Assembly (NCBI GenBank): GCA_037143195.1 | Contig: JBAWZD010000004.1 | Span: 1 to 54,955 of the forward strand | Reading direction: 5' to 3' | From: a bacterium | GTDB lineage: Bacteria > Patescibacteriota > Minisyncoccia > Phycocordibacterales > UBA9973 | Length of the DNA: 54,955 bases | Shown: positions 1-54,955 of the stretch, piece after piece | Position numbering within the stretch: the stretch's first letter is position 1 | Layout of the letters: every line of letters begins with the position of its first letter | Position numbers and translations under genes: made by a program | The notes under the pieces: generated by a model | What the model was told of the DNA's origin: nothing | Seen by the model: the letters and a program-made list of their open reading frames with translations, nothing else | Database searches by the model: none

Positions 1-3000
1 TACACCTCATCCGATGGTGGAGCAACGTGGACTACTCACGGAGGAAGTTCAGGTTCTCATAACTGGACAGATATAGCTTCTTCCACAGATGGCGCTCATC
101 TCGTAGCGGCTTGTTCCGACGCCGGTAGAGGATATATCTACACCTCATCCGATGGTGGAGCAACGTGGACTAATCACGGAGGAAGTTCAGGGATTGGATA
201 TTGGTTGCGTGTTGCGTCTTCCGCTGACGGATCTCACCTTGTAGCTGTCACAGGCGACACTCTCCAATTATATACATCGATTGATAGCGGTGTAACTTGG
301 GTACGAAGAGTCGTAGATGGGTTTGAGGTTGCCTCTGATTCTAGTGGTATGAAACTGATAACTTCCTCTGCTTCCACTCACCAGACTTATACATCCACAA
401 ATGGAGGTGTGACTTGGATACTAGAACCGCTTACTAGTAACGGTCCAGTGGCATCAGATTCATCAGGTACTCAACTTGTAGCTCTATCTACTCTTGGATA
501 TATCAACGAAACTACAACCGCGTCAGTTACTCTCTCTGTAGTCGACACTGTGAGTAGTAGCGGGATTACACTCACAACAGCTGAATTGCACGGCAACCTT
601 GTTTCGAGCGGGGGATCTTCTGGTACTGAGGGTATCGAGTATGGTCTGACGACGAGCTATGGAACAAACGTCGGTGTGGCGTCGTTTCTCGCCGGAGTGA
701 CTGGCGCATATAGTACGGGGACACGCATCACAAGTCTCTCGTGTGGCACCACGTATCACTATCGTGCATGGGCAACGACTGCAGCAGGTACCGCTCACGG
801 GTCAGATATGACGTTTGCAACACTTCCATGTTTGGGTGCACCAATAGTCCTCACGGTGAGCGCTACAAGCATCACACCAAGCACTGTCACACTCACAGGA
901 AATCTCACCGATCTCGGAGGTGCACCAAGTGCAACTGCGGGATTCAATTATGGACTCACAACTACATATGGTTCGTCGGTCACGATGGCTGCTCCATATA
1001 CTGTGCCGACATTGTTTGTGAACACAACAGTGTCAGGACTCACGTGTGCGACGACATATCATTTCCGTGCGTACGCAACAAACACCGCGGGTACAGCCAA
1101 TGGCGCAGACATGACGTTTACAACATTGCCGTGTGCGATACGGATACCTATTGTCTCTACACTTTCCGCAACAACAGTTGGAACTACGACTGGATATTTG
1201 AATGCTCATCTTGCCGACGACGGAGGTGCATTAACTGTTTATCTTGGATTCAATTATGGACTTACCACTGCATATGGCACTTCTATTCCTGTCGCTTCTC
1301 TTGGTATGGGGCGATCGCCGTATGATTTTGTTTCTGGTCAGAGTGGTCTCTTGTGCAATACCCTCTATCATTACGAGGCGACTGCTACAAACACGGCAGG
1401 AACGGGTCTCGGGGGAGACATGACTTTTAGGACACTTCCATGTCCTACTGTTTCACCTACAGTACTTACTGTTTCTGCAACAAGTATTACAACAAGTACC
1501 GTCACACTCACGGGAAATCTCACCGATCTCGGCGGAGCACCAAGTGCAACTGCGGGATTCAATTATGGTCTCACCACTGCATATGGTTCGACTGTCACAA
1601 TGTCGTCGCCGTACACGGTGCCAACACTCTACGTAAATACAACAATCACCGGACTCACGTGTGGTACGCTCTATCACTATCGCGCATGGGCGACGAACTC
1701 AGTCGGCACGACGAATGGTTCTGATATGACGTTCACGACGGGGATTTGTCTCACTCCGCCAGCGGTCACGACGGACAGTGTGACTCCAGGAAGTACAAGC
1801 GCGACGTTTAACGGCACGATTGTGTCGCTTGGTGGAGCATCGAGTGCTTCAGTTCGCGGATTTTCATACAACACAACACCAACACTCGCGACGATCGGTC
1901 TCGATCCTGCGATTGATTCAGGCGTGGGAACATTTAGCACTGGTCCATACTCACTCACAATCACGGGACTCGCGTGCGCGACGACGTACCACTATCGTGC
2001 GTACGCGGAAAACACCACAGGCATGGGACACGGCGCAGATATGTCGTTTACGACACTCGCATGTTCGCTCGTAGCACCGACTGTGCACACCATGACAGCA
2101 ACTGTTTCAGGAGCGACAGCGACACTCACAGGTCACCTCGATTCATTCGGTATTGGCGCAAGTGGTCCGCTTACTTCTGCGTCAGTCGCATTCAATTTTG
2201 GAGGAACGACAGTCGCGTCATCGACACCAACACTCTCATCGCTCACGAATTTTTCGGGTACTGTCACCGTCGCATGTGGGTCAACCTATTCATATTTTGC
2301 CACTGCAATGAATGCGGGTGGGGGAGCAACGACCGACCTCACACCTGTCTCATTCACAACACCCGCATGTCCTGCAACAGCGCCGATAGTGGTGACTGAT
2401 CCTGCGACCGCAATCACGACAACGACTGCGACGATTAGCGGTCATGTCACTGCATTCGGTACAAGCGCGACATCAATCACGAGTCGTACACTGAGTTCAA
2501 GTTCTGGCGGAGCCGGTTCGACGATGACAGTCATCACGACACTCCCATCACCATTCTCTCAGTCACTTGTTGGACTCACCTGTAACACCACGTATACATT
2601 CACCGCAAGTGCGATGAACAATGCAGGTCTCACGGGTACAGGTGCAACGCTTTCGTTCACGACGAGCGCGTGTCCGATCGGCGGGCCGACGGTCACAACC
2701 ACTGCCGCGACAGCTATCACAACCACGACCGCGACAATAAACGGAAATGTCACGAGTCTCGGTTCCGGCGCAACGTCGATGACGAGTCGTGGATTCACGG
2801 GAAGTTTTGGTACACCAATCACGGCTACTGGATCGTTTGGTACAGGTACATTCTCGTCGGCACTTACTGGACTTACGTGTAATACAAATTACACATTCAC
2901 TGCAACGGGCACAAACAACGCCGGCCTCTCTGCTACAGGTGCAACGCTTTCGTTCACGACGAGCGCGTGTCCAATCGGTGCGCCGACAATCACGACGACC

Positions 3001-5079
3001 TCAGCAAGTGCAATCACGACAACATCGGCAACACTGAACGGTTCAGTCACCGCACTCGGTCTTGGCGCAACATCAATATCAAGCCGTGGATTTACCACGA
3101 GTTTCGGTTCACCAATTTCTGTTTCAGGCACATTTAGTACTGGAGCGTTTACCGCGAACGTAACAGGACTCACCTGTAATTCGGCATATAGTTTTGTCGC
3201 CAAAGCGACGAACAATGTTGCCGTATCGGCAAGTGGTGCATCAGTTTCATTCCGCACACTCGCGTGTCCTGCAGGATCCCCTGCGGTCACAACTGATACC
3301 GCAACAACCGTGAGTGACGTAAGCGCAACACTCAATGCGACCGTCACATCACTTGGCTCGGGTGCAACATCACTCACTCCAAGCTTCGAATATGGAACAT
3401 CCACTGCACTTGGCACGGCGGTCCCTGTCGGGTCATCAGGGTGGATTACGGCACCACGTGCATACAATATGGCGCTCTCGGGTCTTACCTGCGGAACAAC
3501 GTATTACTATCAAGCACAAGTCGTGAACGATGGTGGAGCATCGGCTTTGGGTCTCATCAAAAATTTCACCACCGACGCATGTACGGGTGCGCCTTCAGTC
3601 GCGACTATCTCGGCGACATCGGTGACAACGACTAGCGCCCTCCTTCACGGCAATTTGTTGAGTAATGGTGGCGATACATCGACTGTGACATATTTTGCAT
3701 ATGACACATCGACTGCGTATTCACTTTCGACATCGGGAGTGGTCACTCCAGTTGGTGCCTTCACCGATACTGTAAGTGGCCTTACATGTGGTACGACATA
3801 TCACTTTAGCGCAGGTGCATTCAACGGATCGGGGTCAGACAATGGAGTGGATATGACATTCACGACGCTCGCATGTACTGTGGGCACACCAGCAGTCACG
3901 ACGAACGCAGCAACTGGTATCACAACAACGGGAGCAACATTGAACGGTACTGTCACATCACTCGGCGCAGGTGCGACAAGTGCTACTCGTGGATTCGCGG
4001 GGAGCTTCGGAGCGGCAGTCATCGTTTCTGGTTCAATTACTTCAGCACCATCAGCGTATTCGTATACACTCAGTGGGCTCACATGTAATACGACGTATAC
4101 ATACAACGCGACGGTGACGAATGATGCGAGTCATTCTGCTGCAGGAGGTACTCTTTCATTCACGACAAGCGCATGTCCAATCGGTGCGCCGATAGTCACG
4201 ACGACGTCAGCAAGTGCCGTCACCGCAACGTCAGCAACTCTCGGAGGTAACCTCACGAGTACCGGTGGCGCATCAAGTACGACTGTCAGCTTCGAATATG
4301 GATTGACTACTTCATATGGCACGACTGCCTCAGCTGGTACTCGAAGTACGACAGGTGCGTTTACTGCAACGTCTGGAGTGCTCGCATGTAACACGATGTA
4401 TCATTATCGAGCGAAGGCACTTAACACTGGCGGTTCCGCGAATGGTGGAGACGTTACATTCACGACGAGCGCGTGTCCAATCAGCACTCCGACTGTCACG
4501 ACGACGTCAGCAAGTGCCGTCACCGCAACGTCAGCAACTCTCGGAGGTAACCTCACGAGTACCGGTGGCGCATCAAGTACGACTGTCAGCTTCGAATACG
4601 GAACAACGACTGCATACGGCACAACGGTGTCGGGTGGCACGATGAGTACGACGGGAACATTCTCTGGCACAACATCGAGTCTCGCATGTCATACAACGTA
4701 TCACTATCGCGCAAAGGCGACGAATACAGCGGGTTCTTCAAATGGCACTGATGCAACATTTACTACAGGAGTGTGTGACCCAACGGTGGCGACTGTTTCA
4801 GGGTCACTGCTCTCAGGAATACTCACTGGTAATCTGACATCGCTTGGAGCAGGAGCAACGAGTGCGAGTGTCGGTTTCTACTATGGAGACACTACTGCGT
4901 ACTCATCAGGTTCGGTCAATGCAACAACACCCGGACCAACGATGTCGAGTACGGGAACGTTTACTGCAAATGTTCCTGTCGGCAAAGTCTCGTGTAATAC
5001 ACCATGGCACGTCAAAGCATGGGCGCGAAATGCAAGTGGTGTGACAGTGACCGGTGCCGATGTGAGTTTCTGTAATTAA
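1..5079 (+). CDS. Giant Thr/Ser-rich surface protein, 5'-truncated: Asp-box (BNR) propeller repeats followed by 15 Cys-containing FN3-like repeats
   Basis: Frame 1 is open from base 1 (YTSSDGGATW x2 precede the ORF-track start at 205). S-x-D/N-x-G-x-T-W motifs are followed by ~100-aa repeats containing L-x-C-x-T-x-Y and ending F-T-T-x-x-C. Confidence 0.9.
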   Translation, partial: YTSSDGGATWTTHGGSSGSHNWTDIASSTDGAHLVAACSDAGRGYIYTSSDGGATWTNHGGSSGIGYWLRVASSADGSHLVAVTGDTLQLYTSIDSGVTWVRRVVDGFEVASDSSGMKLITSSASTHQTYTSTNGGVTWILEPLTSNGPVASDSSGTQLVALSTLGYINETTTASVTLSVVDTVSSSGITLTTAELHGNLVSSGGSSGTEGIEYGLTTSYGTNVGVASFLAGVTGAYSTGTRITSLSCGTTYHYRAWATTAAGTAHGSDMTFATLPCLGAPIVLTVSATSITPSTVTLTGNLTDLGGAPSATAGFNYGLTTTYGSSVTMAAPYTVPTLFVNTTVSGLTCATTYHFRAYATNTAGTANGADMTFTTLPCAIRIPIVSTLSATTVGTTTGYLNAHLADDGGALTVYLGFNYGLTTAYGTSIPVASLGMGRSPYDFVSGQSGLLCNTLYHYEATATNTAGTGLGGDMTFRTLPCPTVSPTVLTVSATSITTSTVTLTGNLTDLGGAPSATAGFNYGLTTAYGSTVTMSSPYTVPTLYVNTTITGLTCGTLYHYRAWATNSVGTTNGSDMTFTTGICLTPPAVTTDSVTPGSTSATFNGTIVSLGGASSASVRGFSYNTTPTLATIGLDPAIDSGVGTFSTGPYSLTITGLACATTYHYRAYAENTTGMGHGADMSFTTLACSLVAPTVHTMTATVSGATATLTGHLDSFGIGASGPLTSASVAFNFGGTTVASSTPTLSSLTNFSGTVTVACGSTYSYFATAMNAGGGATTDLTPVSFTTPACPATAPIVVTDPATAITTTTATISGHVTAFGTSATSITSRTLSSSSGGAGSTMTVITTLPSPFSQSLVGLTCNTTYTFTASAMNNAGLTGTGATLSFTTSACPIGGPTVTTTAATAITTTTATINGNVTSLGSGATSMTSRGFTGSFGTPITATGSFGTGTFSSALTGLTCNTNYTFTATGTNNAGLSATGATLSFTTSACPIGAPTITTTSASAITTTSATLNGSVTALGLGATSISSRGFTTSFGSPISVSGTFSTGAFTANVTGLTCNSAYSFVAKATNNVAVSASGASVSFRTLACPAGSPAVTTDTATTVSDVSATLNATVTSLGSGATSLTPSFEYGTSTALGTAVPVGSSGWITAPRAYNMALSGLTCGTTYYYQAQVVNDGGASALGLIKNFTTDACTGAPSVATISATSVTTTSALLHGNLLSNGGDTSTVTYFAYDTSTAYSLSTSGVVTPVGAFTDTVSGLTCGTTYHFSAGAFNGSGSDNGVDMTFTTLACTVGTPAVTTNAATGITTTGATLNGTVTSLGAGATSATRGFAGSFGAAVIVSGSITSAPSAYSYTLSGLTCNTTYTYNATVTNDASHSAAGGTLSFTTSACPIGAPIVTTTSASAVTATSATLGGNLTSTGGASSTTVSFEYGLTTSYGTTASAGTRSTTGAFTATSGVLACNTMYHYRAKALNTGGSANGGDVTFTTSACPISTPTVTTTSASAVTATSATLGGNLTSTGGASSTTVSFEYGTTTAYGTTVSGGTMSTTGTFSGTTSSLACHTTYHYRAKATNTAGSSNGTDATFTTGVCDPTVATVSGSLLSGILTGNLTSLGAGATSASVGFYYGDTTAYSSGSVNATTPGPTMSSTGTFTANVPVGKVSCNTPWHVKAWARNASGVTVTGADVSFCN

Positions 5080-5099
5080 TTTTTTCACACATGTGATAC

Positions 5100-5125
5100 A
5101 AAAAAACCGCTTACGCGGTTTTTTT
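5100..5125. terminator. Bidirectional intrinsic terminator
   Basis: AAAAAAACCGC-TTAC-GCGGTTTTTTT between convergent genes. The folA stop codon lies in the loop. Confidence 0.85.
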
Positions 5126-5632
5126 GTATATGAGAAACGAATGAGGATATATGTGTTCGCCGTCAGAAGCATGTTCGATGCGTGAGATTTCTTTCCATTC
5201 GGGACCAATTTCAGGGAAGTGGGTGTCTGCATGTGGGAATTCTCCGTCGATACGAGTGATATACAATTTGTGAGCGAAGTTCATGCCTTGGCGATAGAGT
5301 TCACCACCACCGATGATGAAGATTTCAGTTTCCTCCTGCTTTTCTTCAAAGTGCTTGCCCTGTTCGAGCGCCGCGAGACGGAGACCTTCTTCGAGTGAAT
5401 GTACAACGTCGACGCCAGCGGGTCGGTAGGAATGGTCACGGGTGACTACGATGTTTTGGCGCTTCGGGAGTGGGAATCCGATCGATTCAAATGTTTTTCG
5501 GCCCATAATGACGGTGTGTCCGCGCGTCGTGTCGCGGAAATACTGCATATCGCGAGGCATCTCCCATAGGAGCGTATTATCTTTACCAAGCTCGTTATTG
5601 CGCCCAATAGCTGCGATCATTGAAACTATCAT
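5111..5632 (-). CDS. folA: Dihydrofolate reductase
   Basis: IAAIGRNNELGKDNTLLW, VIMGRKTFESIG, IIGGGELY and DTHFP motifs. Confidence 0.97.
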   Translation of the reverse strand: MIVSMIAAIGRNNELGKDNTLLWEMPRDMQYFRDTTRGHTVIMGRKTFESIGFPLPKRQNIVVTRDHSYRPAGVDVVHSLEEGLRLAALEQGKHFEEKQEETEIFIIGGGELYRQGMNFAHKLYITRIDGEFPHADTHFPEIGPEWKEISRIEHASDGEHIYPHSFLIYKKTA

Positions 5633-5667
5633 GCCGACAGTGTATCACTTTTTTGAAAAAGGTGTTT

Positions 5668-7341
5668 TTAGACAATTTCAGCTTGATAACATTTTTCACA
5701 ATACACACGTTCTGGTCGTTCAGGACTGAAGGCTGTCATGAATGTAGTTTGACAGTGCTCGCTTCCATGTGCATGAGTGTTTTGTTCACACATACAGGTT
5801 CGCTCATAGAGTGTACGCGGGAGACGTTTTTGCATGCGCGTCGCATGTCGACAAAAGAAACACTGCTTCGGGAGGGGAAGACCAAACCGTTTGTAGATAG
5901 ACAGTTCATGATCGATAAATCGGTAGTTACGTTCGCATTTCTCACAGGCAAATATTTTGTCTTTGAGGAACTCAAAATCATAGGTATCTGCTTGGTCAAT
6001 CGTATAATTTTCTTGTCCACGCATCATTGGAATGTCGTCTTTCCAAGGATATCCCTCGGCGAGTGCTTCCTCGCGTGTGAGCGGGTAGTATTCATTCACG
6101 GTTGATTCATTGTATGTGAATGGTGCAAGCTCGATTGGGAAGAACTCACCCCATTCTCCCGTGGAGCGCATGTGCTCAATGATTTTTGGCACAAGAGCTT
6201 CGTATTCCTCTTTTGTGTATTGTTTATTGAGAATACAATAATCTTTTTTGCGGAGTCCAACACAACCAAGCAAGTTGTTTGAATTGAGACAAAATTGCGA
6301 GTATGAGGTCTCGGTACAATCTTGGGCCATGTGACAGGCGATGAGTTTATATGATTGAGAGAATACTGTTTCATAGCAGTGTTCAACATTCGTCGTGAAT
6401 ATTGAGTCATAACTTTCAACGAGCGAACGAACGGTAAAACCGAATTTTCCATTTTCTCCACTTTTAATATCAAAACTCCACTGTATGTTTTTCCCGTTAT
6501 AAATATGATTTCCTGATACGTCTGTATTGTGAGAACCAAACATGTGTGGAGTTGGAACTGTGCGTTTCAATTTTGATTGTTCTTCTCGTATAAATGGAAG
6601 TGTTCTTCGGTTACTGAGTGGATGATCAATCTTAAACTGCTGGTATTCCTCCTTGGAAACCTGTTGGTTAAAAATGTGGTATGACTTGTTGCGCAACCCG
6701 ACACAACCAATACAATTTACACACCCACGACAATCAAAGAGCCCAATTGATTCGGCGCATGCTTCGCACTCTTCGGAGTAGAGGAGATTGTTTGATTCGA
6801 GCACGTCGATACATTCGTAACAATATTCTGATTTGTAGAGGTATGAGCAGTCTGATGATTCTCGTGAATTCCAGATTGCATGACCACCATAATCGCAGTA
6901 TTCACTGTCGACGACACCGAATGCAAAATAGCAATGAGAACTACGATGTGAGACATTGCAGTATCCGCAGTCTGAACTGTTGGTGACCATGAGTGAAGCA
7001 TGAGGTACTTCGTTGAGCAGTTCGTGATATTGCTCGAAGAATGATCGAGAAAAATCGTAGTCTCGTCCGTACTCGATCGCATCCCAATCGTCGGCATACC
7101 ATTCCTCAGTGCTCCACACAGGGAAGGGTTGGTCGGCATGGTACATGCCGATGATTGGTTTTCCAGATTTTGAAGATGTTCGCTTGTAGAGTGTCGTGAA
7201 GTTGCGAATGAACATGCGTCGTTTTTGGCGACACAGTGGGCAGAGCGTAGGTGGAGGTACCTGCATTTTTTCGTAAAACGAAAAATCGTCTGGCACTATC
7301 GTGAATTGATTCGTACATTTTTTGCAGGTTCGGGTTTCCAT
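5668..7341 (-). CDS. Cys-rich zinc-ribbon/repeat protein of unknown function
   Basis: CxxC pairs at both ends and a central S/C-x-x-C repeat tract. Start METRTCKKC at 7341 is preferred because the ORF-track start overlaps the NUDIX gene. Confidence 0.85.
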   Translation of the reverse strand: METRTCKKCTNQFTIVPDDFSFYEKMQVPPPTLCPLCRQKRRMFIRNFTTLYKRTSSKSGKPIIGMYHADQPFPVWSTEEWYADDWDAIEYGRDYDFSRSFFEQYHELLNEVPHASLMVTNSSDCGYCNVSHRSSHCYFAFGVVDSEYCDYGGHAIWNSRESSDCSYLYKSEYCYECIDVLESNNLLYSEECEACAESIGLFDCRGCVNCIGCVGLRNKSYHIFNQQVSKEEYQQFKIDHPLSNRRTLPFIREEQSKLKRTVPTPHMFGSHNTDVSGNHIYNGKNIQWSFDIKSGENGKFGFTVRSLVESYDSIFTTNVEHCYETVFSQSYKLIACHMAQDCTETSYSQFCLNSNNLLGCVGLRKKDYCILNKQYTKEEYEALVPKIIEHMRSTGEWGEFFPIELAPFTYNESTVNEYYPLTREEALAEGYPWKDDIPMMRGQENYTIDQADTYDFEFLKDKIFACEKCERNYRFIDHELSIYKRFGLPLPKQCFFCRHATRMQKRLPRTLYERTCMCEQNTHAHGSEHCQTTFMTAFSPERPERVYCEKCYQAEIV

Positions 7342-7352
7342 GATGATATTCG

Positions 7353-7778
7353 CTATTCTTCGATATTTAAAAAAGTGTTTACTGTTTTCTGGAGTGAACT
7401 GGCAAGGGGAGTAGGGAGAGCTTCGAGTGGGTACCAACCGATGTCGCTACATTTTGACGGTTCGAGGATTTCAGGTGTGCCAAAAATGATACGCGCAGGG
7501 AAGATTGTGGTGATCCAGTGTTGTTTTTCGCGAGGCAAAATATGATCAACGGCAGGAAGTTGTCCGTCGAGTTCGATGTCGACACCGATTTCTTCGCGCA
7601 CTTCACGCACGACAGCATCACGCAATGTTTCTCCGAATTCAACCGTGCCACCAGGCACGGTCCAATAGCCGACTTCATTTTTTGATTCTGGTCCGCGCTT
7701 CATGAGGAAAAGTTCACCCTCGTCATTCAATATGAACGCACCCACACCTGTTCCGATATAGTCTGTACCTGGTTTCAT
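7353..7778 (-). CDS. NUDIX hydrolase
   Basis: Nudix box GGTVEFGETLRDAVVREVREEIG. Confidence 0.93.
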   Translation of the reverse strand: MKPGTDYIGTGVGAFILNDEGELFLMKRGPESKNEVGYWTVPGGTVEFGETLRDAVVREVREEIGVDIELDGQLPAVDHILPREKQHWITTIFPARIIFGTPEILEPSKCSDIGWYPLEALPTPLASSLQKTVNTFLNIEE

Positions 7779-7780
7779 GT

Positions 7781-8806
7781 TTAATTCTTTTTTCCAATTA
7801 AAACTTCTTTGCCGACTTTTTTAATTAAAGGATCACCGTTCGTATCAAGCATGTGCTGTGCCTGAGTAGTGTAGTCTTTGATTCTATTTGGATTCGCCTG
7901 AATGAAATCGAGGTAGCTGGAAAAGATATCTTGAAGATTGCTTTTAAAACTTTTTCCATTCTGAAGAATAGAATTATCAAAAACATTTCCATCTTCAACC
8001 TCTTCATATGGGGAAACCTGTAAGCAGCGAGCCATTGTTTCGTCCATGTTCCATGTGTAAGAAACCTTTTCCCAGTCTCCATTTTTTATAAGGGTAGCCG
8101 CGTCTTTTATTTCTTTGTGTGAGAATTTCTCTTCCATACAAAGAATAAACTCCTCATATATTTTTTTTGTTTTTGCAAAAAAGATTTGCTCTTCGGGAAA
8201 AAGAAAATTCTTAACGTCAGGTTGGTTTTTCGTTACTTTCCCAATTTTTGTTAGGTGGCTTGTCATCGTATGGATGAGTTCGTGGGAAGTGGTAGCAAGA
8301 GCATCAAGATCGTTCTCATATGAGCGCACATAAACTATTTTACCGATGAGAAGATTTTCTGGTTCGACTGTTTCTCCAACTGCTTTGATTAGGTAATCGT
8401 GGCTTTGTCCTTTTGGCGATGGCGCATCTTTCCATGTTCTACCGTGAATCACGGTGATATCTCTTAAAACACCCTTCGCTAACATTTCATGGAGTGTCTC
8501 GGTGCCGTTCGCGTTAGGATAATTTTTAAGCATTTGACCAAGTGAGGCATCGGCTGATTCAAAGACACCTCCGGTAATTTCAGCAAGCGGTCCGTATTCA
8601 TCTTGGAATTTTTTTGTTTCAAGAATCTTCCAGAGCTCCTCTGGAACTGTTGATTCTGGTCCGTTTCCGTATCTCAGCACTGCTCCATTTTTTAGACGCT
8701 TCTGAGAAAGAGACACAGCCGCAACTTCTTTTTCAAAATCATCGTCGATAGTAAATATTTTTTTCCACGTGACGTGTTCGGGTGATTGAATGGTTTCTAA
8801 TTTCAT
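7781..8806 (-). CDS. Hypothetical protein with HExxH motif (possible zinc metallopeptidase)
   Basis: Long AT-rich ORF containing SHELIHT. Start MKLETIQ at 8806 avoids overlap with thyA. Confidence 0.7.
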   Translation of the reverse strand: MKLETIQSPEHVTWKKIFTIDDDFEKEVAAVSLSQKRLKNGAVLRYGNGPESTVPEELWKILETKKFQDEYGPLAEITGGVFESADASLGQMLKNYPNANGTETLHEMLAKGVLRDITVIHGRTWKDAPSPKGQSHDYLIKAVGETVEPENLLIGKIVYVRSYENDLDALATTSHELIHTMTSHLTKIGKVTKNQPDVKNFLFPEEQIFFAKTKKIYEEFILCMEEKFSHKEIKDAATLIKNGDWEKVSYTWNMDETMARCLQVSPYEEVEDGNVFDNSILQNGKSFKSNLQDIFSSYLDFIQANPNRIKDYTTQAQHMLDTNGDPLIKKVGKEVLIGKKN

Positions 8807-8813
8807 AATTATA

Positions 8814-9755
8814 TTAGACTGCGATCGGTGCCTTGATGGCATCATGCGGGTTGTAATCAACGAGTTCAAAATCGTCGATGGTGAAATCTTCGATTTTTGT
8901 TTTTGCGGGATTTATCTTCAATGTCGGAAGGGGACGAATATCACTGCGACGAGTGAGTTGGAGGTGCGCTTGTTCGATATGATTTTTGTACAAATGCACG
9001 TCGCCACCTGTCCATACAAATTCGCCAGCCTTCAGTCCGCAGATCTGCGCGATGATCATGGTGAAGATTGAGTACGACGCGATGTTGAATGGCACGCCGA
9101 GAAATGTATCGCACGAACGTTGGTAGAGTTGGCAGGAGAGTTTGCCGTCGGCGACATAAAACTGAAAGAAACAGTGGCAGGGCGGGAGCCCTGCCTTCGC
9201 CATCTCATCAATATCAGCAACATTCCATGCCGATACGATCATGCGTCGGGAGTCTGGGGTATTTTTTATTTGTTCGATCACTTTTGCGAGTTGGTCGACA
9301 TGTCCACCATTTGGCGTTGGCCAACTACGCCACTGGTATCCATAGATTGGTCCGAGGTTGCCGTATTCATTTCTGAATTGTTCATCAGTTTTAATACGCT
9401 CGACAAAAGCACTCATACCCGTTTTCCATTCGTCGCCATTAATTTCTGGAATCGGAAGATTGTTTCGTTTGAGATATGCCTTGTATGGCCACTCATCCCA
9501 AATGTGCACGTTGTTGTCGGCAAGATATTTGAGATTGGTATCGCCACGCATAAACCAGAGGAGCTCATGAATGATTGCTTTGATCGGAACTTTCTTTGTC
9601 GTGAGAAGAGGGAAGCCGTCTTCGAGATCAAAACGCATTTGGTGACCGAGGAACGATTTTGTACCCGTACCTGTGCGGTCGGTTTTCTCTGTGCCCATAT
9701 CGATGAGCTTTTGGAGCAAGTCGAGATATTGCTCGTCCACATGTGTGCCTTTCAT
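8814..9755 (-). CDS. thyA: Thymidylate synthase
   Basis: [40 protein letters not shown] and GVPFNIASY motifs. Start 9755 is inferred from TATACT 6 nt upstream; the alternative start is 9800. Confidence 0.97.
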
Positions 9756-9793
9756 GTGTTGAGTATATGTTTTTTGAAGGCTTTTGGCGAATA

Positions 9794-9822
9794 TTGACAT
9801 ATCAAGACAATAGTGCTATTCT
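9794..9822 (+). promoter_or_regulatory. Sigma70-type promoter of the DEAD-box helicase
   Basis: TTGACA-17 nt-TATTCT with an extended TGn motif. Confidence 0.7.
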
Positions 9823-9945
9823 TTGGACATCATTCTCACTAAGGACCACACGAGGTCCTCTTATTTATAAGGGAGTGACGATTGTGGAAGTCACCTAGAC
9901 GCTTGTTGTCATATGGTTGATATCCATGACAAAACAAGTAACTAT

Positions 9946-11328
9946 ATGCCCACAGGTCATTCTGCGCGCCCGTCTTCAGGCGGAAAGCGCTCGTTCAATT
10001 CATCGCCCGTAACGCGTTCAGGCTCAGGCTTCCGCTATACAGGCCCATCACACTCTGCTCGTCCGAGTGGCGCTTCTTCAAGTGCTCCTGCTCGAACAGG
10101 AGGTTTCAAATCAGGGAGTTCACGATTTGGCGCTGCTCCACGCCGAAGTGGTTTCGGTGCTGGTCGCCGAAGTACCAGCTTCGCGCGCAATCGTAGTGGC
10201 GGAGGAGGCGGTTCACGCTTCGCTCAGCGCATCGATTTTTCAAAATTCGTAAAGAAGGCAGAGCCTGTTACGGAAGCAAAGAAATATGTCGCGAAACATA
10301 AGTTTGCTGATTTCCCATTCGGAGAACAGCTCCAGAAAAATATCGCCAAGAAAGGTTTCGTTCACCCAACACCAATTCAGGATCAATCGATCATGACCGT
10401 GCTCGGTGGTCGTGATTTCTTCGGCCTTGCAAACACAGGAACGGGAAAAACTGGTGCGTTCATTCTTCCGCTCATTGATCGCGTGAGTCGCGACAAAAAG
10501 CAGAAAGTACTCATCATGGCTCCAACCCGCGAACTTGCACAGCAAATCGAAGTTGAGTTTCGTGATCTTTCCGCATGGCTCCACGTCTTCTCTGTTTCAG
10601 TTGTTGGCGGAATGCCAATCAATCGTCAGATCAGTGAAATCCGCCGCGGAGTAAACTTCGTCATCGGAACACCAGGACGTATCACTGACCTCGTGAAGCA
10701 GAAGGCGCTCGACCTCTCAACATTCAGTACGGTAGTACTCGATGAGGCGGACCGCATGCTCGACATGGGATTCCGTGACGACATGACTTTCATCCTCGGC
10801 AAATGTGCGACACCACGACAGACACTTTTCTTCTCAGCGACACTTTCGCCTGAGATCAAAAAGATGACGGAAATGTATCTCAAAGATCCACTCTTCGTCT
10901 CTGTTGTCACAGGAAACACTTCAAAGAATATTGATCAAGACGTTGTGCGTGTTCGCAAAGAAGACAAGCTCAACACACTCCACGACATTCTCATTGGCGC
11001 AGGTGCGGACAAAGTCCTCATCTTCCGTGAGACCAAGCGTAGTGTTGACCAGCTCGAGAGCGAGCTCCGCTCGCTCGGCTTCAAAGTCGCCGGTATTCAC
11101 GGCGACAAGCGCAACCGTGAACGCATGCGCATGCTTGAGAGTTTTAAGAAAAATGAAACCAAAATTCTCATCGCGACTGACGTCGCTGCTCGCGGACTCG
11201 ACATTCCAAATGTCACGCACGTGATCAACTACGATATCCCGAACGATTACGAAACGTACGTTCACCGCATCGGCCGTACTGGTCGTGCAGACAAAAAGGG
11301 AATCGCTCTTACTTTCATTCCTGCGTAA
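9946..11328 (+). CDS. DEAD-box RNA helicase with N-terminal G/S/R-rich extension
   Basis: PTPIQ, ANTGTGKT, PTRELAQQ, GTPGR, DEAD, SAT, HGD, ARGLD and HRIGRTGR motifs. Alternative start at 9913. Confidence 0.96.
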   Translation: MPTGHSARPSSGGKRSFNSSPVTRSGSGFRYTGPSHSARPSGASSSAPARTGGFKSGSSRFGAAPRRSGFGAGRRSTSFARNRSGGGGGSRFAQRIDFSKFVKKAEPVTEAKKYVAKHKFADFPFGEQLQKNIAKKGFVHPTPIQDQSIMTVLGGRDFFGLANTGTGKTGAFILPLIDRVSRDKKQKVLIMAPTRELAQQIEVEFRDLSAWLHVFSVSVVGGMPINRQISEIRRGVNFVIGTPGRITDLVKQKALDLSTFSTVVLDEADRMLDMGFRDDMTFILGKCATPRQTLFFSATLSPEIKKMTEMYLKDPLFVSVVTGNTSKNIDQDVVRVRKEDKLNTLHDILIGAGADKVLIFRETKRSVDQLESELRSLGFKVAGIHGDKRNRERMRMLESFKKNETKILIATDVAARGLDIPNVTHVINYDIPNDYETYVHRIGRTGRADKKGIALTFIPA

Positions 11329-11336
11329 AGCACAAC

Positions 11337-11368
11337 AAAAAAACCGCTCCGAAAGGAGCGGTTTTTTT
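11337..11368. terminator. Bidirectional intrinsic terminator
   Basis: AAAAAAACCGCTCC-GAAA-GGAGCGGTTTTTTT between convergent genes. Confidence 0.9.
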
Positions 11369-11369
11369 G

Positions 11370-11705
11370 TTAATTTTTTGGAGTGTAAGAATCAATTATC
11401 TCGTCCATTTGTTCAACTTTCATACCTATAGAGTAGGTGTAATTTCCTGTCTCAGATCGTGGGCCGAGCGAAAGCTCGCCGTTTTCTTTTTTTACCACTT
11501 TCATGTCTGAGAGTTCTCCGTTTGCGGGGGATTTGATTGTTACAAAATCGCCAACCTTGAGTGCATCAAATCTTTGCTGTTGCTCAGCGGATTTTGCATT
11601 TTTTTGAGCTAGCTCGTGTTGGGCGCGAGCTTGTTTGTCTTGAGCGATTTCTTTCTCGGCCTCTTTTCCAACTTTGTATGAGTACTGCGGTCCTTCCATG
11701 TTCAT
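11370..11705 (-). CDS. Small hypothetical protein (helical N-terminus, KOW/SH3-like LKVGDFV segment)
   Basis: The ORF fills the gap between the terminator and a divergent intergenic region, with TATAAT upstream. Confidence 0.65.
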   Translation of the reverse strand: MNMEGPQYSYKVGKEAEKEIAQDKQARAQHELAQKNAKSAEQQQRFDALKVGDFVTIKSPANGELSDMKVVKKENGELSLGPRSETGNYTYSIGMKVEQMDEIIDSYTPKN

Positions 11706-11849
11706 GATAATTGACAGGTATTATAAATAATATGGCTATTATATCGCTGAATGGAGCGTCGTGTCGAGTACAAAGGCTTAGTTTTCGTTTCAGCAATTTC
11801 GTGCTAGGATAAGGTTATTAGTGTGTAATTCTATTTATATCCTTATTCC

Positions 11850-13103
11850 ATGAGCTCATATAAAGAAACGGAGGTGTTTGAAGCTATCGAAGGCGAGGCG
11901 AAACGACAGGCAGAGGGTCTTGAACTTATCCCAAGTGAGAACTACGTTTCCAAAAACGTGCTTCTTGCCAATGGTTCAATCATGACCAACAAGTACTCAG
12001 AAGGGTACCCAGGACGTCGCTATTACGGCGGACAAGACTACACTGACAAAGTTGAGACACTTGCCATTGAGCGCATCAAACAGCTTTTCAACTGTAAATT
12101 CGCCAACGTTCAGCCACACTCCGGTGCGCCAGCAAACCTCGCCGTCTACGCTGCGCTTCTTGAGCCAGGTGACACCGTGCTTGGTATGGATCTCTCTCAT
12201 GGAGGACACCTTACGCACGGTCACCCAATGACACTTCCTGCGAAGATTTACAAATTCGTCACCTACAAGATGAAGGATCCAGAGACTGGCGAAATTGATT
12301 ACGAGGGTCTTCGTCAAGTCGCACTCGAACACAAACCGAAGCTCATCATCGCAGGATTTTCCGCATATCCTCGCACACTCGACTACAAGAAATTCGTCGA
12401 CATCGCGCATGAAGTTGGAGCGATTACGATGGCTGATATGGCGCACATCGCGGGACTCATTGCCGGCAAAGCACTCCGCAATCCCTTCGACGATGGATTC
12501 GATATCATTACTTCGACAACACACAAGACACTTCGCGGACCACGTGGAGGAATTATTCTCACTCGCGAGAACGAAGACATCGCAAAGAAAATCGATAAGG
12601 CAATTTTCCCAGGGATTCAAGGGGGTCCACACATGCACACGATTGCAGCCAAGGCTGTGGCTTTCGGCGAAGCTCTCACTCCAGCTTTCCAAGAATACGC
12701 ACAGCAGGTACTCAAGAATGCAAAAGCTATGGAAGCTGTGCTCAAGCGCGAAGGTGTGCGCATGATTGGTGGCGGAACAGACAATCACCTCATTCTCGCT
12801 GATGTGTTCGGTTCTCTTGGTGTGACTGGCAAGGAAGCACAGACAGCACTCGACGAAGTCGGTATCACGCTCAACATGAACTCAATCGCAGGGGACACAC
12901 GCAAGCCACTTGATCCGTCAGGTATCCGCTTCGGCACACCAGCGATCACGACTCGCGGATTCAAAGAAGCAGAATGTGCTCGCGTCGCCGAACTCCTCAT
13001 TGAAACTCTCAAGAACAAAGATGACGAAGCCAAGAAAAAAATAATCAAAGCTGAAGTCGTCGCGCTCGCAACACAGTTTCCAATTCCTGAGCAGTTTGTG
13101 TAA
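11850..13103 (+). CDS. glyA: Serine hydroxymethyltransferase
   Basis: LIPSEN, NKYSEGYPGRRYYGG, NVQPHSGAPAN, GGHLTHG and TTHKTLRGPRGG motifs. Confidence 0.98.
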   Translation: MSSYKETEVFEAIEGEAKRQAEGLELIPSENYVSKNVLLANGSIMTNKYSEGYPGRRYYGGQDYTDKVETLAIERIKQLFNCKFANVQPHSGAPANLAVYAALLEPGDTVLGMDLSHGGHLTHGHPMTLPAKIYKFVTYKMKDPETGEIDYEGLRQVALEHKPKLIIAGFSAYPRTLDYKKFVDIAHEVGAITMADMAHIAGLIAGKALRNPFDDGFDIITSTTHKTLRGPRGGIILTRENEDIAKKIDKAIFPGIQGGPHMHTIAAKAVAFGEALTPAFQEYAQQVLKNAKAMEAVLKREGVRMIGGGTDNHLILADVFGSLGVTGKEAQTALDEVGITLNMNSIAGDTRKPLDPSGIRFGTPAITTRGFKEAECARVAELLIETLKNKDDEAKKKIIKAEVVALATQFPIPEQFV

Positions 13104-13112
13104 AAAAATTAT

Positions 13113-13538
13113 ATGAAAATAGTCTTCAACTCGGAAACAAAATCAATCGTGCAATTCGAGAAAGGGGATGAAGCAATCGCGCTTTTGACGGCTCTCGCCG
13201 TCGAGCGCGGTTTTTCATTTCATTTTTCAATGATTGGCGGGTGCACGGATGTAGAGCTTGCGTACTATGACATCGAGACCAAGGCATACGCATCAAAAAC
13301 TCATTCGGCACGCAATATCGAAGTGATTACCGTGACGGGGAACGTCGCGTGGATAGACGGCTCGCCGTGGGTGCATGCGCATGGAGTGTTTGGTGATGAC
13401 AACCACAATTGTTTTGGCGGGCATATCAATCGACTCATTCTTTCCGCGACTGGCGAAACGGCGATCGATTGGCTCCCCGAAAAACTTGAAAAGAAAATCG
13501 ACCCCGCGAGCGGATTAAAATTGTTTTGTGAGAAATAA
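13113..13538 (+). CDS. PPC/DUF296 domain protein
   Basis: EVITVTGNV, VHAHGVFG and GGHI pattern. Confidence 0.85.
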   Translation: MKIVFNSETKSIVQFEKGDEAIALLTALAVERGFSFHFSMIGGCTDVELAYYDIETKAYASKTHSARNIEVITVTGNVAWIDGSPWVHAHGVFGDDNHNCFGGHINRLILSATGETAIDWLPEKLEKKIDPASGLKLFCEK

Positions 13539-14162
13539 ATGAAACTCCTGCTTTGCTCTGACGGTGATTATGCATGGAAGCAGGGCTTCGAGCATTTTGG
13601 TATTTCCAAAAATGACATTCGTATTGGGTATGTGACGACTGCATCAAAAGGATTGCCAGATCAAACATATATTGATCATTACAAAAAAAGTATGCGCATG
13701 GCGGGCTACACTGCGGAGCCGTTCAATATCGAAGGCAAGTCGCTCGATGAGATGCGCACATTTTTTACAGACAAAAATATCGTGCATGTCGAAGGAGGGA
13801 ATGTGTTCTATCTGCTAAAAGCAGTACGCGAAAGTGGTTTTGATATCGTGCTCCGCGAACTATTCGCGCGCGGTATCTACTACTCTGGTAGTAGCGCTGG
13901 TTCATATATCATGGCGCCAAGTATTGAGACTGCTACATGGAAATCGGGAGACAAAGATCGTTTTGGGGTGACGGATTTCACGGCACTCAATTACGTATCA
14001 TTTCTGGTATTTGCTCATTATAAGCCGGAGATGGAAGAGCGTGTTCGCGAGAAAATGAGCACGACAAAATATCCAGTGCGTGTACTTATGGACGGACAAG
14101 CAATTTTTGTGGACAATGGTATTGATACATTTGTGGGCGAAGGCAAAGAAATACACCTATGA
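13539..14162 (+). CDS. pepE: Peptidase E-like (S51) dipeptidase
   Basis: VEGGNVFYLL, GSSAGS nucleophile and a downstream HY motif. Confidence 0.85.
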   Translation: MKLLLCSDGDYAWKQGFEHFGISKNDIRIGYVTTASKGLPDQTYIDHYKKSMRMAGYTAEPFNIEGKSLDEMRTFFTDKNIVHVEGGNVFYLLKAVRESGFDIVLRELFARGIYYSGSSAGSYIMAPSIETATWKSGDKDRFGVTDFTALNYVSFLVFAHYKPEMEERVREKMSTTKYPVRVLMDGQAIFVDNGIDTFVGEGKEIHL

Positions 14163-14734
14163 ACATTATTTTAGGATCAGCATCAAAGACACGCAGACTT
14201 TTGCTTGAAGAAGCAGGGATCCCGATTGGCGGGGTACTCGTGTCGGATTTCGACGAGAAATCAATTCGAACGAATGACTACCGATTACTACCGATGATGC
14301 TTGCGAAAGCGAAGCGTGATGCGATACTCGAGAAAGTCACCGAACCATGTTTTTTGATTACCGGTGACATCGTTCTTTTTTATGGCGACCGACTCCTCGA
14401 GAAACCAACATCGGCAGATGAGGAGCGTGAATTTTTTCGCATCTACAATGGAGTGAATCGCTGTGGATTCGTTTCGGCGATTACTGTTACGAATACTCAG
14501 ACAGGGGAGACGCGTGAAGGCACGAGCGAGGGCGAATTCATTCTTGGTCCGTTTACGAGCGATGAAGTCGAAGCATATATAAGCGGTGGTACCTATATGG
14601 AATACGCCGGAGGGTTTCGATATAAAGATCCGGAGATAACACCCAAAGTGGTGAAGCTCGATGGCGACCTCGACGCGCTCATGGGTATGCCAATCCAACT
14701 CGTGAAAAAATTTCTCACCGAGCTTGGTGGGTGA
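14159..14734 (+). CDS. maf: Maf family nucleotide pyrophosphatase
   Basis: IILGSAS..RRLLL, FDEKSIR, ITGD, LEKP and GMP motifs. Confidence 0.9.
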   Translation: MNIILGSASKTRRLLLEEAGIPIGGVLVSDFDEKSIRTNDYRLLPMMLAKAKRDAILEKVTEPCFLITGDIVLFYGDRLLEKPTSADEEREFFRIYNGVNRCGFVSAITVTNTQTGETREGTSEGEFILGPFTSDEVEAYISGGTYMEYAGGFRYKDPEITPKVVKLDGDLDALMGMPIQLVKKFLTELGG

Positions 14735-14784
14735 CGTGGCGAATATTTGACGTAGGTAGGTCAATCAGGCATAGTTACCATACT

Positions 14785-15759
14785 ATGAAAAAATACATTT
14801 TTGCCGTTTTGCTTGTGAGTCTGCTCGCATGTGGTCCAAAGTTTGCTTCTGCAAGCGGGCTTGGAATTACTCCGAGTTCGGGTCCGGTGAATTCTTTGGT
14901 TACGCTCAATTGGCCAGACATGCCAGTAAGTCCGCAGACAATCATTGTCGGCGTAGAGAATGATAATGGTGGTCATGGTGGACAAATCCGACAATTTTCA
15001 TTACCAGTCACGACGAGTAGTAATGCGCTCTCGTTTTGTTTTCCAAAAACACTTCGAGTTCTTTCTGAAGCCGGTACTTCTGAGGCAACAGTAATTCCAG
15101 GAACATATCATGTGTCTATTGCCACCGATACAACAAAAAGTGGTATTGCACTCTTTACTGTTACCGAGGGTAGTGCGAATTGTACTTCGAGTGCGGTAAC
15201 GACGGTTCCTTCTCAAGTAAACTCTGAAAATCCAGATAATAAGCCAGTCATCGGGCAGATGACATCCGTGTCCGCGTCAGTTGAGGATGCTCGGTCAATG
15301 CTCACAGTCTTGCGTACTCTTGCTGCTATGCCAAATTTTCCTCAAGATAGAATACAGAAACAAATGAGTGATATTAAGGCGCATTTGAAGGAGCTGGGTG
15401 TATCTGATACTGATGAAACACCTGTGACAGCACCATCTCCAGTTGTAGTCCAAACACCAACACCAACACCAAACCCAGTTCCAGCTCCTGTAACATCGAA
15501 CGTGGTTAATCCTGTTTCGAATGTAGTTCATACAGATTCGCCGCATTCAGAAATACGTCGTGTCGCGTATGGAGATTCTGGTGTTGCTGTTTCGACCGTC
15601 CAAAAAATTCTGATCCAGAAAGGATTTCTTAAGACAGATGTGACGGGTTACTTTGGCGCAAAGACAAAGAAAGCACTCATGGATTTCCAGACCGCGAATG
15701 GACTCACTGCTGTCGGTTCAATTGGACCAAAAACTCTGCAGGCACTTAGTTCACAGTAA
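14785..15759 (+). CDS. Secreted protein with C-terminal peptidoglycan-binding domain
   Basis: Signal peptide, Pro/Thr linker, and C-terminal G..V..VQKIL...TGYFGAKTKKALMDFQ..NGL..VGSIGPKT. Confidence 0.85.
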   Translation: MKKYIFAVLLVSLLACGPKFASASGLGITPSSGPVNSLVTLNWPDMPVSPQTIIVGVENDNGGHGGQIRQFSLPVTTSSNALSFCFPKTLRVLSEAGTSEATVIPGTYHVSIATDTTKSGIALFTVTEGSANCTSSAVTTVPSQVNSENPDNKPVIGQMTSVSASVEDARSMLTVLRTLAAMPNFPQDRIQKQMSDIKAHLKELGVSDTDETPVTAPSPVVVQTPTPTPNPVPAPVTSNVVNPVSNVVHTDSPHSEIRRVAYGDSGVAVSTVQKILIQKGFLKTDVTGYFGAKTKKALMDFQTANGLTAVGSIGPKTLQALSSQ

Positions 15760-15783
15760 TTGGGTGTAGTAGGTAGGGAACGA

Positions 15784-16497
15784 ATGGTTACAAAAAATAA
15801 AATTACGACAGTCCTTTTTGATCTTGATGAGACGTTGTCTGATCATAGTTATTCACTCGAGCGGGCATTTCGGGTGCTCGAGTCTGAATTTCCTATTTTG
15901 ACTACTCAACCAATGCCGGTACTTATGGATTTGTATCGTGAATCACTCGACGAGACATTTGTTGACTACCTTGCGAAAAAAATAACGTATGTGGAGGCAA
16001 AAGAAAAACGGGTCGCTGTGTTTTTCAAAAAATTAGGAGTGAATCTTTCTGAAGTGGAATTACAGAAATTTATTGTTTTATACAAATCTGCATATGATAG
16101 TGACAGACGAGCAACACTCGGTACGATAAAGACACTAACTATTTTGCGAGAACGGGGATACAAAATCGGCGTAGTTACGAACGGGGAAGAGGATCATCAA
16201 ACTGCAAAGCTAAAAGAAATCGGCATTGAAAAATTGGTCGATGTTCTTATCGCGTCAGGAGCAGTTGGCTTTGCGAAACCCGATCCTGAAATATTCAGGA
16301 TCGCACTTGAACGAATGCAGGCAAAAAAGGAAGAGGCGATTATGATCGGAGACAATCTAGAAAATGATGTTTGCGGTGCCATTCGATACGGAATACGTGC
16401 TCTCTATTACAATCCCAATTCAGACGAGGATGAGATTATTGTTGATGCGGTAACAGTCCTGTCGTTTCTCGTATGGAACAAGTCCTTTCATATTTAG
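15784..16497 (+). CDS. HAD-superfamily hydrolase (C-terminus possibly frameshifted)
   Basis: DLDETL, VTNG, KPDP and IGDNLEND motifs. Confidence 0.9.
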   Translation: MVTKNKITTVLFDLDETLSDHSYSLERAFRVLESEFPILTTQPMPVLMDLYRESLDETFVDYLAKKITYVEAKEKRVAVFFKKLGVNLSEVELQKFIVLYKSAYDSDRRATLGTIKTLTILRERGYKIGVVTNGEEDHQTAKLKEIGIEKLVDVLIASGAVGFAKPDPEIFRIALERMQAKKEEAIMIGDNLENDVCGAIRYGIRALYYNPNSDEDEIIVDAVTVLSFLVWNKSFHI

Positions 16498-16520
16498 GTC
16501 TAGTCAGTTAACATCATATT

Positions 16521-17138
16521 ATGAACCAACTTTTTCTGGGACTCTCATTCGTACATTGGCTTGTTGTTGCGAGTGCGTTGCTTAGTATCGCAGGTGCTTT
16601 AACCTATACACGTGACACATGGCAAAGAAAAATAAAGCCTAATTTGGTCACGTGGACCATGTGGGCCATCGCTCCCTTGCTCGGCACTGCAGCTGCGCTC
16701 GCGGCACATGCTGATCCGTGGAGCCTTGTGCGTGTATTTCTTGCTGGTTTTATGCCACTTATTCTTCTCATTGTCGTTGTGATTCGACCACAAGGATATT
16801 GGAAACTTACTCCATTTGATTTTGCATGTGGAATTTTTTCACTCGCTGCGCTCATCGCATGGCTACTTGTTGATTCGCCACGTGTAGCGGTGGTCCTTTC
16901 TGCGCTTGGAGATTTTTCTGCCGCGCTCCCCACTATCGTAAAATCTTGGAAATATCCTGAAACAGAATCTGGCTTAAATTATGCATTCGGCCTCCTCAGC
17001 GCGCTCCTTGTTTTTCCTGCGATTCCAATTTGGAATGTACAGAACGTATTCTTTCAAGGTTCGTTACTGATCGTTAATCTCCTCTTGGTTATTGCAGTGT
17101 ATCGTAGGCAGATTTTTACATTTGCATGGGTGAAGTAG
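16521..17138 (+). CDS. Polytopic membrane protein, PQ-loop-like
   Basis: About 7 hydrophobic segments and an LPTIVKSWKYPETES loop. Confidence 0.75.
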   Translation: MNQLFLGLSFVHWLVVASALLSIAGALTYTRDTWQRKIKPNLVTWTMWAIAPLLGTAAALAAHADPWSLVRVFLAGFMPLILLIVVVIRPQGYWKLTPFDFACGIFSLAALIAWLLVDSPRVAVVLSALGDFSAALPTIVKSWKYPETESGLNYAFGLLSALLVFPAIPIWNVQNVFFQGSLLIVNLLLVIAVYRRQIFTFAWVK

Positions 17139-17172
17139 AAAAACAGGGCTTTTCCTGCTACAGTGGGTATAT

Positions 17173-17865
17173 ATGAAGCACGGCAAACTCATCGTTATCG
17201 ACGGCACGGATGGCTCGGGCAAGGCTACGCAAATTGAGCTTTTGAAGAAGCGCCTTTCGAAGGAAGGGTATTCGGTCAAAATCGTTGATTTTCCTGAGTA
17301 TTATGGCAATTTCTTCGGCGAGTTTCTTGGACACTGTCTCAGTGAGCAGTATTACAATTGGGTGAATATTCATCCAAAGATTGCGTCTATAGTCTACGCG
17401 GCAGATCGTTTTGAGTCGAAGGCCAAGATTGAGAAATGGCTCAAGGCTGGCTACGTCGTGCTGGCCAATCGCTATGTCTCAGCAAACCAAATCCATCAAG
17501 GGGGCAAAATCGCGAATCCAAAAAAGCGCGCTGAGTTTATGGACTGGCTCGCAAAGATGGAATACGACGTATTCAAAATTCCAAAACCACATCTCGTGTT
17601 CTATCTCAATGTGCCAATGAAGATCGTAGAGAAATTACTCGCCGAGAGAAATATCGAACATGCACGTGCATACCTCGGTACTAAGAAAGATGTGCACGAG
17701 ACAGATATGACGTTTTTGAAAAATTCTCAAAAGAGTGCGCTGTGGCTTGCTCGGCGAGAAAAGAATTGGAAGAAAATTGAATGCGCGCCAAAGGGCGAGA
17801 TGCTTCCGCGTGAAGAGATTCACGAGCACATTTACGAGCAGGTAAAAAAGCAGATTACGAAATGA
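17173..17865 (+). CDS. tmk: Thymidylate kinase
   Basis: IVIDGTDGSGKATQ P-loop, DRF and ANRYV motifs. Confidence 0.88.
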   Translation: MKHGKLIVIDGTDGSGKATQIELLKKRLSKEGYSVKIVDFPEYYGNFFGEFLGHCLSEQYYNWVNIHPKIASIVYAADRFESKAKIEKWLKAGYVVLANRYVSANQIHQGGKIANPKKRAEFMDWLAKMEYDVFKIPKPHLVFYLNVPMKIVEKLLAERNIEHARAYLGTKKDVHETDMTFLKNSQKSALWLARREKNWKKIECAPKGEMLPREEIHEHIYEQVKKQITK

Positions 17866-18458
17866 TTGAAGTCGAAATTCGTGGCCCGCTCGCGCGTAAA
17901 GATTACGTGCGTATCAAGAAATTGCTCGAGACAGCAGGAGACGGCGTGCGTACCGAAAAGCGCATCGTCGTGGATTATTCACGCGAGCCATATGAATCAC
18001 GCACGATTGCGATTAGTTTGAAACAAAAGAATGATGTACCAGTCGTCGTGGTAAAGACGGGGAAGTCGGGTGATTTTGTTGTGCGCGAAGAACATGAAGT
18101 CGCGCTTGCCTCGGGTGAATTCACGAATGCGGTGAAGCTCTTCGCCTCGCTCGGCTATGTGAAGGCGCTTGTCGGTGTTCGGGAATTATTTTTTGCTCGC
18201 TATGGCGGTGCAGAATTTAAGCTCGTCGACCCTGGCGAAGACCTTTTTTATTACGAAGCAGAGATGCAGGTAAAGACGGGGAGTGAGGCGACGGAAGCGA
18301 AGAAAAAATTGGAAGTGCTCGCGCGCAATTTGAAATTGCCAGTGTGGGGACAGGGCGAAATGCTGACGTTCATCCACGAGCTCGATAAACGGGTGAGTTA
18401 TGTGTATGATTATACCGAACAGGGAGCGGATCATTTTCGGGAGAAGTTTGGAATTTAA
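17862..18458 (+). CDS. CYTH / triphosphate tunnel metalloenzyme-like protein
   Basis: N-terminal IEVEIR (ExExK/R), REEHE and YYEAE motifs. Confidence 0.75.
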   Translation: MIEVEIRGPLARKDYVRIKKLLETAGDGVRTEKRIVVDYSREPYESRTIAISLKQKNDVPVVVVKTGKSGDFVVREEHEVALASGEFTNAVKLFASLGYVKALVGVRELFFARYGGAEFKLVDPGEDLFYYEAEMQVKTGSEATEAKKKLEVLARNLKLPVWGQGEMLTFIHELDKRVSYVYDYTEQGADHFREKFGI

Positions 18459-18463
18459 ATACA

Positions 18464-18886
18464 ATGAAAATAAAAATCAAAAAATTGAAAGATGGTGCAC
18501 GTTTGCCGAGTTACGCTCGGCCTGGCGATGTCGGCCTCGATATGTACTCGATGGAGACAGTCACGATTGCTCCCGGTGAGCACTACCGATTTTGGCACGG
18601 TTTTGCTCTTGAATTTCCCGAAGGATTTGCGGCGATTGTGAAAGACAAAGGCAGTATTTCAAAGGCAGGATTGCATACAATGGGTGGCGTCTACGACGCT
18701 GGATATCGTGGCGAATACAATACGCACCTCGTCAATTTGGGAGACGTACCGTACACGGTAGAGGCGGGAGACAAAGTTAGTCAGATTGTGATTTTCCCTG
18801 TCGCTATTGCAGAACTTGAAGAAACTGATAGATTGAGTGAATCAGAGCGCGGAGACGGACGGTTTGGCTCAACGGGGAAGCAATAA
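18464..18886 (+). CDS. dut: dUTP diphosphatase
   Basis: GDVGLDM, KDKGS, GVYDAGYRGE, SQIV and RGDGRFGSTG motifs. Confidence 0.95.
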   Translation: MKIKIKKLKDGARLPSYARPGDVGLDMYSMETVTIAPGEHYRFWHGFALEFPEGFAAIVKDKGSISKAGLHTMGGVYDAGYRGEYNTHLVNLGDVPYTVEAGDKVSQIVIFPVAIAELEETDRLSESERGDGRFGSTGKQ

Positions 18887-18887
18887 C

Positions 18888-20621
18888 ATGAAAGAAAAAC
18901 TCGAAACACTTTTACGCGACGCACTTACGAATCTCGGCATTATGGCCGAGACTATTGTGCTTGAACATCCTGCGGAGCTTTCGCATGGTGACTATTCGAC
19001 GAGCGTTGCGCTTGCTTATGCGAAGAAAATTGCGAATCCGCCAGCTGGCGGACCTCGCGCCCTCGCCGAAAAAATAGTCGCTGAACTATCAAGTGAGAAA
19101 CTCGCAGAACTCGGGATTGAAAAAATGGATATCGCTGGCGCTGGATTTATCAACTTCCACCTTTCAAAAGATTTTTTTGCGAAAGAAATCGAAACAATCA
19201 ATACACTTGGATCAAAGTGGGGCACGAATTCCGCCTCACGTGGCAAAAAAGTTATGGTTGAGTATACCGATCCAAATCCATTTAAGCCTTTTCATATTGG
19301 ACACTTGATGACGAATGCGATTGGAGAATCGACTGCGCGTATTTTTGAATATTCGGGCGCGAACGTAGTTCGCGCAAACTATCAAGGGGATGTGGGACTT
19401 CATGTTGCCAAAGCGATATGGTGTTTACTCAAAAAAGGTAAAGGGGACACAAGCCTCTCTGTGCAAGCACAGGCAGAATATATCGGTGCGTGCTATGTAG
19501 AAGGATCAACGGCATACGAAGAAAATCCTGACGCAAAAATTGAAATTGATGCTATCAACAAAAAGGTGTACGAAAAAGCAGATCCTGCAATCAACGACAT
19601 GTATGATTGGGGACGCAAAGTGACACTCGAAGCTTTTGAGACAATTTATGCACTCCTCGGCACAAAGTTTCAATCGAATTGTTATTTCTTCGAGAGTGTC
19701 ATGGCTCCAATTGGCAAGAAAATTGTTCAAGAGAATACGGGAACAGTCTTTGAAGAATCAGATGGAGCAATCGTTTTTAAGGCAGAAAAATATAATCCCA
19801 AATTACACACGCGTGTGTTTATAAACTCGCAAGGATTGCCAACGTATGAGACAAAAGAAATTGGTCTCACGGTTACAAAATTTGAACAGGAAAATCCAGA
19901 CCTTTCCATTGTAGTTACCGCGATTGAACAAGGCCCATACATGAGTGTCGTTCAAAAAGCGATCTCGCTAATTCATCCTGATTATGAATCACGCATGAAG
20001 CATCTCACGCACGGCATGATGCGTTTTGCGAGTGGCAAAATGAGTTCACGTAAAGGGAATGTCATTACGGGTGAATCACTTCTCCAAGATGCACGTGACC
20101 TTGTTCATGAGAAAATCAAAGAACGCGAATATGAGGAAAATGAACGTGATTCTATCGCGGCGCAAGTAAGTGTGGCTGCAATCAAGTACACCATTTTGAA
20201 ACAGCAACTCGGTGGGAATATTATATACGATGAGGAACACTCGGTGTCATTCGAAGGTGATTCCGGTCCGTATTTGCAGTATACAGCTGTGCGTGCACAA
20301 TCAATTCACGAAAAAGGGAAGAACGCTGGTCTCGTTAGTAGCGCCGTTCTCCCTGCGGAATGGAAGACAACATCACTCGAAAAATATCTCTACCGATTTC
20401 CAGAAGTCGTTGAGCGAAGTTACCAATTCCTCGAACCGCATCATATTGCAGGATATTTGCTTGAACTCGCTGCTCAGTTCAATTCATTCTACGGACAAGA
20501 AAAAATTGTTGATAGTACCGACGCCACATCACCATACAAACTCGCACTCACCGAAGCATTCCGCACCACCATGAAAAATGGTTTGTATTTGCTTGGTATC
20601 GAAATTCCAAATAAAATGTAA
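18888..20621 (+). CDS. argS: Arginyl-tRNA synthetase
   Basis: HGDYST, GAGFINF, VEYTDPNPFKPFHIGH, KMSSRKGN and GDSGPYLQY motifs. Confidence 0.97.
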   Translation: MKEKLETLLRDALTNLGIMAETIVLEHPAELSHGDYSTSVALAYAKKIANPPAGGPRALAEKIVAELSSEKLAELGIEKMDIAGAGFINFHLSKDFFAKEIETINTLGSKWGTNSASRGKKVMVEYTDPNPFKPFHIGHLMTNAIGESTARIFEYSGANVVRANYQGDVGLHVAKAIWCLLKKGKGDTSLSVQAQAEYIGACYVEGSTAYEENPDAKIEIDAINKKVYEKADPAINDMYDWGRKVTLEAFETIYALLGTKFQSNCYFFESVMAPIGKKIVQENTGTVFEESDGAIVFKAEKYNPKLHTRVFINSQGLPTYETKEIGLTVTKFEQENPDLSIVVTAIEQGPYMSVVQKAISLIHPDYESRMKHLTHGMMRFASGKMSSRKGNVITGESLLQDARDLVHEKIKEREYEENERDSIAAQVSVAAIKYTILKQQLGGNIIYDEEHSVSFEGDSGPYLQYTAVRAQSIHEKGKNAGLVSSAVLPAEWKTTSLEKYLYRFPEVVERSYQFLEPHHIAGYLLELAAQFNSFYGQEKIVDSTDATSPYKLALTEAFRTTMKNGLYLLGIEIPNKM

Positions 20622-20625
20622 TCAT

Positions 20626-21039
20626 ATGTCACTCATCACCGATATTCAAAAAATTAAAAATCCTACGTTCGTCCTTGCTGTAATAGCGCTGCTGTTACTC
20701 GTGACTCCGGGGTTCTTGTTCGTGTTCTATTTCAATCGACCACTTTTTGAACAGTTGGAGTTCCTGAAGCTTTTATTTTTGTCGCTCGGATGCATGACCC
20801 CGCTCGTAGCGTTTCATTTTTTTACAGCGCCATCAATGCATGAGGAGGGGAGTAATACATCAAACGAAAATTTCACTTCACTCATATTTTCGATTCTTAT
20901 ATCCTCAGCAGCAATGTATCTGTCACTTTTCGCAGCATATTGTTTTGGTGAATCTCTTCACTATGGGCACGGATTGAGAATTTTTATTGGGACACTCGTA
21001 ACGATCGAGGTTGGTTTTTTCTGGGGTCGCTCTCTCTGA
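20626..21039 (+). CDS. Small AT-rich membrane protein
   Basis: Four hydrophobic segments; the ORF sits between argS and the ileS promoter. Confidence 0.65.
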   Translation: MSLITDIQKIKNPTFVLAVIALLLLVTPGFLFVFYFNRPLFEQLEFLKLLFLSLGCMTPLVAFHFFTAPSMHEEGSNTSNENFTSLIFSILISSAAMYLSLFAAYCFGESLHYGHGLRIFIGTLVTIEVGFFWGRSL

Positions 21040-21069
21040 AGAACAAGCAAAAAACAGAGAAAAAATAGC

Positions 21070-21097
21070 TTGCAATTTCAATGGTTTCGATTATTAT
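21070..21097 (+). promoter_or_regulatory. Sigma70-type promoter of the ileS leader
   Basis: TTGCAA-16 nt-TATTAT. The predicted +1 near 21104 coincides with the start of T-box Stem I. Confidence 0.7.
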
Positions 21098-21103
21098 GAG
21101 ACA

Positions 21104-21290
21104 AGCGTTGATGAGGCTATCACCTCGGAGCTCCTAGGAAGAAATTCGCCTGATATGCGGATATAGACCCTAGCGGGAGGTCCCGTCATAGACTCATAAC
21201 AAGCCCGAAAGGGGAAGCAAGGTGGTACCACGAGAAAGCTCGTCCTTGTATGGCAGAATTCTGCTGTACGGAGACGAGTTTTTTATTTAC
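21104..21290 (+). ncRNA. T-box riboswitch (Ile specifier AUC, ultrashort Stem I, transcriptional terminator)
   Basis: K-turn Stem I with loop CTATCA, Stem II, IIA/B, Stem III, antiterminator AAGG-TGGTACC-ACGAG-AAAG-CTCGT-CCTT, and a terminator ending GACGAG-TTTTTT. Confidence 0.93.
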
Positions 21291-21330
21291 CCATTACGCG
21301 TTCGATTATTAACGATAGCAATCAAAATAT

Positions 21331-24300
21331 ATGTCCGAAGAAATCAAAAAATCCCCAGCCGCAGAAAAAGAAGAAAAGATCATGCAGTTTTGGCGCGACA
21401 ACAAGACGTTTGAACAGTCGCTCACCAAAGACGCGCCAAAAGGGAACTACGTTTTCTACGATGGTCCGCCATTTGCGACAGGACTTCCTCACTACGGACA
21501 TATTCTCGGCTCAACCGCCAAAGATGTGATTGGTCGGTATCAAACGATGCAGGGTTTTCGCGTGCCACGCAAATGGGGGTGGGATTGTCACGGATTGCCG
21601 ATTGAAAATATTGTTGAAAAAGATTTGGGACTTTCTGGTCACAAAGAAATCGAAGCACTCGGCGTAGAAAAATTCGTCGAACACGCGCGAAGCAAAGTGC
21701 TCACGTATGTGCACGATTGGAAACGCACCGTCGAGCGCATTGGTCGCTGGGTGGATTTTGATGGTTCGTACAAGACGATGGACAATAGTTTCATCGAAAG
21801 TGTCTGGTGGTCACTCGGCGAGCTCAACAACAAAGGCCTCATCTACGAAGGTGTACGCGTGCTCGCATACTGTCCACGCTGTGAGACACCAATCGCAAAA
21901 TCTGAAATTGCGATGGACAATAGTTACAAAGACATTGCCGATATTTCTGTCTATGTAAACTTTCCACTTGTCGAAGATCCAAATGTGAATTTGATTGGCT
22001 GGACGACGACACCATGGTCGCTCCCTGGAGATATCGTGCTTGCAGTGAATGCAGAGGCAAGATATGTCAAAGTCAAAATCGCAGGCGACTCAAGTGGCAA
22101 ATCATATGTGCTCGCAAAGGATCGTGCAGAAGCGGTGCTCAAAGAAAAGCCGTTCGAGATCGTCGAAGAATTTTCTGGTACTGCACTCCTCGGCAAAAAA
22201 TATATGCCACCGTTTGATTACTATACAAAAGGTGAGGCGCTCCTCGCGAATCCAAAATCGTGGACTGTCGTTGCGGCTGATTTCGTAACAACGACCGACG
22301 GTACTGGTATCGCACACGAAGCACCTGCGTTCGGTGAAGATGATGCTACACTCGCGCAAAAGGAAAATATTCCATTCATTGTGCACGTTACGCCGGAAGG
22401 CAAATTTGCACCAGAAGTCACTGACTTCGCAGGTATGGCTATCAAGCCAAAATCGGCCGAGAAAGATGGCCACATGAAAGCCGATATCGAGATCATCAAA
22501 TATCTCGCGGCAAAGGGTTTGCTTTTCAAAAAAGAAAAGATCATGCACTCGTACCCGCACTGCTATCGTTGTGAAACTCCACTCTTCTATTACGCGCTCC
22601 CAAGTTGGTTTGTGAATATTCAGAAAGCAAAAGCGAGAATGCTCGAGACTGCCAAAGACATGAAGTGGATTCCAGAGCATCTCAAGGAAGGTCGCTTCAA
22701 AAATACGATGGAATCAGCACCGGATTGGAACATTTCCCGCAATCGCTACTGGGCAAGTCCACTTCCATTTTGGAAATCTGCCGAGGGCAAACTCATGTTT
22801 GTCTCATCGGTTGAAGACTTGAAATCAAAAACAAAGAAGTCTGGTAACACGTATCTTGCGATGCGTCACGGTCATGCTGAACACATGGTCGCACAAGTCA
22901 TGGCGAGTCTCGAAAACGATTCATATCCACTCACGGAACAGGGAAGGAATGAGGCGACGAGTCGCGCCGAAGAATTGAAGGCTCGCAAAGTCACAAAGAT
23001 TTTTGCTTCGCCACTCATTCGCACACAAGAGACGGCGCAGACCGTTGCGGATATTCTTGGTATCGCACGGGAAGACATTGTGACTGACGACCGTCTCCGC
23101 GAATATGATTTTGGTGAATGGAATGGCAAACCATTTCAGGAATTCATCGACTATCGTAAAAATAATGTGAAAGACTATACCGAGCAACTCGGCGCGTCAT
23201 CTCTCCTTGAGACCAAAAAGCGTTTTGGTGATTTTCTCTACGAACTTGAATCAAAGTACGCGAACGAAACGATTCTCATCGTGACGCACGGTATTTTCTT
23301 TGAGACGAGCGCTGCGCTCATCCAAGGTGCTGACAATGCACGATCGCTCGAAATTCTCTTCGATGTGTTTAATTTGAAACGCATTCAACCAGGTGAAGTG
23401 CGCGAGCTTGCGTTCGTTCCACTGCCACACAATGCGAGTTATGAACTTGATTTGCATCGACCATATATTGATGCAATCAAGCTTGTTGATGAAGCGGGGA
23501 CAGAGTACACCCGTATCAGTGAAGTCATCGACTGTTGGTTTGAATCTGGTTCGATGCCATTCGCACAAGATCACTATCCATTCGAGCGTCCAAATTGGAA
23601 GAGCGAAAATTTCCCTGCGGGATTCGTCGCTGAATACATCGCGCAGACACGTACGTGGTTTTATTACACACACGCTGTTTCGACGATTCTCTTTGACGCT
23701 GCACCATTCAAGCATGTCGTGACGACAGGAACATTGCTCGCTGAAGACGGACAAAAAATGTCCAAGTCCAAAGGCAACTATCCCGACCCATGGATATTGT
23801 TCAACAAATATGGTGTTGATCCACTCCGCCTGTATCTCATGTCGAGTCCGCTCATGAAAGGTGAGGACGCAAACTTCTCTGAAAAGGCCGTGCAAGATAT
23901 CGCTTCGAAGCTCATCGGACGATTGCAAAATGTGCTCACGTTCTACGAACTCTACCGCGATGTGTCGCTTGAAAAAGAAGTTACTTCGTTTGAAGCACAG
24001 AACGTGCTTGATATCTGGATCCTTTCACGCCTTGCTGAATTGGTCACTGATGTGACGAAGGGAATGGAGGCATATGATATGACGGAATCGACACGACCAT
24101 TTGATTTGTTTGTCGACGATCTTTCGACATGGTATTTGCGTCGCTCACGCGAACGCATCAAGGACGGTGAGACCGATGCGAAGAAGACATTGTATGTTGT
24201 GTTTACAACTGTCGCGAAATTACTTGCACCATTTGCACCATTTACGGCTGAAGATATTTGGCAACGTTTGAAGCACGGAGACAGTGTTGATTCAGTACAT

Positions 24301-24816
24301 TTGACCGAGTGGCCAACTGCGGGAGTAGTCGTCGAAGAAGTGCTCATGGCAATGAAGACAACACGTATGGTGGTGACGTATGGATTGGAAGCTCGTCAAA
24401 AAGCGGGGCTCAAAGTTCGCCAACCGCTCGCACAGCTGAAAGCAAAAAACATGAAGCTCGGTGGTGAATATACTTCAATCGCGATGGATGAATTGAATGT
24501 GAAAGAAATCGTTGAGGATACGACACTCGAGACCGATGTGTGGCTTGATACGACGATTACTGATGCACTCAAAAAAGAAGGGGAATATCGTGAACTCGTG
24601 CGCGGCGTACAGGAGCTGCGCAAGACCAAAGGACTGACTCCGAGCGATGTCGTAACACTCACGCTTTCGATGAATGCAAAAGATATTGTTGCTTCGTTTG
24701 AAACTGAGATGAAAAAGACCGTGCTTGCTCGCGAGATTGTTTTTGTTGATTCATTTGAGAATGGAGAGGCGATCGAGGTCGCGGGAGCGACCGTGCTTGC
24801 ACGTGTGGAGAAATAG
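21331..24816 (+). CDS. ileS: Isoleucyl-tRNA synthetase type 2 with an inserted histidine-phosphatase domain
   Basis: FYDGPPFATGLPHYGH, WGWDCHGLP, WNISRNRYW, DLHRP and KMSKS motifs, no C-terminal Zn finger, and a ~190-aa RHG...THG insert. Confidence 0.96.
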   Translation: MSEEIKKSPAAEKEEKIMQFWRDNKTFEQSLTKDAPKGNYVFYDGPPFATGLPHYGHILGSTAKDVIGRYQTMQGFRVPRKWGWDCHGLPIENIVEKDLGLSGHKEIEALGVEKFVEHARSKVLTYVHDWKRTVERIGRWVDFDGSYKTMDNSFIESVWWSLGELNNKGLIYEGVRVLAYCPRCETPIAKSEIAMDNSYKDIADISVYVNFPLVEDPNVNLIGWTTTPWSLPGDIVLAVNAEARYVKVKIAGDSSGKSYVLAKDRAEAVLKEKPFEIVEEFSGTALLGKKYMPPFDYYTKGEALLANPKSWTVVAADFVTTTDGTGIAHEAPAFGEDDATLAQKENIPFIVHVTPEGKFAPEVTDFAGMAIKPKSAEKDGHMKADIEIIKYLAAKGLLFKKEKIMHSYPHCYRCETPLFYYALPSWFVNIQKAKARMLETAKDMKWIPEHLKEGRFKNTMESAPDWNISRNRYWASPLPFWKSAEGKLMFVSSVEDLKSKTKKSGNTYLAMRHGHAEHMVAQVMASLENDSYPLTEQGRNEATSRAEELKARKVTKIFASPLIRTQETAQTVADILGIAREDIVTDDRLREYDFGEWNGKPFQEFIDYRKNNVKDYTEQLGASSLLETKKRFGDFLYELESKYANETILIVTHGIFFETSAALIQGADNARSLEILFDVFNLKRIQPGEVRELAFVPLPHNASYELDLHRPYIDAIKLVDEAGTEYTRISEVIDCWFESGSMPFAQDHYPFERPNWKSENFPAGFVAEYIAQTRTWFYYTHAVSTILFDAAPFKHVVTTGTLLAEDGQKMSKSKGNYPDPWILFNKYGVDPLRLYLMSSPLMKGEDANFSEKAVQDIASKLIGRLQNVLTFYELYRDVSLEKEVTSFEAQNVLDIWILSRLAELVTDVTKGMEAYDMTESTRPFDLFVDDLSTWYLRRSRERIKDGETDAKKTLYVVFTTVAKLLAPFAPFTAEDIWQRLKHGDSVDSVHLTEWPTAGVVVEEVLMAMKTTRMVVTYGLEARQKAGLKVRQPLAQLKAKNMKLGGEYTSIAMDELNVKEIVEDTTLETDVWLDTTITDALKKEGEYRELVRGVQELRKTKGLTPSDVVTLTLSMNAKDIVASFETEMKKTVLAREIVFVDSFENGEAIEVAGATVLARVEK

Positions 24817-24817
24817 G

Positions 24818-25312
24818 ATGCAGGTACGACCGCTCATCATGTTTGATTTTGATGGTGTCATTGTTGATACACTCGGTATTTCACCTAGCCCAAAACGGAC
24901 ACTTACTGTGCCAGAAAGTATTCAACAATTAGTAAAAAAACTTGTTTCCAATTTTCATCTCGCGATTATTTCAAGTTCCCAAACTTCGACAATCAAAGAT
25001 ATCATTGCGCGCGAGGGCGTAGCGGATTGTTTTTCTGATGTGCTCGGCTATGACGTAGACTCAAGCAAAGTTGTTCGCATCAAAATGATGCTTGATCAAT
25101 ATGGCGCGAAACCAAACGAGACGGTATTCATTACTGACACAAGCGGAGATATATACGACGCACATGAGAGCGGTGTCCCTGCTATTGCTGTCACGTGGGG
25201 AATGCAAAGTCGCGACACACTTGCTGACGCAAAACCGCTCACGATTGTAGATTCTGTCGCTATCCTCGAACAAGAGATTCTCGGATTTTTTTCTGGTACA
25301 ATAGGGGAATGA
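24818..25312 (+). CDS. HAD-superfamily hydrolase with minimal cap
   Basis: FDFDGVIVDT, ISSS, K, ITDTSGD and AVTWG motifs. Confidence 0.85.
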   Translation: MQVRPLIMFDFDGVIVDTLGISPSPKRTLTVPESIQQLVKKLVSNFHLAIISSSQTSTIKDIIAREGVADCFSDVLGYDVDSSKVVRIKMMLDQYGAKPNETVFITDTSGDIYDAHESGVPAIAVTWGMQSRDTLADAKPLTIVDSVAILEQEILGFFSGTIGE

Positions 25313-25917
25313 AAGAAGATTTTTCGGATCGTATGAACGAAGGCAAAGAACTTGAAAAAGATCACCTCGTCAAGGTGGTTGGAATGACCGATTTTTTCCT
25401 CTCGGCGGTCAAAGGATTTCGTCGTGATTTAGCACTGTCTATTCCTTCGTGTCCCGACTACTTGGAGGCGGATTTTCTGACCTTGCCGAATGGACTTGTT
25501 GTACCACCGATGCCGACCGCAAAAAGTTTTGGCGATTTGAGCAAAATGTTGACTCTTTCGGATGATGCACTGAATGGCACGATTAAACTCAAGAATCCAA
25601 AATTTGGTCCCGACCAAGGAATGCGAGAGAAACTCTTAGAGGAAGCACTTTTGACACACAAGAATCTAATGGATGTTGCCGACACTGCGAATCGAATGTA
25701 TCAGACAATCCAGACTGCTGGATTTGAATTCGATGTATTCAACTCAAACAATATTGAAGTTGGGCACGCAGATATGAATATTGTGTTTGATCGCGACGAA
25801 TTGTATCTTGCGTCGGCGACCGCTCGCGCACTCGGCGAGCGGGCCGTACGCCTCGACATTGATTTGGTTGAAGGTATCGAACGACTCCAGACCGGACAAA
25901 ATAAAGTAACAATATGA
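25309..25917 (+). CDS. Hypothetical protein
   Basis: 202-aa ORF with 4-nt overlaps to both neighbours and its own TGnTACAAT motif. Confidence 0.75.
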   Translation: MKEDFSDRMNEGKELEKDHLVKVVGMTDFFLSAVKGFRRDLALSIPSCPDYLEADFLTLPNGLVVPPMPTAKSFGDLSKMLTLSDDALNGTIKLKNPKFGPDQGMREKLLEEALLTHKNLMDVADTANRMYQTIQTAGFEFDVFNSNNIEVGHADMNIVFDRDELYLASATARALGERAVRLDIDLVEGIERLQTGQNKVTI

Positions 25918-26489
25918 GTACATCTCCACGCGTATTTTTAATTCACGGCTTTGAAGGCACGCCAAACGGTGGTTGGCGTCCATGGCTCATGGCGCAACTC
26001 GCGCTCAAAGATATCTTTGCGTGTTCGCTTGCAATGCCGTCTCCAGAAAATCCAACACAAATCGAATGGACGAATGAAATTGCTCGTGCAGTAGGAGAGC
26101 CGAGCGAAAATATTTTTCTTATAGGACACTCACTCGGAGTTCCTGCGATTTTGCAGTATCTCCAGTCTCTTAAAACGGGTGATCAGATTGGCGGTGTCGT
26201 GCTTGTCTCAGGGCCGTTTCAAAATGTTACCGATGAATACAGTACGAAACTTGAGAGTTTTTTTGTGCCGTCATTTGATTTCGATCGAATCAAAAATGCG
26301 TGCAAGCAGTTTGTCGTTATCCATGGCGACAATGACCCACTCGTACCATTTTCTGATGCCGTATTGTTTGGGCAAGAACTTGATTGCCCTGTCATGCCTG
26401 TGACAAACGGAGGACATCTCAATGGCTCGAGTGGTTGGCGTGAATTGCCACAAGTACTCACCGCACTCGAAGGATTTTTCAGTCGATAG
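25914..26489 (+). CDS. RBBP9/YdeN-like alpha/beta hydrolase
   Basis: IHGF...W..WL, GHSLG, HGDNDPLVP and GGHLN catalytic pattern. Confidence 0.9.
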   Translation: MSTSPRVFLIHGFEGTPNGGWRPWLMAQLALKDIFACSLAMPSPENPTQIEWTNEIARAVGEPSENIFLIGHSLGVPAILQYLQSLKTGDQIGGVVLVSGPFQNVTDEYSTKLESFFVPSFDFDRIKNACKQFVVIHGDNDPLVPFSDAVLFGQELDCPVMPVTNGGHLNGSSGWRELPQVLTALEGFFSR

Positions 26490-26495
26490 GTTTCT

Positions 26496-27107
26496 ATGCA
26501 CCACATTCATCACACAGAAGCATTTGTGCTTGGTTCGCGACCAAAAGGGGAAGATTCAAAATTGCTCATTTTATATACGCGTGAACTCGGATTGATTTAC
26601 GCTCATGCGCAGGGGATACGAAAGATTTCTTCGAAGCTCCGATTCACACTCCAAGATTATTCGCGTGCACAAGTTGACCTCGTTCGAGGCAAAGAGATTT
26701 GGCGCGTGACGACGGCGACTCCGATGCATTCATATTCGAGTTTGCGTCGCGCTCGCGAGAGCGAGCGCATCCTTGCACGTACCTCGGCGCTCCTCATGCG
26801 TCTCGTTACTGGTGAAGAAGCGAACACCGAAATATACGGTGCGCTCACGCGCACCTACGACCTCCTCGAATCCGCCACCACCCGCGTCGAAGACTACCGA
26901 GCTCTCGAACTCCTCGCCGTCGCTCGTATCCTCACCGCACTCGGCTACCTTTCTCGTGCGACTCCAGGGCTCATTCTCGAACCCGACCAGCCAGAACTCT
27001 GGCAAAGCGAACAAGCGCCAATCATTCCAAAAGAATTTTCCGATATCGCATACCAGCACCGCCTGATACGAGATATAAACCAAGCTCTCGCCGCAAGTCA
27101 GCTCTAG
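26496..27107 (+). CDS. recO: DNA repair protein RecO
   Basis: N-terminal OB-fold pattern GEDSKLLILYTRELG..A.A.GIRK..SKL. Confidence 0.88.
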   Translation: MHHIHHTEAFVLGSRPKGEDSKLLILYTRELGLIYAHAQGIRKISSKLRFTLQDYSRAQVDLVRGKEIWRVTTATPMHSYSSLRRARESERILARTSALLMRLVTGEEANTEIYGALTRTYDLLESATTRVEDYRALELLAVARILTALGYLSRATPGLILEPDQPELWQSEQAPIIPKEFSDIAYQHRLIRDINQALAASQL

Positions 27108-27146
27108 TTGAGCTAAAATCCTCTGGGCGTGATAAAATAGCGACAT

Positions 27147-29090
27147 ATGCCACGCATTCCATTTGGATCGGGGGGAGAGGACGAAAACAAGGTTCACAAT
27201 CTCGATGATGTAAACGATCGTCTGTATCGTCGTGATTTGGCCGACCGTAAACCTCGCCGTATTGATTCACTGCATGCGCGACGCTTCAGCGTCAACCAAG
27301 ATTGGGTCAAAGAAACCATCACCAAAGAAAATGTCGAGAAGGTTGCAACGCACCCGTCCATCTTCCGCAAGTTTTTCTATTTCTCACTCGGCTTTGCTGG
27401 ACTCGCCGTTGTCTTTTCAATGTTCATCTTGTTCACCGGAAGCAACACAATTTCAAACAATGAAATTGATATCAACGTACTCGGCAATTCATTCGTTGCT
27501 GGTGGAGAAGAATTGCCACTACAAGTCGAAGTTGTAAACAAAAATTCAAGTGCGCTTGAACTTTCCGACCTTTTCATCGAATACGACAAGGGTGGTGACG
27601 CGACGAGTGGTGCAGGTCATGTCCGCGATGTGAATTCGCTCGGCACGATCGGTGCAGGCAAGACTGCGACCAAAACATTTAATGCGACGCTGTATGGCAC
27701 AGAGGGAAGTGTTCAAGATATTACGTTTACACTTCAGTATCGTCTCTCGGGTTCAAATGCAATCTTCGTAAAGACGAGCACATTTCCGGTGACGATTAGT
27801 TCGGCACCAGTTGCGCTGTCTGTTGATGCTCCGCAAAATGTTACACCAAACCAAGAGCTCACTTTTACTGTCAAAACGAAATCAAATTCAAAAAATACGC
27901 TCTCAGGTATGTTGCTCCACATTGATTATCCAACTGGTTTCAATTTTACCAAAGCTGACCCAACTCCTGATTCTATAAACAACACATGGAATTTGGGCGA
28001 TCTCGCACCGGGAGCTGAGCGCGATATCAAAATCACTGGAACGGTGTATGGTCAGGACGGAGAAGACCGAGCCTTTCATATCTATACAGGCTCAGCGAGT
28101 GACGCAGACAAGACGAAGATTGGTGTTACCTACAATTCGTTCCTTGATACGGTGAGCCTCGTGAAGCCATTCATTGGAGCACAGCTCGCAATCAATGGCG
28201 TCGTCGCAGACACGGTCCCAATCAAAAGTTCGGGTCAGGTGAATGTTCAGGTCACCTACGCAAACAACCTTCCAACGATTGTGACAAATGCCGAAGTCAC
28301 ACTCCAACTTTCAGGGAATGCGCTCGATACTTCATCGGTGAATGTACCAAGTGGTTTCTACAATTCCTCAAATCATACCGTCGTCTGGAATTCGACGACA
28401 GAGCCAGCGCTTGGAACATTGCAACCATCTGACCAAGGGCAACTCAATCTTACATTCAGTGTGTTACCACTCGTTTCTTCGGGAACAACACTTGCATCGC
28501 CCCAAGTAAAACTTTCACTTTCGATGAAGGGCAAACAACCAGATCAAGGTGGTATGGTGAGTGAAATTACCAATACAACAATTGCGACCGCTGTCGTGAG
28601 TTCTGATCTTGGTTTTACAATGCAACCTTCATACTATTCAGGGCCATTTTCAAATACTGGACCTATCCCACCAAAGGCAGAACAACCAACAACATATACG
28701 GTCACATGGGCAGTGACCAACTCTGCGAATGCACTTTCGAATGCGAGTGCCGTTGCACAGCTTCCAACGTATGTCGATTGGGTGGGTACTATTTCTCCAC
28801 AAGGTGAACTAATCACGTATGACGACACGACACGCACCGTCCATTGGAATATCGGGCAAGTGCCGATTGGAACAGGAATTACGGCGAACCCTCGAATTGT
28901 TTCTTTCCAAGTTCGCCTCAATCCATCGACGTCTCAGATCGGAAGTACACCAAAACTTGTGCTTGACGCGACAGTGACCGCAAAAGATTCCTTTACCGGA
29001 GAGGCACTCAGTATGAATCGATATTCGATTTCAACACTCTTGCAAAATGACTCAGGTTTTCCTGCCGGCGGGCAGATAGTTACAAAGTAG
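27147..29090 (+). CDS. Membrane-anchored protein with tandem Ig/beta-sandwich domains
   Basis: One TM helix near aa 75-100 followed by beta-rich repeats (WNLGDLAPG, TYTVTW.VTN). Confidence 0.85.
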   Translation: MPRIPFGSGGEDENKVHNLDDVNDRLYRRDLADRKPRRIDSLHARRFSVNQDWVKETITKENVEKVATHPSIFRKFFYFSLGFAGLAVVFSMFILFTGSNTISNNEIDINVLGNSFVAGGEELPLQVEVVNKNSSALELSDLFIEYDKGGDATSGAGHVRDVNSLGTIGAGKTATKTFNATLYGTEGSVQDITFTLQYRLSGSNAIFVKTSTFPVTISSAPVALSVDAPQNVTPNQELTFTVKTKSNSKNTLSGMLLHIDYPTGFNFTKADPTPDSINNTWNLGDLAPGAERDIKITGTVYGQDGEDRAFHIYTGSASDADKTKIGVTYNSFLDTVSLVKPFIGAQLAINGVVADTVPIKSSGQVNVQVTYANNLPTIVTNAEVTLQLSGNALDTSSVNVPSGFYNSSNHTVVWNSTTEPALGTLQPSDQGQLNLTFSVLPLVSSGTTLASPQVKLSLSMKGKQPDQGGMVSEITNTTIATAVVSSDLGFTMQPSYYSGPFSNTGPIPPKAEQPTTYTVTWAVTNSANALSNASAVAQLPTYVDWVGTISPQGELITYDDTTRTVHWNIGQVPIGTGITANPRIVSFQVRLNPSTSQIGSTPKLVLDATVTAKDSFTGEALSMNRYSISTLLQNDSGFPAGGQIVTK

Positions 29091-29135
29091 GCGAGAGTAT
29101 GGTAGAACTGAGAGAGACCTAATAACCTAAAATAT

Positions 29136-30488
29136 ATGAACGAAAACACAGACAACCTCATGGAGAAGATTCAGTCGCTTGCCAAGCGTCGTGGCTTTGT
29201 ATACCAAGGCTCGGAGATATACGGTGGCCTCGCAGGTACATGGGATTACGGCCCACTCGGTGTCGCCCTCAAGAACAATATCAAAGACGCATGGCGCAAG
29301 AAATTCGTCTCATCCAAGAGCGATATGTATGAAGTCGATGCGGCCATTCTCATGAACCCAAAGGTCTGGGAGACGAGTGGACACGTCGCGGGATTTTCTG
29401 ATCCGCTTGTTGAGTGTCCAAAATGTAAAAATCGTTTTCGTGAAGACCAAGTCGAGGATTCAAAAAAGAATCCTGGCACAAAAGATTGTCCAAATTGTGG
29501 CACGACGCTCGGCACCGCACGTCAATTTAATATGATGTTCGCGACTCAGATTGGTGCGGTGCAGGATTCATCTTCTACTGTATATCTTCGTCCAGAAACT
29601 GCAGCCGGCATGTTCGTGAATTTCAAAAACATCATCGACAGTTTCCATCCGAAGCTTCCGTTTGGTATGGCACAGATTGGGAAGGCATTCCGCAACGAGA
29701 TCACTCCGCGCGACTTCGTATTTCGCGTACGTGAATTTGAGCAGATGGAAATCGAATATTTTGTGAAGCCAGAAGATTGGCAGAAATATTTTGAATATTT
29801 TAAAGATTCGATGCTCGAATGGATGGAAGAAGTTGGTATCGACATGCAGAAAGTTCACGAGCTTGAAGTCGCAAAAGAAGACCTTGCGCACTATTCAGAC
29901 CGCACCGTCGATTTCGAATTTGATTTCCCATTCGGACGCAAAGAATTGTTTGGTCTCGCATACCGCAAAGATTTCGATCTCGGTAGTCACTCACGTGGCT
30001 CAAGTGTCGACCTCTCATACCAAGACGAAGAATCAAAATCAAAGATTATGCCTCACGTGATCGAGCCGTCGTTTGGCGTTGATCGCAGTGTGCTCGCCTT
30101 GCTTTCATCTGCCTATGCAGAAGAAGAAAAGGAAGGGGAGACGCGTTCATATCTCAAATTCAAACCCTCAATCGCGCCAGTCATTTGTGCCGTCAGTCCG
30201 CTCCTCAAGAACAAACCCGCTCTCGTCGAGAAAGCACAGTACGTCTACGGCATGCTCAAGGCTGAATTCGGTCGCGTCATGTGGGACGACAATGGCAACA
30301 TCGGCAAGCGCTACCGCCGTCAGGACGAAATCGGCACACCATGGTGCATCGTCATCGACTTCGACACGCTCGGTGAAGATCATGCCGATTTCAAAGACAC
30401 AGTCACCGTGCGTGATCGTGATACTGGATCACAAAAGCGTGTTCCGATTGCCGACCTCATCACTACTATTCGCGCAGAACTTGTATAA
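29136..30488 (+). CDS. glyQS: Glycyl-tRNA synthetase, alpha2 (eukaryote-like) type
   Basis: EIYGGLAGTWDYGPLG, YLRPETA, QIGKAFRNEI, FRVREFEQME and IGKRYRRQDEIG motifs. Confidence 0.97.
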   Translation: MNENTDNLMEKIQSLAKRRGFVYQGSEIYGGLAGTWDYGPLGVALKNNIKDAWRKKFVSSKSDMYEVDAAILMNPKVWETSGHVAGFSDPLVECPKCKNRFREDQVEDSKKNPGTKDCPNCGTTLGTARQFNMMFATQIGAVQDSSSTVYLRPETAAGMFVNFKNIIDSFHPKLPFGMAQIGKAFRNEITPRDFVFRVREFEQMEIEYFVKPEDWQKYFEYFKDSMLEWMEEVGIDMQKVHELEVAKEDLAHYSDRTVDFEFDFPFGRKELFGLAYRKDFDLGSHSRGSSVDLSYQDEESKSKIMPHVIEPSFGVDRSVLALLSSAYAEEEKEGETRSYLKFKPSIAPVICAVSPLLKNKPALVEKAQYVYGMLKAEFGRVMWDDNGNIGKRYRRQDEIGTPWCIVIDFDTLGEDHADFKDTVTVRDRDTGSQKRVPIADLITTIRAELV

Positions 30489-30493
30489 AAAAT

Positions 30494-31768
30494 ATGAACT
30501 ACACAAAAACAAAACTCAAAAACGGGTTGCGCGTTATCACCGTACCCATGAAGGACAACCCGACTGTGACGGTGCTTGTGCTCGTTGAGACTGGTTCAAA
30601 ATATGAGACCAAAGAGAAGAATGGTATTTCGCATTTCCTCGAACACATGTGTTTTAAGGGGACAGAGAAGCGTCCAACGGCACATTCTATCAGTGCTGAA
30701 CTCGATGGACTTGGCTCTCAATATAATGCATTCACGGGTCAAGAATATACTGGCTACTATGCCAAAAGTGACGCGAAACATTTCAAACAAGTCTTCGACG
30801 TTGTTTCCGATATTTACCTCAACTCAACATTCCCAGAAGCGGAAATGGAAAAGGAAAAGGGCGTGATCGTAGAAGAGATCAATATGTACGAGGACATGCC
30901 ACATCGACATGTGCAGGATCTTTTCGTGGGGCTTCTGTATGGCGATCAGCCCGCTGGATGGAATATCGCGGGAAGTCGCGAGAATGTCCGCGCAATGACA
31001 CGCAATGATTTCGTCGCATACAAAAAAGCACACTACGTGCCAAAGGCAACGACCGTCATTGTCGCGGGTAAAGTCAAAGAAAAAGAAGTTGCCAAAGAAA
31101 TCGCGCGTGTGTTTGGTTCACTCAAATCAACTGCAAAATCTACCAAGAAAGCGACTGTCGATACACAATCAAAATCAGCCGTGCATTTGGCATACAAGAA
31201 GACAGACCAAACACATCTCGTGCTTGGTGTTCGCACTTTTGATACCTACGACAAGCGCAATATGTCGCTCGCCGTACTTGCGACTATTCTCGGTGGAGGT
31301 ATGAGTTCACGCCTCTTTGTGAAGCTTCGTGAAGAGCTCGGCGTCGCATACTACGTGCGCGCTTCAAGTGACAATTCTACGGATCACGGATTCTTCGAAA
31401 TTGCCGCCGGTGTTTCGAACGATCGCGTTCACGAAGTCATCCGAGAAATTCTCGCCGAATGCGCGCGCATAGCCGCAAACCCAGTCGGTGCCGAAGAGCT
31501 CGCAAAAGCCAAAGAATACATGGCAGGGAACATGAAGCTCGAACTTGAATCGTCCGATGCATGGTCCAATTTCTACGGAGGTCAGGAAGTCATGCGAAAG
31601 AAGATCAAGACTCCCGAAGAAGTTGAACGCCTCATTCGTAAAGTCACCGCCAAAGATGTTCAAAAAATCGCTCAAACTATCTTCACCGACAAGCATCTCA
31701 ACCTTGCGCTGATTGGTCCATTTGAGGATACAAAGCCATTTTTGACTGAACTTACATTTAAGGCCTAA
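30494..31768 (+). CDS. M16 (pitrilysin-family) metallopeptidase
   Basis: Inverted zinc motif HFLEHM, NAFT, EKGVIVEE and GGGMSSRLF. Confidence 0.95.
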   Translation: MNYTKTKLKNGLRVITVPMKDNPTVTVLVLVETGSKYETKEKNGISHFLEHMCFKGTEKRPTAHSISAELDGLGSQYNAFTGQEYTGYYAKSDAKHFKQVFDVVSDIYLNSTFPEAEMEKEKGVIVEEINMYEDMPHRHVQDLFVGLLYGDQPAGWNIAGSRENVRAMTRNDFVAYKKAHYVPKATTVIVAGKVKEKEVAKEIARVFGSLKSTAKSTKKATVDTQSKSAVHLAYKKTDQTHLVLGVRTFDTYDKRNMSLAVLATILGGGMSSRLFVKLREELGVAYYVRASSDNSTDHGFFEIAAGVSNDRVHEVIREILAECARIAANPVGAEELAKAKEYMAGNMKLELESSDAWSNFYGGQEVMRKKIKTPEEVERLIRKVTAKDVQKIAQTIFTDKHLNLALIGPFEDTKPFLTELTFKA

Positions 31769-31787
31769 CTAGTGCTATTATTGGGTT

Positions 31788-32798
31788 ATGGACAAGATCG
31801 AAACCCAAAAAATACAGGTGAGTGAGCGCAGTATCGTCTACGGCGTGTTGTTTATCGTTTTTCTCGCCATGCTCTACTATTTGCGCGAGCTCGTCTACGT
31901 ATTCCTCACTTCAATTGTTATCGCCTCATTCGTCGAGTCAGCGGTGCGCCGATTTCACAAGCATGGCGTGCGTCGCACGATTGCGGTGATGATTATTTAC
32001 TTCCTCGTGCTCCTTATTTGTGGTGGGTTGTTGTACCTCTTCATTCCGGTATTCTTGTCGCAGTTTGGTCAGTTCTCTTCATTCATCGACAAATATTTGC
32101 CCGCGACTACGTCGCTCGGCACCACGGACGGATTCAACGTCTCAAACATCTTTCAGAATTTCCAATCGCTCGCATCAGGGGAGACAGGAGGTGCACTGCA
32201 AACTGCAATCGCGCTCTTTGGAGGATTGTTCAACTTCGTTATTCTCATTGTGCTCTCGTTCTATCTTTCAATCAACGACAAAGGTATTGAAACATTTCTT
32301 CGTATTGTCACTCCTGCGCGCTATTCTGACTATGCAGTCGATTTGTGGTACCGCACCGAGCGCAAAATCGGATTGTGGTTTCAAGGACAACTTTTGCTCG
32401 CGCTCCTTGTCGGTGTGTTGATCTATCTCGGCCTCCTCATTTTTAATGTGCAGTATTCATTGCTCCTTGCTTTGCTCGCCGCTGTTATGGAGCTCATTCC
32501 GTTTGGTATTATTCTCGCCTCGATTCCGGCGATTGCGGCCGGATTTTCGGGTCATAGCGCAACAGGTGCATTTGAAGTCGCGGGACTGTATCTCATCGTG
32601 CATCAATTTGAACTGAACCTCATCTCGCCACTCATCGTGCAAAAGGTCGTGGGCGTCTCATCGCTCATGGTTGTGCTCTCACTTCTCGTCGGACTCAAAT
32701 TGGCGGGCTTCTGGGGTGTCGTACTCGCGATCCCAGCGACTGTGCTCCTGATGGAATTCCTCGCCGATGTCAAAAAGAAGAAGGGTTTGCCGATTTAA
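31788..32798 (+). CDS. AI-2E (PerM) family transporter
   Basis: Multiple TM segments; ELIP..G, HQFE.NLI.P and GFWGVVLAIP motifs. Confidence 0.9.
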   Translation: MDKIETQKIQVSERSIVYGVLFIVFLAMLYYLRELVYVFLTSIVIASFVESAVRRFHKHGVRRTIAVMIIYFLVLLICGGLLYLFIPVFLSQFGQFSSFIDKYLPATTSLGTTDGFNVSNIFQNFQSLASGETGGALQTAIALFGGLFNFVILIVLSFYLSINDKGIETFLRIVTPARYSDYAVDLWYRTERKIGLWFQGQLLLALLVGVLIYLGLLIFNVQYSLLLALLAAVMELIPFGIILASIPAIAAGFSGHSATGAFEVAGLYLIVHQFELNLISPLIVQKVVGVSSLMVVLSLLVGLKLAGFWGVVLAIPATVLLMEFLADVKKKKGLPI

Positions 32799-32822
32799 CA
32801 AAGCCGTGTAGTATCAATAATC

Positions 32823-34277
32823 ATGTCCAAAAACTTCTACCTCACCACGACACTTCCGTACGTAAATGCCGACCTCCATATGGGTCATGCGCTTGAATTC
32901 GTGCGTGCTGATATCATCGCTCGATCCAAAAAGGCTGAAGGATATGAGGTTTTTTTCAATACAGGGACTGACGAGCACGGCATGAAGATATATGAGAAGG
33001 CTGTCGCGAATGGCCAGACACCACAAGAATTCGTCGACGCGAGCTTCGCTCGCTTCCAAGACTCTGTCAAAATCTTCGGTCTCGACGAAAGTATCATTCA
33101 CTACGCGCGCACGACGAATCCGAGTCACGAGAAAGCTGCCCAAGAATTCTGGCGTCGCTGTGACCAGAATGGATATATCTACAAAAAGAATTACCAAACG
33201 AAATATTGTGTTGGTTGTGAGGAAGCAAAGACAGATTCAGAACTCGTGAACGGTGAGTGTCCGGTACACCCAGGTCGCGCACTTGAGATCATCGAAGAAG
33301 AAAATTATTTCTTCAAATATTCTGCGTTCACCGACAAGCTCACTGCGTTTTATGCGACGCGTCCAGATTTTGTTGTGCCCGATTTTCGTTTTAATGAAAT
33401 CAAAGCATTCGTCGCACGTGGACTCGAAGATTTTTCTATCTCACGCTTGAAGACCAAAATGCCATGGGGGATTCCGGTCCCAGGTGATGACAATCACGTT
33501 ATGTATGTGTGGTTTGATGCACTCACAAACTATATCTCCACGCTCGGTTGGCCTGATGCTGAAAGTGTCGCAAGTGGCGATTTCAAAAAGTTTTGGGTTG
33601 AAGGAACACCAACGCAGTACTGTGGCAAAGACAATCTTCGTTTCCAATCAGCAATGTGGCAAGCCATGCTCATGGCAGCCGACGTACCCAACTCGCATCA
33701 GATAGTCATCAACGGATTCATCACAGCTGACGGCGGAGTGAAGATGAGCAAGACACTCGGCAACGTCGTCGACCCAAAAGATATTGTCGCGGAATATGGC
33801 ACTGACGCACTTCGATTTTTCCTTGCGAAGGAAATCTCAAGTTTTGAGGATAGTCCATTTACACCGGAGCGATTTAAAGCTGCGTACAATGCGCACCTTG
33901 CGAACGGAATTGGGAATTTGTCCTCTCGTATTTTGACGCTTTCAGAAAAACATCTTTCTAAGTGTCCGAGTCTCGAGGCGTCAGTTGTGCCAGAACAGTT
34001 CATTCAAGAAATCCATGCATTTGATATTCAAAAGGCAACAACATTTGTATGGTCCAAAGTACAAGAGCTCGACCAGACAATACAGTCGACCGAACCATTC
34101 AAGGTGGTCAAGCTAGACGAGGTGAAAGGCAAAGAACTCATAACCGATCTCGTTGTGAAGCTCAATACGATAGCTCTGATGCTTCAATCAATCATGCCCG
34201 CAACGGCAACAAAAATACTTGCTCAAATTCAAGCAAACAAGAAACCAGAAGCACCACTCTTTTTGCGTAAAGAATAA
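32823..34277 (+). CDS. metG: Methionyl-tRNA synthetase (short form)
   Basis: TTTLPYVN..LHMGHA, GTDEHG, YVWFDAL and KMSKTLGN motifs. Confidence 0.97.
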   Translation: MSKNFYLTTTLPYVNADLHMGHALEFVRADIIARSKKAEGYEVFFNTGTDEHGMKIYEKAVANGQTPQEFVDASFARFQDSVKIFGLDESIIHYARTTNPSHEKAAQEFWRRCDQNGYIYKKNYQTKYCVGCEEAKTDSELVNGECPVHPGRALEIIEEENYFFKYSAFTDKLTAFYATRPDFVVPDFRFNEIKAFVARGLEDFSISRLKTKMPWGIPVPGDDNHVMYVWFDALTNYISTLGWPDAESVASGDFKKFWVEGTPTQYCGKDNLRFQSAMWQAMLMAADVPNSHQIVINGFITADGGVKMSKTLGNVVDPKDIVAEYGTDALRFFLAKEISSFEDSPFTPERFKAAYNAHLANGIGNLSSRILTLSEKHLSKCPSLEASVVPEQFIQEIHAFDIQKATTFVWSKVQELDQTIQSTEPFKVVKLDEVKGKELITDLVVKLNTIALMLQSIMPATATKILAQIQANKKPEAPLFLRKE

Positions 34278-34280
34278 TAT

Positions 34281-35126
34281 ATGGACCCAAAATATTGCGA
34301 CGTACATGCTCATGTGAATTTTAAAGCTTTCGATGAAGATCGAGAGGCGACTATGGCGCGTGCGCTCGAAGCAGGCGTGCATGTGATGAATGTGGGTACT
34401 CAGCAAGATACGTCGAAGTTTGCCGTTGAGATTGCAAACCGCTACCCGCATGGAGTTTATGCTGCGATTGCACTTCATCCAGTGCATACGTCGAAATCAC
34501 ATCACGATGTCAAAGAGCTTGGCGAAGAGGGCAAAGCATTCACTTCACGCGGAGAAGCATTCGATCCGAGCTTTTATGAAGCACTCGCGATGGATCCCAA
34601 AGTCCGCGCAATTGGAGAGTGTGGACTCGACTACTACCATATGGAAAGTGCTGACAATGATCCTGCTCTTGGTCAGGAAATCATTGATCGTCAGAAAAAA
34701 ATTTTCATCCAGCATATCGAGGTCGCAAACAAAGTTGGGAAGCCACTCATGTGCCACATTCGAAACGCTTACAAAGACGCCGCCGATATTCTCCGTGAAC
34801 ATGCCAAAGTCAAAGGGGACATTCATTTCTTCGCGGGCACATGGGAAGAAGCGAAGCTTTTCATTGATCTCGGATTCACACTTTCATTTACTGGCGTCAT
34901 TACATTCACGAGCGATTATGACGAAGTCGTGCGCAACACTCCGCTCGACATGATGCTCACCGAGACGGATTGTCCATACATCACGCCAAAGCCATTCCGA
35001 GGCAAGCGCAACGAACCAATGCACGTTCGCGAAGTCGTCAAAGCCATCGCCCGCATCAAAGGCCTCGACGAAGAACTCGTCCGCGCCCAGCTCGTTCTAA
35101 ACGCAAAACGAGTATTTGGATTCTAA
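34281..35126 (+). CDS. tatD: TatD family nuclease
   Basis: DVHAH, IGECGLDY, CHIR, HFF and ETDCPY motifs. Confidence 0.95.
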   Translation: MDPKYCDVHAHVNFKAFDEDREATMARALEAGVHVMNVGTQQDTSKFAVEIANRYPHGVYAAIALHPVHTSKSHHDVKELGEEGKAFTSRGEAFDPSFYEALAMDPKVRAIGECGLDYYHMESADNDPALGQEIIDRQKKIFIQHIEVANKVGKPLMCHIRNAYKDAADILREHAKVKGDIHFFAGTWEEAKLFIDLGFTLSFTGVITFTSDYDEVVRNTPLDMMLTETDCPYITPKPFRGKRNEPMHVREVVKAIARIKGLDEELVRAQLVLNAKRVFGF

Positions 35127-35136
35127 AAAATAACCT

Positions 35137-35739
35137 ATGAGTGATCAAACCTATTGGAAGAATAAGTGGAAATCACGAGCCAAAGAGCCGGCCAATAATT
35201 TTGCGGTACGGGCATACAAGCTGGTTGAGGATAAAAAATATACAACCCTTTTAGATGTTGGGTGCGGTAATGGGCGCGATTCTCTCTACTTCGCAGAGCA
35301 CGGATTCAAAGTAACTGCCGTTGATTTTGCTTCGAGTGGTATCAAACAATTGCAGTTAGAAAATCCTGCTATTTCATGTGTGTTCTCTGACATTACACAA
35401 ATGAATTTTAAGGCGAATTCGTTTGATGTAATCTATGCGCATTTGAGTCTCCACTATTTCGACGACGAAATGACGACCAAAATCTTTGCTGATTTGTACA
35501 AAATGCTCAAGAAGGGAGGCACTATTTTTGTAAAATGTAAGTCAGTCGACGATGCATTGTACGGGAAAGGCAAAAAAGTTGGAGAACATATGTATAAGGA
35601 CGACCACGTTCGCCACTTTTTCTCGAAAGAGTATATGTTCGAAAAGCTCCACGATTTCAGTATCATAAAAATTCGAAAAACGTCGTCCGTGTACCACCAT
35701 TACAAGTCGGCATTTATTGAGGCGGTCGCGACGAAGTAA
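35137..35739 (+). CDS. Class I SAM-dependent methyltransferase
   Basis: LLDVGCGNGRD, AVDF and FDVIYAHLSLHY motifs. Confidence 0.92.
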   Translation: MSDQTYWKNKWKSRAKEPANNFAVRAYKLVEDKKYTTLLDVGCGNGRDSLYFAEHGFKVTAVDFASSGIKQLQLENPAISCVFSDITQMNFKANSFDVIYAHLSLHYFDDEMTTKIFADLYKMLKKGGTIFVKCKSVDDALYGKGKKVGEHMYKDDHVRHFFSKEYMFEKLHDFSIIKIRKTSSVYHHYKSAFIEAVATK

Positions 35740-35742
35740 ACT

Positions 35743-36252
35743 ATGGATACAACAATCGAAATTCTCACCGTCGACAATTGGCAGATTTTGAAAGAGCTGT
35801 GGCTTGAGGCGTTGCAAAGTGATTCTATCGCCTACGGTTCTTCCTACGAAGAAAATGTTGGGTTGAGTGACGACGAGTGGCGCAAGAAATTTGAAGCTGG
35901 ACCCAAATACGTCGCGCGCGTAGATGGGGAACCTGTCGGTCTCGTTGGTGTGCGATATGAGAAAACAAAAAAAGTTGAGCATGTTGCTCATATTGTTGGT
36001 TTTTACGTCGACCCAGCGTTTCGAGGAAGGGGAATTGGACGTAAACTTATGGAGCGAGCACTTGATGATCTTCGAAAGCATCCCAAAATTACGAAAATTG
36101 AACTTGGAGTAAACGTTCTGCAAACGAGCGCTATCGCGCTCTACAAAAACCTCGGTTTTGTAGAAGAAGGGGTGCTTCACAGGGCAACAAAAATCGGGGA
36201 TACCTACTACGACCACGCCCAAATGTACCTCCTGTTCCCGGACAAGCAATAA
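35743..36252 (+). CDS. GNAT acetyltransferase
   Basis: YVDPAFRGRGIGRKL and AIALYKNLGF motifs. Confidence 0.92.
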   Translation: MDTTIEILTVDNWQILKELWLEALQSDSIAYGSSYEENVGLSDDEWRKKFEAGPKYVARVDGEPVGLVGVRYEKTKKVEHVAHIVGFYVDPAFRGRGIGRKLMERALDDLRKHPKITKIELGVNVLQTSAIALYKNLGFVEEGVLHRATKIGDTYYDHAQMYLLFPDKQ

Positions 36253-36281
36253 TTGCCCAATTTCCGATTTCGTGTTAGTCT
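36253..36281 (+). promoter_or_regulatory. Promoter of rpsF-ssb-rpsR
   Basis: TTGCCC-17 nt-TAGTCT with an extended TGn motif. Confidence 0.6.
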
Positions 36282-36287
36282 CAAATA

Positions 36288-36366
36288 GTCTTGTTCGATA
36301 GGGCACTGATAGCCCTATCGCCATGGTCCGAAACAAGACGACAAGCCTTATTTTAAGGCTTTTATT
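36288..36366 (+). promoter_or_regulatory. Structured rpsF leader (candidate S6:S18 autoregulatory element) with terminator-like hairpin
   Basis: GTCTTGTT/AACAAGAC and CGATAGGGC/GCCCTATCG stems, then GCCTTA-TTT-TAAGGC followed by TTTTATT. Confidence 0.55.
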
Positions 36367-36390
36367 ACAAAGTTTTTGCAGATTATTCCA

Positions 36391-36879
36391 ATGGAAGAAA
36401 TGACCCAAACAGAAGGAAGCGAGAACGGAGTTTACGAACTCGGTTTCCTTCTTGTGCCAGATATCACGGAAGAAAAACTTCCTGAAGTATTTGGTACCCT
36501 CAAAGATTCTATCCTCGCCCGTGGCGCGGTAGCTATCTCTGAGGAGTTCCCTAAGCATATCCCACTCGCGTACACGATGGAGAAGACGATCAACAACAAG
36601 ATCGAGCGCTTCAACAACGGTTACTTCGGCTGGATCAAGTTTGAGCTCGAAGGACTCAAGGTTGCTGAACTCGAAGCAAGTCTTCGCCTTCGCACAGACG
36701 TTATCCGTCATCTTCTCGTCAGTACTGTTCGTGAGAATACGATTGCTAGTAAGAGGGGCTTCGGCGTTCGTCGACGCACGAAGGATGAGTCAGGTAAGGA
36801 GTCTGCTGCTCCCGAAATGTCAAAAGAAGAGATTGATCGCGAGATCGAAGCTCTTGTAGACGATAAGGCTGCAGCCTAA
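36391..36879 (+). CDS. rpsF: 30S ribosomal protein S6
   Basis: YELGFLL, LAYTM.K, GYFGWIKF and VIRHLLV motifs, in rpsF-ssb-rpsR synteny. Confidence 0.93.
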   Translation: MEEMTQTEGSENGVYELGFLLVPDITEEKLPEVFGTLKDSILARGAVAISEEFPKHIPLAYTMEKTINNKIERFNNGYFGWIKFELEGLKVAELEASLRLRTDVIRHLLVSTVRENTIASKRGFGVRRRTKDESGKESAAPEMSKEEIDREIEALVDDKAAA

Positions 36880-36883
36880 ATAC

Positions 36884-37348
36884 ATGTTTTACAACAAAGC
36901 GATCATCATTGGAAACGTTACACGCGACCCTGAGATCAAAGCATTACCGTCCGGTGCAAAAGTTACTTCACTTTCTGTTGCTACCAACCGTGTCTGGAAA
37001 GACCAAGCTGGTGCAAAGAAAGAACAAACTGATTTTCACAACGTCGTCGTCTTCGGTCGCCAAGCTGAGACTGTCGCACAATACATCAAGAAGGGTTCGA
37101 TGCTCATGATTGAGGGTCGCATTCAGACACGATCGTGGGATGGTGCAGATGGCAAGAAGAATTACCGTACAGAAATCGTTGCCGACCGAGTCCAGTTTGG
37201 ACCTCGTGGGGGCGCGACAGCAGGCGGTACGACAGTTGCTGGATCAAACGATCCACAGAGCAACAGTCCGATGAATCAAGGCGGAAAAGATGTCGAGACG
37301 ATTGACTATCCTGATGACGACATCAATGCTGAAGACATCCCGTTCTAA
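36884..37348 (+). CDS. ssb: Single-stranded DNA-binding protein
   Basis: NKAIIIGNVTRDPE, KKGS....EGR and the C-terminal DIPF tail. Confidence 0.97.
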   Translation: MFYNKAIIIGNVTRDPEIKALPSGAKVTSLSVATNRVWKDQAGAKKEQTDFHNVVVFGRQAETVAQYIKKGSMLMIEGRIQTRSWDGADGKKNYRTEIVADRVQFGPRGGATAGGTTVAGSNDPQSNSPMNQGGKDVETIDYPDDDINAEDIPF

Positions 37349-37377
37349 CCACCATTACTAGTATTCGATTATAGAAA

Positions 37378-37578
37378 ATGAAACAAGATTTTTTCTCATC
37401 AAACAACATCAAGCATGTCGACTACAAGGATCTTGAGGTAATCAAGAAATTCCTTGGGCCAACAGCAAAGATCATGTCTCGCCGCCGTACTGGACTCTCG
37501 TCTGGCAATCAGCGCAAAGTAGCGCTCGCGGTCAAGCGTGCACGATTCATGGGCCTTCTCCCATACATTCAGAAGTAG
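37378..37578 (+). CDS. rpsR: 30S ribosomal protein S18 (Cys-free form)
   Basis: VDYKD, RRRTG and QRKVALAVKRARFMGLLPY motifs. Confidence 0.96.
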   Translation: MKQDFFSSNNIKHVDYKDLEVIKKFLGPTAKIMSRRRTGLSSGNQRKVALAVKRARFMGLLPYIQK

Positions 37579-37597
37579 TTCTATTGCGGTTGCCCGC

Positions 37598-37636
37598 ACA
37601 AAACAAAACACGGCCTACGGCCGTGTTTTGTTTTGT
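37598..37636. terminator. Terminator after rpsR
   Basis: Perfect 18-bp inverted repeat ACAAAACAAAACACGGCC-TAC-GGCCGTGTTTTGTTTTGT. Confidence 0.8.
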
Positions 37637-37662
37637 ATGTACCAATGTGGGATAATTATCGA

Positions 37663-38538
37663 ATGGAATCTACCCGCACATTTTTAAAGCAGTTTTTTCT
37701 TATTATTGTACTCGTCCTCGCTACGTATTTTGTTGTCACACGATTTTATCATGTCGGTCTCTTTGAGAAGGTGGCGATTCAGCCTCTTCCCGTTACACAG
37801 ACTTCTGCCCCGAATAACGAACCGAATGTGAGCGGTGTTTCTGCCTTAAAAACGATTAATGCAAACGGAAACAACTGTGATGTCTTGTTTACTGTCGAAA
37901 ACCCATTTGTGAAAGGAGAGTATGCGCTTGCTACCGGGAAAGGATGTGCAAACAAGAATCAAATGTATTCGTTGTTCATTCAGGATGGCGCGACTGTGAA
38001 GCCGATCCTTGAATCATATGGATATAATTCACAATTGTATCCATATCCAACGAACAATCAAAAAGAGCTTATGGTGTTCCTTGATGCAGACACACTTCTT
38101 TATAGTAACGTCGACGGTGAAGGGGACGGGTGTCAATCGGGCGCGAGGGTAAATTATAATACGTACAATTTGAGCACTCGTGTCGCGAAAACTGTCGCGA
38201 CGGGCTCGATTAGTTCGTCGTGCCACGATCCAAAAGCTGACAGTGAGCTTGTTACGAACGTCTGTTACGACACGAGTGAGCAGTACCGTTTTGGAAATGA
38301 CTCAATCGTTTTCTCTGTCACGTGTGCTGGACCGACCGAAAACGGAGATCCAAAAATAGTGGCGCTTTCGTTTAATGGCAAACAGGTGACTGCTCGCTCT
38401 ATACTCAAACCTGACTACTATACATTCTCAGGTATTACAACAACAATAGCCTTGCTTCAGGGCGATCACCTCGTCACATTCCTTTTTGGTGATACGCTGT
38501 ACGTTCTTGATCCCAATACTGGAAAACTTATGCAATAA
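37663..38538 (+). CDS. Hypothetical membrane-anchored or secreted beta-rich protein
   Basis: N-terminal TM segment and a Cys-containing extracellular region. Confidence 0.75.
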   Translation: MESTRTFLKQFFLIIVLVLATYFVVTRFYHVGLFEKVAIQPLPVTQTSAPNNEPNVSGVSALKTINANGNNCDVLFTVENPFVKGEYALATGKGCANKNQMYSLFIQDGATVKPILESYGYNSQLYPYPTNNQKELMVFLDADTLLYSNVDGEGDGCQSGARVNYNTYNLSTRVAKTVATGSISSSCHDPKADSELVTNVCYDTSEQYRFGNDSIVFSVTCAGPTENGDPKIVALSFNGKQVTARSILKPDYYTFSGITTTIALLQGDHLVTFLFGDTLYVLDPNTGKLMQ

Positions 38539-38559
38539 AAATGAAACGAGGTCGCGAAT

Positions 38560-39582
38560 TTAGTAGGCCTTCGCCTCTTTAAGCGACTGACTCATCGCAA
38601 TCAAAATGCGGTATGGATCACCATTTGATCCAGGACGGCGGTCTTCGAGATATCCTTTGCCGTCTTTTTCGGTCGAGAGTGGAATGCGAATCGACGCGCC
38701 ACGGTCCGCCACACCATATGAGAATGTATGGATAGACTGTGTCTCGTGTTTGCCCGTCAAACGGAGATGGTTGTCCGATCCATAATGCTCCATGTGCATT
38801 TTTCGGTTCTTATCAAACGTCGCATAGATACGATTGAACAAATCTTTGCCTCCTGTCTCTCGCATTTTCTTGGTTGAGAAATTCGTATGGAGTCCTGAGC
38901 CGTTCCAATCTCCTTTGGTAAGTGGCTTTGGATGCAGATTGACCGAGACACCGTACGCTTCCGCGATGCGAATGAGCATGTAGCGGGTGAGCCAGAGATA
39001 GTCAGCGGTCGCGAGTGTGCCCATGCCAAAGAGCTGATATTCCCATTGTCCGAGCAAGACCTCGGCGTTTGTTCCCGTGAGTGTGATACCCGCTTGGAGA
39101 CAGAGTTCGGTGTGCTCTTCCATGATTTCTCGACCGACAACATTGTCTGCACCGAGACCACAATAGTATTCGCCTTGAGGCTGCGGGAATTTCTTTGGGT
39201 CAGAAGGGAAGCCGAGCGGACGTCCATTTTTCGCGAGCACATATTCTTGTTCAAAACCAAACCAGTTGTCTTTGTTGTCGTATTGTTCGAGTTGTGCGCG
39301 ATAGTTTGAAATGTGCGGTGTCTGGTCCGGATTCAAAACTTCACACAAAACTAAAAAAGTCCGCTCCCTCGCAGGATCCGGAATCATACGCACAGGGCGG
39401 AGTAAGCAGTCGGAGAAGTGTCCTTTTGCTTGGCGGGTAGAGCTACCATCAAAAGACCAGATGGGGAGTTCTTTGAGAGTTTTCTCTCCTTCGAGGATTT
39501 TGTCCTTACCCCTAAGGTTGGGCTCGGGAGTGTACCCGTCGAGCCAGATATACGTATAGATGAATGCAGGCTGTTTGCTCAT
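38560..39582 (-). CDS. glnII: Glutamine synthetase type II (eukaryote-like GSII)
   Basis: 340 aa, with WSFDGSST, GFEQEY, GQWEYQ, DWNGSGLHTNFST, RLTGKHET, ADRGASIRIP and YLEDRRP motifs. Confidence 0.93.
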   Translation of the reverse strand: MSKQPAFIYTYIWLDGYTPEPNLRGKDKILEGEKTLKELPIWSFDGSSTRQAKGHFSDCLLRPVRMIPDPARERTFLVLCEVLNPDQTPHISNYRAQLEQYDNKDNWFGFEQEYVLAKNGRPLGFPSDPKKFPQPQGEYYCGLGADNVVGREIMEEHTELCLQAGITLTGTNAEVLLGQWEYQLFGMGTLATADYLWLTRYMLIRIAEAYGVSVNLHPKPLTKGDWNGSGLHTNFSTKKMRETGGKDLFNRIYATFDKNRKMHMEHYGSDNHLRLTGKHETQSIHTFSYGVADRGASIRIPLSTEKDGKGYLEDRRPGSNGDPYRILIAMSQSLKEAKAY

Positions 39583-39598
39583 GGTGTCTTACTTCGTA

Positions 39599-39633
39599 AA
39601 AAATAAAAAACGAAATTCTCCGACAGAATTTCG
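39599..39633 (-). terminator. Terminator-like hairpin 16 nt upstream of the glnII start
   Basis: On the minus strand: CGAAATTCT-GTCGG-AGAATTTCG-TTTTTTATTTTT. Confidence 0.6.
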
Positions 39634-39682
39634 CATGAGAAAGGGCTGTTTCCTAAGTATAGAAAATATGTGCCAAGGTAGT

Positions 39683-39768
39683 CAACTCAAAACACAAAAT
39701 GTGTGCAAAAAAAACAGGGAGGAATGGGTCGACCCTGTTTTTTTGCACACATTTTGTGTTTTGAGTTG
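39683..39768. repeat. Long inverted repeat (36/37-bp arms)
   Basis: CAACTCAAAACACAAAATGTGTGC-A8-CAGGG and its complement with T7, around a 13-nt loop. Confidence 0.9.
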
Positions 39769-39773
39769 TCCGT

Positions 39774-40355
39774 CTATGCTCGTTCGACGTATTCGTTGGT
39801 GACAGTGTTGACTACAATCTTGTCTCCGACATCTACGAAGAGAGGACAGTTGATTGTCGCACCGTTTTCGAGGACGACTTGCTTTGAGCCACCAGTACGA
39901 GTGTCTCCTTTGATTGCTGGAGGAGCTTCTTTGACGGTAAAGGTCATTTTGACAGGAAGCGAGACACCGATTGTCTCTTCTTCGTCGTCATCGTTGGTCC
40001 AAACGAGGGCTGTGACCATTTCGTTTGGATTGAGGAATTTTACCTTGTCCCCAAGGAGGGCCGAATCCATCTTGAAGCGATCAGAAGGGTCTTTTGGATC
40101 TGCAAACCAGTATTCACCCTTGTTGGTGAAGAGGAATTTGACCTCGCGCTTTACGAGATCGGCCTCATCCGCACTGTCAGACACGTGGAATACTTCGTTG
40201 TATGCCTTGCCACTCTTCAAGCTACGGAGCTTCACCGCATTCTGAGGCTTGCGTTGTTGGGTGCGAGCGACGTGGTTGTCGAGAACTTCACATGGTTCAT
40301 CGTTGTGAATAATGATTTTTCCGACGCGGATTTCGTTGTATTCGAGTTTTGCCAT
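39774..40355 (-). CDS. efp: Elongation factor P with non-canonical loop
   Basis: EF-P fold motifs: KFLF...GEYWF.D, APPAIKGDT..GG.K...LENGA...PLFV..GD.I.VNT...EYVER. Confidence 0.93.
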   Translation of the reverse strand: MAKLEYNEIRVGKIIIHNDEPCEVLDNHVARTQQRKPQNAVKLRSLKSGKAYNEVFHVSDSADEADLVKREVKFLFTNKGEYWFADPKDPSDRFKMDSALLGDKVKFLNPNEMVTALVWTNDDDEEETIGVSLPVKMTFTVKEAPPAIKGDTRTGGSKQVVLENGATINCPLFVDVGDKIVVNTVTNEYVERA

Positions 40356-40429
40356 AGGGAACTACGTACTAGTTATAAGATAGTAATATTCGGATTCTAG
40401 CCGAAAAAGAGTTATTTTTCAAGCTTTAT

Positions 40430-41488
40430 CTACTCAGCCGCACTTGGCACCTGAATATCGCTGAAACGAGCACGGATTGTTTTTTCGATTTCTTTTTCAA
40501 GTTTCGCATTCTCTTTCAGGAATGTACGAGTAGCGTCATAGCCACGGCCCATTTTGACCTCTTCTTTGCCCTCTGGGGTATAGGTATATGAGCCACCAGA
40601 CGATTTTGCCACGATGCCAATCTTCTCTCCGAGTGCCATGAGTTCGCCTTCGTAGGAGATGCCTTCGCCATAGATGATGTCGAATTCTGTCTGCTTGAAT
40701 GGAGCGGCGACTTTGTTCTTGACGACTTTGACGCGTGTGCGACCTCCGACGACTTCTTCGCCCTTTTTGATCTGGGCGATGCGACGAATATCGAGACGGA
40801 CAGAGGTATAGAACTTGAGCGCCTTACCTCCTGGAGTTGTTTCAGGGTTGCCGAACATCACGCCGATCTGCATACGGATTTGGTTGATGAAGATGACGAC
40901 GGTGTTTGACTTGGAAACGATTGCCGTGAGCTTGCGGAGCGCTTGAGACATGAGGCGAGCTTGTTTGCCCACGTGTTGTGCGCCCATATCGCCTTCGATT
41001 TCATCTTTTGGAGTGAGCGCTGCGACTGAGTCGATGACGACGACAGCTATCTTGCCCGAACGTACGAGCGACTCACAGATCTCAAGACCTTGTTCTCCGG
41101 TATCAGGTTGCGCGATGAGCAACTCGTTGATATTCACGCCGAGATTCTTTGCATAGACGGGGTCCATTGCGTGTTCGGCATCAATATATGCACAGACTCC
41201 GCCCTTTTTCTGCGCTTCTGCCACGATGTGGAGCGCGAGTGTGGTCTTTCCCGATGATTCTGGTCCAAAGACTTCGATGATACGTCCGCGAGGAATACCA
41301 CCGACGCCGAGTGCCATGTCGAGACCCATACTGCCACTTGGAATGACATCAATATCTACTTTTGGAGCGTCTCCAAGCTTCATGATTGAACCTTCTCCGA
41401 ATTTCGTTTGGATGGATTTGATAGTGTCATCAATCGCCATACCGTGTTCTTTCTTTTCCTTCGGTGCTTTTTTTGTGAATCCTGCCAT
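40430..41488 (-). CDS. recA: Recombinase A
   Basis: [25 protein letters not shown] and KNKVAAPF motifs; no intein visible. Confidence 0.99.
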
Positions 41489-41511
41489 AAAAATAAAAAC
41501 TAATGAATAAA

Positions 41512-41877
41512 CTACGATGATTGTTGTTTGTAATACACGCGATACTCGTCCGTAATGATTCGTCCAAACTTATCAGTGACTCGAATCAAAATGACATTGT
41601 ATCCTTCTGCCAGAATCAGTGAGTCGTGCCATGTACCTGTCTCAGAAAGGGGGATGACTTGGTTATCGATACGGATTTCGTTTGCATGATGCGCCTCACC
41701 TTTGAGCTCAAGGATTGGACTTGTCACAGTCATTCCATCCGTCACGCCAGTAATGGTCAAACGTATTCCGAACAAAAGGTCTCGACTGCGGAATACTGCA
41801 TACCCAACGACGATGACAAACAAAAGAATGATGCTCAGCCACCGTACTATTTTTTTTGCATTGAATCCTCTGGTCAT
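41512..41877 (-). CDS. Small membrane-anchored Ig-like protein
   Basis: N-terminal TM followed by L.EGYN.I.I.V.DKFG pattern. Confidence 0.75.
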
Positions 41878-41899
41878 TTGAGAGCGGTAGAGGAGCACG

Positions 41900-44134
41900 T
41901 TATTCTCCGTCGGGATGAGCCGTTGGAACATCCATCATCCCGTCGCCGGGTCTGATAAGCACATCACGAGGTTTCGCACCTGATCCAGGACCAATGACTC
42001 CGCGGTCTTCGAGCATATCGACAAGACGTGCGGCGCGAGCATAGCCCACTCCGAGTTTGCGTTGCAAGAATGAGGTTGATGCTTTTCCTGCTTCAATGAC
42101 CGTCGTGCGGGCGTCCTCATACAGATCGTCATCATCACCCGTATCTTCAAGAGAAGCATCGAAGATTGTTTTGTCGGGAGAGACGGAACCTGCGAGCACA
42201 ATTTCATCCGCACCGTCTGATTCGTTGTGCTCTATTATCCATTGTACCACCGATTTCAATTCACCTTCAGAAACGAAGGCACTTTGGATACGTTCTGGTT
42301 GAGGCATATCGCCTGCGGCATAGAGCATGTCTCCGGCTCCAAGGAGTTTCTCGGCACCTGCTGAGTCAAGGATGGTACGAGAGTCGATTTGGGAAGCCAC
42401 TTGTAGGGCGACACGAGAAGGCACGTTCGCTTTGATGAGACCGGTAATGACGTTGACCGAAGGACGCTGAGTTGAAAGGAGGAGGTGAATACCAACGGCA
42501 CGGGACATTTGGGCGAGACGGACGATGGCTGCTTCGAGTTCACGTGGGTAGCTTTGCATGATATCGGCCAATTCGTCGATGATGATGACTATATATGGCA
42601 TTGGATCCAGCGGACTGTCTTCGTTGTTGCGCTTTTTGTCTGTCAGCACGGTCTTGTGGTAGCTATCAATGTCTCGCACAGATTCCTTTTCGAGGATGTC
42701 GTAGCGACGATCCATTTCCTTGGCTGCCCACTTGAGTGCGAGGATGGCTTTCTTGGCATCAGTAATGACGGGCGTGAGAAGGTGCGGAATACTCTTATAG
42801 AGCGTCAACTCCACGCGCTTTGGGTCAATCATGATGAAGCGGAGGTCATCCGGTCCGTTGCGGTAGAGGAGTGAGGCAATGATTGAGTGAATGGTGACAG
42901 ACTTTCCAGATCCAGTTGCTCCGGCGACGAGCACGTGTGGCATCTTGGCCATGTTTGCGAAGTGAGCGGACCCGTTGATTCCACGGCCGAGTGCGACCAT
43001 GAGTGGCTTGTCTGACTTCGAGAATTTTTCGTCCGTGAGGAGGGATGCGAGACCGACGGTTGATTTGCCCTTGTTTGGGATTTCGATACCGACGAGCGAC
43101 TTGCCAGGGATCGGTGCTTCGATACGGATTGGGTGCGCGGCGAGGGCGAGCGAGAGATCGTTTTGGAGTCCGACGATGCGGGCAAGTTTGACTCCTTCAG
43201 CTGGCTTGAGTGCGTAACGAGTGACTGATGGTCCGATCGTGACTTCATCCATTTCGACTTCGATACCGAAGTTTGAAAGTGCACGTTTGATGATGTTGGC
43301 ATTTGCTTTCACGTCACCAACATTTGGTTTACCGCTATCCTTTTTGAGCAAGTCGATTGGTGGTGGAACGTACGAAGAATGTTTCTTCGGAGTCTTCTTT
43401 TTGGTGAGTGGTTCGATCTCTTCGATTTCCAATTCTTCGGCAACGAATTCTTCGACTTCTGGTTCAGGTTCTGGTTTTTGTTTGAGTGCCGGTTCGTTGT
43501 TTTCTGATGGATCGTTGACCACGAGTTCTCGTGATGCTCGGCGCATCTTTTCGCGATCAGCCCACCACTTTTCGGCACGCTTGATGAGGTTGTTCGCGAT
43601 GGTCAAAGTTGGGCGAGTATCAAACAAGATGACGAGTGAGATGATGAGCAACGCACCCAAGAAAATGATCGCACCGAGTGTGTCGAATGGTCCCAAAAAA
43701 ATGTAGCCAAAGAATTTTCCGATGACTCCAGCGGAGTGAGCATACTGACTCGCGACATCGATGAGTCCGAGCGTGCCGGTGAGAAATAAAATGGAGCCGA
43801 GTGCTTGCACGAATCTGATTTCAGGACGACCGCTTCGGATGAATGTGACACCGAGAATACTAAAGAAAAGGGGAGCGAGAATATAGCCGACACCGAGAAG
43901 ATACACGAGTGCTTCGCGGGTTGAATGTCCGACCACTCCACCTGCTCCAAAACCAGCGATCACAAAGAAGATTGCGATCGCAATAAATGTCACACCAAGG
44001 ACTGTTTGGCGGGTCTCAGGTTTGAGTCGTTTTTTGTCATTTTTGGATGCTCGTTTTGTCGAAGATTTTCGCTTCGGTTTGTCATCTTCTTCGACGTCTT
44101 CCTCGTCTTCAATTTCTTCGTTTTTTCGTGCCAT
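41900..44134 (-). CDS. ftsK: DNA translocase FtsK
   Basis: N-terminal TMs, GPSVTRY, PHVLVAGATGSGKS, IDELAD, TQRPS and a gamma domain (LQRKLGVGYARAA). Start MARKN at 44134 is preferred. Confidence 0.97.
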   Translation of the reverse strand: MARKNEEIEDEEDVEEDDKPKRKSSTKRASKNDKKRLKPETRQTVLGVTFIAIAIFFVIAGFGAGGVVGHSTREALVYLLGVGYILAPLFFSILGVTFIRSGRPEIRFVQALGSILFLTGTLGLIDVASQYAHSAGVIGKFFGYIFLGPFDTLGAIIFLGALLIISLVILFDTRPTLTIANNLIKRAEKWWADREKMRRASRELVVNDPSENNEPALKQKPEPEPEVEEFVAEELEIEEIEPLTKKKTPKKHSSYVPPPIDLLKKDSGKPNVGDVKANANIIKRALSNFGIEVEMDEVTIGPSVTRYALKPAEGVKLARIVGLQNDLSLALAAHPIRIEAPIPGKSLVGIEIPNKGKSTVGLASLLTDEKFSKSDKPLMVALGRGINGSAHFANMAKMPHVLVAGATGSGKSVTIHSIIASLLYRNGPDDLRFIMIDPKRVELTLYKSIPHLLTPVITDAKKAILALKWAAKEMDRRYDILEKESVRDIDSYHKTVLTDKKRNNEDSPLDPMPYIVIIIDELADIMQSYPRELEAAIVRLAQMSRAVGIHLLLSTQRPSVNVITGLIKANVPSRVALQVASQIDSRTILDSAGAEKLLGAGDMLYAAGDMPQPERIQSAFVSEGELKSVVQWIIEHNESDGADEIVLAGSVSPDKTIFDASLEDTGDDDDLYEDARTTVIEAGKASTSFLQRKLGVGYARAARLVDMLEDRGVIGPGSGAKPRDVLIRPGDGMMDVPTAHPDGE

Positions 44135-44373
44135 AGGTGAGCCCATTTTATCATACAAATCGGTTATCCCCAGATACATTTTTTGAATCATTTTTGGGGT
44201 GGGAAAAAGAGAAGGGAAGCATGATTCGGATGGTCCGTGAGTGAAAGGGAAAGTAAAGGCCACGACAAGGACAGAACTCGAGAATTCAAAAGGTCTTGCA
44301 AAAGAAAATCCGTAGCGTATACTGGTGTCCGTTAACGAGAAAAAAACTCGAAAAAATTGTCAAAACAAAAAAC

Positions 44374-45195
44374 ATGGAACAAAAAGACACACAAACCAAT
44401 ACGGATGCTTCTAAAGGACAAAGCTATACACAGCAAGCCCAAAATGACTTCTACCACAAGCATTTGGCAGTGTCCGTTATCGCCAAAAAGACAGAGAAGA
44501 TTACGACGGCGATATATATGGTCACGGACTTCATTCATGAATCAGAGCCACTTCGATCTCAGTTACGGACTCTCGGTCTTGCGCTTGTATCTGGCACACG
44601 CAGAATCGGTGCTCGTTCGACTGAACCACACTACGCACTTGCCGACGAAGTCGTCCGAACTGCTGATGAAATTATTGTGTTCGTGAACCTCGCATCTACC
44701 ATTGGTTTGATCTCAGAAATGAACGGCAAAATTTTGATCAGTGAACTTGAAAAAGTGAAGGCCGAAATCGATCGTCATTATGGTGGCAAGACTGTCCTTT
44801 TCTCAACACATCCAGGCTACGCAAACATCCTCCTTTCGAGCTCAATGTTTGAAGTTGAACCAGCCGAAAAATTGCTTGAAAATTTTGATAAAGGACAATC
44901 TAGTTTTAACGGACAGAATTCAATCAATACAGCACAGGCACCTAGAAAAATTGAATCATCAGAAAGGACAGAAATCGTTCCAAAGAAATCGGACATCGGA
45001 ATGAAAATCGCACGCCGAAATGATGTCCTTAATGTTGTCAGAAGTAAGGGTCGCGTATCGATCAAAGACATCACATCACTGCTCAAAGAGTTGAGCGACA
45101 AGACTATTCAACGTGAGCTTCTCGGACTCGTCAAAGAAGGTGTCCTCATCAAAGAAGGAGAGAAGCGCTGGAGTATGTATCGAGTAGCGTCATAG
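44374..45195 (+). CDS. Four-helix-bundle-like N-domain fused to a C-terminal DeoR-type winged HTH
   Basis: C-terminal VSIKDI...SDKTIQREL..LV.EG...KEGEKRW..Y; the N-terminus resembles the IVS/bAvd-type helical bundle pattern. Confidence 0.8.
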   Translation: MEQKDTQTNTDASKGQSYTQQAQNDFYHKHLAVSVIAKKTEKITTAIYMVTDFIHESEPLRSQLRTLGLALVSGTRRIGARSTEPHYALADEVVRTADEIIVFVNLASTIGLISEMNGKILISELEKVKAEIDRHYGGKTVLFSTHPGYANILLSSSMFEVEPAEKLLENFDKGQSSFNGQNSINTAQAPRKIESSERTEIVPKKSDIGMKIARRNDVLNVVRSKGRVSIKDITSLLKELSDKTIQRELLGLVKEGVLIKEGEKRWSMYRVAS

Positions 45196-45242
45196 CTCGC
45201 ACGAGATTGATTTTTTAGTCAAAATATGAGATAGTAGCTATC

Positions 45243-45306
45243 TAACTGCGACATTAAATAGAGGACGAGCGGAACTTTTGTTTCCCGTTCTTTATTGTCG
45301 CAGTTA
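45243..45306. repeat. 64-nt hairpin
   Basis: TAACTGCGACA/TGTCGCAGTTA outer arm, plus ATAGAGGACG/CGTTCTTTAT and GGAAC/GTTTC inner arms. Confidence 0.8.
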
Positions 45307-45312
45307 TCCACA
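45304..45312 (+). promoter_or_regulatory. DnaA box
   Basis: Exact TTATCCACA, 10 nt upstream of a -35 element. Confidence 0.6.
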
Positions 45313-45322
45313 CGATAAAATT

Positions 45323-45351
45323 TTGCCCTTATACGGGCACAATAATATAAT
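45323..45351 (+). promoter_or_regulatory. Strong sigma70-type promoter
   Basis: TTGCCC-17 nt-TATAAT. Confidence 0.8.
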
Positions 45352-45357
45352 GTGGTT

Positions 45358-45881
45358 ACGCAATATTGTCCGAGCATTCTGTGCGCGGAAGGTATTGCGT
45401 TCAAATCGGTATTTTTCGAAGTGCGGGGCGGAGGATAGGCCTCTCGTCTTTGCATCTCTCGAAGAGTACGCGCGGATGGGTCATTGAAAACAGCATAGCG
45501 TGGAACATATTGAAATGGTCCCACGTACGCGATTGTATTTTGCGAAGCGAGAATTAGAAATAATTCAAACTTTACTTTGTACAGCGCGACTGAATTCAGT
45601 GTCACACTCGCAAAGACTTCTTGGGGAGTGCGATGACGAAACGAGATCACGAAATATTCTTCGTCTCTCATTACAGTCTCGCAAAACTCGGAAGATGCCA
45701 TGTCGACACGGCAGCCGTCTCAACCTCGCACAGTGATGTGTTTGGGGAAGAGACAAAAATGTTTGACGATTAAAAACGTCAAACATATAAAGGTGCACAC
45801 ACAATCAGCATCAAGTATTCGCGCAAGCGGTACTCGAGTCGAGCCGATTATTAAGTGCATTTATTTTATAAACATTCTTCT
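45358..45881 (+). ncRNA. Putative ~520-nt structured 5' leader or ncRNA
   Basis: At least nine consecutive stem-loops, G-U wobbles and two GNRA tetraloops; no convincing ORF. Confidence 0.65.
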
Positions 45882-48800
45882 ATGACTAACGTACTCAAAT
45901 CAAAAATTGCGAAAGCAGGTTTGGGATTGTTGGTTGCAGCAGGTCTTGCAGTAGCTTCAACAGCTGGCGCAATGACACTTGCAGAAGCACAGGCTCTCGT
46001 AGCAGCTCTCGGTCTTACTGGATCGAATGCTCAGATGGTCCTTGCTCTTGCAACTCCTGCAACAACAACCACAACAACTAGTGGCTCATGCTACCAGTTC
46101 ACAAAGACTCTCGCAGTTGGTTCAAAAGGCGCTGACGTGACTGCTCTTCAAACAGCACTCAAGATGTCAAGTGCTACAGGTTACTTCGGTAACGCAACAA
46201 AGGCAGCTGTCATGTCTTACCAGACATCAAACGGCCTCACTGCTGTTGGAATGGTAGGTCCTGCTACTCGCGCAAAGCTCAATGCTTCATGCACAAGTAG
46301 TACAACTACTACAACAACAGACGGTACAACTACTACAACACAGACTGGACCAGTAACAGCTATGCTCGCTACTGACAACCCAGCTGCTGGAACAATCATC
46401 GCTGGATCTGCAGGTGCAGATCTCGCACACGTTACTTTCACAGGTAACGGAACAGTGACATCTCTCATGCTTAAGCGTGGTGGTGTTTCTGATTCAAGCA
46501 CTCTTACGAATGTATACCTCTACGATGGAGCTACTCGCCTCACCGATGGATACACATTCAACAATGCGGGTGTCTTGACGATGAATAACCTCGGCCTCAC
46601 AGTGAATGGTTCAAAGACCGTCGCTATTAAGGCAGACGTCTACTCATTGACAGGTTCTTACTCAGTCAAGGCTATCGTAACTGGCTTCATGGTCTCAGGA
46701 TCAACAACAGCAGTATCGACAAACTTGGTTGGTAATGAAATGTATGTTGCTTCTGGAACAAATGTCCTCGCAACTGCAAACCTTACAACAACAGCTCCTT
46801 CACCAGCTGCGACATCAATCAACGCAGGATCTTTGAACCAGACTCTCTGGTCAAACAATCTTAGTGTTGGTCTCCACGCTTCACAGTTGAAGGGTATGCT
46901 CGTCAAGCAGGTTGGATCTGCTCCAACAAACGCTCTTGCAAACGTAAGTTTGTATGTTGATGGAGTCAAAGCTGGTTCAGCTACAATGAATACAAACAGT
47001 CAGTTTGTATTTGATATGTCAGCTACACCAATGGCTTTGTCTACAGGCAGTCATCTTCTCGAAGTTCGCGGAGATGTTGTTGGTGGTGCAAACCGCAACT
47101 TCTACTTGTCTCTTGAGAAATCTTCAGACCTCGTAGTTGTTGACCCTCAGACATCAAACACTGCTGTTTCTGTCACTTACCTCACTTCAACATTGAACAA
47201 TGTGAACGGTGGTTTGGTGACAATCAACAACGGATCACTTACAGTAAACCAAGACCCAGCATTCAGTAACACAACAACTCTCGTTGGTGGTGCTACAAAT
47301 GTGAAGCTTGCTGCTTGGAAGTTCACTTCGTACGGTGAAGATGTAAAGATTAACAACCTCCACTTCACTCCTACCTTTACTGGTTTGAGTTCTGGTGCCA
47401 CAACACTTGCAAACGTTGGTTTGTATGTGAACGGTGGCCAGGTTGGTTCAAACTTTACAGCAACATCAGGTAGTGATCTCCCATTTGCTAGTCTCGGATC
47501 TAACCTCGTCGTAGCAGCTGGTACACCAGCTACTGTTGAACTTCGTGGAGATATCGTTAGTTCAACTGGAACAGCTATCACTTCAGGTACTGTACATTTT
47601 GATCTCGTTGCGGGATCAAGTAACGCACAGGGAATGAGTTCAAGTCAGTTGACTGCAACTAACTCTTCAGGTGGTCAAACACTTACGATTGGTAACAACG
47701 TTGTGTTTGGTGCAACTGCTGGATTCTCAACTTCTACAAAGGCTCCAAACGCACAACAGGTTAAAATTGGTTCGTTCTCTCTTGCTGCAGGATCTGCTGA
47801 AGGTCTTACTGTAAACAGTATTTCAGTCACACTTCCAAGTGGTGCAAGTAACACTATGGTTGCTGCAAACCAGCTCACTAACCTCACGGTTAAGAATGGT
47901 ACAACAGTGATCGGAACTCCAATTGGAAACCCAGTTGTAACGACTTCGAACACATTCAATACAAGTGGTATGACTGTTGCTCAGGGATCAACACAGGTAT
48001 TTGATGTATACGCTGATTTCGGCTCATCATCAGCTACCGAAACTGTTACCCCTTCGATGTCTATCACATACCGTGGAAACACATCAAACCTTTCTGCTAC
48101 AACATCAACAATTGCTGGTTCTACTACAACAGCAAACGTTGCAGTTATCGTCGCAGCAGGTGTAACATTCAACAACGGTCTCTCTCTTAGTTCACAGGCA
48201 GTTACTGGACCAGCTACAAGCTTCCCAATCGGAACCTTTAACTTCAAGTCCAACAACGCTGTAGCAGGAGCAGTCATCAAGGATGTTACTGTTACTGTCC
48301 CAGCTAACACTGTTACTTCTGTAACTATGAATGGTCAGACCGGAACAGTCGTTGGAACAACTGCAACTATCTACAACGTAGGTGTTACAGTCCCAGCTTC
48401 TTCTGACGGTGTAAACGTTCCAGTTACTGTTGGATTGGTTTGTGTTGGAACAGCAAATGGCTGTAACGCAAACTCCCCAGTTAACGTATTAGTTACAATC
48501 ACTGGTGTTACATACAACAACGGAACTTCTGTTCTTTCAGTCTCTCCAGTAGCAAACAATGCTACAAATACTCACTACATCTACGCTTCGAAGCCTACTC
48601 TTGCAGTAGACACTGTTCAGAAAACAGGTCTCGTGCTTGGTGCTGAGAACAAGGTTGGTGAAGTTACAATCACAGCTGATGCTGCAGGTCAGATCAAGGT
48701 TAACAGCATTGCATTCAATGTTGCGACAACAGGTCTTGCTGGTTCTTCTGTTACAACAAGCGCTACACGAATCGCAGATGGTAACACTACTATTTCTGGT

Positions 48801-49088
48801 TCAAGTGTAGGTTCAGGTTGTAACGTAACTACTGCTGACACCGTTGGTTCTTGTGTCATGACACTCGGAACATCTCCAAGTGGATACACAATCGCAGCGG
48901 GAACATCTAAGACATTTAGTCTTTACATGCGTATTAACGCAACACCTGTCGCAAGTACTGTAGTTTCAGTATCTTCAAGTGTTAGTGCAAGCGGTTTGTC
49001 ATGGGATGACTCAGTTGGCGGTGGTACAAACCAGGATGGTTCACACCTCTACAACTTCCCAACAGGTTCTTACTCAATCCGTCAATAA
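45882..49088 (+). CDS. Large secreted surface protein with PG-binding domain (S-layer candidate)
   Basis: Signal peptide, PG-binding motif (GSKGADVTALQ...TGYFGNATKAAVMSYQ), a T/S/G/V-rich beta-strand body, and strongly skewed codon usage. Confidence 0.9.
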   Translation: MTNVLKSKIAKAGLGLLVAAGLAVASTAGAMTLAEAQALVAALGLTGSNAQMVLALATPATTTTTTSGSCYQFTKTLAVGSKGADVTALQTALKMSSATGYFGNATKAAVMSYQTSNGLTAVGMVGPATRAKLNASCTSSTTTTTTDGTTTTTQTGPVTAMLATDNPAAGTIIAGSAGADLAHVTFTGNGTVTSLMLKRGGVSDSSTLTNVYLYDGATRLTDGYTFNNAGVLTMNNLGLTVNGSKTVAIKADVYSLTGSYSVKAIVTGFMVSGSTTAVSTNLVGNEMYVASGTNVLATANLTTTAPSPAATSINAGSLNQTLWSNNLSVGLHASQLKGMLVKQVGSAPTNALANVSLYVDGVKAGSATMNTNSQFVFDMSATPMALSTGSHLLEVRGDVVGGANRNFYLSLEKSSDLVVVDPQTSNTAVSVTYLTSTLNNVNGGLVTINNGSLTVNQDPAFSNTTTLVGGATNVKLAAWKFTSYGEDVKINNLHFTPTFTGLSSGATTLANVGLYVNGGQVGSNFTATSGSDLPFASLGSNLVVAAGTPATVELRGDIVSSTGTAITSGTVHFDLVAGSSNAQGMSSSQLTATNSSGGQTLTIGNNVVFGATAGFSTSTKAPNAQQVKIGSFSLAAGSAEGLTVNSISVTLPSGASNTMVAANQLTNLTVKNGTTVIGTPIGNPVVTTSNTFNTSGMTVAQGSTQVFDVYADFGSSSATETVTPSMSITYRGNTSNLSATTSTIAGSTTTANVAVIVAAGVTFNNGLSLSSQAVTGPATSFPIGTFNFKSNNAVAGAVIKDVTVTVPANTVTSVTMNGQTGTVVGTTATIYNVGVTVPASSDGVNVPVTVGLVCVGTANGCNANSPVNVLVTITGVTYNNGTSVLSVSPVANNATNTHYIYASKPTLAVDTVQKTGLVLGAENKVGEVTITADAAGQIKVNSIAFNVATTGLAGSSVTTSATRIADGNTTISGSSVGSGCNVTTADTVGSCVMTLGTSPSGYTIAAGTSKTFSLYMRINATPVASTVVSVSSSVSASGLSWDDSVGGGTNQDGSHLYNFPTGSYSIRQ

Positions 49089-49159
49089 TCTTAGGATTAT
49101 TTAAGGTAAGTAGTTTCTGTTAGAGTTTTAGTGAGTTTCTCGAAACTTAAAATCGAAAC

Positions 49160-49189
49160 AAAAAACCACCCCGAAAGGGGTGGTTTTTT
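49160..49189 (+). terminator. Intrinsic terminator
   Basis: AAAAAACCACCCC-GAAA-GGGGTGGTTTTTT. Confidence 0.9.
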
Positions 49190-49219
49190 GTTTGTCTGCG
49201 CTATATACTATAGGCACCT

Positions 49220-49369
49220 ATGTACGTAAAACACTTCCTCAAAATGCTCTTCGGCCTCATCCTCATGGCCGTCATTGGTATCGGCGGACTTTTTGTCGCC
49301 AACTATTACTCCGGCCAATCAGGCAACCCAACCGCAGGGGGAGTCATCAACTCGCTTCAAGGCAAGTAA
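49220..49369 (+). CDS. 49-aa single-TM small protein (below the ORF-track cutoff)
   Basis: MYVKHFLKMLFGLILMAVIGIGGLFVANYYSGQSGNPTAGGVINSLQGK, with TATACT 10 nt upstream. Confidence 0.65.
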   Translation: MYVKHFLKMLFGLILMAVIGIGGLFVANYYSGQSGNPTAGGVINSLQGK

Positions 49370-49371
49370 AT

Positions 49372-49400
49372 TTGACTTTTTGCCACATTTTCGGTAATGT
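49372..49400 (+). promoter_or_regulatory. Promoter of rplJ-rplL
   Basis: TTGACT-17 nt-TAATGT. Confidence 0.6.
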
Positions 49401-49403
49401 GGT

Positions 49404-49530
49404 CTTGCCGTAGAAAGCAAGCAGGAAGGGGAGCAATCCTTAATCCATGAGCCTTGCCGAGGTCGAAGCCTGTCGCATTCTGATTTTTCGGGAGAGCGCG
49501 GGATTCTACGAACGGCCCCAATTTGGGGTC
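49404..49530 (+). ncRNA. L10 leader (ribosomal protein autoregulatory RNA)
   Basis: CCGTAGAAAGCAAG...TTAA...CTTGCCGAGG and a complementary TCTAC..CGG, directly upstream of rplJ. Confidence 0.8.
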
Positions 49531-49551
49531 ATTTTTAATTCACACACAATT

Positions 49552-50037
49552 ATGGCATTAACAAAATCCAAGAAGGAAGAAGTTCTCAGTGAACTTCGAG
49601 ACAAATTGAAGGGATCACAGACACTCGTCTTCGTAAACTTCAAAGGTCTTACGGTTGGTGAGACGAACGCGTTCCGCAAGAGTTTGCGTGAGGCGGGCGT
49701 CGGTTACAAGGTAGCAAAGAAGACTCTCATCGCGCGCGTGCTCGATGAAAAAGGTCTCTCTGGTACTGCACCAAAGCTCGACGGAGAAATTGGCGTAGCC
49801 TACTCGACCGACGTGCTCGCTTCTGCTCGCGAAGTTTTCAATTTCGCAAAGGGCAAGGAGCGTCCAGTGATTGCAGGCGGAGTGTTTGAGGGTGCATATG
49901 CTGACCGCGCGCAGATTCTCGCGATCGCAACTATCCCTACACGCGAAGTTCTCCTCTCACAGATCGCATACCTCCTCAAGTCTCCAATCCAACGTCTCGC
50001 TATTGCGGTCGGACAGGTTGCAGAAAAGAAGGCATAA
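49552..50037 (+). CDS. rplJ: 50S ribosomal protein L10
   Basis: MALTKSKKEEV, FKGLTV, KVAKKTL and IATIPTREVLL motifs. Confidence 0.96.
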   Translation: MALTKSKKEEVLSELRDKLKGSQTLVFVNFKGLTVGETNAFRKSLREAGVGYKVAKKTLIARVLDEKGLSGTAPKLDGEIGVAYSTDVLASAREVFNFAKGKERPVIAGGVFEGAYADRAQILAIATIPTREVLLSQIAYLLKSPIQRLAIAVGQVAEKKA

Positions 50038-50073
50038 AACAGAGTTATTATTCGTTTATTCAACTAGTACTAT

Positions 50074-50439
50074 ATGGCAAAATTTGATTCATTCCTCGCT
50101 GACCTCGAAGGCGCATCAGTCCTCGAACTCAACGAGCTCGTAAAAGCTATCGAAGAAAAGTTTGGTGTTTCTGCAGCAGCCGTTGCAGCAGCTCCAGCAG
50201 CAGCAGGTGCAGCAGCCGCAGATGAAAAGGACTCTTTTGACGTTGAGCTCACAGCAGCTGGCGACTCAAAGATCCCAGTTATGAAGGTAGTCAAGGAAGC
50301 TCTTGGACTCGGTCTTAAGGAGGCTAAGGACCTCGTAGACGGTGCTCCAGCTATGCTCAAGACTGGCATGAAGAAGGCAGAAGCAGAAGCTCTCAAAAAG
50401 AGCCTCGAAGAAGCAGGTGCGAAGGTTACACTTAAGTAA
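50074..50439 (+). CDS. rplL: 50S ribosomal protein L7/L12
   Basis: [17 protein letters not shown], Ala-rich hinge, [11 protein letters not shown] and LEEAGAKV motifs. Confidence 0.98.
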
Positions 50440-50450
50440 TCAAGATACAG

Positions 50451-50480
50451 AAAAAGCCACGATTATTCGTGGCTTTTTTT
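50451..50480 (+). terminator. Intrinsic terminator
   Basis: AAAAAGCCACGA-TTAT-TCGTGGCTTTTTTT. Confidence 0.88.
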
Positions 50481-50520
50481 GTATCTTGCTCACAAGAGTG
50501 ATATTTCGTATACTTGCGCC

Positions 50521-51141
50521 ATGTCTATCGATACTCTTGGCGCACTATTTCATTCACCCGCACGCGTAAAGATCATGCGTTTGTTCCTCCTGAATTCTCA
50601 GGCAGTGCTCACGCCGTCTTCCGTTGCTACTCGGTCGAGCGTTACTCCTGCTATCGTTCGCAAAGAACTCGCAATCCTTTTGCGCGCCGGATTCATCTGT
50701 CGCAAAAAGGAACGAGTCAGTGGCAAGAAGCAAATTGAAGGCTGGAGTTATGATTCACGCTTCGAATATGCTGAAGCACTTGAGAATTTGCTCTTCGGTA
50801 CTGAGTTTATCGACCTCGAAGAACTCGGCAAACGCTTCAAGCGTTCCGGTCGTATCAAGCTTCTTTTGCTCTCTGGGGTATTCAATCACAACCCAAATGC
50901 CCGCCTCGACCTTCTCATCGTAGGGGACAACCTCAAACGACCCGTCGTAGATCGCACCATTCGCGCCCTAGAGGCCGAAATCGGTAAAGAGCTAGCCTAC
51001 GCCACCTTTGAGACCGGAGAGTTCATCTACCGCGCAAGTATGTACGATAAACTCATCCGCGACGTGATTGATTCACCACACGAAAAAGTCATCAACGTTG
51101 GTAATCTGCTTGAACAAGTACCGCAGACCACATCTCACTAA
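50521..51141 (+). CDS. Winged-HTH protein with C-terminal nucleotidyltransferase-like domain
   Basis: LFHSPARVKIMRLF HTH start and a degenerate SGVF...RLDLLIVGD motif; promoter TTGCTC-17-TATACT ends 6 nt before the ATG. Confidence 0.8.
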   Translation: MSIDTLGALFHSPARVKIMRLFLLNSQAVLTPSSVATRSSVTPAIVRKELAILLRAGFICRKKERVSGKKQIEGWSYDSRFEYAEALENLLFGTEFIDLEELGKRFKRSGRIKLLLLSGVFNHNPNARLDLLIVGDNLKRPVVDRTIRALEAEIGKELAYATFETGEFIYRASMYDKLIRDVIDSPHEKVINVGNLLEQVPQTTSH

Positions 51142-51146
51142 TCTCG

Positions 51147-51155
51147 TTATCCACA
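51147..51155 (+). promoter_or_regulatory. DnaA box
   Basis: Exact TTATCCACA upstream of TGGTATAAT (51181-51189). Confidence 0.55.
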
Positions 51156-51286
51156 CGGGGCGTGCACTCTAGTGTCCAATTGGTATAATTACAGGGAAGC
51201 AGGAATAAAGGGGTCGAAACCTTTGACAGTGTGCGATTACCAAAATTAGTATGTTTCCGGCTTCTGTCGGAACGATGTAATGTAGT

Positions 51287-51976
51287 ATGAATATTTTTAC
51301 AAGTTGGGGCGATGCATTTACCTATTCTCTCCAGAGTATTTGGGTTAGTTTCATTGATTTTGTTCCACGTTTCCTTTTCGCAGTTGTTGTCTTTGTTATC
51401 GGATGGCTCATTGGTTCCGTTATCGGCAAAGCAATTGATCAGGTCATCTCAGCCCTCAAGGTTGATCGTGCTCTTGAATCAGCCGGTGTTGATAGTGTCA
51501 TGAGTCGCACTGGAATGAAGCTCAATATTGGAGCTTTCATTGGTGGGGTAGTGAAGTGGTTTGTTATCGTTGTATTCCTCGTCGCATCACTTGATATTCT
51601 TCAGCTCACAGCCGTGACTGATTTCCTCAAGACTGATGTTCTTGGATACCTTCCAAACGTTATCGTCGCAGCACTCGTGCTCGTCATCGCAACAATCATC
51701 TCAGACTTCATGGGTAAGGTTGTTATGGCAAGTGCAAAAGCTGGAGGCATTCGCTCAGCAAACTTCCTCGGCACACTTACTCGCTACGCAATTTGGATCT
51801 TCGCATTCATCATTGCGCTTGGTCAGCTTGGTATCGCGACTGCGTACATGCAGATCCTCTTTACTGGTCTCGTAGCAATGCTTGCAATCGCAGGTGGTCT
51901 CGCTTTCGGACTCGGTGGCAAGGAAGCTGCAGCGCAGACACTCGCAAAACTCCACGAACACACAAAGCCAATGTAA
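51287..51976 (+). CDS. Membrane protein with conserved TM-helix repeats (CmpX/MscS-N-like)
   Basis: Two F/Y-x-P-R/N-x-x-x-A repeats and about 5-6 TM segments. Confidence 0.85.
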   Translation: MNIFTSWGDAFTYSLQSIWVSFIDFVPRFLFAVVVFVIGWLIGSVIGKAIDQVISALKVDRALESAGVDSVMSRTGMKLNIGAFIGGVVKWFVIVVFLVASLDILQLTAVTDFLKTDVLGYLPNVIVAALVLVIATIISDFMGKVVMASAKAGGIRSANFLGTLTRYAIWIFAFIIALGQLGIATAYMQILFTGLVAMLAIAGGLAFGLGGKEAAAQTLAKLHEHTKPM

Positions 51977-52000
51977 CTGTTTCGACAATTCCTTTGTTTC

Positions 52001-52036
52001 AAAAACAAGCGCCCGCAAGGGCGTTTGTTTTTTTTT
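52001..52036 (+). terminator. Intrinsic terminator
   Basis: AAAAACAAGCGCCC-GCAA-GGGCGTTTGTTTTTTTTT. Confidence 0.88.
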
Positions 52037-52044
52037 GTATGAAA

Positions 52045-52183
52045 GCGCTTTTGGTGAATATACGAAAATGTCTTGTCTGCGGAACCTCGCTCGCGTAACA
52101 ATTTGCGTATAGAAAAGCCACGATTGAAACCGCTCGCTCGAGCAGTCCTCGACTGCGTCATTTTGTACATTCACCAAAAGCGT
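52045..52183. repeat. Palindromic element A (25/26-bp imperfect terminal inverted repeats)
   Basis: GCGCTTTTGGTGAATATACGAAAATG versus CATTTTGTACATTCACCAAAAGCGT. Confidence 0.8.
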
Positions 52184-52205
52184 CCTCAAACAAAGAAAGA
52201 ATCTA

Positions 52206-52332
52206 TTCCGCCTTTTTGGAAAAACGCCCTGCCAAAGGCCTCGCGCAGGCGCATACGTGCGCCGAGCGGCGACGCTGGCCAGCAGGCCAGACGGCGTTGC
52301 CTTTGGCAGGGCGTTTTTCCAAAAATGCGGAA
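52206..52332. repeat. Palindromic element B (34-bp inverted repeats, 1 mismatch, two internal hairpins)
   Basis: TTCCGCCTTTTTGGAAAAACGCCCTGCCAAAGGC versus GCCTTTGGCAGGGCGTTTTTCCAAAAATGCGGAA. Confidence 0.9.
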
Positions 52333-52403
52333 GGGAAACTATCTATATTTCGAGGTTTGTTTTTGAATATCCACACATAATCCACCACAGGATAGCTGTG
52401 GAT

Positions 52404-52432
52404 TTGACAGCGCTCCACGGCTCGTGTATACT
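52404..52432 (+). promoter_or_regulatory. Near-consensus promoter upstream of the 23S rRNA
   Basis: TTGACA-17 nt-TATACT. Confidence 0.8.
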
Positions 52433-52500
52433 CGACCTCGCATGACTAGAAGTAATAAATTATTCGACCAAAGGCGATAGCTAAACCTAATGTTTTGCTG

Positions 52501-52526
52501 TCCGCCCGCTAGGCGGATTTTTTATT
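52501..52526 (+). terminator. Terminator-like hairpin in the 23S leader
   Basis: TCCGCC-CGCTA-GGCGGA-TTTTTTATT. Confidence 0.65.
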
Positions 52527-52786
52527 GGAAACTGACTGCACGACCTGACCTCTGACAATTAAAACGTTCACCCCTCGAAAAAAAGAGTTTTAGTCTTTTC
52601 GTCATTGGGGAGGTGGACAGACAATCACGTCGTCGAGAAACATGTGCTCACCGCACGTGCGATGGTGTGAGAAGGATGAAGTGAAGAGAAGCGGTTTTCG
52701 AATCTTCATCCGTGTCAAAAATGTATATGTTTGTTTCTGTACAATGTGTAAGTACATTGTATGGATTTTGTGGTTTTTACAGTTCC

Positions 52787-54955
<2,169 letters not shown>

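Follow-up and report, generated by a model that had tools for sequence, protein, structure and literature searches.

Must a T-box leader that reads its tRNA with an ultrashort Stem I act on translation, or can such a sensor also be coupled to an intrinsic transcription terminator? T-boxes are the textbook case of one RNA sensing another, and kinetics are invoked to explain why the transcriptional forms have a long stem and the translational forms a short one: the terminator decision falls within seconds, and contact with the tRNA elbow would be needed. Transcriptional T-boxes generally require a long Stem I with a double T-loop, and classes III and IV are mostly translational (PMC7583486; PMC10482949). 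The question arises at positions 21104-21290 of the window, that is, the whole 54,955-nt stretch of DNA analysed, where the original prediction had placed the elements of a T-box leader upstream of the isoleucyl-tRNA synthetase gene ileS. By sequence reading, every one of these elements was found in its place. Together with a promoter, they are as follows.

21070..21097, forward strand: promoter of sigma-70 type, with the -35 element TTGCAA (21070-21075), a 16-nt spacer and the -10 element TATTAT (21092-21097)
21104..21132, forward strand: ultrashort Stem I on a K-turn, placed by alignment to RF00230 and by covariation
21134..21173, forward strand: Stem II, with the lower helix CUAGG/CCUAG (21134-21138 with 21169-21173) and an upper hairpin
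21174..21193, forward strand: Stem IIA/B pseudoknot region, CGGG-AGGU-CCCG-UCAUA-GAC, its pseudoknot pairing putative and read by eye
21204..21213, forward strand: Stem III, CCC-GAAA-GGG, followed by purine-rich AAGCAA
21219..21247, forward strand: antiterminator, with helix A1 (AAGG/CCUU), helix A2 (ACGAG/CUCGU) and the loop AAAG
21239..21284, forward strand: intrinsic terminator, a hairpin of 17 bp (21239-21278, -22.6 kcal/mol) with U6 directly after it (21279-21284)
21331..24816, forward strand: ileS, the regulated gene, encoding a type 2 IleRS of 1161 aa (TIGR00392, 832 bits)

The transcription start is predicted at about 21103-21105, a few nucleotides 5′ of the K-turn, with the promoter ending 6 nt before the latter. 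The K-turn consists of AGC-GUU-GA (21104-21111) paired with GA-GCU (21128-21132)—that is, a C-stem AGC/GCU, a bulge GUU, and tandem GA/GA pairs—and carries a Stem I helix of 5 bp (21112-21116 with 21123-21127) closed by the apical loop CUAUCA. Within this loop lies the isoleucine specifier AUC (21119-21121), followed by the conserved 3′ purine A21122, and the specifier agrees with the regulated gene being ileS. Stem II contains an S-turn-like internal loop, AAGAA (21139-21143) opposite AUAGAC (21163-21168), the S-turn reading UAUAGA in the window versus AGUAGA in its relatives. Stem III is present in the window but missing from many relatives. Between helices A1 and A2 of the antiterminator lies the T-box bulge, the 7-nt UGGUACC (21223-21229), whose UGGU fits the discriminator A73 of tRNA-Ile. 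The antiterminator folds at about -6 kcal/mol, and since its 3′ strand is also the 5′ strand of the terminator hairpin, the two folds are mutually exclusive. The ileS ATG at 21331 lies 46 nt 3′ of the T-run and 52 nt 3′ of the hairpin end, and no Shine-Dalgarno (SD) sequence was found before it (no GGAG or AGGA upstream).

With a probability of about 0.85, the window leader is an isoleucine-specific T-box that would control ileS by transcription attenuation, with tRNA binding, charge sensing, and termination all ascribed to it by homology. Judged by sequence, its sensor is that of the actinobacterial class III, and its output that of class I. The folding of the leader gave z = -3.3 relative to shuffled sequences. 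The minimum free energy fold of the whole leader, in which Stem I pairs with downstream sequence, was rejected, the T-box structure having covariation support.

A comparison with Rfam by Infernal, as proposed in the original prediction, returned a match to RF00230 that runs end to end over 21099-21250 (model positions 1-219) with a score of 53.6 bits, and with an E-value of 5.3e-11 when a 501-nt stretch is searched and of 5.8e-09 for the window as a whole. In this alignment, 76 consensus positions of the distal Stem I are replaced by 6 nt, a deletion that alone accounts for the score being below the RF00230 gathering score of 93 bits. At the gathering threshold, nothing was returned at the locus, and the match was seen only by its E-value. 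The gathering score was likewise reached by none of 20 relatives tested, making routine annotation blind to such leaders.

The product of ileS also matches a MupA/MupB-like model at approximately 700 bits. Its nearest relatives are found in Nomurabacteria and Paceibacteria metagenome-assembled genomes (MAGs), with 59-94% identity, bearing out the CPR-like host that had been proposed. Inserted mid-enzyme, at about residues 507-680 (22849-23370 of the window), is a histidine-phosphatase (phosphoglycerate-mutase-like) domain matching PF00300 with 107 bits on 22840-23420, and also the dPGM and cobC-like NCBIfam models.

With the first 508 IleRS residues as the query, 80 related loci from distinct Nomurabacteria/Paceibacteria (Patescibacteria) species were collected. 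The motif GGTGGTACC was found upstream of ileS in 50 of these loci, in most of them about 100 nt before the start. A covariance model, R1, built from 23 aligned CPR leaders with five hand-set helices, matches the window once (112 bits) and matches 51 of the 80 related loci with 42-132 bits, in every case upstream of ileS and on the same strand. The survey of ileS leaders across Patescibacteria that had been suggested for this locus has thus recovered the leader in 51 of 80 Paceibacteria loci. By R1 at E<=1, no T-box was found upstream of ileS in the other 29 loci (among them L010, L012-L014, L016, L022, L025, and L027) despite a similar IleRS, suggesting that the leader has often been gained or lost within the lineage.

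The pairing within these leaders was observed to be maintained through compensatory change. The four inner pairs of Stem I covary among GC, AU, CG, GU, and UA in 52 sequences, with both sides changed in 2-20 sequences each. Cells with double changes number 72 in the structure versus 25 +/- 5 in shuffles, the observed score was reached by none of 500 shuffles, and helix registers that had been slid gave far lower covariation scores. The A1 and A2 pairs of the antiterminator are 100% paired in 51 sequences, and the C-stem pairs of the K-turn are covarying and 94% paired in the R1 alignment; 62% of cells are paired in the lower helix of Stem II, the register of which is imperfect in that alignment. 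In the 46-47 relatives with a readable specifier loop, the specifier AUC is followed by A, or by G in three of them, and in roughly 46 of the 51 relatives it lies in an apical loop of 5-8 nt. In addition, 35 of the 51 relatives have a promoter-like TTGNNN-16..18-TANNNT in the approximately 60 nt preceding the leader, versus 2 of 51 control windows, the end of the -10 element lying 3-8 nt before the leader in most of those with the motif. The recurrence of this architecture with covariation in 51 other species, the E-value of 5e-11, and the folding z of -3.3 together indicate that the architecture is not due to chance.

These same observations bear on whether the leader could be a decayed, non-functional relic of a T-box lying beside an ordinary constitutive attenuator or terminator. 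The RF00230 score of 53.6 against a gathering score of 93, as well as the 29 of 80 close relatives without any T-box, would be in line with such decay; however, one deletion fully accounts for the low score, the specifier with its purine, the K-turn, the S-turn region, the UGGUACC bulge, and helices A1 and A2 are all intact, and the motifs are invariant or covarying in 51 species with IleRS identities down to 60%. Decay is thus an extremely unlikely explanation.

Apart from this common plan, several structural variants were observed. An intermediate Stem I, in which the codon AUC lies in a bulge at the side, below a short distal helix, was found in L021, L024, L032, and perhaps L009, and a second hairpin follows Stem I in about a dozen relatives. 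In L018, L033, L034, L041, L066, and L075, a continuous helix (UGAAGGGG...CCCCUUCG) takes the place of the GA/GA pairs of the K-turn, and an extra hairpin precedes the closing GCU, making the base of Stem I a three-way junction. The minimal members (L011:916-1029, L042:1303-1416, L045, L051, L053, and L054) span 113-116 nt, counted from the K-turn to the antiterminator's end, and a single-stranded linker, UAAAUGAGAAGUAAGCAA, leads in them from Stem II to the T-box bulge without a Stem IIA/B pseudoknot or Stem III; the motif AAUGAGAAG is conserved in these members. The T-box core at 21214-21248 of the window is common to at least three other contigs of the source metagenome, which diverge from it on both sides, implying that it is present in several organisms that occur together.

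Other scans of the window were concerned with the three further aminoacyl-tRNA synthetases encoded in it:

18837-20621: ArgRS
29136-30488: GlyRS
32823-34277: MetRS

That argS, glyQS, and metG lack a T-box, as had been claimed, agrees with the scans, which returned no RF00230 match (E<=0.01) and no R1 match (E<=1) at any of the three genes in the window. No tRNA genes were found in the window by ARAGORN. A simple terminator scan of the window missed the hairpin at 21239-21278 because of an internal mismatch, and a window-wide terminator scan gave 27 sites versus 19.5 +/- 4.5 in shuffles and was uninformative. Three metatranscriptomes of the source sample held no transcript contigs from 20500-25000, and thus neither support nor oppose the predicted 3′ ends. 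The sub-threshold Rfam match to BSnc120 at 49143-49226 on the reverse strand (30.8 bits, E 0.003, where the gathering score is 114) is probably a chance match.

The expression platform was examined in the 51 related leaders, with a terminator defined as a hairpin whose free energy is -15 kcal/mol or lower together with at least 5 T in 8. A hairpin and T-tract of this kind were detected in 49 of the 51 CPR leaders, and the two failing leaders had been over-extended by the script, a hairpin and T-run being present on inspection; in all, terminator picking over-extended five or six loci and missed that of L045, each of which has a terminator by inspection. The median free energy over the 51 leaders is -25.1 kcal/mol for the terminator versus -6.6 kcal/mol for the antiterminator. 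Both medians lie inside the ranges given in TBDB for transcriptional T-boxes, namely -19.5 +/- 7.9 kcal/mol for terminators and -7.4 +/- 4.2 kcal/mol for antiterminators. For 40 related terminators, RNAalifold predicted 18 consensus pairs, of which 14 show compensatory changes, and the upper stem was seen to differ in sequence between lineages with its pairing always kept. In relatives, the T-run and the ileS ATG lie 0 to 381 nt apart, with a median near 20, and the ATG follows the T-run by 0-10 nt in about nine of them (e.g., L031 at 4, L032 at 5, and L062 at 6). Among 47 CPR leaders, only 5 were found with an SD-like motif no more than 20 nt from the start, and in four of these it is the terminator's own 3′ strand.

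These features were weighed against a translational T-box as in Actinobacteria, in which the hairpin would be a sequestrator of the ribosome-binding region that is freed by uncharged tRNA. Such a mechanism would be suggested by the homology of the sensor half to translational ileS T-boxes, and by the hairpin's 3′ strand (GGAGACGAG; in relatives AAGGACGAG), which is SD-like because of its complementarity to the CCUU of helix A1 and lies no more than 20 nt from the ATG in 5 of 47 relatives. It is nonetheless very unlikely here: the window hairpin ends 52 nt before an ATG that has no SD at the start; the gap in relatives can be anything between 0 and 381 nt, and in three of them it holds a SemiSWEET gene (a putative one in two of the three); and the T-tract found directly after the stem in 49 of 51 leaders would have no role in sequestration. 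Moreover, the energy gap of about 17-19 kcal/mol between hairpin and antiterminator is far above what would be expected for a reversible bistable switch (PMC11297988).

A dual control, with the hairpin terminating transcription and also limiting translation initiation where the ATG abuts the U-tract, would draw on the nine relatives in which no more than 10 nt separate the T-run from the ATG, and there the hairpin may have a secondary effect by masking the start region. It is inapplicable to the window, with its 46-nt gap; furthermore, hairpin formation is precluded as soon as tRNA has fixed the antiterminator, and the spacing is not conserved, leaving dual control an unlikely reading. Transcription attenuation is therefore the reading preferred for the window leader.

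The distance between terminator and ileS was also observed to accommodate other sequences. A SemiSWEET gene (86 aa; PF03083, 33 bits) lies between the terminator of the isoleucine T-box and ileS at L003:1239-1499, and putative SemiSWEET inserts in L007 and L060 are suggested by gaps of 264-291 nt and similar N-terminal sequences. With this arrangement, SemiSWEET and ileS would form one operon under the control of the T-box, a hint that the SemiSWEET protein has a transport role related to isoleucine. At L069:1072-1459, 381 nt separate the terminator from ileS and contain a 106-aa open reading frame on the opposite strand, and this stretch may have been inserted. The gap measures 120-160 nt in L015, L017, L024, L038, L043, L051, and L059.

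For attenuation by the window leader, the following sequence of events is proposed. RNA polymerase would start a few nucleotides before the K-turn, and the nascent leader would then display AUC in the apical loop of its 5-bp Stem I. The Stem II and IIA/B domain, involving the S-turn of Stem II, would clamp the codon-anticodon duplex formed with tRNA-Ile(GAU). Such recognition, independent of the tRNA elbow, has been solved for the Nocardia and Mycobacterium ileS T-boxes. When the bound tRNA-Ile(GAU) carries no amino acid, the ACCA at its 3′ end would pair with the UGGU of the T-box bulge and hold the weak antiterminator (about -6 kcal/mol), and with the antiterminator held the polymerase would read through into ileS. 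When the tRNA is charged or absent, the stronger hairpin (about -23 kcal/mol) with its U6 would instead capture the 3′ strand of the antiterminator, and transcription would stop at about 21284.

The kinetics of such a switch deserve consideration. The class III decoding module has been reported to bind tRNA with a Kd of about 24 nM without elbow contact (PMC10482949); thus affinity would not be the obstacle, and the association rate might be. Co-transcriptional T-boxes have been argued to need a long Stem I and double T-loop for fast tRNA capture (PMC7583486), from which it follows that a short-stem sensor may be kinetically poor at a terminator. In the long-hairpin CPR leaders, about 55 nt lie between the bulge and the release point, and, by way of speculation, this stretch may lengthen the decision window.

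With respect to what is known, the combination of a short Stem I with a terminator is atypical according to reviews, yet, as predicted from these leaders, is the rule in this lineage. Sherwood's 2015 abstract is said to describe "many", not all, of the atypical leaders as predicted to be translational, so a few cases of short stem with terminator may already be listed. No paper on T-boxes together with Patescibacteria, Parcubacteria, or Saccharibacteria was found in the searchable literature, outside which lies the primary paper on ultrashort stems (Sherwood 2015). In TBDB, a short-stem model was run only on Actinobacteria, to which Rfam hits with truncated stems were added, and the short-stem entries are labelled putatively translational, without prediction of terminators (PMC7778990). 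The chances are about even that Patescibacteria hold a lineage-wide class of T-box, coupling class III elbow-independent decoding to an intrinsic terminator, that Rfam-based annotation has missed entirely.

If these leaders are truly co-transcriptional, then the claim that transcriptional T-boxes need the double T-loop of Stem I is wrong or incomplete, and compensation by long terminators, pausing, or slow polymerases would be possible. Members of about 113 nt without Stem IIA/B and Stem III would then be the smallest natural T-boxes. With a large natural family that has both a short sensor and a terminator, the kinetic argument for how Stem I is built can be put to a direct test, and such a family would provide very compact tRNA-responsive transcription switches for engineering. 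T-box regulation would also be present in CPR bacteria, from which, to our knowledge, few regulatory RNAs have been described, and a class III/terminator model would be worth adding to annotation pipelines.

For comparison with Actinobacteria, 80 ileS loci, including those of Mycobacterium, Amycolatopsis, Cellulomonas, and Actinomyces, were retrieved with the IleRS of one actinobacterial MAG. Although built from CPR sequences only, R1 finds the leader in 76 of these 80 loci. Over Stems I, II, IIA/B, and III and the T-box bulge, the window can be aligned to leaders of Mycobacterium and Planosporangium in every column, with its Stem IIA/B aligning to ACGGG-N4-CCCGUCACAGC of those leaders. The GAAGAA...(G)UAGAAC of Stem II is kept in both CPR and actinobacterial leaders, and the apical loop has the form CNAUCA in both phyla. 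The outputs differ: a T5 run was found in 0 of 76 actinobacterial leaders and an SD-like motif no more than 18 nt from the start in 75 of 76, in agreement with the earlier description of ultrashort-Stem-I ileS T-boxes in Actinobacteria as translational, the contrast with CPR leaders being somewhat inflated by a choice of starts that favoured SD-bearing candidates and by a high G+C content that disfavours T-runs. Most actinobacterial leaders have a gap of 23-60 nt between antisequestrator and start. Despite the inflation, the contrast in predicted output between CPR and Actinobacteria is categorical. With the sensor aligning to actinobacterial ileS T-boxes and a terminator in 49 of 51 CPR leaders, the mixed architecture put forward in the original prediction, with class II-like recognition and class I-like output, was upheld. 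On the further suggestion that leader and ileS may travel as one unit, the findings are mixed: the same types of leader and IleRS occur in both phyla, the N-terminal halves of the IleRS proteins being 43% identical between CPR and Actinobacteria, but 29 of 80 CPR relatives are without the leader.

The closest translational counterpart was found in a MAG labelled Micrococcaceae, where an A+T-rich (46% G+C) ultrashort ileS leader (L201:419-564, the same as L167) scores 89.9 bits with R1, versus 24-67 bits in other Actinobacteria, and has an SD-masking helix with GUGAAGGAAG six nt before the ATG. A pattern scan with ATCA-N5-GAG-N50-80-AAGGTGGTACCNCG gave at least 120 matches, and is not an unbiased phylum census; the matches listed are mostly long-Stem-I ileS leaders of Bacillota, and also include CPR short-type leaders with terminators and one actinobacterial MAG, the source of the IleRS query for the 80 actinobacterial loci, with a short-stem leader ending in an SD-masking helix.

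Among known systems, class I T-boxes (RF00230; the B. subtilis tyrS type and Bacillota ileS) have in common with the window the antiterminator/terminator competition, the U-tract, and Stems II, IIA/B, and III. Unlike the window leader, they possess a distal Stem I with an AG bulge, a double T-loop (IDTM), and a specifier internal loop, and a long Stem I is present in the ileS leaders inspected from Erysipelotrichia, Izimaplasma, and other Bacillota. Class IV T-boxes, with the intermediate Stem I of the Actinomyces type, were seen in the Actinomycetaceae loci L269, L248, L221, and L205, and their AUC side bulge recurs in L021, L024, L032, and perhaps L009; the window, however, has the apical-loop form, and the CPR intermediates end in terminators. 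In the class III ileS T-boxes of Mycobacterium tuberculosis, M. smegmatis, and Nocardia farcinica (PDB 6UFG, 6UFM), the K-turn and the 4-5-bp Stem I with an NNAUCA loop are shared with the window, and, as compared by sequence, so are the GAAGAA/GUAGAA S-turn of Stem II, Stems IIA/B and III, the T-box bulge, and the gene ileS itself. Whereas these actinobacterial leaders carry an SD-like motif and no T5 run, the CPR leaders, from hosts of another phylum and base composition, carry a 17-21-bp hairpin with a U-tract and are mostly without an SD.

Follow-up and report, generated by a model that had tools for sequence, protein, structure and literature searches.

A histidine-phosphatase domain nested in the catalytic core of a Patescibacteria isoleucyl-tRNA synthetase

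The isoleucyl-tRNA synthetase (IleRS) encoded in a 54,955-nucleotide stretch of bacterial DNA (hereafter the window) carries within its catalytic core a real branch-1 histidine-phosphatase domain that retains every catalytic residue. The insert is the equivalent of one whole free-standing protein of ~190 aa and represents a distinct subfamily, marked by the pattern N-x-Y-x-x-x-R-H-G ... G-E-x-R-x-L and tied to ileS and valS. Purifying selection on the insert is as strong as that on the synthetase core. The pairing of this subfamily with IleRS and ValRS is lineage-wide and recurrent, and takes the form of an upstream gene, of insertions at internal sites and of tandem copies. We tentatively favor, with slightly less than even confidence, an active phosphatase that cooperates with the synthetase and whose candidate substrates are a nucleotide and a tRNA end bearing a 2'/3'-phosphate.

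Results

The host synthetase and its surroundings

The ileS gene (21331-24816; all features described here lie on the forward strand of the window) encodes a complete type-2 IleRS of 1161 aa with the phosphatase nested in it. The protein scores 832.2 bits against the ileS equivalog model TIGR00392 (cut-off 621.4), and Pfam recognizes tRNA-synt_1 in two halves around the insert, Anticodon_1, and DUF5915, the type-2 C-terminal region, at aa 1036-1161. The AlphaFold2 model of the whole IleRS (pLDDT 89.8, pTM 0.82) matched the IleRS2 structure 8c8v with a TM-score to the target of 0.84, and its best matches also included yeast IleRS and Thermus thermophilus 1ile (0.93); type-1 IleRS structures gave a lower TM-score than type-2 structures (0.75), which places the fold with type 2. 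A phmmer comparison with Priestia megaterium IleRS2 returned an E value of 8e-208. Conservation was assessed on an alignment of 113 full-length IleRS homologues. The HIGH-type signature, HYGH (aa 54-57; 21490..21501), is accompanied by an invariant G51, and K809, S811 and K812 of the KMSKS loop (aa 809-813; 23755..23769) are likewise invariant, as are the CP1 editing-domain motifs W224-T-T-T-P-W229, G324-T-G326, H329 and D338. The catalytic core restarts after the insert at DLHRP (23449..23463), in which D707, H709 and P711 are invariant. The ileS product is most probably the working type-2 IleRS of the organism and is predicted to charge tRNA(Ile). The host belongs to the Patescibacteria and is a Paceibacteria-like freshwater bacterium with a small genome and the standard genetic code.

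Upstream of ileS lies argS, coding for arginyl-tRNA synthetase (18837..20621; Pfam Arg_tRNA_synt_N, tRNA-synt_1d and DALR_1). Between them, ileS is preceded by a T-box-like leader whose Stem I is very short (21099..21250). Its match to Rfam RF00230 covers the full model, with 6 nt in place of 76 Stem I positions; at 53.6 bits (E 5e-11, 501 nt searched) it stays under the gathering score of 93. This leader lends indirect support to the predicted charging of tRNA(Ile). A recO-like gene (26496..27107; Pfam RecO_N, E 8e-12) serves as the 3' synteny marker of ileS, and RecO_N is also found 3' of ileS in the relative L018.

Integrity of the assembly

A Logan contig of 18,494 bp (depth 25) covers positions 22000-24300 with 0 differences, and the 3' junction of the insert is also crossed by a contig from a second sample. 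A chimeric assembly is ruled out by this independent spanning contig together with at least 339 homologues from many independent assemblies. In the metatranscriptome of the same sample, no contig on ileS was found.

Position and boundaries of the insert

An earlier note on this DNA had pointed to ~190 extra aa between WNISRNRYW..VSSVEDL and DLHRP, segments that it described as normally close together in IleRS2, and both statements hold. WNISRNRYW begins at aa 466 (22726-22752) and VSSVEDL at aa 491, and the insert occupies aa 506-693 (188 aa; 22846..23409), its boundaries having been set from free-standing ~190-aa homologues, which start with N-x-Y-x-x-x-R-H-G and end with G-E-x-R-x-L. Residues 486 and 685 of the query align to residues 461 and 466 of P. 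megaterium IleRS2 (8c8u), so the residues on either side of the insert are neighbors in an ordinary IleRS2, as they are in the 931-aa IleRS of L018, a relative without the insert. The insertion point is a surface hairpin of the catalytic core that forms a CxxC...CxC knuckle in insert-free relatives; the knuckle cysteines are absent from the IleRS of the window.

Both linkers are conserved among the 113 homologues. The N-terminal linker T-K-K-S-G-N (aa 501-506; 22831..22848) shows K502 in 92%, S504 in 94%, G505 in 98% and N506 in 100% of them, and the C-terminal linker F-V-P-L-P-H-N (aa 695-701; 23413..23433) shows F695 in 100%, P697 in 97%, P699 in 100% and N701 in 98%. The latter segment is missing from insert-free IleRS, and no counterpart of it was found in the L018 enzyme. 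The distance from W481 to D707, which spans the insert, is confined to 219-228 aa across the same 113 proteins.

Catalytic residues, fold and selection

Pfam His_Phos_1 matches aa 511-675 between the two tRNA-synt_1 halves (E 4e-29; 102.1 bits, gathering threshold 21.7), in agreement with the domain family named in the earlier note. The four motifs quoted there lie exactly where it had placed them: MRHG at 22861-22872, SPLIRTQETA at 23008-23037, LREYDFGEW at 23095-23121 and LIVTHG at 23275-23292, with His653 at 23287-23289. Its reading of them as the catalytic Arg/His, Arg, Glu and His is borne out by alignment to PhoE and by invariance across the homologues. In R512-H513-G514 (22864..22872), aligned to the RHG of PhoE, the phosphate-binding Arg and the nucleophilic His are each present in 113/113 sequences. 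The same holds for R564 (23020..23022), the second phosphate-pocket Arg within S-P-x-x-R-T-x-E-T-A, for E591, the presumed general acid (23101..23103), and for H653, the second catalytic His in T-H-G (23287..23289). R564 is also kept in every copy at other insertion sites and in free-standing forms, and the position of E591 is occupied in the other copies by E in nearly all, by D in four and by G in one, whose context is uncertain. A degenerate, inactive domain is ruled out by this invariance in 113/113 sequences. Hence neither of the findings that would have overturned the earlier note, degenerate residues or a chimeric assembly, was encountered, and its description of a two-enzyme polypeptide appears to be right, given intact motifs across homologues and insertion sites.

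The insert modeled alone (pLDDT 95, pTM 0.91) is predicted to fold as an independent alpha/beta/alpha unit. The best Foldseek matches of this model are PspA 4ij6, GpgP 6s2q and PhoE 1h2e (probability 1.00, TM-score 0.75-0.81), and PhoE 1ebb leads the solved structures matched by the insert profile (E 9e-33), its RHG, R, E and H motifs lining up with those of the insert. The insert thus has the score above the gathering threshold, the catalytic set and the alpha/beta/alpha fold of histidine phosphatase branch 1 (PF00300). Mean conservation is 53% in the insert, 55% in the catalytic core and 46% in the editing domain. Measured against an orthologue, dN/dS is 0.017 in the insert, compared with 0.026 in the N-terminal part.

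Family assignment

The nearest relatives of the insert are the small phosphomonoesterases PhoE, PspA and GpgP, not the mutases, and a riboflavin-pathway phosphatase is also among its relatives in sequence or fold. Scored alone against NCBIfam, the insert stays below all curated equivalog cut-offs, including those for CobC (TIGR03162, 74.3 vs 162.9), PspA (NF045917, 58.5 vs 350) and SixA (TIGR00249, 36.1 vs 74.5). None of the known RNA 3'-end healing families (HAD-type Pnkp, 2H and the HD domain of the CCA enzyme) matches it. That the insert is the cofactor-dependent phosphoglycerate mutase of the organism, and thus a glycolytic enzyme, is a highly improbable reading. Kantor et al. used the term 'phosphoglycerate mutase domains' (PMC3812714), and among NCBIfam models a short archaeal dPGM model, NF038349, matches the insert best; yet the 88 bits obtained are far under its cut-off of 225, TIGR01258 yields 20.6 against 81.7, and solved mutases align only over the N-terminal profile positions ~4-110, whereas phosphatases align over the full length. 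Moreover, one relative with an insert-bearing ValRS has two iPGM genes, enolase and PGK beside valS.

Distribution among relatives

As to the distribution, which the earlier note had proposed to map together with dN/dS, the nested insert is common to at least 339 Patescibacteria IleRS. A search of the genome contigs with the insert as protein yielded one true orthologue (L001), the other matches being unrelated phosphatases. The order argS-[His_Phos]-ileS recurs in L018, L019, L022 and L023. The gene of the free-standing homologue P0196 sits a single base upstream of an ileS that lacks the insert, and its surroundings keep the argS-ileS-recO order of the window. Four further free-standing phosphatase genes adjoin ileS or argS; two more distant free-standing homologues are not close to any synthetase gene.

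A tally of 397 proteins contained ~350 embedded cases, distributed over three sites in IleRS (A, B and C) and two in ValRS, with no fusion at either the N- or the C-terminus. A terminal fusion would be the mechanistically easiest route, requiring the loss of a single stop codon. In sequence, all IleRS insertion sites lie ~300 residues or less from KMSKS, on either side. The IleRS of the window has a single insert, at site A; other IleRS carry inserts at sites C and B, or tandem copies at site A. In the domain tree (~175 residues; only clades with support of at least 0.9 were used), the tandem copies fall into separate clades. Their mutual identity is 25-32%, and catalytic residues are retained in all of them.

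Sister IleRS carry other domains, namely NUDIX in L023 and HD in P0069, and free NUDIX genes also adjoin sister ileS genes. Further guests in IleRS and ValRS of the radiation are an IS200 transposase domain, GNAT, Ser_hydrolase and ASCH, and the IleRS of P0215 combines an IS200 transposase domain and GNAT with His_Phos. Copies of the insert at site A are acidic on average (mean pI 5.7).

Discussion

The main rival to a cooperating phosphatase, which we consider somewhat unlikely, is that the domain is a passenger, that is, a housekeeping phosphatase that takes some metabolite or nucleotide as its substrate and plays no part in aminoacylation. An ancestral gene of the argS-ileS operon would have been moved by local rearrangements into tolerant surface loops, and a strongly and constitutively expressed essential host gene would guarantee its expression in a small genome. 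Several observations favor this explanation and count against cooperation: the nearest relatives (PspA, GpgP, PhoE, CobC and the riboflavin-pathway enzyme) are small-metabolite phosphatases; the acidic pI does not suggest RNA binding by the insert itself; the unrelated guests in IleRS and ValRS, such as the IS200 transposase domain and GNAT of P0215, imply that tolerance of the loops alone could explain the insertion; and the more distant free-standing homologues are located away from synthetase genes. A mere passenger, however, is difficult to reconcile with one subfamily occupying three IleRS and two ValRS sites and never a terminal fusion, or with the long retention of divergent tandem paralogues. 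The conserved linkers, tight insert length and dN/dS of 0.017 also argue against it, and valS is not adjacent to ileS, so that adjacency does not account for the ValRS cases. Cooperation with the synthetase is favored by the synteny, the exclusively internal sites, the conserved linkers and the kept tandem copies, and also by the NUDIX and HD domains of sister IleRS, which point to a common chemical theme.

If the domain does cooperate, the PhoE/PspA-type histidine phosphatase, inserted whole into the surface hairpin of the catalytic core, would act with the synthetase and would not merely ride on it. It would be a phosphomonoesterase in which His513 becomes transiently phosphorylated, R512, R564 and H653 bind the phosphate and E591 presumably serves as the acid. 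A more specific proposal, the likeliest single mechanism although rather unlikely in absolute terms, is that a blocking 2'/3'-phosphate is removed from the terminal adenosine of the synthetase-held tRNA, or from a related 3'-phosphorylated adenosine nucleotide. Charging could then proceed, and where NUDIX or HD is also present, the phosphatase would take the phosphate remaining after their pyrophosphate cleavage. We know of no member of the histidine-phosphatase superfamily that acts on RNA ends. Precedents are toxins that block charging by pyrophosphorylating the CCA end of tRNA (10.1101/2021.04.30.441581) and the pairing of a Nudix with a histidine-phosphatase domain in mycobacterial MutT1 (PMC11784022). 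With comparably low confidence, we suggest that the class Ia synthetases IleRS and ValRS of Patescibacteria may possess a third active site beside those for synthesis and editing, which would clear 2'/3'-phosphate from the terminal adenosine of tRNA and, together with NUDIX/HD modules, would remove pyrophosphate such as that placed by toxins on CCA ends, making poisoned or damaged tRNA rechargeable. Cooperation gives no reason why such a service should be restricted to IleRS and ValRS.

An alternative use of the same chemistry, which we judge improbable, is nucleotide clean-up, in which the phosphatase and the NUDIX/HD domains of sister enzymes would degrade a nucleotide that the synthetase produces or binds, for which the candidates are dinucleoside polyphosphate products, 3'-phosphorylated alarmone-type nucleotides, AMP and a poison that mimics the adenylate. 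The NUDIX/HD domains of sister IleRS and the free NUDIX genes next to sister ileS are consistent with this possibility, and alpha-ribazole phosphatase, which has a nucleotide-like substrate, and RNase H/acid phosphatase (NF005567, 82 bits) are among the best NCBIfam matches of the insert, both below cut-off. Yet a free enzyme would be equally suited to the task, which leaves the internal positions and the missing terminal fusions unaccounted for. Also against clean-up, IleRS and ValRS are not known as the chief sources of dinucleoside polyphosphates. Mycobacterial MutT1, which consists of a Nudix domain joined to a histidine-phosphatase domain (PMC11784022), supports it by analogy; the MutT1 model, NF052459, gives the insert 22 bits, again below cut-off.

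Very improbable in our view is a self-directed protein phosphatase that would free the synthetase of an inhibitory phosphate, such as one on a serine in the KMSKS region. HipA-family kinase toxins phosphorylate other class I synthetases at such a place, and all IleRS sites lie near KMSKS in sequence. Protein phosphatases exist in branch 1, SixA matches the insert weakly, and MutT1 dephosphorylates sensor kinases (PMC12407098). The cap region, which resembles that of PhoE and is of the kind usual in enzymes with small substrates, speaks against this reading, and we know of no kinase of IleRS or ValRS.

Aminoacyl-tRNA synthetases are among the best-studied enzymes, and extra catalytic domains in their core are rare apart from editing domains. 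Here, an intact phosphatase is tied physically or genetically to two synthetases across a radiation; it is strongly selected and occupies several independent positions. If it acts on a tRNA end or a synthetase-bound nucleotide, it would constitute a new step of quality control or repair in translation. Action on tRNA ends in particular would imply that tRNA-end phosphorylation is a relevant stress in these episymbiotic bacteria, and the histidine-phosphatase superfamily would thereby gain its first member directed at nucleic acids. If it is a passenger only, the catalytic core of an essential enzyme tolerates gene-sized inserts.

Comparison with known systems

The IleRS of the window is a new example of an architecture noted in 2013 in one sentence (PMC3812714). 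Kantor et al. (mBio) mentioned an isoleucine-tRNA synthetase of SR1 (and ACD80) with in-frame 'phosphoglycerate mutase domains', in a remark that does not go into catalytic residues, distribution or function (PMC3812714). The literature search, which depends on wording (that paper writes 'isoleucine-tRNA synthetase'), returned no other account, and a large 2026 survey of IleRS domains makes no mention of a phosphatase, Patescibacteria or CPR (10.64898/2026.02.03.703510). Beyond the 2013 sentence, the present data indicate that the design is lineage-wide, is shared by ValRS and occurs at further insertion sites. The SR1/ACD80 enzymes are, as in the window, IleRS of the candidate phyla radiation interrupted by histidine-phosphatase-family domains; the enzyme of the window differs in that it lacks NUDIX, has a single insert (site A) and comes from a Paceibacteria-like freshwater host with the standard code, while the relatives with inserts at sites C and B, with site-A tandems or with a NUDIX insert (L023) are comparable to the multi-insert SR1/ACD80 forms.

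On the synthetase side, P. megaterium IleRS2 (8c8u/8c8v) and T. thermophilus IleRS (1ile) have the family, fold, motifs, CP1 and DUF5915 in common with the enzyme of the window; in solved IleRS2 enzymes, however, the residues flanking the insert are four residues apart and enclose no phosphatase. NF040702, 'isoleucine--tRNA ligase, N-acetyltransferase domain-containing', is another IleRS with an extra catalytic domain, but the added domain is a GNAT at another place, and the protein of the window, at 313 bits against a cut-off of 1999, is not a member. On the phosphatase side, PhoE (1ebb/1h2e), PspA (4ij5), GpgP Rv2419c (4pz9) and CobC (6e4b) share with the insert the fold, the R-H...R...E...H set, a cap region and a similar size, but are free-standing enzymes with small-metabolite substrates, whereas the insert is nested in IleRS. 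MutT1 and the Rv2228c-type RNase H/acid phosphatase also join a branch-1 histidine phosphatase to a nucleotide or nucleic-acid enzyme. Both are end-to-end fusions with partners other than tRNA synthetases, in contrast to the nested insertion found here.

An IleRS with a nested histidine phosphatase domain

The ileS ORF of the window (21331-24816, forward strand) encodes a protein of 1161 aa in which tRNA-synt_1 (Pfam, E = 3e-121) falls into two stretches separated by His_Phos_1 and followed by Anticodon_1 and DUF5915. This IleRS exceeds the cut-off of the curated ileS model (832 bits, 621 required), retains the HYGH, KMSKS and editing-domain motifs, and has a predicted structure (pLDDT 89.8, pTM 0.82) that superposes most closely on type-2 and eukaryote-like IleRS structures (TM to target 0.84-0.93). 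Upstream of ileS lies a T-box-like leader (21099-21250, forward strand) with a truncated Stem I, in which 6 nt stand in place of 76 model positions; it scores 53.6 bits in Rfam, below the gathering score of 93 (E = 5e-11 for 501 nt searched). Based on the curated-model score, the motifs, the modelled fold and this leader, ileS looks like the working IleRS of the cell. At the gathering threshold, Rfam matched nothing in the whole window except a bacterial 23S rRNA that is incomplete at the window end (52787-54955, forward strand; LSU_rRNA_bacteria, 1560 bits).

The His_Phos_1 match (aa 511-675, E = 4e-29, 102 bits, with the Pfam cut-off at 21.7) bears out the histidine phosphatase recognized in the earlier note, and every motif quoted there was found in ileS at its assigned position on the forward strand: MRHG at 22861-22872, SPLIRTQETA at 23008-23037, LREYDFGEW at 23095-23121, LIVTHG at 23275-23292 (with His653 at 23287-23289) and DLHRP at 23449-23463. 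Residues 461 and 466 of P. megaterium IleRS2 align to residues 486 and 685 of the query, so the flanks of the insert are neighbors in the ordinary enzyme, as had been supposed. Since free-standing homologs of about 190 aa start with M..N.Y...RHG and end with GE.R.L, the insert amounts to a small protein in its entirety (aa 506-693; 22846-23409, forward strand). It is bordered by two highly conserved linkers, T-K-K-S-G-N and F-V-P-L-P-H-N, the latter without counterpart in insert-free IleRS. The insert-free enzyme of locus L018 carries at this position a four-cysteine knuckle (CxxC...CxC), whose cysteines are gone from the IleRS of the window and from the insert-bearing consensus.

A chimeric assembly is ruled out. 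A search of ENA, NCBI, JGI and Logan assemblies with aa 495-705 revealed the same architecture in at least 339 proteins, named Patescibacteria, Paceibacterota or Parcubacteria where the source gives any name, and an 18,494-bp contig from an independent assembly (depth 25, freshwater metagenome run) covers 22000-24300 with zero differences. The 3' junction of the insert is also crossed by a contig from a second sample, and GC content is flat across the insert.

The phosphatase domain is real, intact and under selection. Far from being degenerate across homologs, a possibility that the earlier note had raised, the catalytic residues R512, H513, R564, E591 and H653 are invariant in 113 full-length homologs reaching down to about 42% identity in the insert, as are G538, S560, A569, R588, G595 and R631, and the W481-D707 spacing takes only values of 219-228 residues. 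The homologs are on average 53% identical to the query in the insert, against 55% in the catalytic parts and 46% in the editing domain, a comparison somewhat biased by the choice of the set on the insert. In the diverged ortholog L001 (dS about 0.8), the protein is 93% identical over the whole gene and 97% in the insert, which has accumulated 63 synonymous and 6 non-synonymous changes; dN/dS is 0.017 in the insert (506-693), 0.026 in residues 1-500 and 0.11 in the C-terminal part (694-1161).

Profile matches, fold matches and misses of equivalog models together place the domain among the branch-1 histidine phosphomonoesterases, in a subfamily of its own, and not among the mutases. The domain profile matched PhoE best (1ebb, E = 9e-33), followed by PspA, a riboflavin-pathway phosphatase, CobC, TIGAR and GpgP, and it matched true mutases over the first ~110 positions only. 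Modelled alone (pLDDT 95, pTM 0.91), the insert resembles PspA, GpgP and PhoE most (TM 0.75-0.81), and it misses every curated equivalog model by a wide margin. A phosphoglycerate mutase is likewise disfavored by low model scores and by the two tandem cofactor-independent phosphoglycerate mutase genes (L016, 2817-5951) that adjoin enolase and PGK just upstream of one insert-bearing valS.

Recurrent insertion into IleRS and ValRS

An exhaustive search with the insert yielded 8196 matches at E < 1e-3, of which 477 remained at E < 1e-10, and every domain copy in 397 gathered proteins was placed on the IleRS of the window and on the ValRS reference P0272. Most IleRS clusters carry the domain at the site seen in the window (site A, 506|694; 219 full and 25 fragments), six have a tandem pair there, seven combine site C (745|757) with site B (878|890), one combines A and B, and one (P0260) has B occupied and A empty. 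In ValRS, 37 clusters bear it after D-T-W-F-S-S-G, equivalent to site C, about 55 at the A-equivalent site, and four have two to four copies, for example P0128 (1161 aa, incomplete at the contig end) with four catalytically intact copies mutually 32-36% identical. Taxa named for the ValRS cases include Magasanikbacteria, Falkowbacteria and Colwellbacteria, and the JGI pipeline annotated some as 'valyl-tRNA synthetase/broad specificity phosphatase PhoE'. None of the 397 proteins showed a fusion at the N- or C-terminus.

The pairing of this phosphatase subfamily with IleRS and ValRS is recurrent and specific. Two Arg and two His are kept in every copy at every site, and the acidic position is occupied by Glu with few exceptions (Asp in four copies, Gly in one of uncertain context). 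Copies inside one protein are 25-32% identical, those occupying equivalent sites of different proteins 42-55%, and the first copies of the tandem pairs fall into one clade, the second into another (support 0.998 and 0.915); the duplicates are thus old and maintained.

Gene neighborhood and other guest domains

The argS/ileS neighborhood accompanies five of the seven free-standing homologs looked up. P0196 is flanked by argS and an insert-free ileS of 931 aa, one base before the ileS start and with recO downstream, an order shared by the window (argS 18837-20621, ileS, recO 26496-27107). P0265 is directly upstream of an ileS, P0228 follows argS where the contig ends, P0172 converges on an ileS called as two ORFs, and P0263 lies between argS and a NUDIX-bearing ileS, with two free NUDIX genes in between. 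The two more distant homologs, one on a contig of only 1.8 kb, had no linked synthetase gene. At L020 (2682-5609, reverse strand), ileS appears in the form of two successive ORFs (412+ aa and 554 aa), owing either to a split of the gene or to a frameshift, and a free His_Phos gene converges on it.

The place of the relatives' free His_Phos gene is occupied in the window by a hydrophobic 153-aa ORF without Pfam match that overlaps the argS end (20578-21039, forward strand). Two small hydrolase genes directly follow ileS on the forward strand, encoding a HAD-family hydrolase (24842-25309; HAD_2, E = 4e-12) and a Ser_hydrolase/YdeN-like protein (25914-26489; E = 1e-25).

Sister synthetases harbor further guests. 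The 1204-aa IleRS of L023 (8129-10564; also L024) has a ~125-aa NUDIX domain where the CP1 editing domain begins, between the equivalents of about 198 and 214 in the IleRS of the window, and an additional ~50-aa segment at site A; upstream of it are two free NUDIX genes and one free His_Phos gene. The IleRS P0069 combines the phosphatase insert with a C-terminal HD domain. P0215 (1066 aa, JGI, 11-kb contig) has, besides the His_Phos insert, an IS200-like transposase domain (Y1_Tnp, aa 340-461) in the editing region and a GNAT acetyltransferase domain (aa ~935-1063) in place of the synthetase's C-terminal region. Further members likewise carry added HD or GNAT domains, and some ValRS contain Ser_hydrolase (fused in P0317) or ASCH domains.

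Possible roles of the phosphatase

We infer that the insert is an active phosphatase. We lean, at a little short of an even chance, to its serving or partnering the synthetase, given that the domain recurs at several independent positions in two paralogous enzymes, that its free-standing gene is a conserved neighbor, that the linkers are conserved and that phosphoester hydrolases (His_Phos, NUDIX, HD) form a common theme. So does the absence of terminal fusions argue, since losing one stop codon would be enough to create such a fusion in an L018-type arrangement. A somewhat unlikely alternative is a passenger merely hosted by the synthetase, with which it fits that the nearest relatives of the domain act on small metabolites, that the domain is acidic (mean pI 5.7), and that plainly unrelated guests (transposase and GNAT in P0215, Ser_hydrolase and ASCH in ValRS) occur in these synthetases. 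Among the partner roles, the likeliest, though of fairly low probability overall, would be to remove 2'/3'-phosphates at the tRNA acceptor end; nucleotide clean-up would be less probable still, and self-dephosphorylation very improbable. Toxic alarmone-synthetase homologs block charging by pyrophosphorylation of the CCA end (10.1101/2021.04.30.441581; also 10.1101/2024.07.05.602228), which gives removal at the acceptor end a documented threat to answer.

Comparison with published architectures

No functional or comparative analysis of the architecture was found in the literature, and a domain survey of 96,219 IleRS sequences (10.64898/2026.02.03.703510) does not mention a phosphatase insert. 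The architecture itself is in print as a passing remark on IleRS interrupted by phosphoglycerate-mutase-family domains (Kantor et al. 2013, PMC3812714) and in automatic annotations, and the ileS of the window is a further member.

Follow-up and report, generated by a model that had tools for sequence, protein, structure and literature searches.

A candidate large structured 5' leader of a surface-protein mRNA in a Paceibacteria bacterium

The stretch of DNA analysed here (54,955 nucleotides, referred to as the window) carries a surface-protein gene preceded by several hundred nucleotides with dense predicted RNA structure, and the question is whether this segment belongs to the mRNA, is an RNA in its own right, or is conserved for reasons that act on the DNA. 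The reading that we favour, with a probability of roughly 55%, is that it is an uncatalogued and unusually large structured 5' leader of the dominant surface-protein mRNA in this Paceibacteria/CPR bacterium, about 530 nt long from the inner of two promoters and about 640 nt from the outer one. The original prediction, put forward as a candidate, was that the RNA forms a new large class, cis-acting or processed, with a link to surface-layer expression; the covariation, the folding energy and the lack of an Rfam match described below support it. A transcription start near the ATG, which would have counted against it, is also disfavoured, though less firmly, by RNA contigs that join the entire leader to the coding sequence.

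Co-transcription of the leader with the surface-protein gene

The genes and signals that surround the structured RNA are as follows.

44296-45195, + strand: winged-helix gene (~275-299 aa), candidate regulator with a C-terminal winged-helix (BlaI/DeoR-like) DNA-binding domain
45207-45235, + strand: Pup, the outer promoter; -35 TTGATT at 45207-45212, 17-nt spacer, extended -10 TG-A-GATAGT at 45227-45235
45304-45312, + strand: TTATCCACA box, 10 nt upstream of the main promoter -35
45323-45351, + strand: main (inner) promoter; -35 TTGCCC, 17-nt spacer, -10 TATAAT; predicted +1 at 45358
45861-45896, + strand: linker and start, AU-rich, purine-poor, no Shine-Dalgarno; start codon at 45882, conserved first codons UUCUAUGACUAAC
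45882-49088, + strand: surface-protein gene, 1068 aa, Pfam PG_binding_1 match at E 9e-10
49162-49190, + strand: intrinsic terminator read from the sequence, AAAAAACCACCCC-GAAA-GGGGUGGUUUUUU

In the surface protein, a signal/anchor segment and a single PG_binding_1 domain are accompanied by linkers rich in Thr and by a beta-rich stretch of ~900 aa. We found neither an SLH domain nor any other recognised S-layer domain in it, and its composition, PG-binding domain and expression level suggest that it is S-layer-like. The winged-helix (HTH) gene lies directly upstream of the leader in the six genome loci and in all eight metagenome loci with enough sequence. Its product, a candidate regulator, shows weak similarity to HTH_DeoR and Penicillinase_R (8-10 of 13 homologues) and to PDB 1p6r. 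A bAvd/IVS-like four-helix bundle was also considered for this protein and is marginal at best (E 0.16 to 2gsc, bAvd in one of 13 homologues).

The leader architecture recurs in 20 related loci, six from genomes and 14 from metagenome contigs. The gene order of winged-helix gene, leader and surface-protein gene (~1100 aa, PG_binding_1) is seen in 20/20 of them as far as the contigs reach, and all leaders with enough downstream sequence precede a homologue starting M(T/S)N.LKSKIAKAGLGL. This set depends on how the loci were sought, those in metagenomes through an exact 18-mer and those in genomes through the HTH protein; 16 of 30 metagenome matches to the 18-mer were rejected as chance, having none of the other motifs and no match to model R1 (see below).

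The leader is co-transcribed with the surface-protein gene. In the RNA data, which are assembled contigs whose starts are not mapped 5' ends and whose depth is not local, one 3882-nt contig spans leader and gene (45254-49135) at a depth of 39.8; depth is 0-2.5 at the flanking genes and 0-3 at the other genes in 26 kb, and the preceding 20 kb has only four RNA fragments of 150-220 nt at depth 2-3. A contig from a second metatranscriptome run (45651-45904) crosses the leader/CDS junction. For a second species, that of L023, looking for RNA data yielded nothing of use. RNA contigs begin at 45253-45256 in three metatranscriptomes, with the upstream gene devoid of RNA coverage, and end at 49122-49144; since 151-nt contigs of the 2025 metatranscriptomes lie at scattered positions, single contig starts are weak evidence and only the threefold coincidence at 45253-45256 is used. 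The leader-bearing mRNA appears to be the most abundant mRNA of this organism in the sampled community. The 3' UTR had likewise been described as structured, with nested pairing, but what lies there is the ordinary intrinsic terminator at 49162-49190. No terminator-like site was found on the + strand between the promoters and the ATG (45196-45881).

Tandem promoters and the start region

A consensus promoter had been noted before 45358, and it looks real: it is the best sigma-70-like match in the scanned region (10/12, tied with one minus-strand site), its -10 reads TATAAT in all but two of the 21 sequences, which have TATACT, and its -35 and spacing are conserved. However, 45358 is not the sole start of the RNA as originally proposed, given the three metatranscriptomes with contigs beginning at 45253-45256. 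Predicted starts and contig ends place the start of a longer RNA ~100 nt upstream of 45358, near 45243-45254, from the second conserved promoter, Pup; the pattern TTGnnn-N14/15-TGn-nAnnnT is present at the matching place in 16 of the 18 loci with upstream sequence. An RNA hairpin across the inner promoter ('Pa') is weakly supported (consensus energy -3.5 kcal/mol, a single compensatory pair) and was set aside.

The TTATCCACA 9-mer upstream of the inner promoter is exact in the window and in every related locus that reaches this site. Across 158 kb of related loci, each locus has a single copy, located at the main promoter in every case, and both the 9-mer and the promoter are kept in L008 and L009 despite their non-homologous leaders; the window contains two copies, compared to 0.45 expected. 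The DnaA box consensus is identical to this promoter-proximal 9-mer, which is invariant across the clade, but here it is a single box 8-10 nt upstream of a -35 and not an origin cluster, and its first half is also part of RNA helix P0. By its sequence it is a DnaA-box-like candidate site, which could be bound by DnaA, by the adjacent winged-helix protein or by another factor.

The linker and start sequence (45861-45896) is conserved and is open in all folds. It is predicted to be open in all 19 homologues examined, with a mean unpaired probability of 0.42-0.72 from -20 to +12 relative to 0.28-0.35 for the rest of the leader. Neither a start-site-sequestering alternative nor a terminator/antiterminator was found in the leader. 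Few genes of the window have a Shine-Dalgarno site, which, like the listed start-site contexts, fits the earlier description of the genome as often leaderless. Reading frames opened by the conserved AUGs in AAGAUGCCAUGUCGAC range from 10 to 64 codons with inconsistent ends in six sequences, and L006 is without the first of these AUGs; a coding uORF was rejected, and it is regarded as a coincidence that one of these frames in the window has a stop overlapping the main ATG. The minus strand holds an ORF of 160 aa (45219-45701), which was rejected as a gene since it lacks both a Pfam match and conservation in relatives.

A fold kept by compensatory substitutions

The components of the leader RNA are listed below.

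45243-45306, + strand: P0, 5'-terminal hairpin of the long transcript, closing helix UAACUGCGACA/UGUCGCAGUUA
45358-45400, + strand: P1, hairpin from the predicted +1 of the main promoter, ACGCAAUAU.../...GUAUUGCGU
45408-45699, + strand: central multi-helix domain, ~290 nt, with P2 and P3 as its long-range closing helices
45408-45419 with 45688-45699, + strand: P2, GGUAUUUUUCGA paired with UCGGAAGAUGCC
45422-45429 with 45676-45683, + strand: P3, UGCGGGGC paired with GUCUCGCA
45425-45446, + strand: P4, invariant block GGGGCGGAGGAUAGGCCUCUCG, hairpin with loop AUAGG
45444-45467 with 45616-45639, + strand: P5, inside the central domain
45472-45488 with 45595-45611, + strand: P6, inside the central domain, contains the invariant CAUUGAAAA
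45498-45526, + strand: P7 hairpin, GCGUGG...CCACGU
45643-45669, + strand: P9 hairpin, inside the central domain
45696-45713, + strand: invariant hairpin UGCC-AUGUCGACAC-GGCA with the palindrome GUCGAC in its loop
45759-45786, + strand: P12 hairpin, AUGUUUGACG/CGUCAAACAU
45793-45860, + strand: 3' domain, GUGCAC/GUGCAU enclosing AAUCAGC/GCCGAUU

The predicted dense structure is borne out, with an energy well beyond that of dinucleotide shuffles: the minimum free energy of 45358-45881 (+) is -184.3 kcal/mol compared to -139.2 +/- 5.1 in the shuffles (z -8.8). The z-score is -5.3 for the minus strand of the same segment and again -8.8 for the longer RNA (45243-45900). Most of the homologues shown arrive at this architecture when their MFE folds are computed independently. 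In the alignment of 21 sequences, sliding the partners lowers the share of paired cells from 76% to 38-46% and the covariation score from 0.206 to 0.065-0.090; none of 500 shuffles reaches 0.206, and compensatory changes are found at 23 of the 56 RNAalifold pairs. Even between the window and its closest relative, L001, six of the 13 leader differences make up three compensatory pairs. Covariation in homologues, which had been put forward as a check, is thus present, and the fold is kept by compensatory substitutions across the 21 loci. These substitutions, many of them involving G-U pairs (A-C on the other strand), together with the strand asymmetry in folding, point to selection on the + strand RNA.

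The RNA had been said to match no known family, and this holds for the window and for the 20 related loci. With Rfam 15 at the gathering threshold, the whole window gives a sole match, to 23S rRNA at 52787, and none in the leader; positions 45100-46000 at E<=10 give only noise (15-18 bits, miRNA/snoRNA models), and the 20 loci (121 kb) give zero matches. The families without a match include OLE, GOLLD, ROOL, HEARO, raiA, RNase P, tmRNA, 6S, SRP, riboswitches and T-box.

At the 5' end, strong structure begins 5-9 nt after the Pup -10 in 16/16 loci with Pup (z -3.9 to -7.9), and in 13 of the 16 this is the single hairpin P0, whose closing helix ends in GUUAU, the first half of the TTATCCACA box. 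The closing pairs of P0 covary (CUGCGACA/UGUCGCAG, CCGCGAAG/CUUCGCGG, AACCCAA/UUGGGUU and CUUUCGAU/AUCGAAGG). P1 corresponds to the originally proposed helix ACGCAATAT/GTATTGCGT and forms in all 21 sequences, at -17.8 to -27.2 kcal/mol each (folded alone; L026 was judged from its full fold). Its outer stem differs in sequence among homologues, and its inner helix is CCGAGCAU/GUGCGCGG in the window and CGUGCAC/GUGCACG in most relatives.

The central domain also contains a variable insert, and its 5' half was used to build model R1 (136 bits in the window). Its closing helices P2 and P3 are 94-95% paired in the 21 sequences, and column pair 91:407 switches among GC, AU and GU; P5 and P6 are 73-79% paired. 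A G-U-rich hairpin had been drawn at 45416-45462; its tip, GCGGAGG-AUAGG-CCUCUCG, is indeed an invariant hairpin, but UGCGGGGC pairs long-range with GUCUCGCA (45676-45683). GGAGGATAGGCCTCTC is exact in all six genome loci, which were found via the neighbouring protein and were thus not selected for it, and has 0-2 changes in the 14 metagenome loci, with all P4 pairs kept. P7, proposed as CGTGG/CCACG, is conserved, with 96.8% of cells paired and compensatory, both-side changes at five of six pairs (for example CG to UA in nine sequences). GAATTA-GAAA-TAATTC sits in a variable region, although it has two compensatory double changes relative to L001, the nearest relative. The helix GTCA-CACTC/GAGTG-TGAC is not conserved (60% of cells paired, a value reached by 244 of 500 shuffles), and its bases take part instead in long-range helices. 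A pairing of CAUUGAAAA with the start region (UUUUCUAUG) was also dropped, the P6 partner UUCAGUG being better supported and the start region predicted to be open.

The hairpin at 45696-45713, foreseen as TGCC/GGCA, is conserved and invariant: it is exact in the six genome loci found through the protein, its invariance in the metagenome loci being by construction as it was their search key. L007 carries a diverged copy in which GUCGAC is kept. The 5' arm of this hairpin competes with the base of P2, as the pairings of GAUGCC and of UGCC/GGCA are mutually exclusive. The inner six pairs of P12, a helix first drawn as ATGTTTGACG/CGTCAAACAT, are conserved in relatives (89.7% paired, compensatory changes at 6/6), and one compensatory pair of P12 separates the window even from the 97.7%-identical L001. 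Both the predicted TGCAC/GTGCA domain and the helix nested in it are conserved as the 3' domain, with 97.5% and 100% of cells paired and compensatory changes at four of six pairs each; the GNRA-capped hairpin CGC-GCAA-GCG is optional and found in only some homologues. The structure does end close to the ATG at 45882, the last helix stopping 21 nt before it rather than 22.

Comparison of the window with L001 shows nucleotide identities of 97.7% for the leader, 95.6% for the ribosomal-protein gene rplJ, 90.8% for the HTH CDS and 81.6% for the 5' end of the surface-protein gene, beyond which that gene is unalignable; in this closest pair the leader is more conserved than the neighbouring protein genes. 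The body of the surface-protein gene is replaced or hyper-diverged between relatives with flanks that are 90-98% identical, and the leader is conserved also between species with flanking proteins that are only 50% identical. It contains blocks of 17-40 invariant bases, and its invariant nucleotides are mostly in loops and junctions of the closed multi-helix domain.

Possible roles and relation to known systems

If the favoured reading is correct, the leader would stabilise the mRNA, present it for translation and probably bind a factor. Each of the tandem promoters would start a transcript directly with a stable hairpin, P0 or P1, which may shield the 5' end against 5'-end-dependent RNases, and the compact central and 3' domains could keep the long untranslated stretch resistant to endonucleases. 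These domains would leave open a single-stranded, AU-rich landing site of 20-25 nt together with the start codon, and translation might thereby begin independently of a Shine-Dalgarno sequence, in a genome whose mRNAs are otherwise mostly leaderless. The invariant loop and junction blocks GGAGGAUAGGCC, CAUUGAAAA and CUCGGAAGAUGCCAUGUCGACACGGCA most likely bind a conserved protein that would tune stability or translation. A first candidate is the winged-helix protein encoded next to the leader in every case, whose target may additionally or alternatively be the promoter's TTATCCACA box.

Parallels exist among mRNAs for abundant envelope proteins. In the E. coli ompA 5' UTR, a hairpin a few nucleotides from the 5' end at most protects such an mRNA from 5'-end-dependent decay, but the ompA leader is ~130 nt with two hairpins and a Shine-Dalgarno site, compared to at least 13 helices and a start without one here. 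In Lactobacillaceae, S-layer mRNAs are transcribed from two promoters, and a stem-loop in their 5' UTR stabilises them and keeps the ribosome-binding site exposed (PMC10221546). The slpA leaders of Lactobacillus acidophilus and L. brevis (PMC10221546) thus resemble the one described here in their tandem promoters, 5'-end stem-loop, exposed start and highly expressed surface-layer-type gene, and by analogy a role in mRNA stability and efficient translation may be shared. However, the leader here is several times longer (400-640 nt) and multi-domain, with long-range closing helices and blocks that are invariant across species; it is without a Shine-Dalgarno sequence, occurs in CPR bacteria and has no sequence relationship to slpA leaders. 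Known S-layer leaders being about five times shorter, stabilisation alone under-explains the conservation, and a simple stabiliser needs neither 400-630 nt nor invariant blocks of 17-40 bases, which counts against so plain a role.

That excess of size and conservation over a stabiliser's needs is one reason to consider, as a possibility we hold to be doubtful, that the central domain is a riboswitch-like sensor or protein-responsive leader. It would bind a metabolite (an envelope precursor, for example), unexported surface protein or its chaperone, and binding would alter translation, RNA decay or elongation of the surface-protein gene so as to give feedback control. The concentration of invariant nucleotides in loops and junctions of a closed multi-helix domain fits a sensor, as does the mutual exclusion of the P2 base (GAUGCC) and the invariant hairpin UGCC/GGCA, an alternative pairing made of invariant bases only, so that covariation cannot test it. 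Riboswitches, T-boxes and ribosomal-protein leaders are likewise conserved structured 5' UTR elements of the gene that they presumably serve. Unlike these, the leader here has no terminator/antiterminator or start-sequestering alternative: no expression platform was found, the stretch from the promoters to the ATG has no intrinsic terminator, and the predicted folds leave the start region open in 19/19 homologues examined. Known aptamers are also much smaller than the central domain. Just as tentative is the proposal of a new 'ornate' RNA class specific to Paceibacteria/CPR, a defined three-dimensional object that possibly dimerises via the GUCGAC loop and acts as a sensor or assembly platform, coupling synthesis of the main surface protein to the envelope state or, through the TTATCCACA/DnaA-type box, to the cell cycle.

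It is unlikely that the structured part is a separate or processed ncRNA with a trans-acting or structural role, like OLE, ROOL or GOLLD, that merely shares the promoter and perhaps self-associates via its palindromic GUCGAC loop. At 500 nt or more, with an ornate conserved structure, no known family, a conserved 6-nt palindrome in a hairpin loop and far more conservation than the gene downstream, it has features expected of such an RNA, and OLE, GOLLD, ROOL, HEARO and raiA (PMC12286853) similarly are >400 nt, have complex covarying structure and were found by comparative genomics of uncultured or environmental bacteria. Those are free-standing genes, whereas the leader is fused to an mRNA and tied to one gene family, being strictly 5' of it in 20/20 loci. 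No terminator follows the structured part, and conserved structure reaches to within 21 nt of the start codon. The contigs, continuous from leader into CDS in two runs, favour a co-transcribed leader over a separate ncRNA.

Conservation could also act on the DNA, with promoter and operator sites (TTATCCACA and the TGTCGACA palindrome) combined with a stretch of homology that anchors recombination and lets the hypervariable gene body be exchanged; the Campylobacter fetus sap genes, with their conserved 5' regions, offer a parallel. The divergent gene body between near-identical flanks, the retention of TTATCCACA and promoter where the leader is non-homologous, and GCCATGTCGACACGGC, a near-palindrome in DNA, all fit this explanation, which we nevertheless consider improbable: pair-keeping compensatory substitutions, G-U pairs and the strand asymmetry in folding speak against it, an anchor leaves conservation between species with 50%-identical flanking proteins unexplained, and no second leader copy was found within the window. 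Finally, long AU-rich sequences always give some predicted structure, but the z-score of -8.8, the covariation, a conservation that exceeds that of rplJ and the very high expression leave next to no room for functionless, neutral intergenic sequence.

Bacterial RNAs longer than ~400 nt with conserved covarying structure are rare, and OLE, GOLLD, ROOL and raiA each opened a line of work of their own; a literature search found no paper on a comparable RNA from the candidate phyla radiation. The mRNA that carries the leader is apparently the most abundant one in these ultra-small cells, and the protein that it encodes is hypervariable. It offers a compact, sequence-defined target for structure work and a conserved marker for locating the major surface-protein gene in Paceibacteria genomes. 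Should the sensor or platform form of the ornate-RNA proposal be true, the leader would be a regulatory RNA machine and not a passive stabiliser. It could show how a mostly leaderless, Shine-Dalgarno-free organism reaches very high expression from a long leader.

The locus and its relatives

The leader, a structured RNA lying 5' of a surface-protein gene, is held in a 686-nt gap between two plus-strand genes.

Features of the leader locus
44296-45195, plus strand: gene upstream of the gap; its product carries a winged-helix domain at the C terminus
45207-45235: outer promoter (TTGATT, 17 nt, TG-n-GATAGT), conserved in 16 of 18 loci
45323-45351: inner promoter (TTGCCC, 17 nt, TATAAT)
45882-49088, plus strand: surface-protein gene (1068 aa), downstream of the gap

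The 1068-aa protein opens with a signal/anchor segment at its N terminus and carries a single PG_binding_1 domain (E 9e-10), linkers rich in Thr and a long body that is beta-rich. The winged helix of the upstream protein has weak BlaI/DeoR/PaaX-type matches, and its N-terminal part is helical and only marginally similar to four-helix bundles: PDB 2gsc matches at E 0.16, and Pfam bAvd is hit in one of 13 homologues. A 160-aa minus-strand ORF in the gap was rejected; it has no family match and is missing from relatives.

Species-representative genomes were scanned with the winged-helix protein as query, giving six loci with identical gene order and gaps of 700-900 nt. The protein is 95% identical to that of the window in the closest relative (L001) and 50-61% identical in the other five (L002-L006). 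Nucleotide identity across the gap is about 70% among these loci, with several invariant blocks, and is higher than would be expected of non-coding DNA at 50-61% flanking protein identity. Metagenome contigs were searched by pattern with one invariant 18-mer, TGCCATGTCGACACGGCA; 14 of the 30 matches are preceded, at 206-307 nt, by another invariant block, GGAGGATAGGCCTCTC, and the remaining 16 are chance matches. As far as their contigs extend, the 14 loci have the same promoter upstream and an ORF of about 1050-1250 aa downstream beginning M(T/S)N.LKSKIAKAGLGL, and the winged-helix gene is upstream in all eight with enough sequence. The relatives are labelled Nomurabacteria and Paceibacterota (Parcubacteria-type CPR), with several third-party assemblies labelled Saccharibacteria.

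The family probably reaches beyond the 21 sequences used here (the window, six genome loci and 14 metagenome contigs), as judged from a further locus (L007), where the winged-helix protein shares only 32% identity. A covariance model built on the 5' half of the central domain, which scores 136 bits on the window, matches L007 at full length and at the expected place (7016-7140; 18 bits, E 0.055), and this diverged copy of the leader core keeps CAUUGAAAA, an exact CATTGAAAA and, at about 7190-7215, the hairpin GGCCCTGTCGACAAGGC with its GUCGAC loop. Fragments 98-100% identical to the leader (window 45253-45880) are also found in the 2025 metatranscriptomes X9, X19, X20, X24 and X25, from different studies labelled permafrost, peat, bioreactor and freshwater, reflecting either a cosmopolitan organism or close kin, or carry-over between libraries.

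Comparison with L001 shows the leader to be the best-conserved segment of the neighbourhood, placed before a hypervariable gene: it is 97.7% identical, against 90.8% for the winged-helix CDS, 89.8% for the next gene upstream and 95.6% for rplJ, while the surface-protein gene is 81.6% identical over its first 758 nt and is thereafter unalignable as DNA (47% protein identity). The unalignable gene body (window 46640-49130, L001 8352-11894) has flanks 90-98% identical on both sides, and the L001 gene region is about 1 kb longer. This divergence looks like diversifying selection or replacement of a surface-antigen cassette, the breakpoints falling within the gene and at its terminator end.

A conserved fold

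Folding of window 45358-45881 gives -184.3 kcal/mol, compared with -139.2 +/- 5.1 in dinucleotide-preserving shuffles (z -8.8, with none of 100 shuffles as good), so that the proposed structure is beyond chance. Folding of the opposite strand is clearly weaker (z -5.3), which is what one would expect if G-U pairs matter, and a longer RNA (45243-45900) gives -234.2 kcal/mol at z -8.8. When folded singly, most of the homologues shown share one plan.

Shared fold, 5' to 3'
P1: 5' hairpin
Central domain, about 300 nt: closed by long-range helices P2 and P3
Within the central domain: invariant hairpin P4, long irregular helices P5 and P6, short hairpin P7, a variable insert and hairpin P9
3' of the central domain: invariant hairpin with GUCGAC loop, then a variable stretch
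P12 hairpin, then the 3' domain P13
After P13, into the start codon: open AU-rich stretch

The original prediction also stands with respect to covariation in homologues. RNAalifold predicts 56 pairs from the 21-sequence alignment, 23 of them with compensatory changes. When the window's own fold is projected onto the alignment, standard pairs fill 76.1% of cells, compared with 38-46% if partners are slid by 1-3 columns, and the covariation score is 0.206 against 0.065-0.090; none of 500 column shuffles reaches any of five measures. In the best helices, compensatory changes are seen at 5/6 pairs of P7 (97% paired), 6/6 of P12 (90% paired) and 4/6 per helix in P13 (98-100% paired), and P2 and P3 are mostly invariant (94-95% paired) with GC/AU/GU exchange at one pair; the percentages are flattered by a structure taken from one aligned sequence, but the compensatory counts and independent folds are unaffected by that choice. 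The 13 differences between the window and L001 over 45350-45893 comprise six in three compensatory pairs, two that keep a wobble, two that break a pair and three in unpaired positions.

Probable tandem promoters and the transcript

The inner promoter looks real, as was originally proposed: its -10 reads TATAAT in all but two of the 21 sequences, which have TATACT, and P1 starts exactly at the predicted +1 (45358) in all 21. At the outer promoter, strong structure starts 5-9 nt after the -10 in 16/16 loci (folding, z -3.9 to -7.9), and in 13 of 16 the 5'-terminal P0 is a single hairpin closing on GUUAU, the closing helix of which covaries. Hence we interpret the locus as having a pair of tandem promoters, each leading straight into a stable hairpin; for an RNA hairpin spanning the inner promoter itself, support is only weak. 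There is no terminator-like element on the plus strand from the promoters to the ATG. Directly after the winged-helix stop codon is a small hairpin (45198-45217; CTCGCACGAG, then ATTGATTTTTT), which could be a weak terminator and overlaps the outer -35.

The 9-mer TTATCCACA stands invariant 8-10 nt before the inner -35; across 158 kb of related loci it is found a single time per locus, always at the inner promoter. It is kept even in the distant relatives L008 and L009, whose leaders are non-homologous, and the box is thus distributed more widely than the RNA. In these two (L008 6779-6825, L009 6848-6895) the box and a sigma-70-type promoter precede a surface-protein gene with a shorter leader, and the winged-helix proteins are 28-29% identical to that of the window. 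Within the window, 51146-51189 contains a second exact GTTATCCACAC, 27 nt ahead of an extended -10 promoter (TGGTATAAT); here the box and the -10 are 5 nt closer together than in the promoter of the surface-protein gene. The gene that follows (51287-51976) encodes a 229-aa multi-pass membrane protein.

The region is present in three metatranscriptomes, which come from the sample in which the window's DNA is also found. The deepest run (X2) yields one 3882-nt contig (45254-49135, mean depth 39.8), with no coverage of the winged-helix gene, 1-2.5 on rplJ/rplL, and only four fragments of 150-220 nt (depth 2-3) in the preceding 20 kb. A contig from a second run (45651-45904) spans the leader/CDS junction, so leader and gene are on one RNA, which is the organism's dominant mRNA in the metatranscriptomes sampled.

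The RNA was proposed to start at 45358. The inner promoter and P1 bear this out in part, but RNA contigs already begin about 100 nt further upstream, at 45254 in X2 and at 45253 and 45256 in two unrelated 2025 metatranscriptomes whose contigs are identical or nearly identical to the window. In similar runs, further contigs of 151 nt are scattered in position, and a single contig start means little; three coinciding starts, with nothing covered upstream of them, indicate that transcription initiates between 45196 and 45254, exactly where the outer promoter is situated. Standard RNA-seq drops roughly the first ten nt of a transcript, which would explain how a start near 45243 can yield contigs from 45254.

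A leader for a surface-protein mRNA

The 20-25 nt before the surface-protein AUG are AU-rich and conserved (UUCUAUGACUAAC) and contain no Shine-Dalgarno sequence; in 19 homologues their predicted unpaired probability is 0.42-0.72, against 0.28-0.35 in the rest of the leader. No conserved upstream ORF was found in the leader. Of 39 long ORFs in the window, only about 3 carry a Shine-Dalgarno-like motif, and in many a TATAAT-like hexamer stands 7-12 nt ahead of the start codon (e.g. 25309, 27147, 31788 and 32823). These features suggest that leaderless mRNAs are widespread and fit the earlier description of the genome as largely leaderless.

The closest functional analogues are the 5' leaders of S-layer mRNAs. 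The slpA gene of Lactobacillaceae is served by two promoters, and a stem-loop in its 5' UTR both stabilises the mRNA (half-life about 15 min) and exposes the ribosome-binding site (PMC10221546). The logic is common to both, but the leader described here is several times larger, with a multi-domain fold, invariant blocks and no Shine-Dalgarno site. Its size and complexity recall the large ornate RNAs, though it is not free-standing.

Two alternatives are live. The leader may be a sensor, or it may be processed to a stand-alone RNA; the RNA evidence consists of assembled contigs with mean rather than local depth, and is thus compatible with cleavage into a separate stable RNA. As a leader of the surface-protein mRNA, it would protect the 5' end, confer nuclease resistance and hold open a Shine-Dalgarno-free start site, and is probably bound by a conserved factor.

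Neither the window nor any of the 20 related loci matches an Rfam 15 family (region searched to E<=10), as had been anticipated, and our literature searches brought up no structured RNA of this kind in CPR/Patescibacteria. The very large structured 5' leader at this locus, matching neither these families nor any RNA in the papers found, is real, conserved and highly expressed, and is tied to the major surface-protein gene of Paceibacteria.
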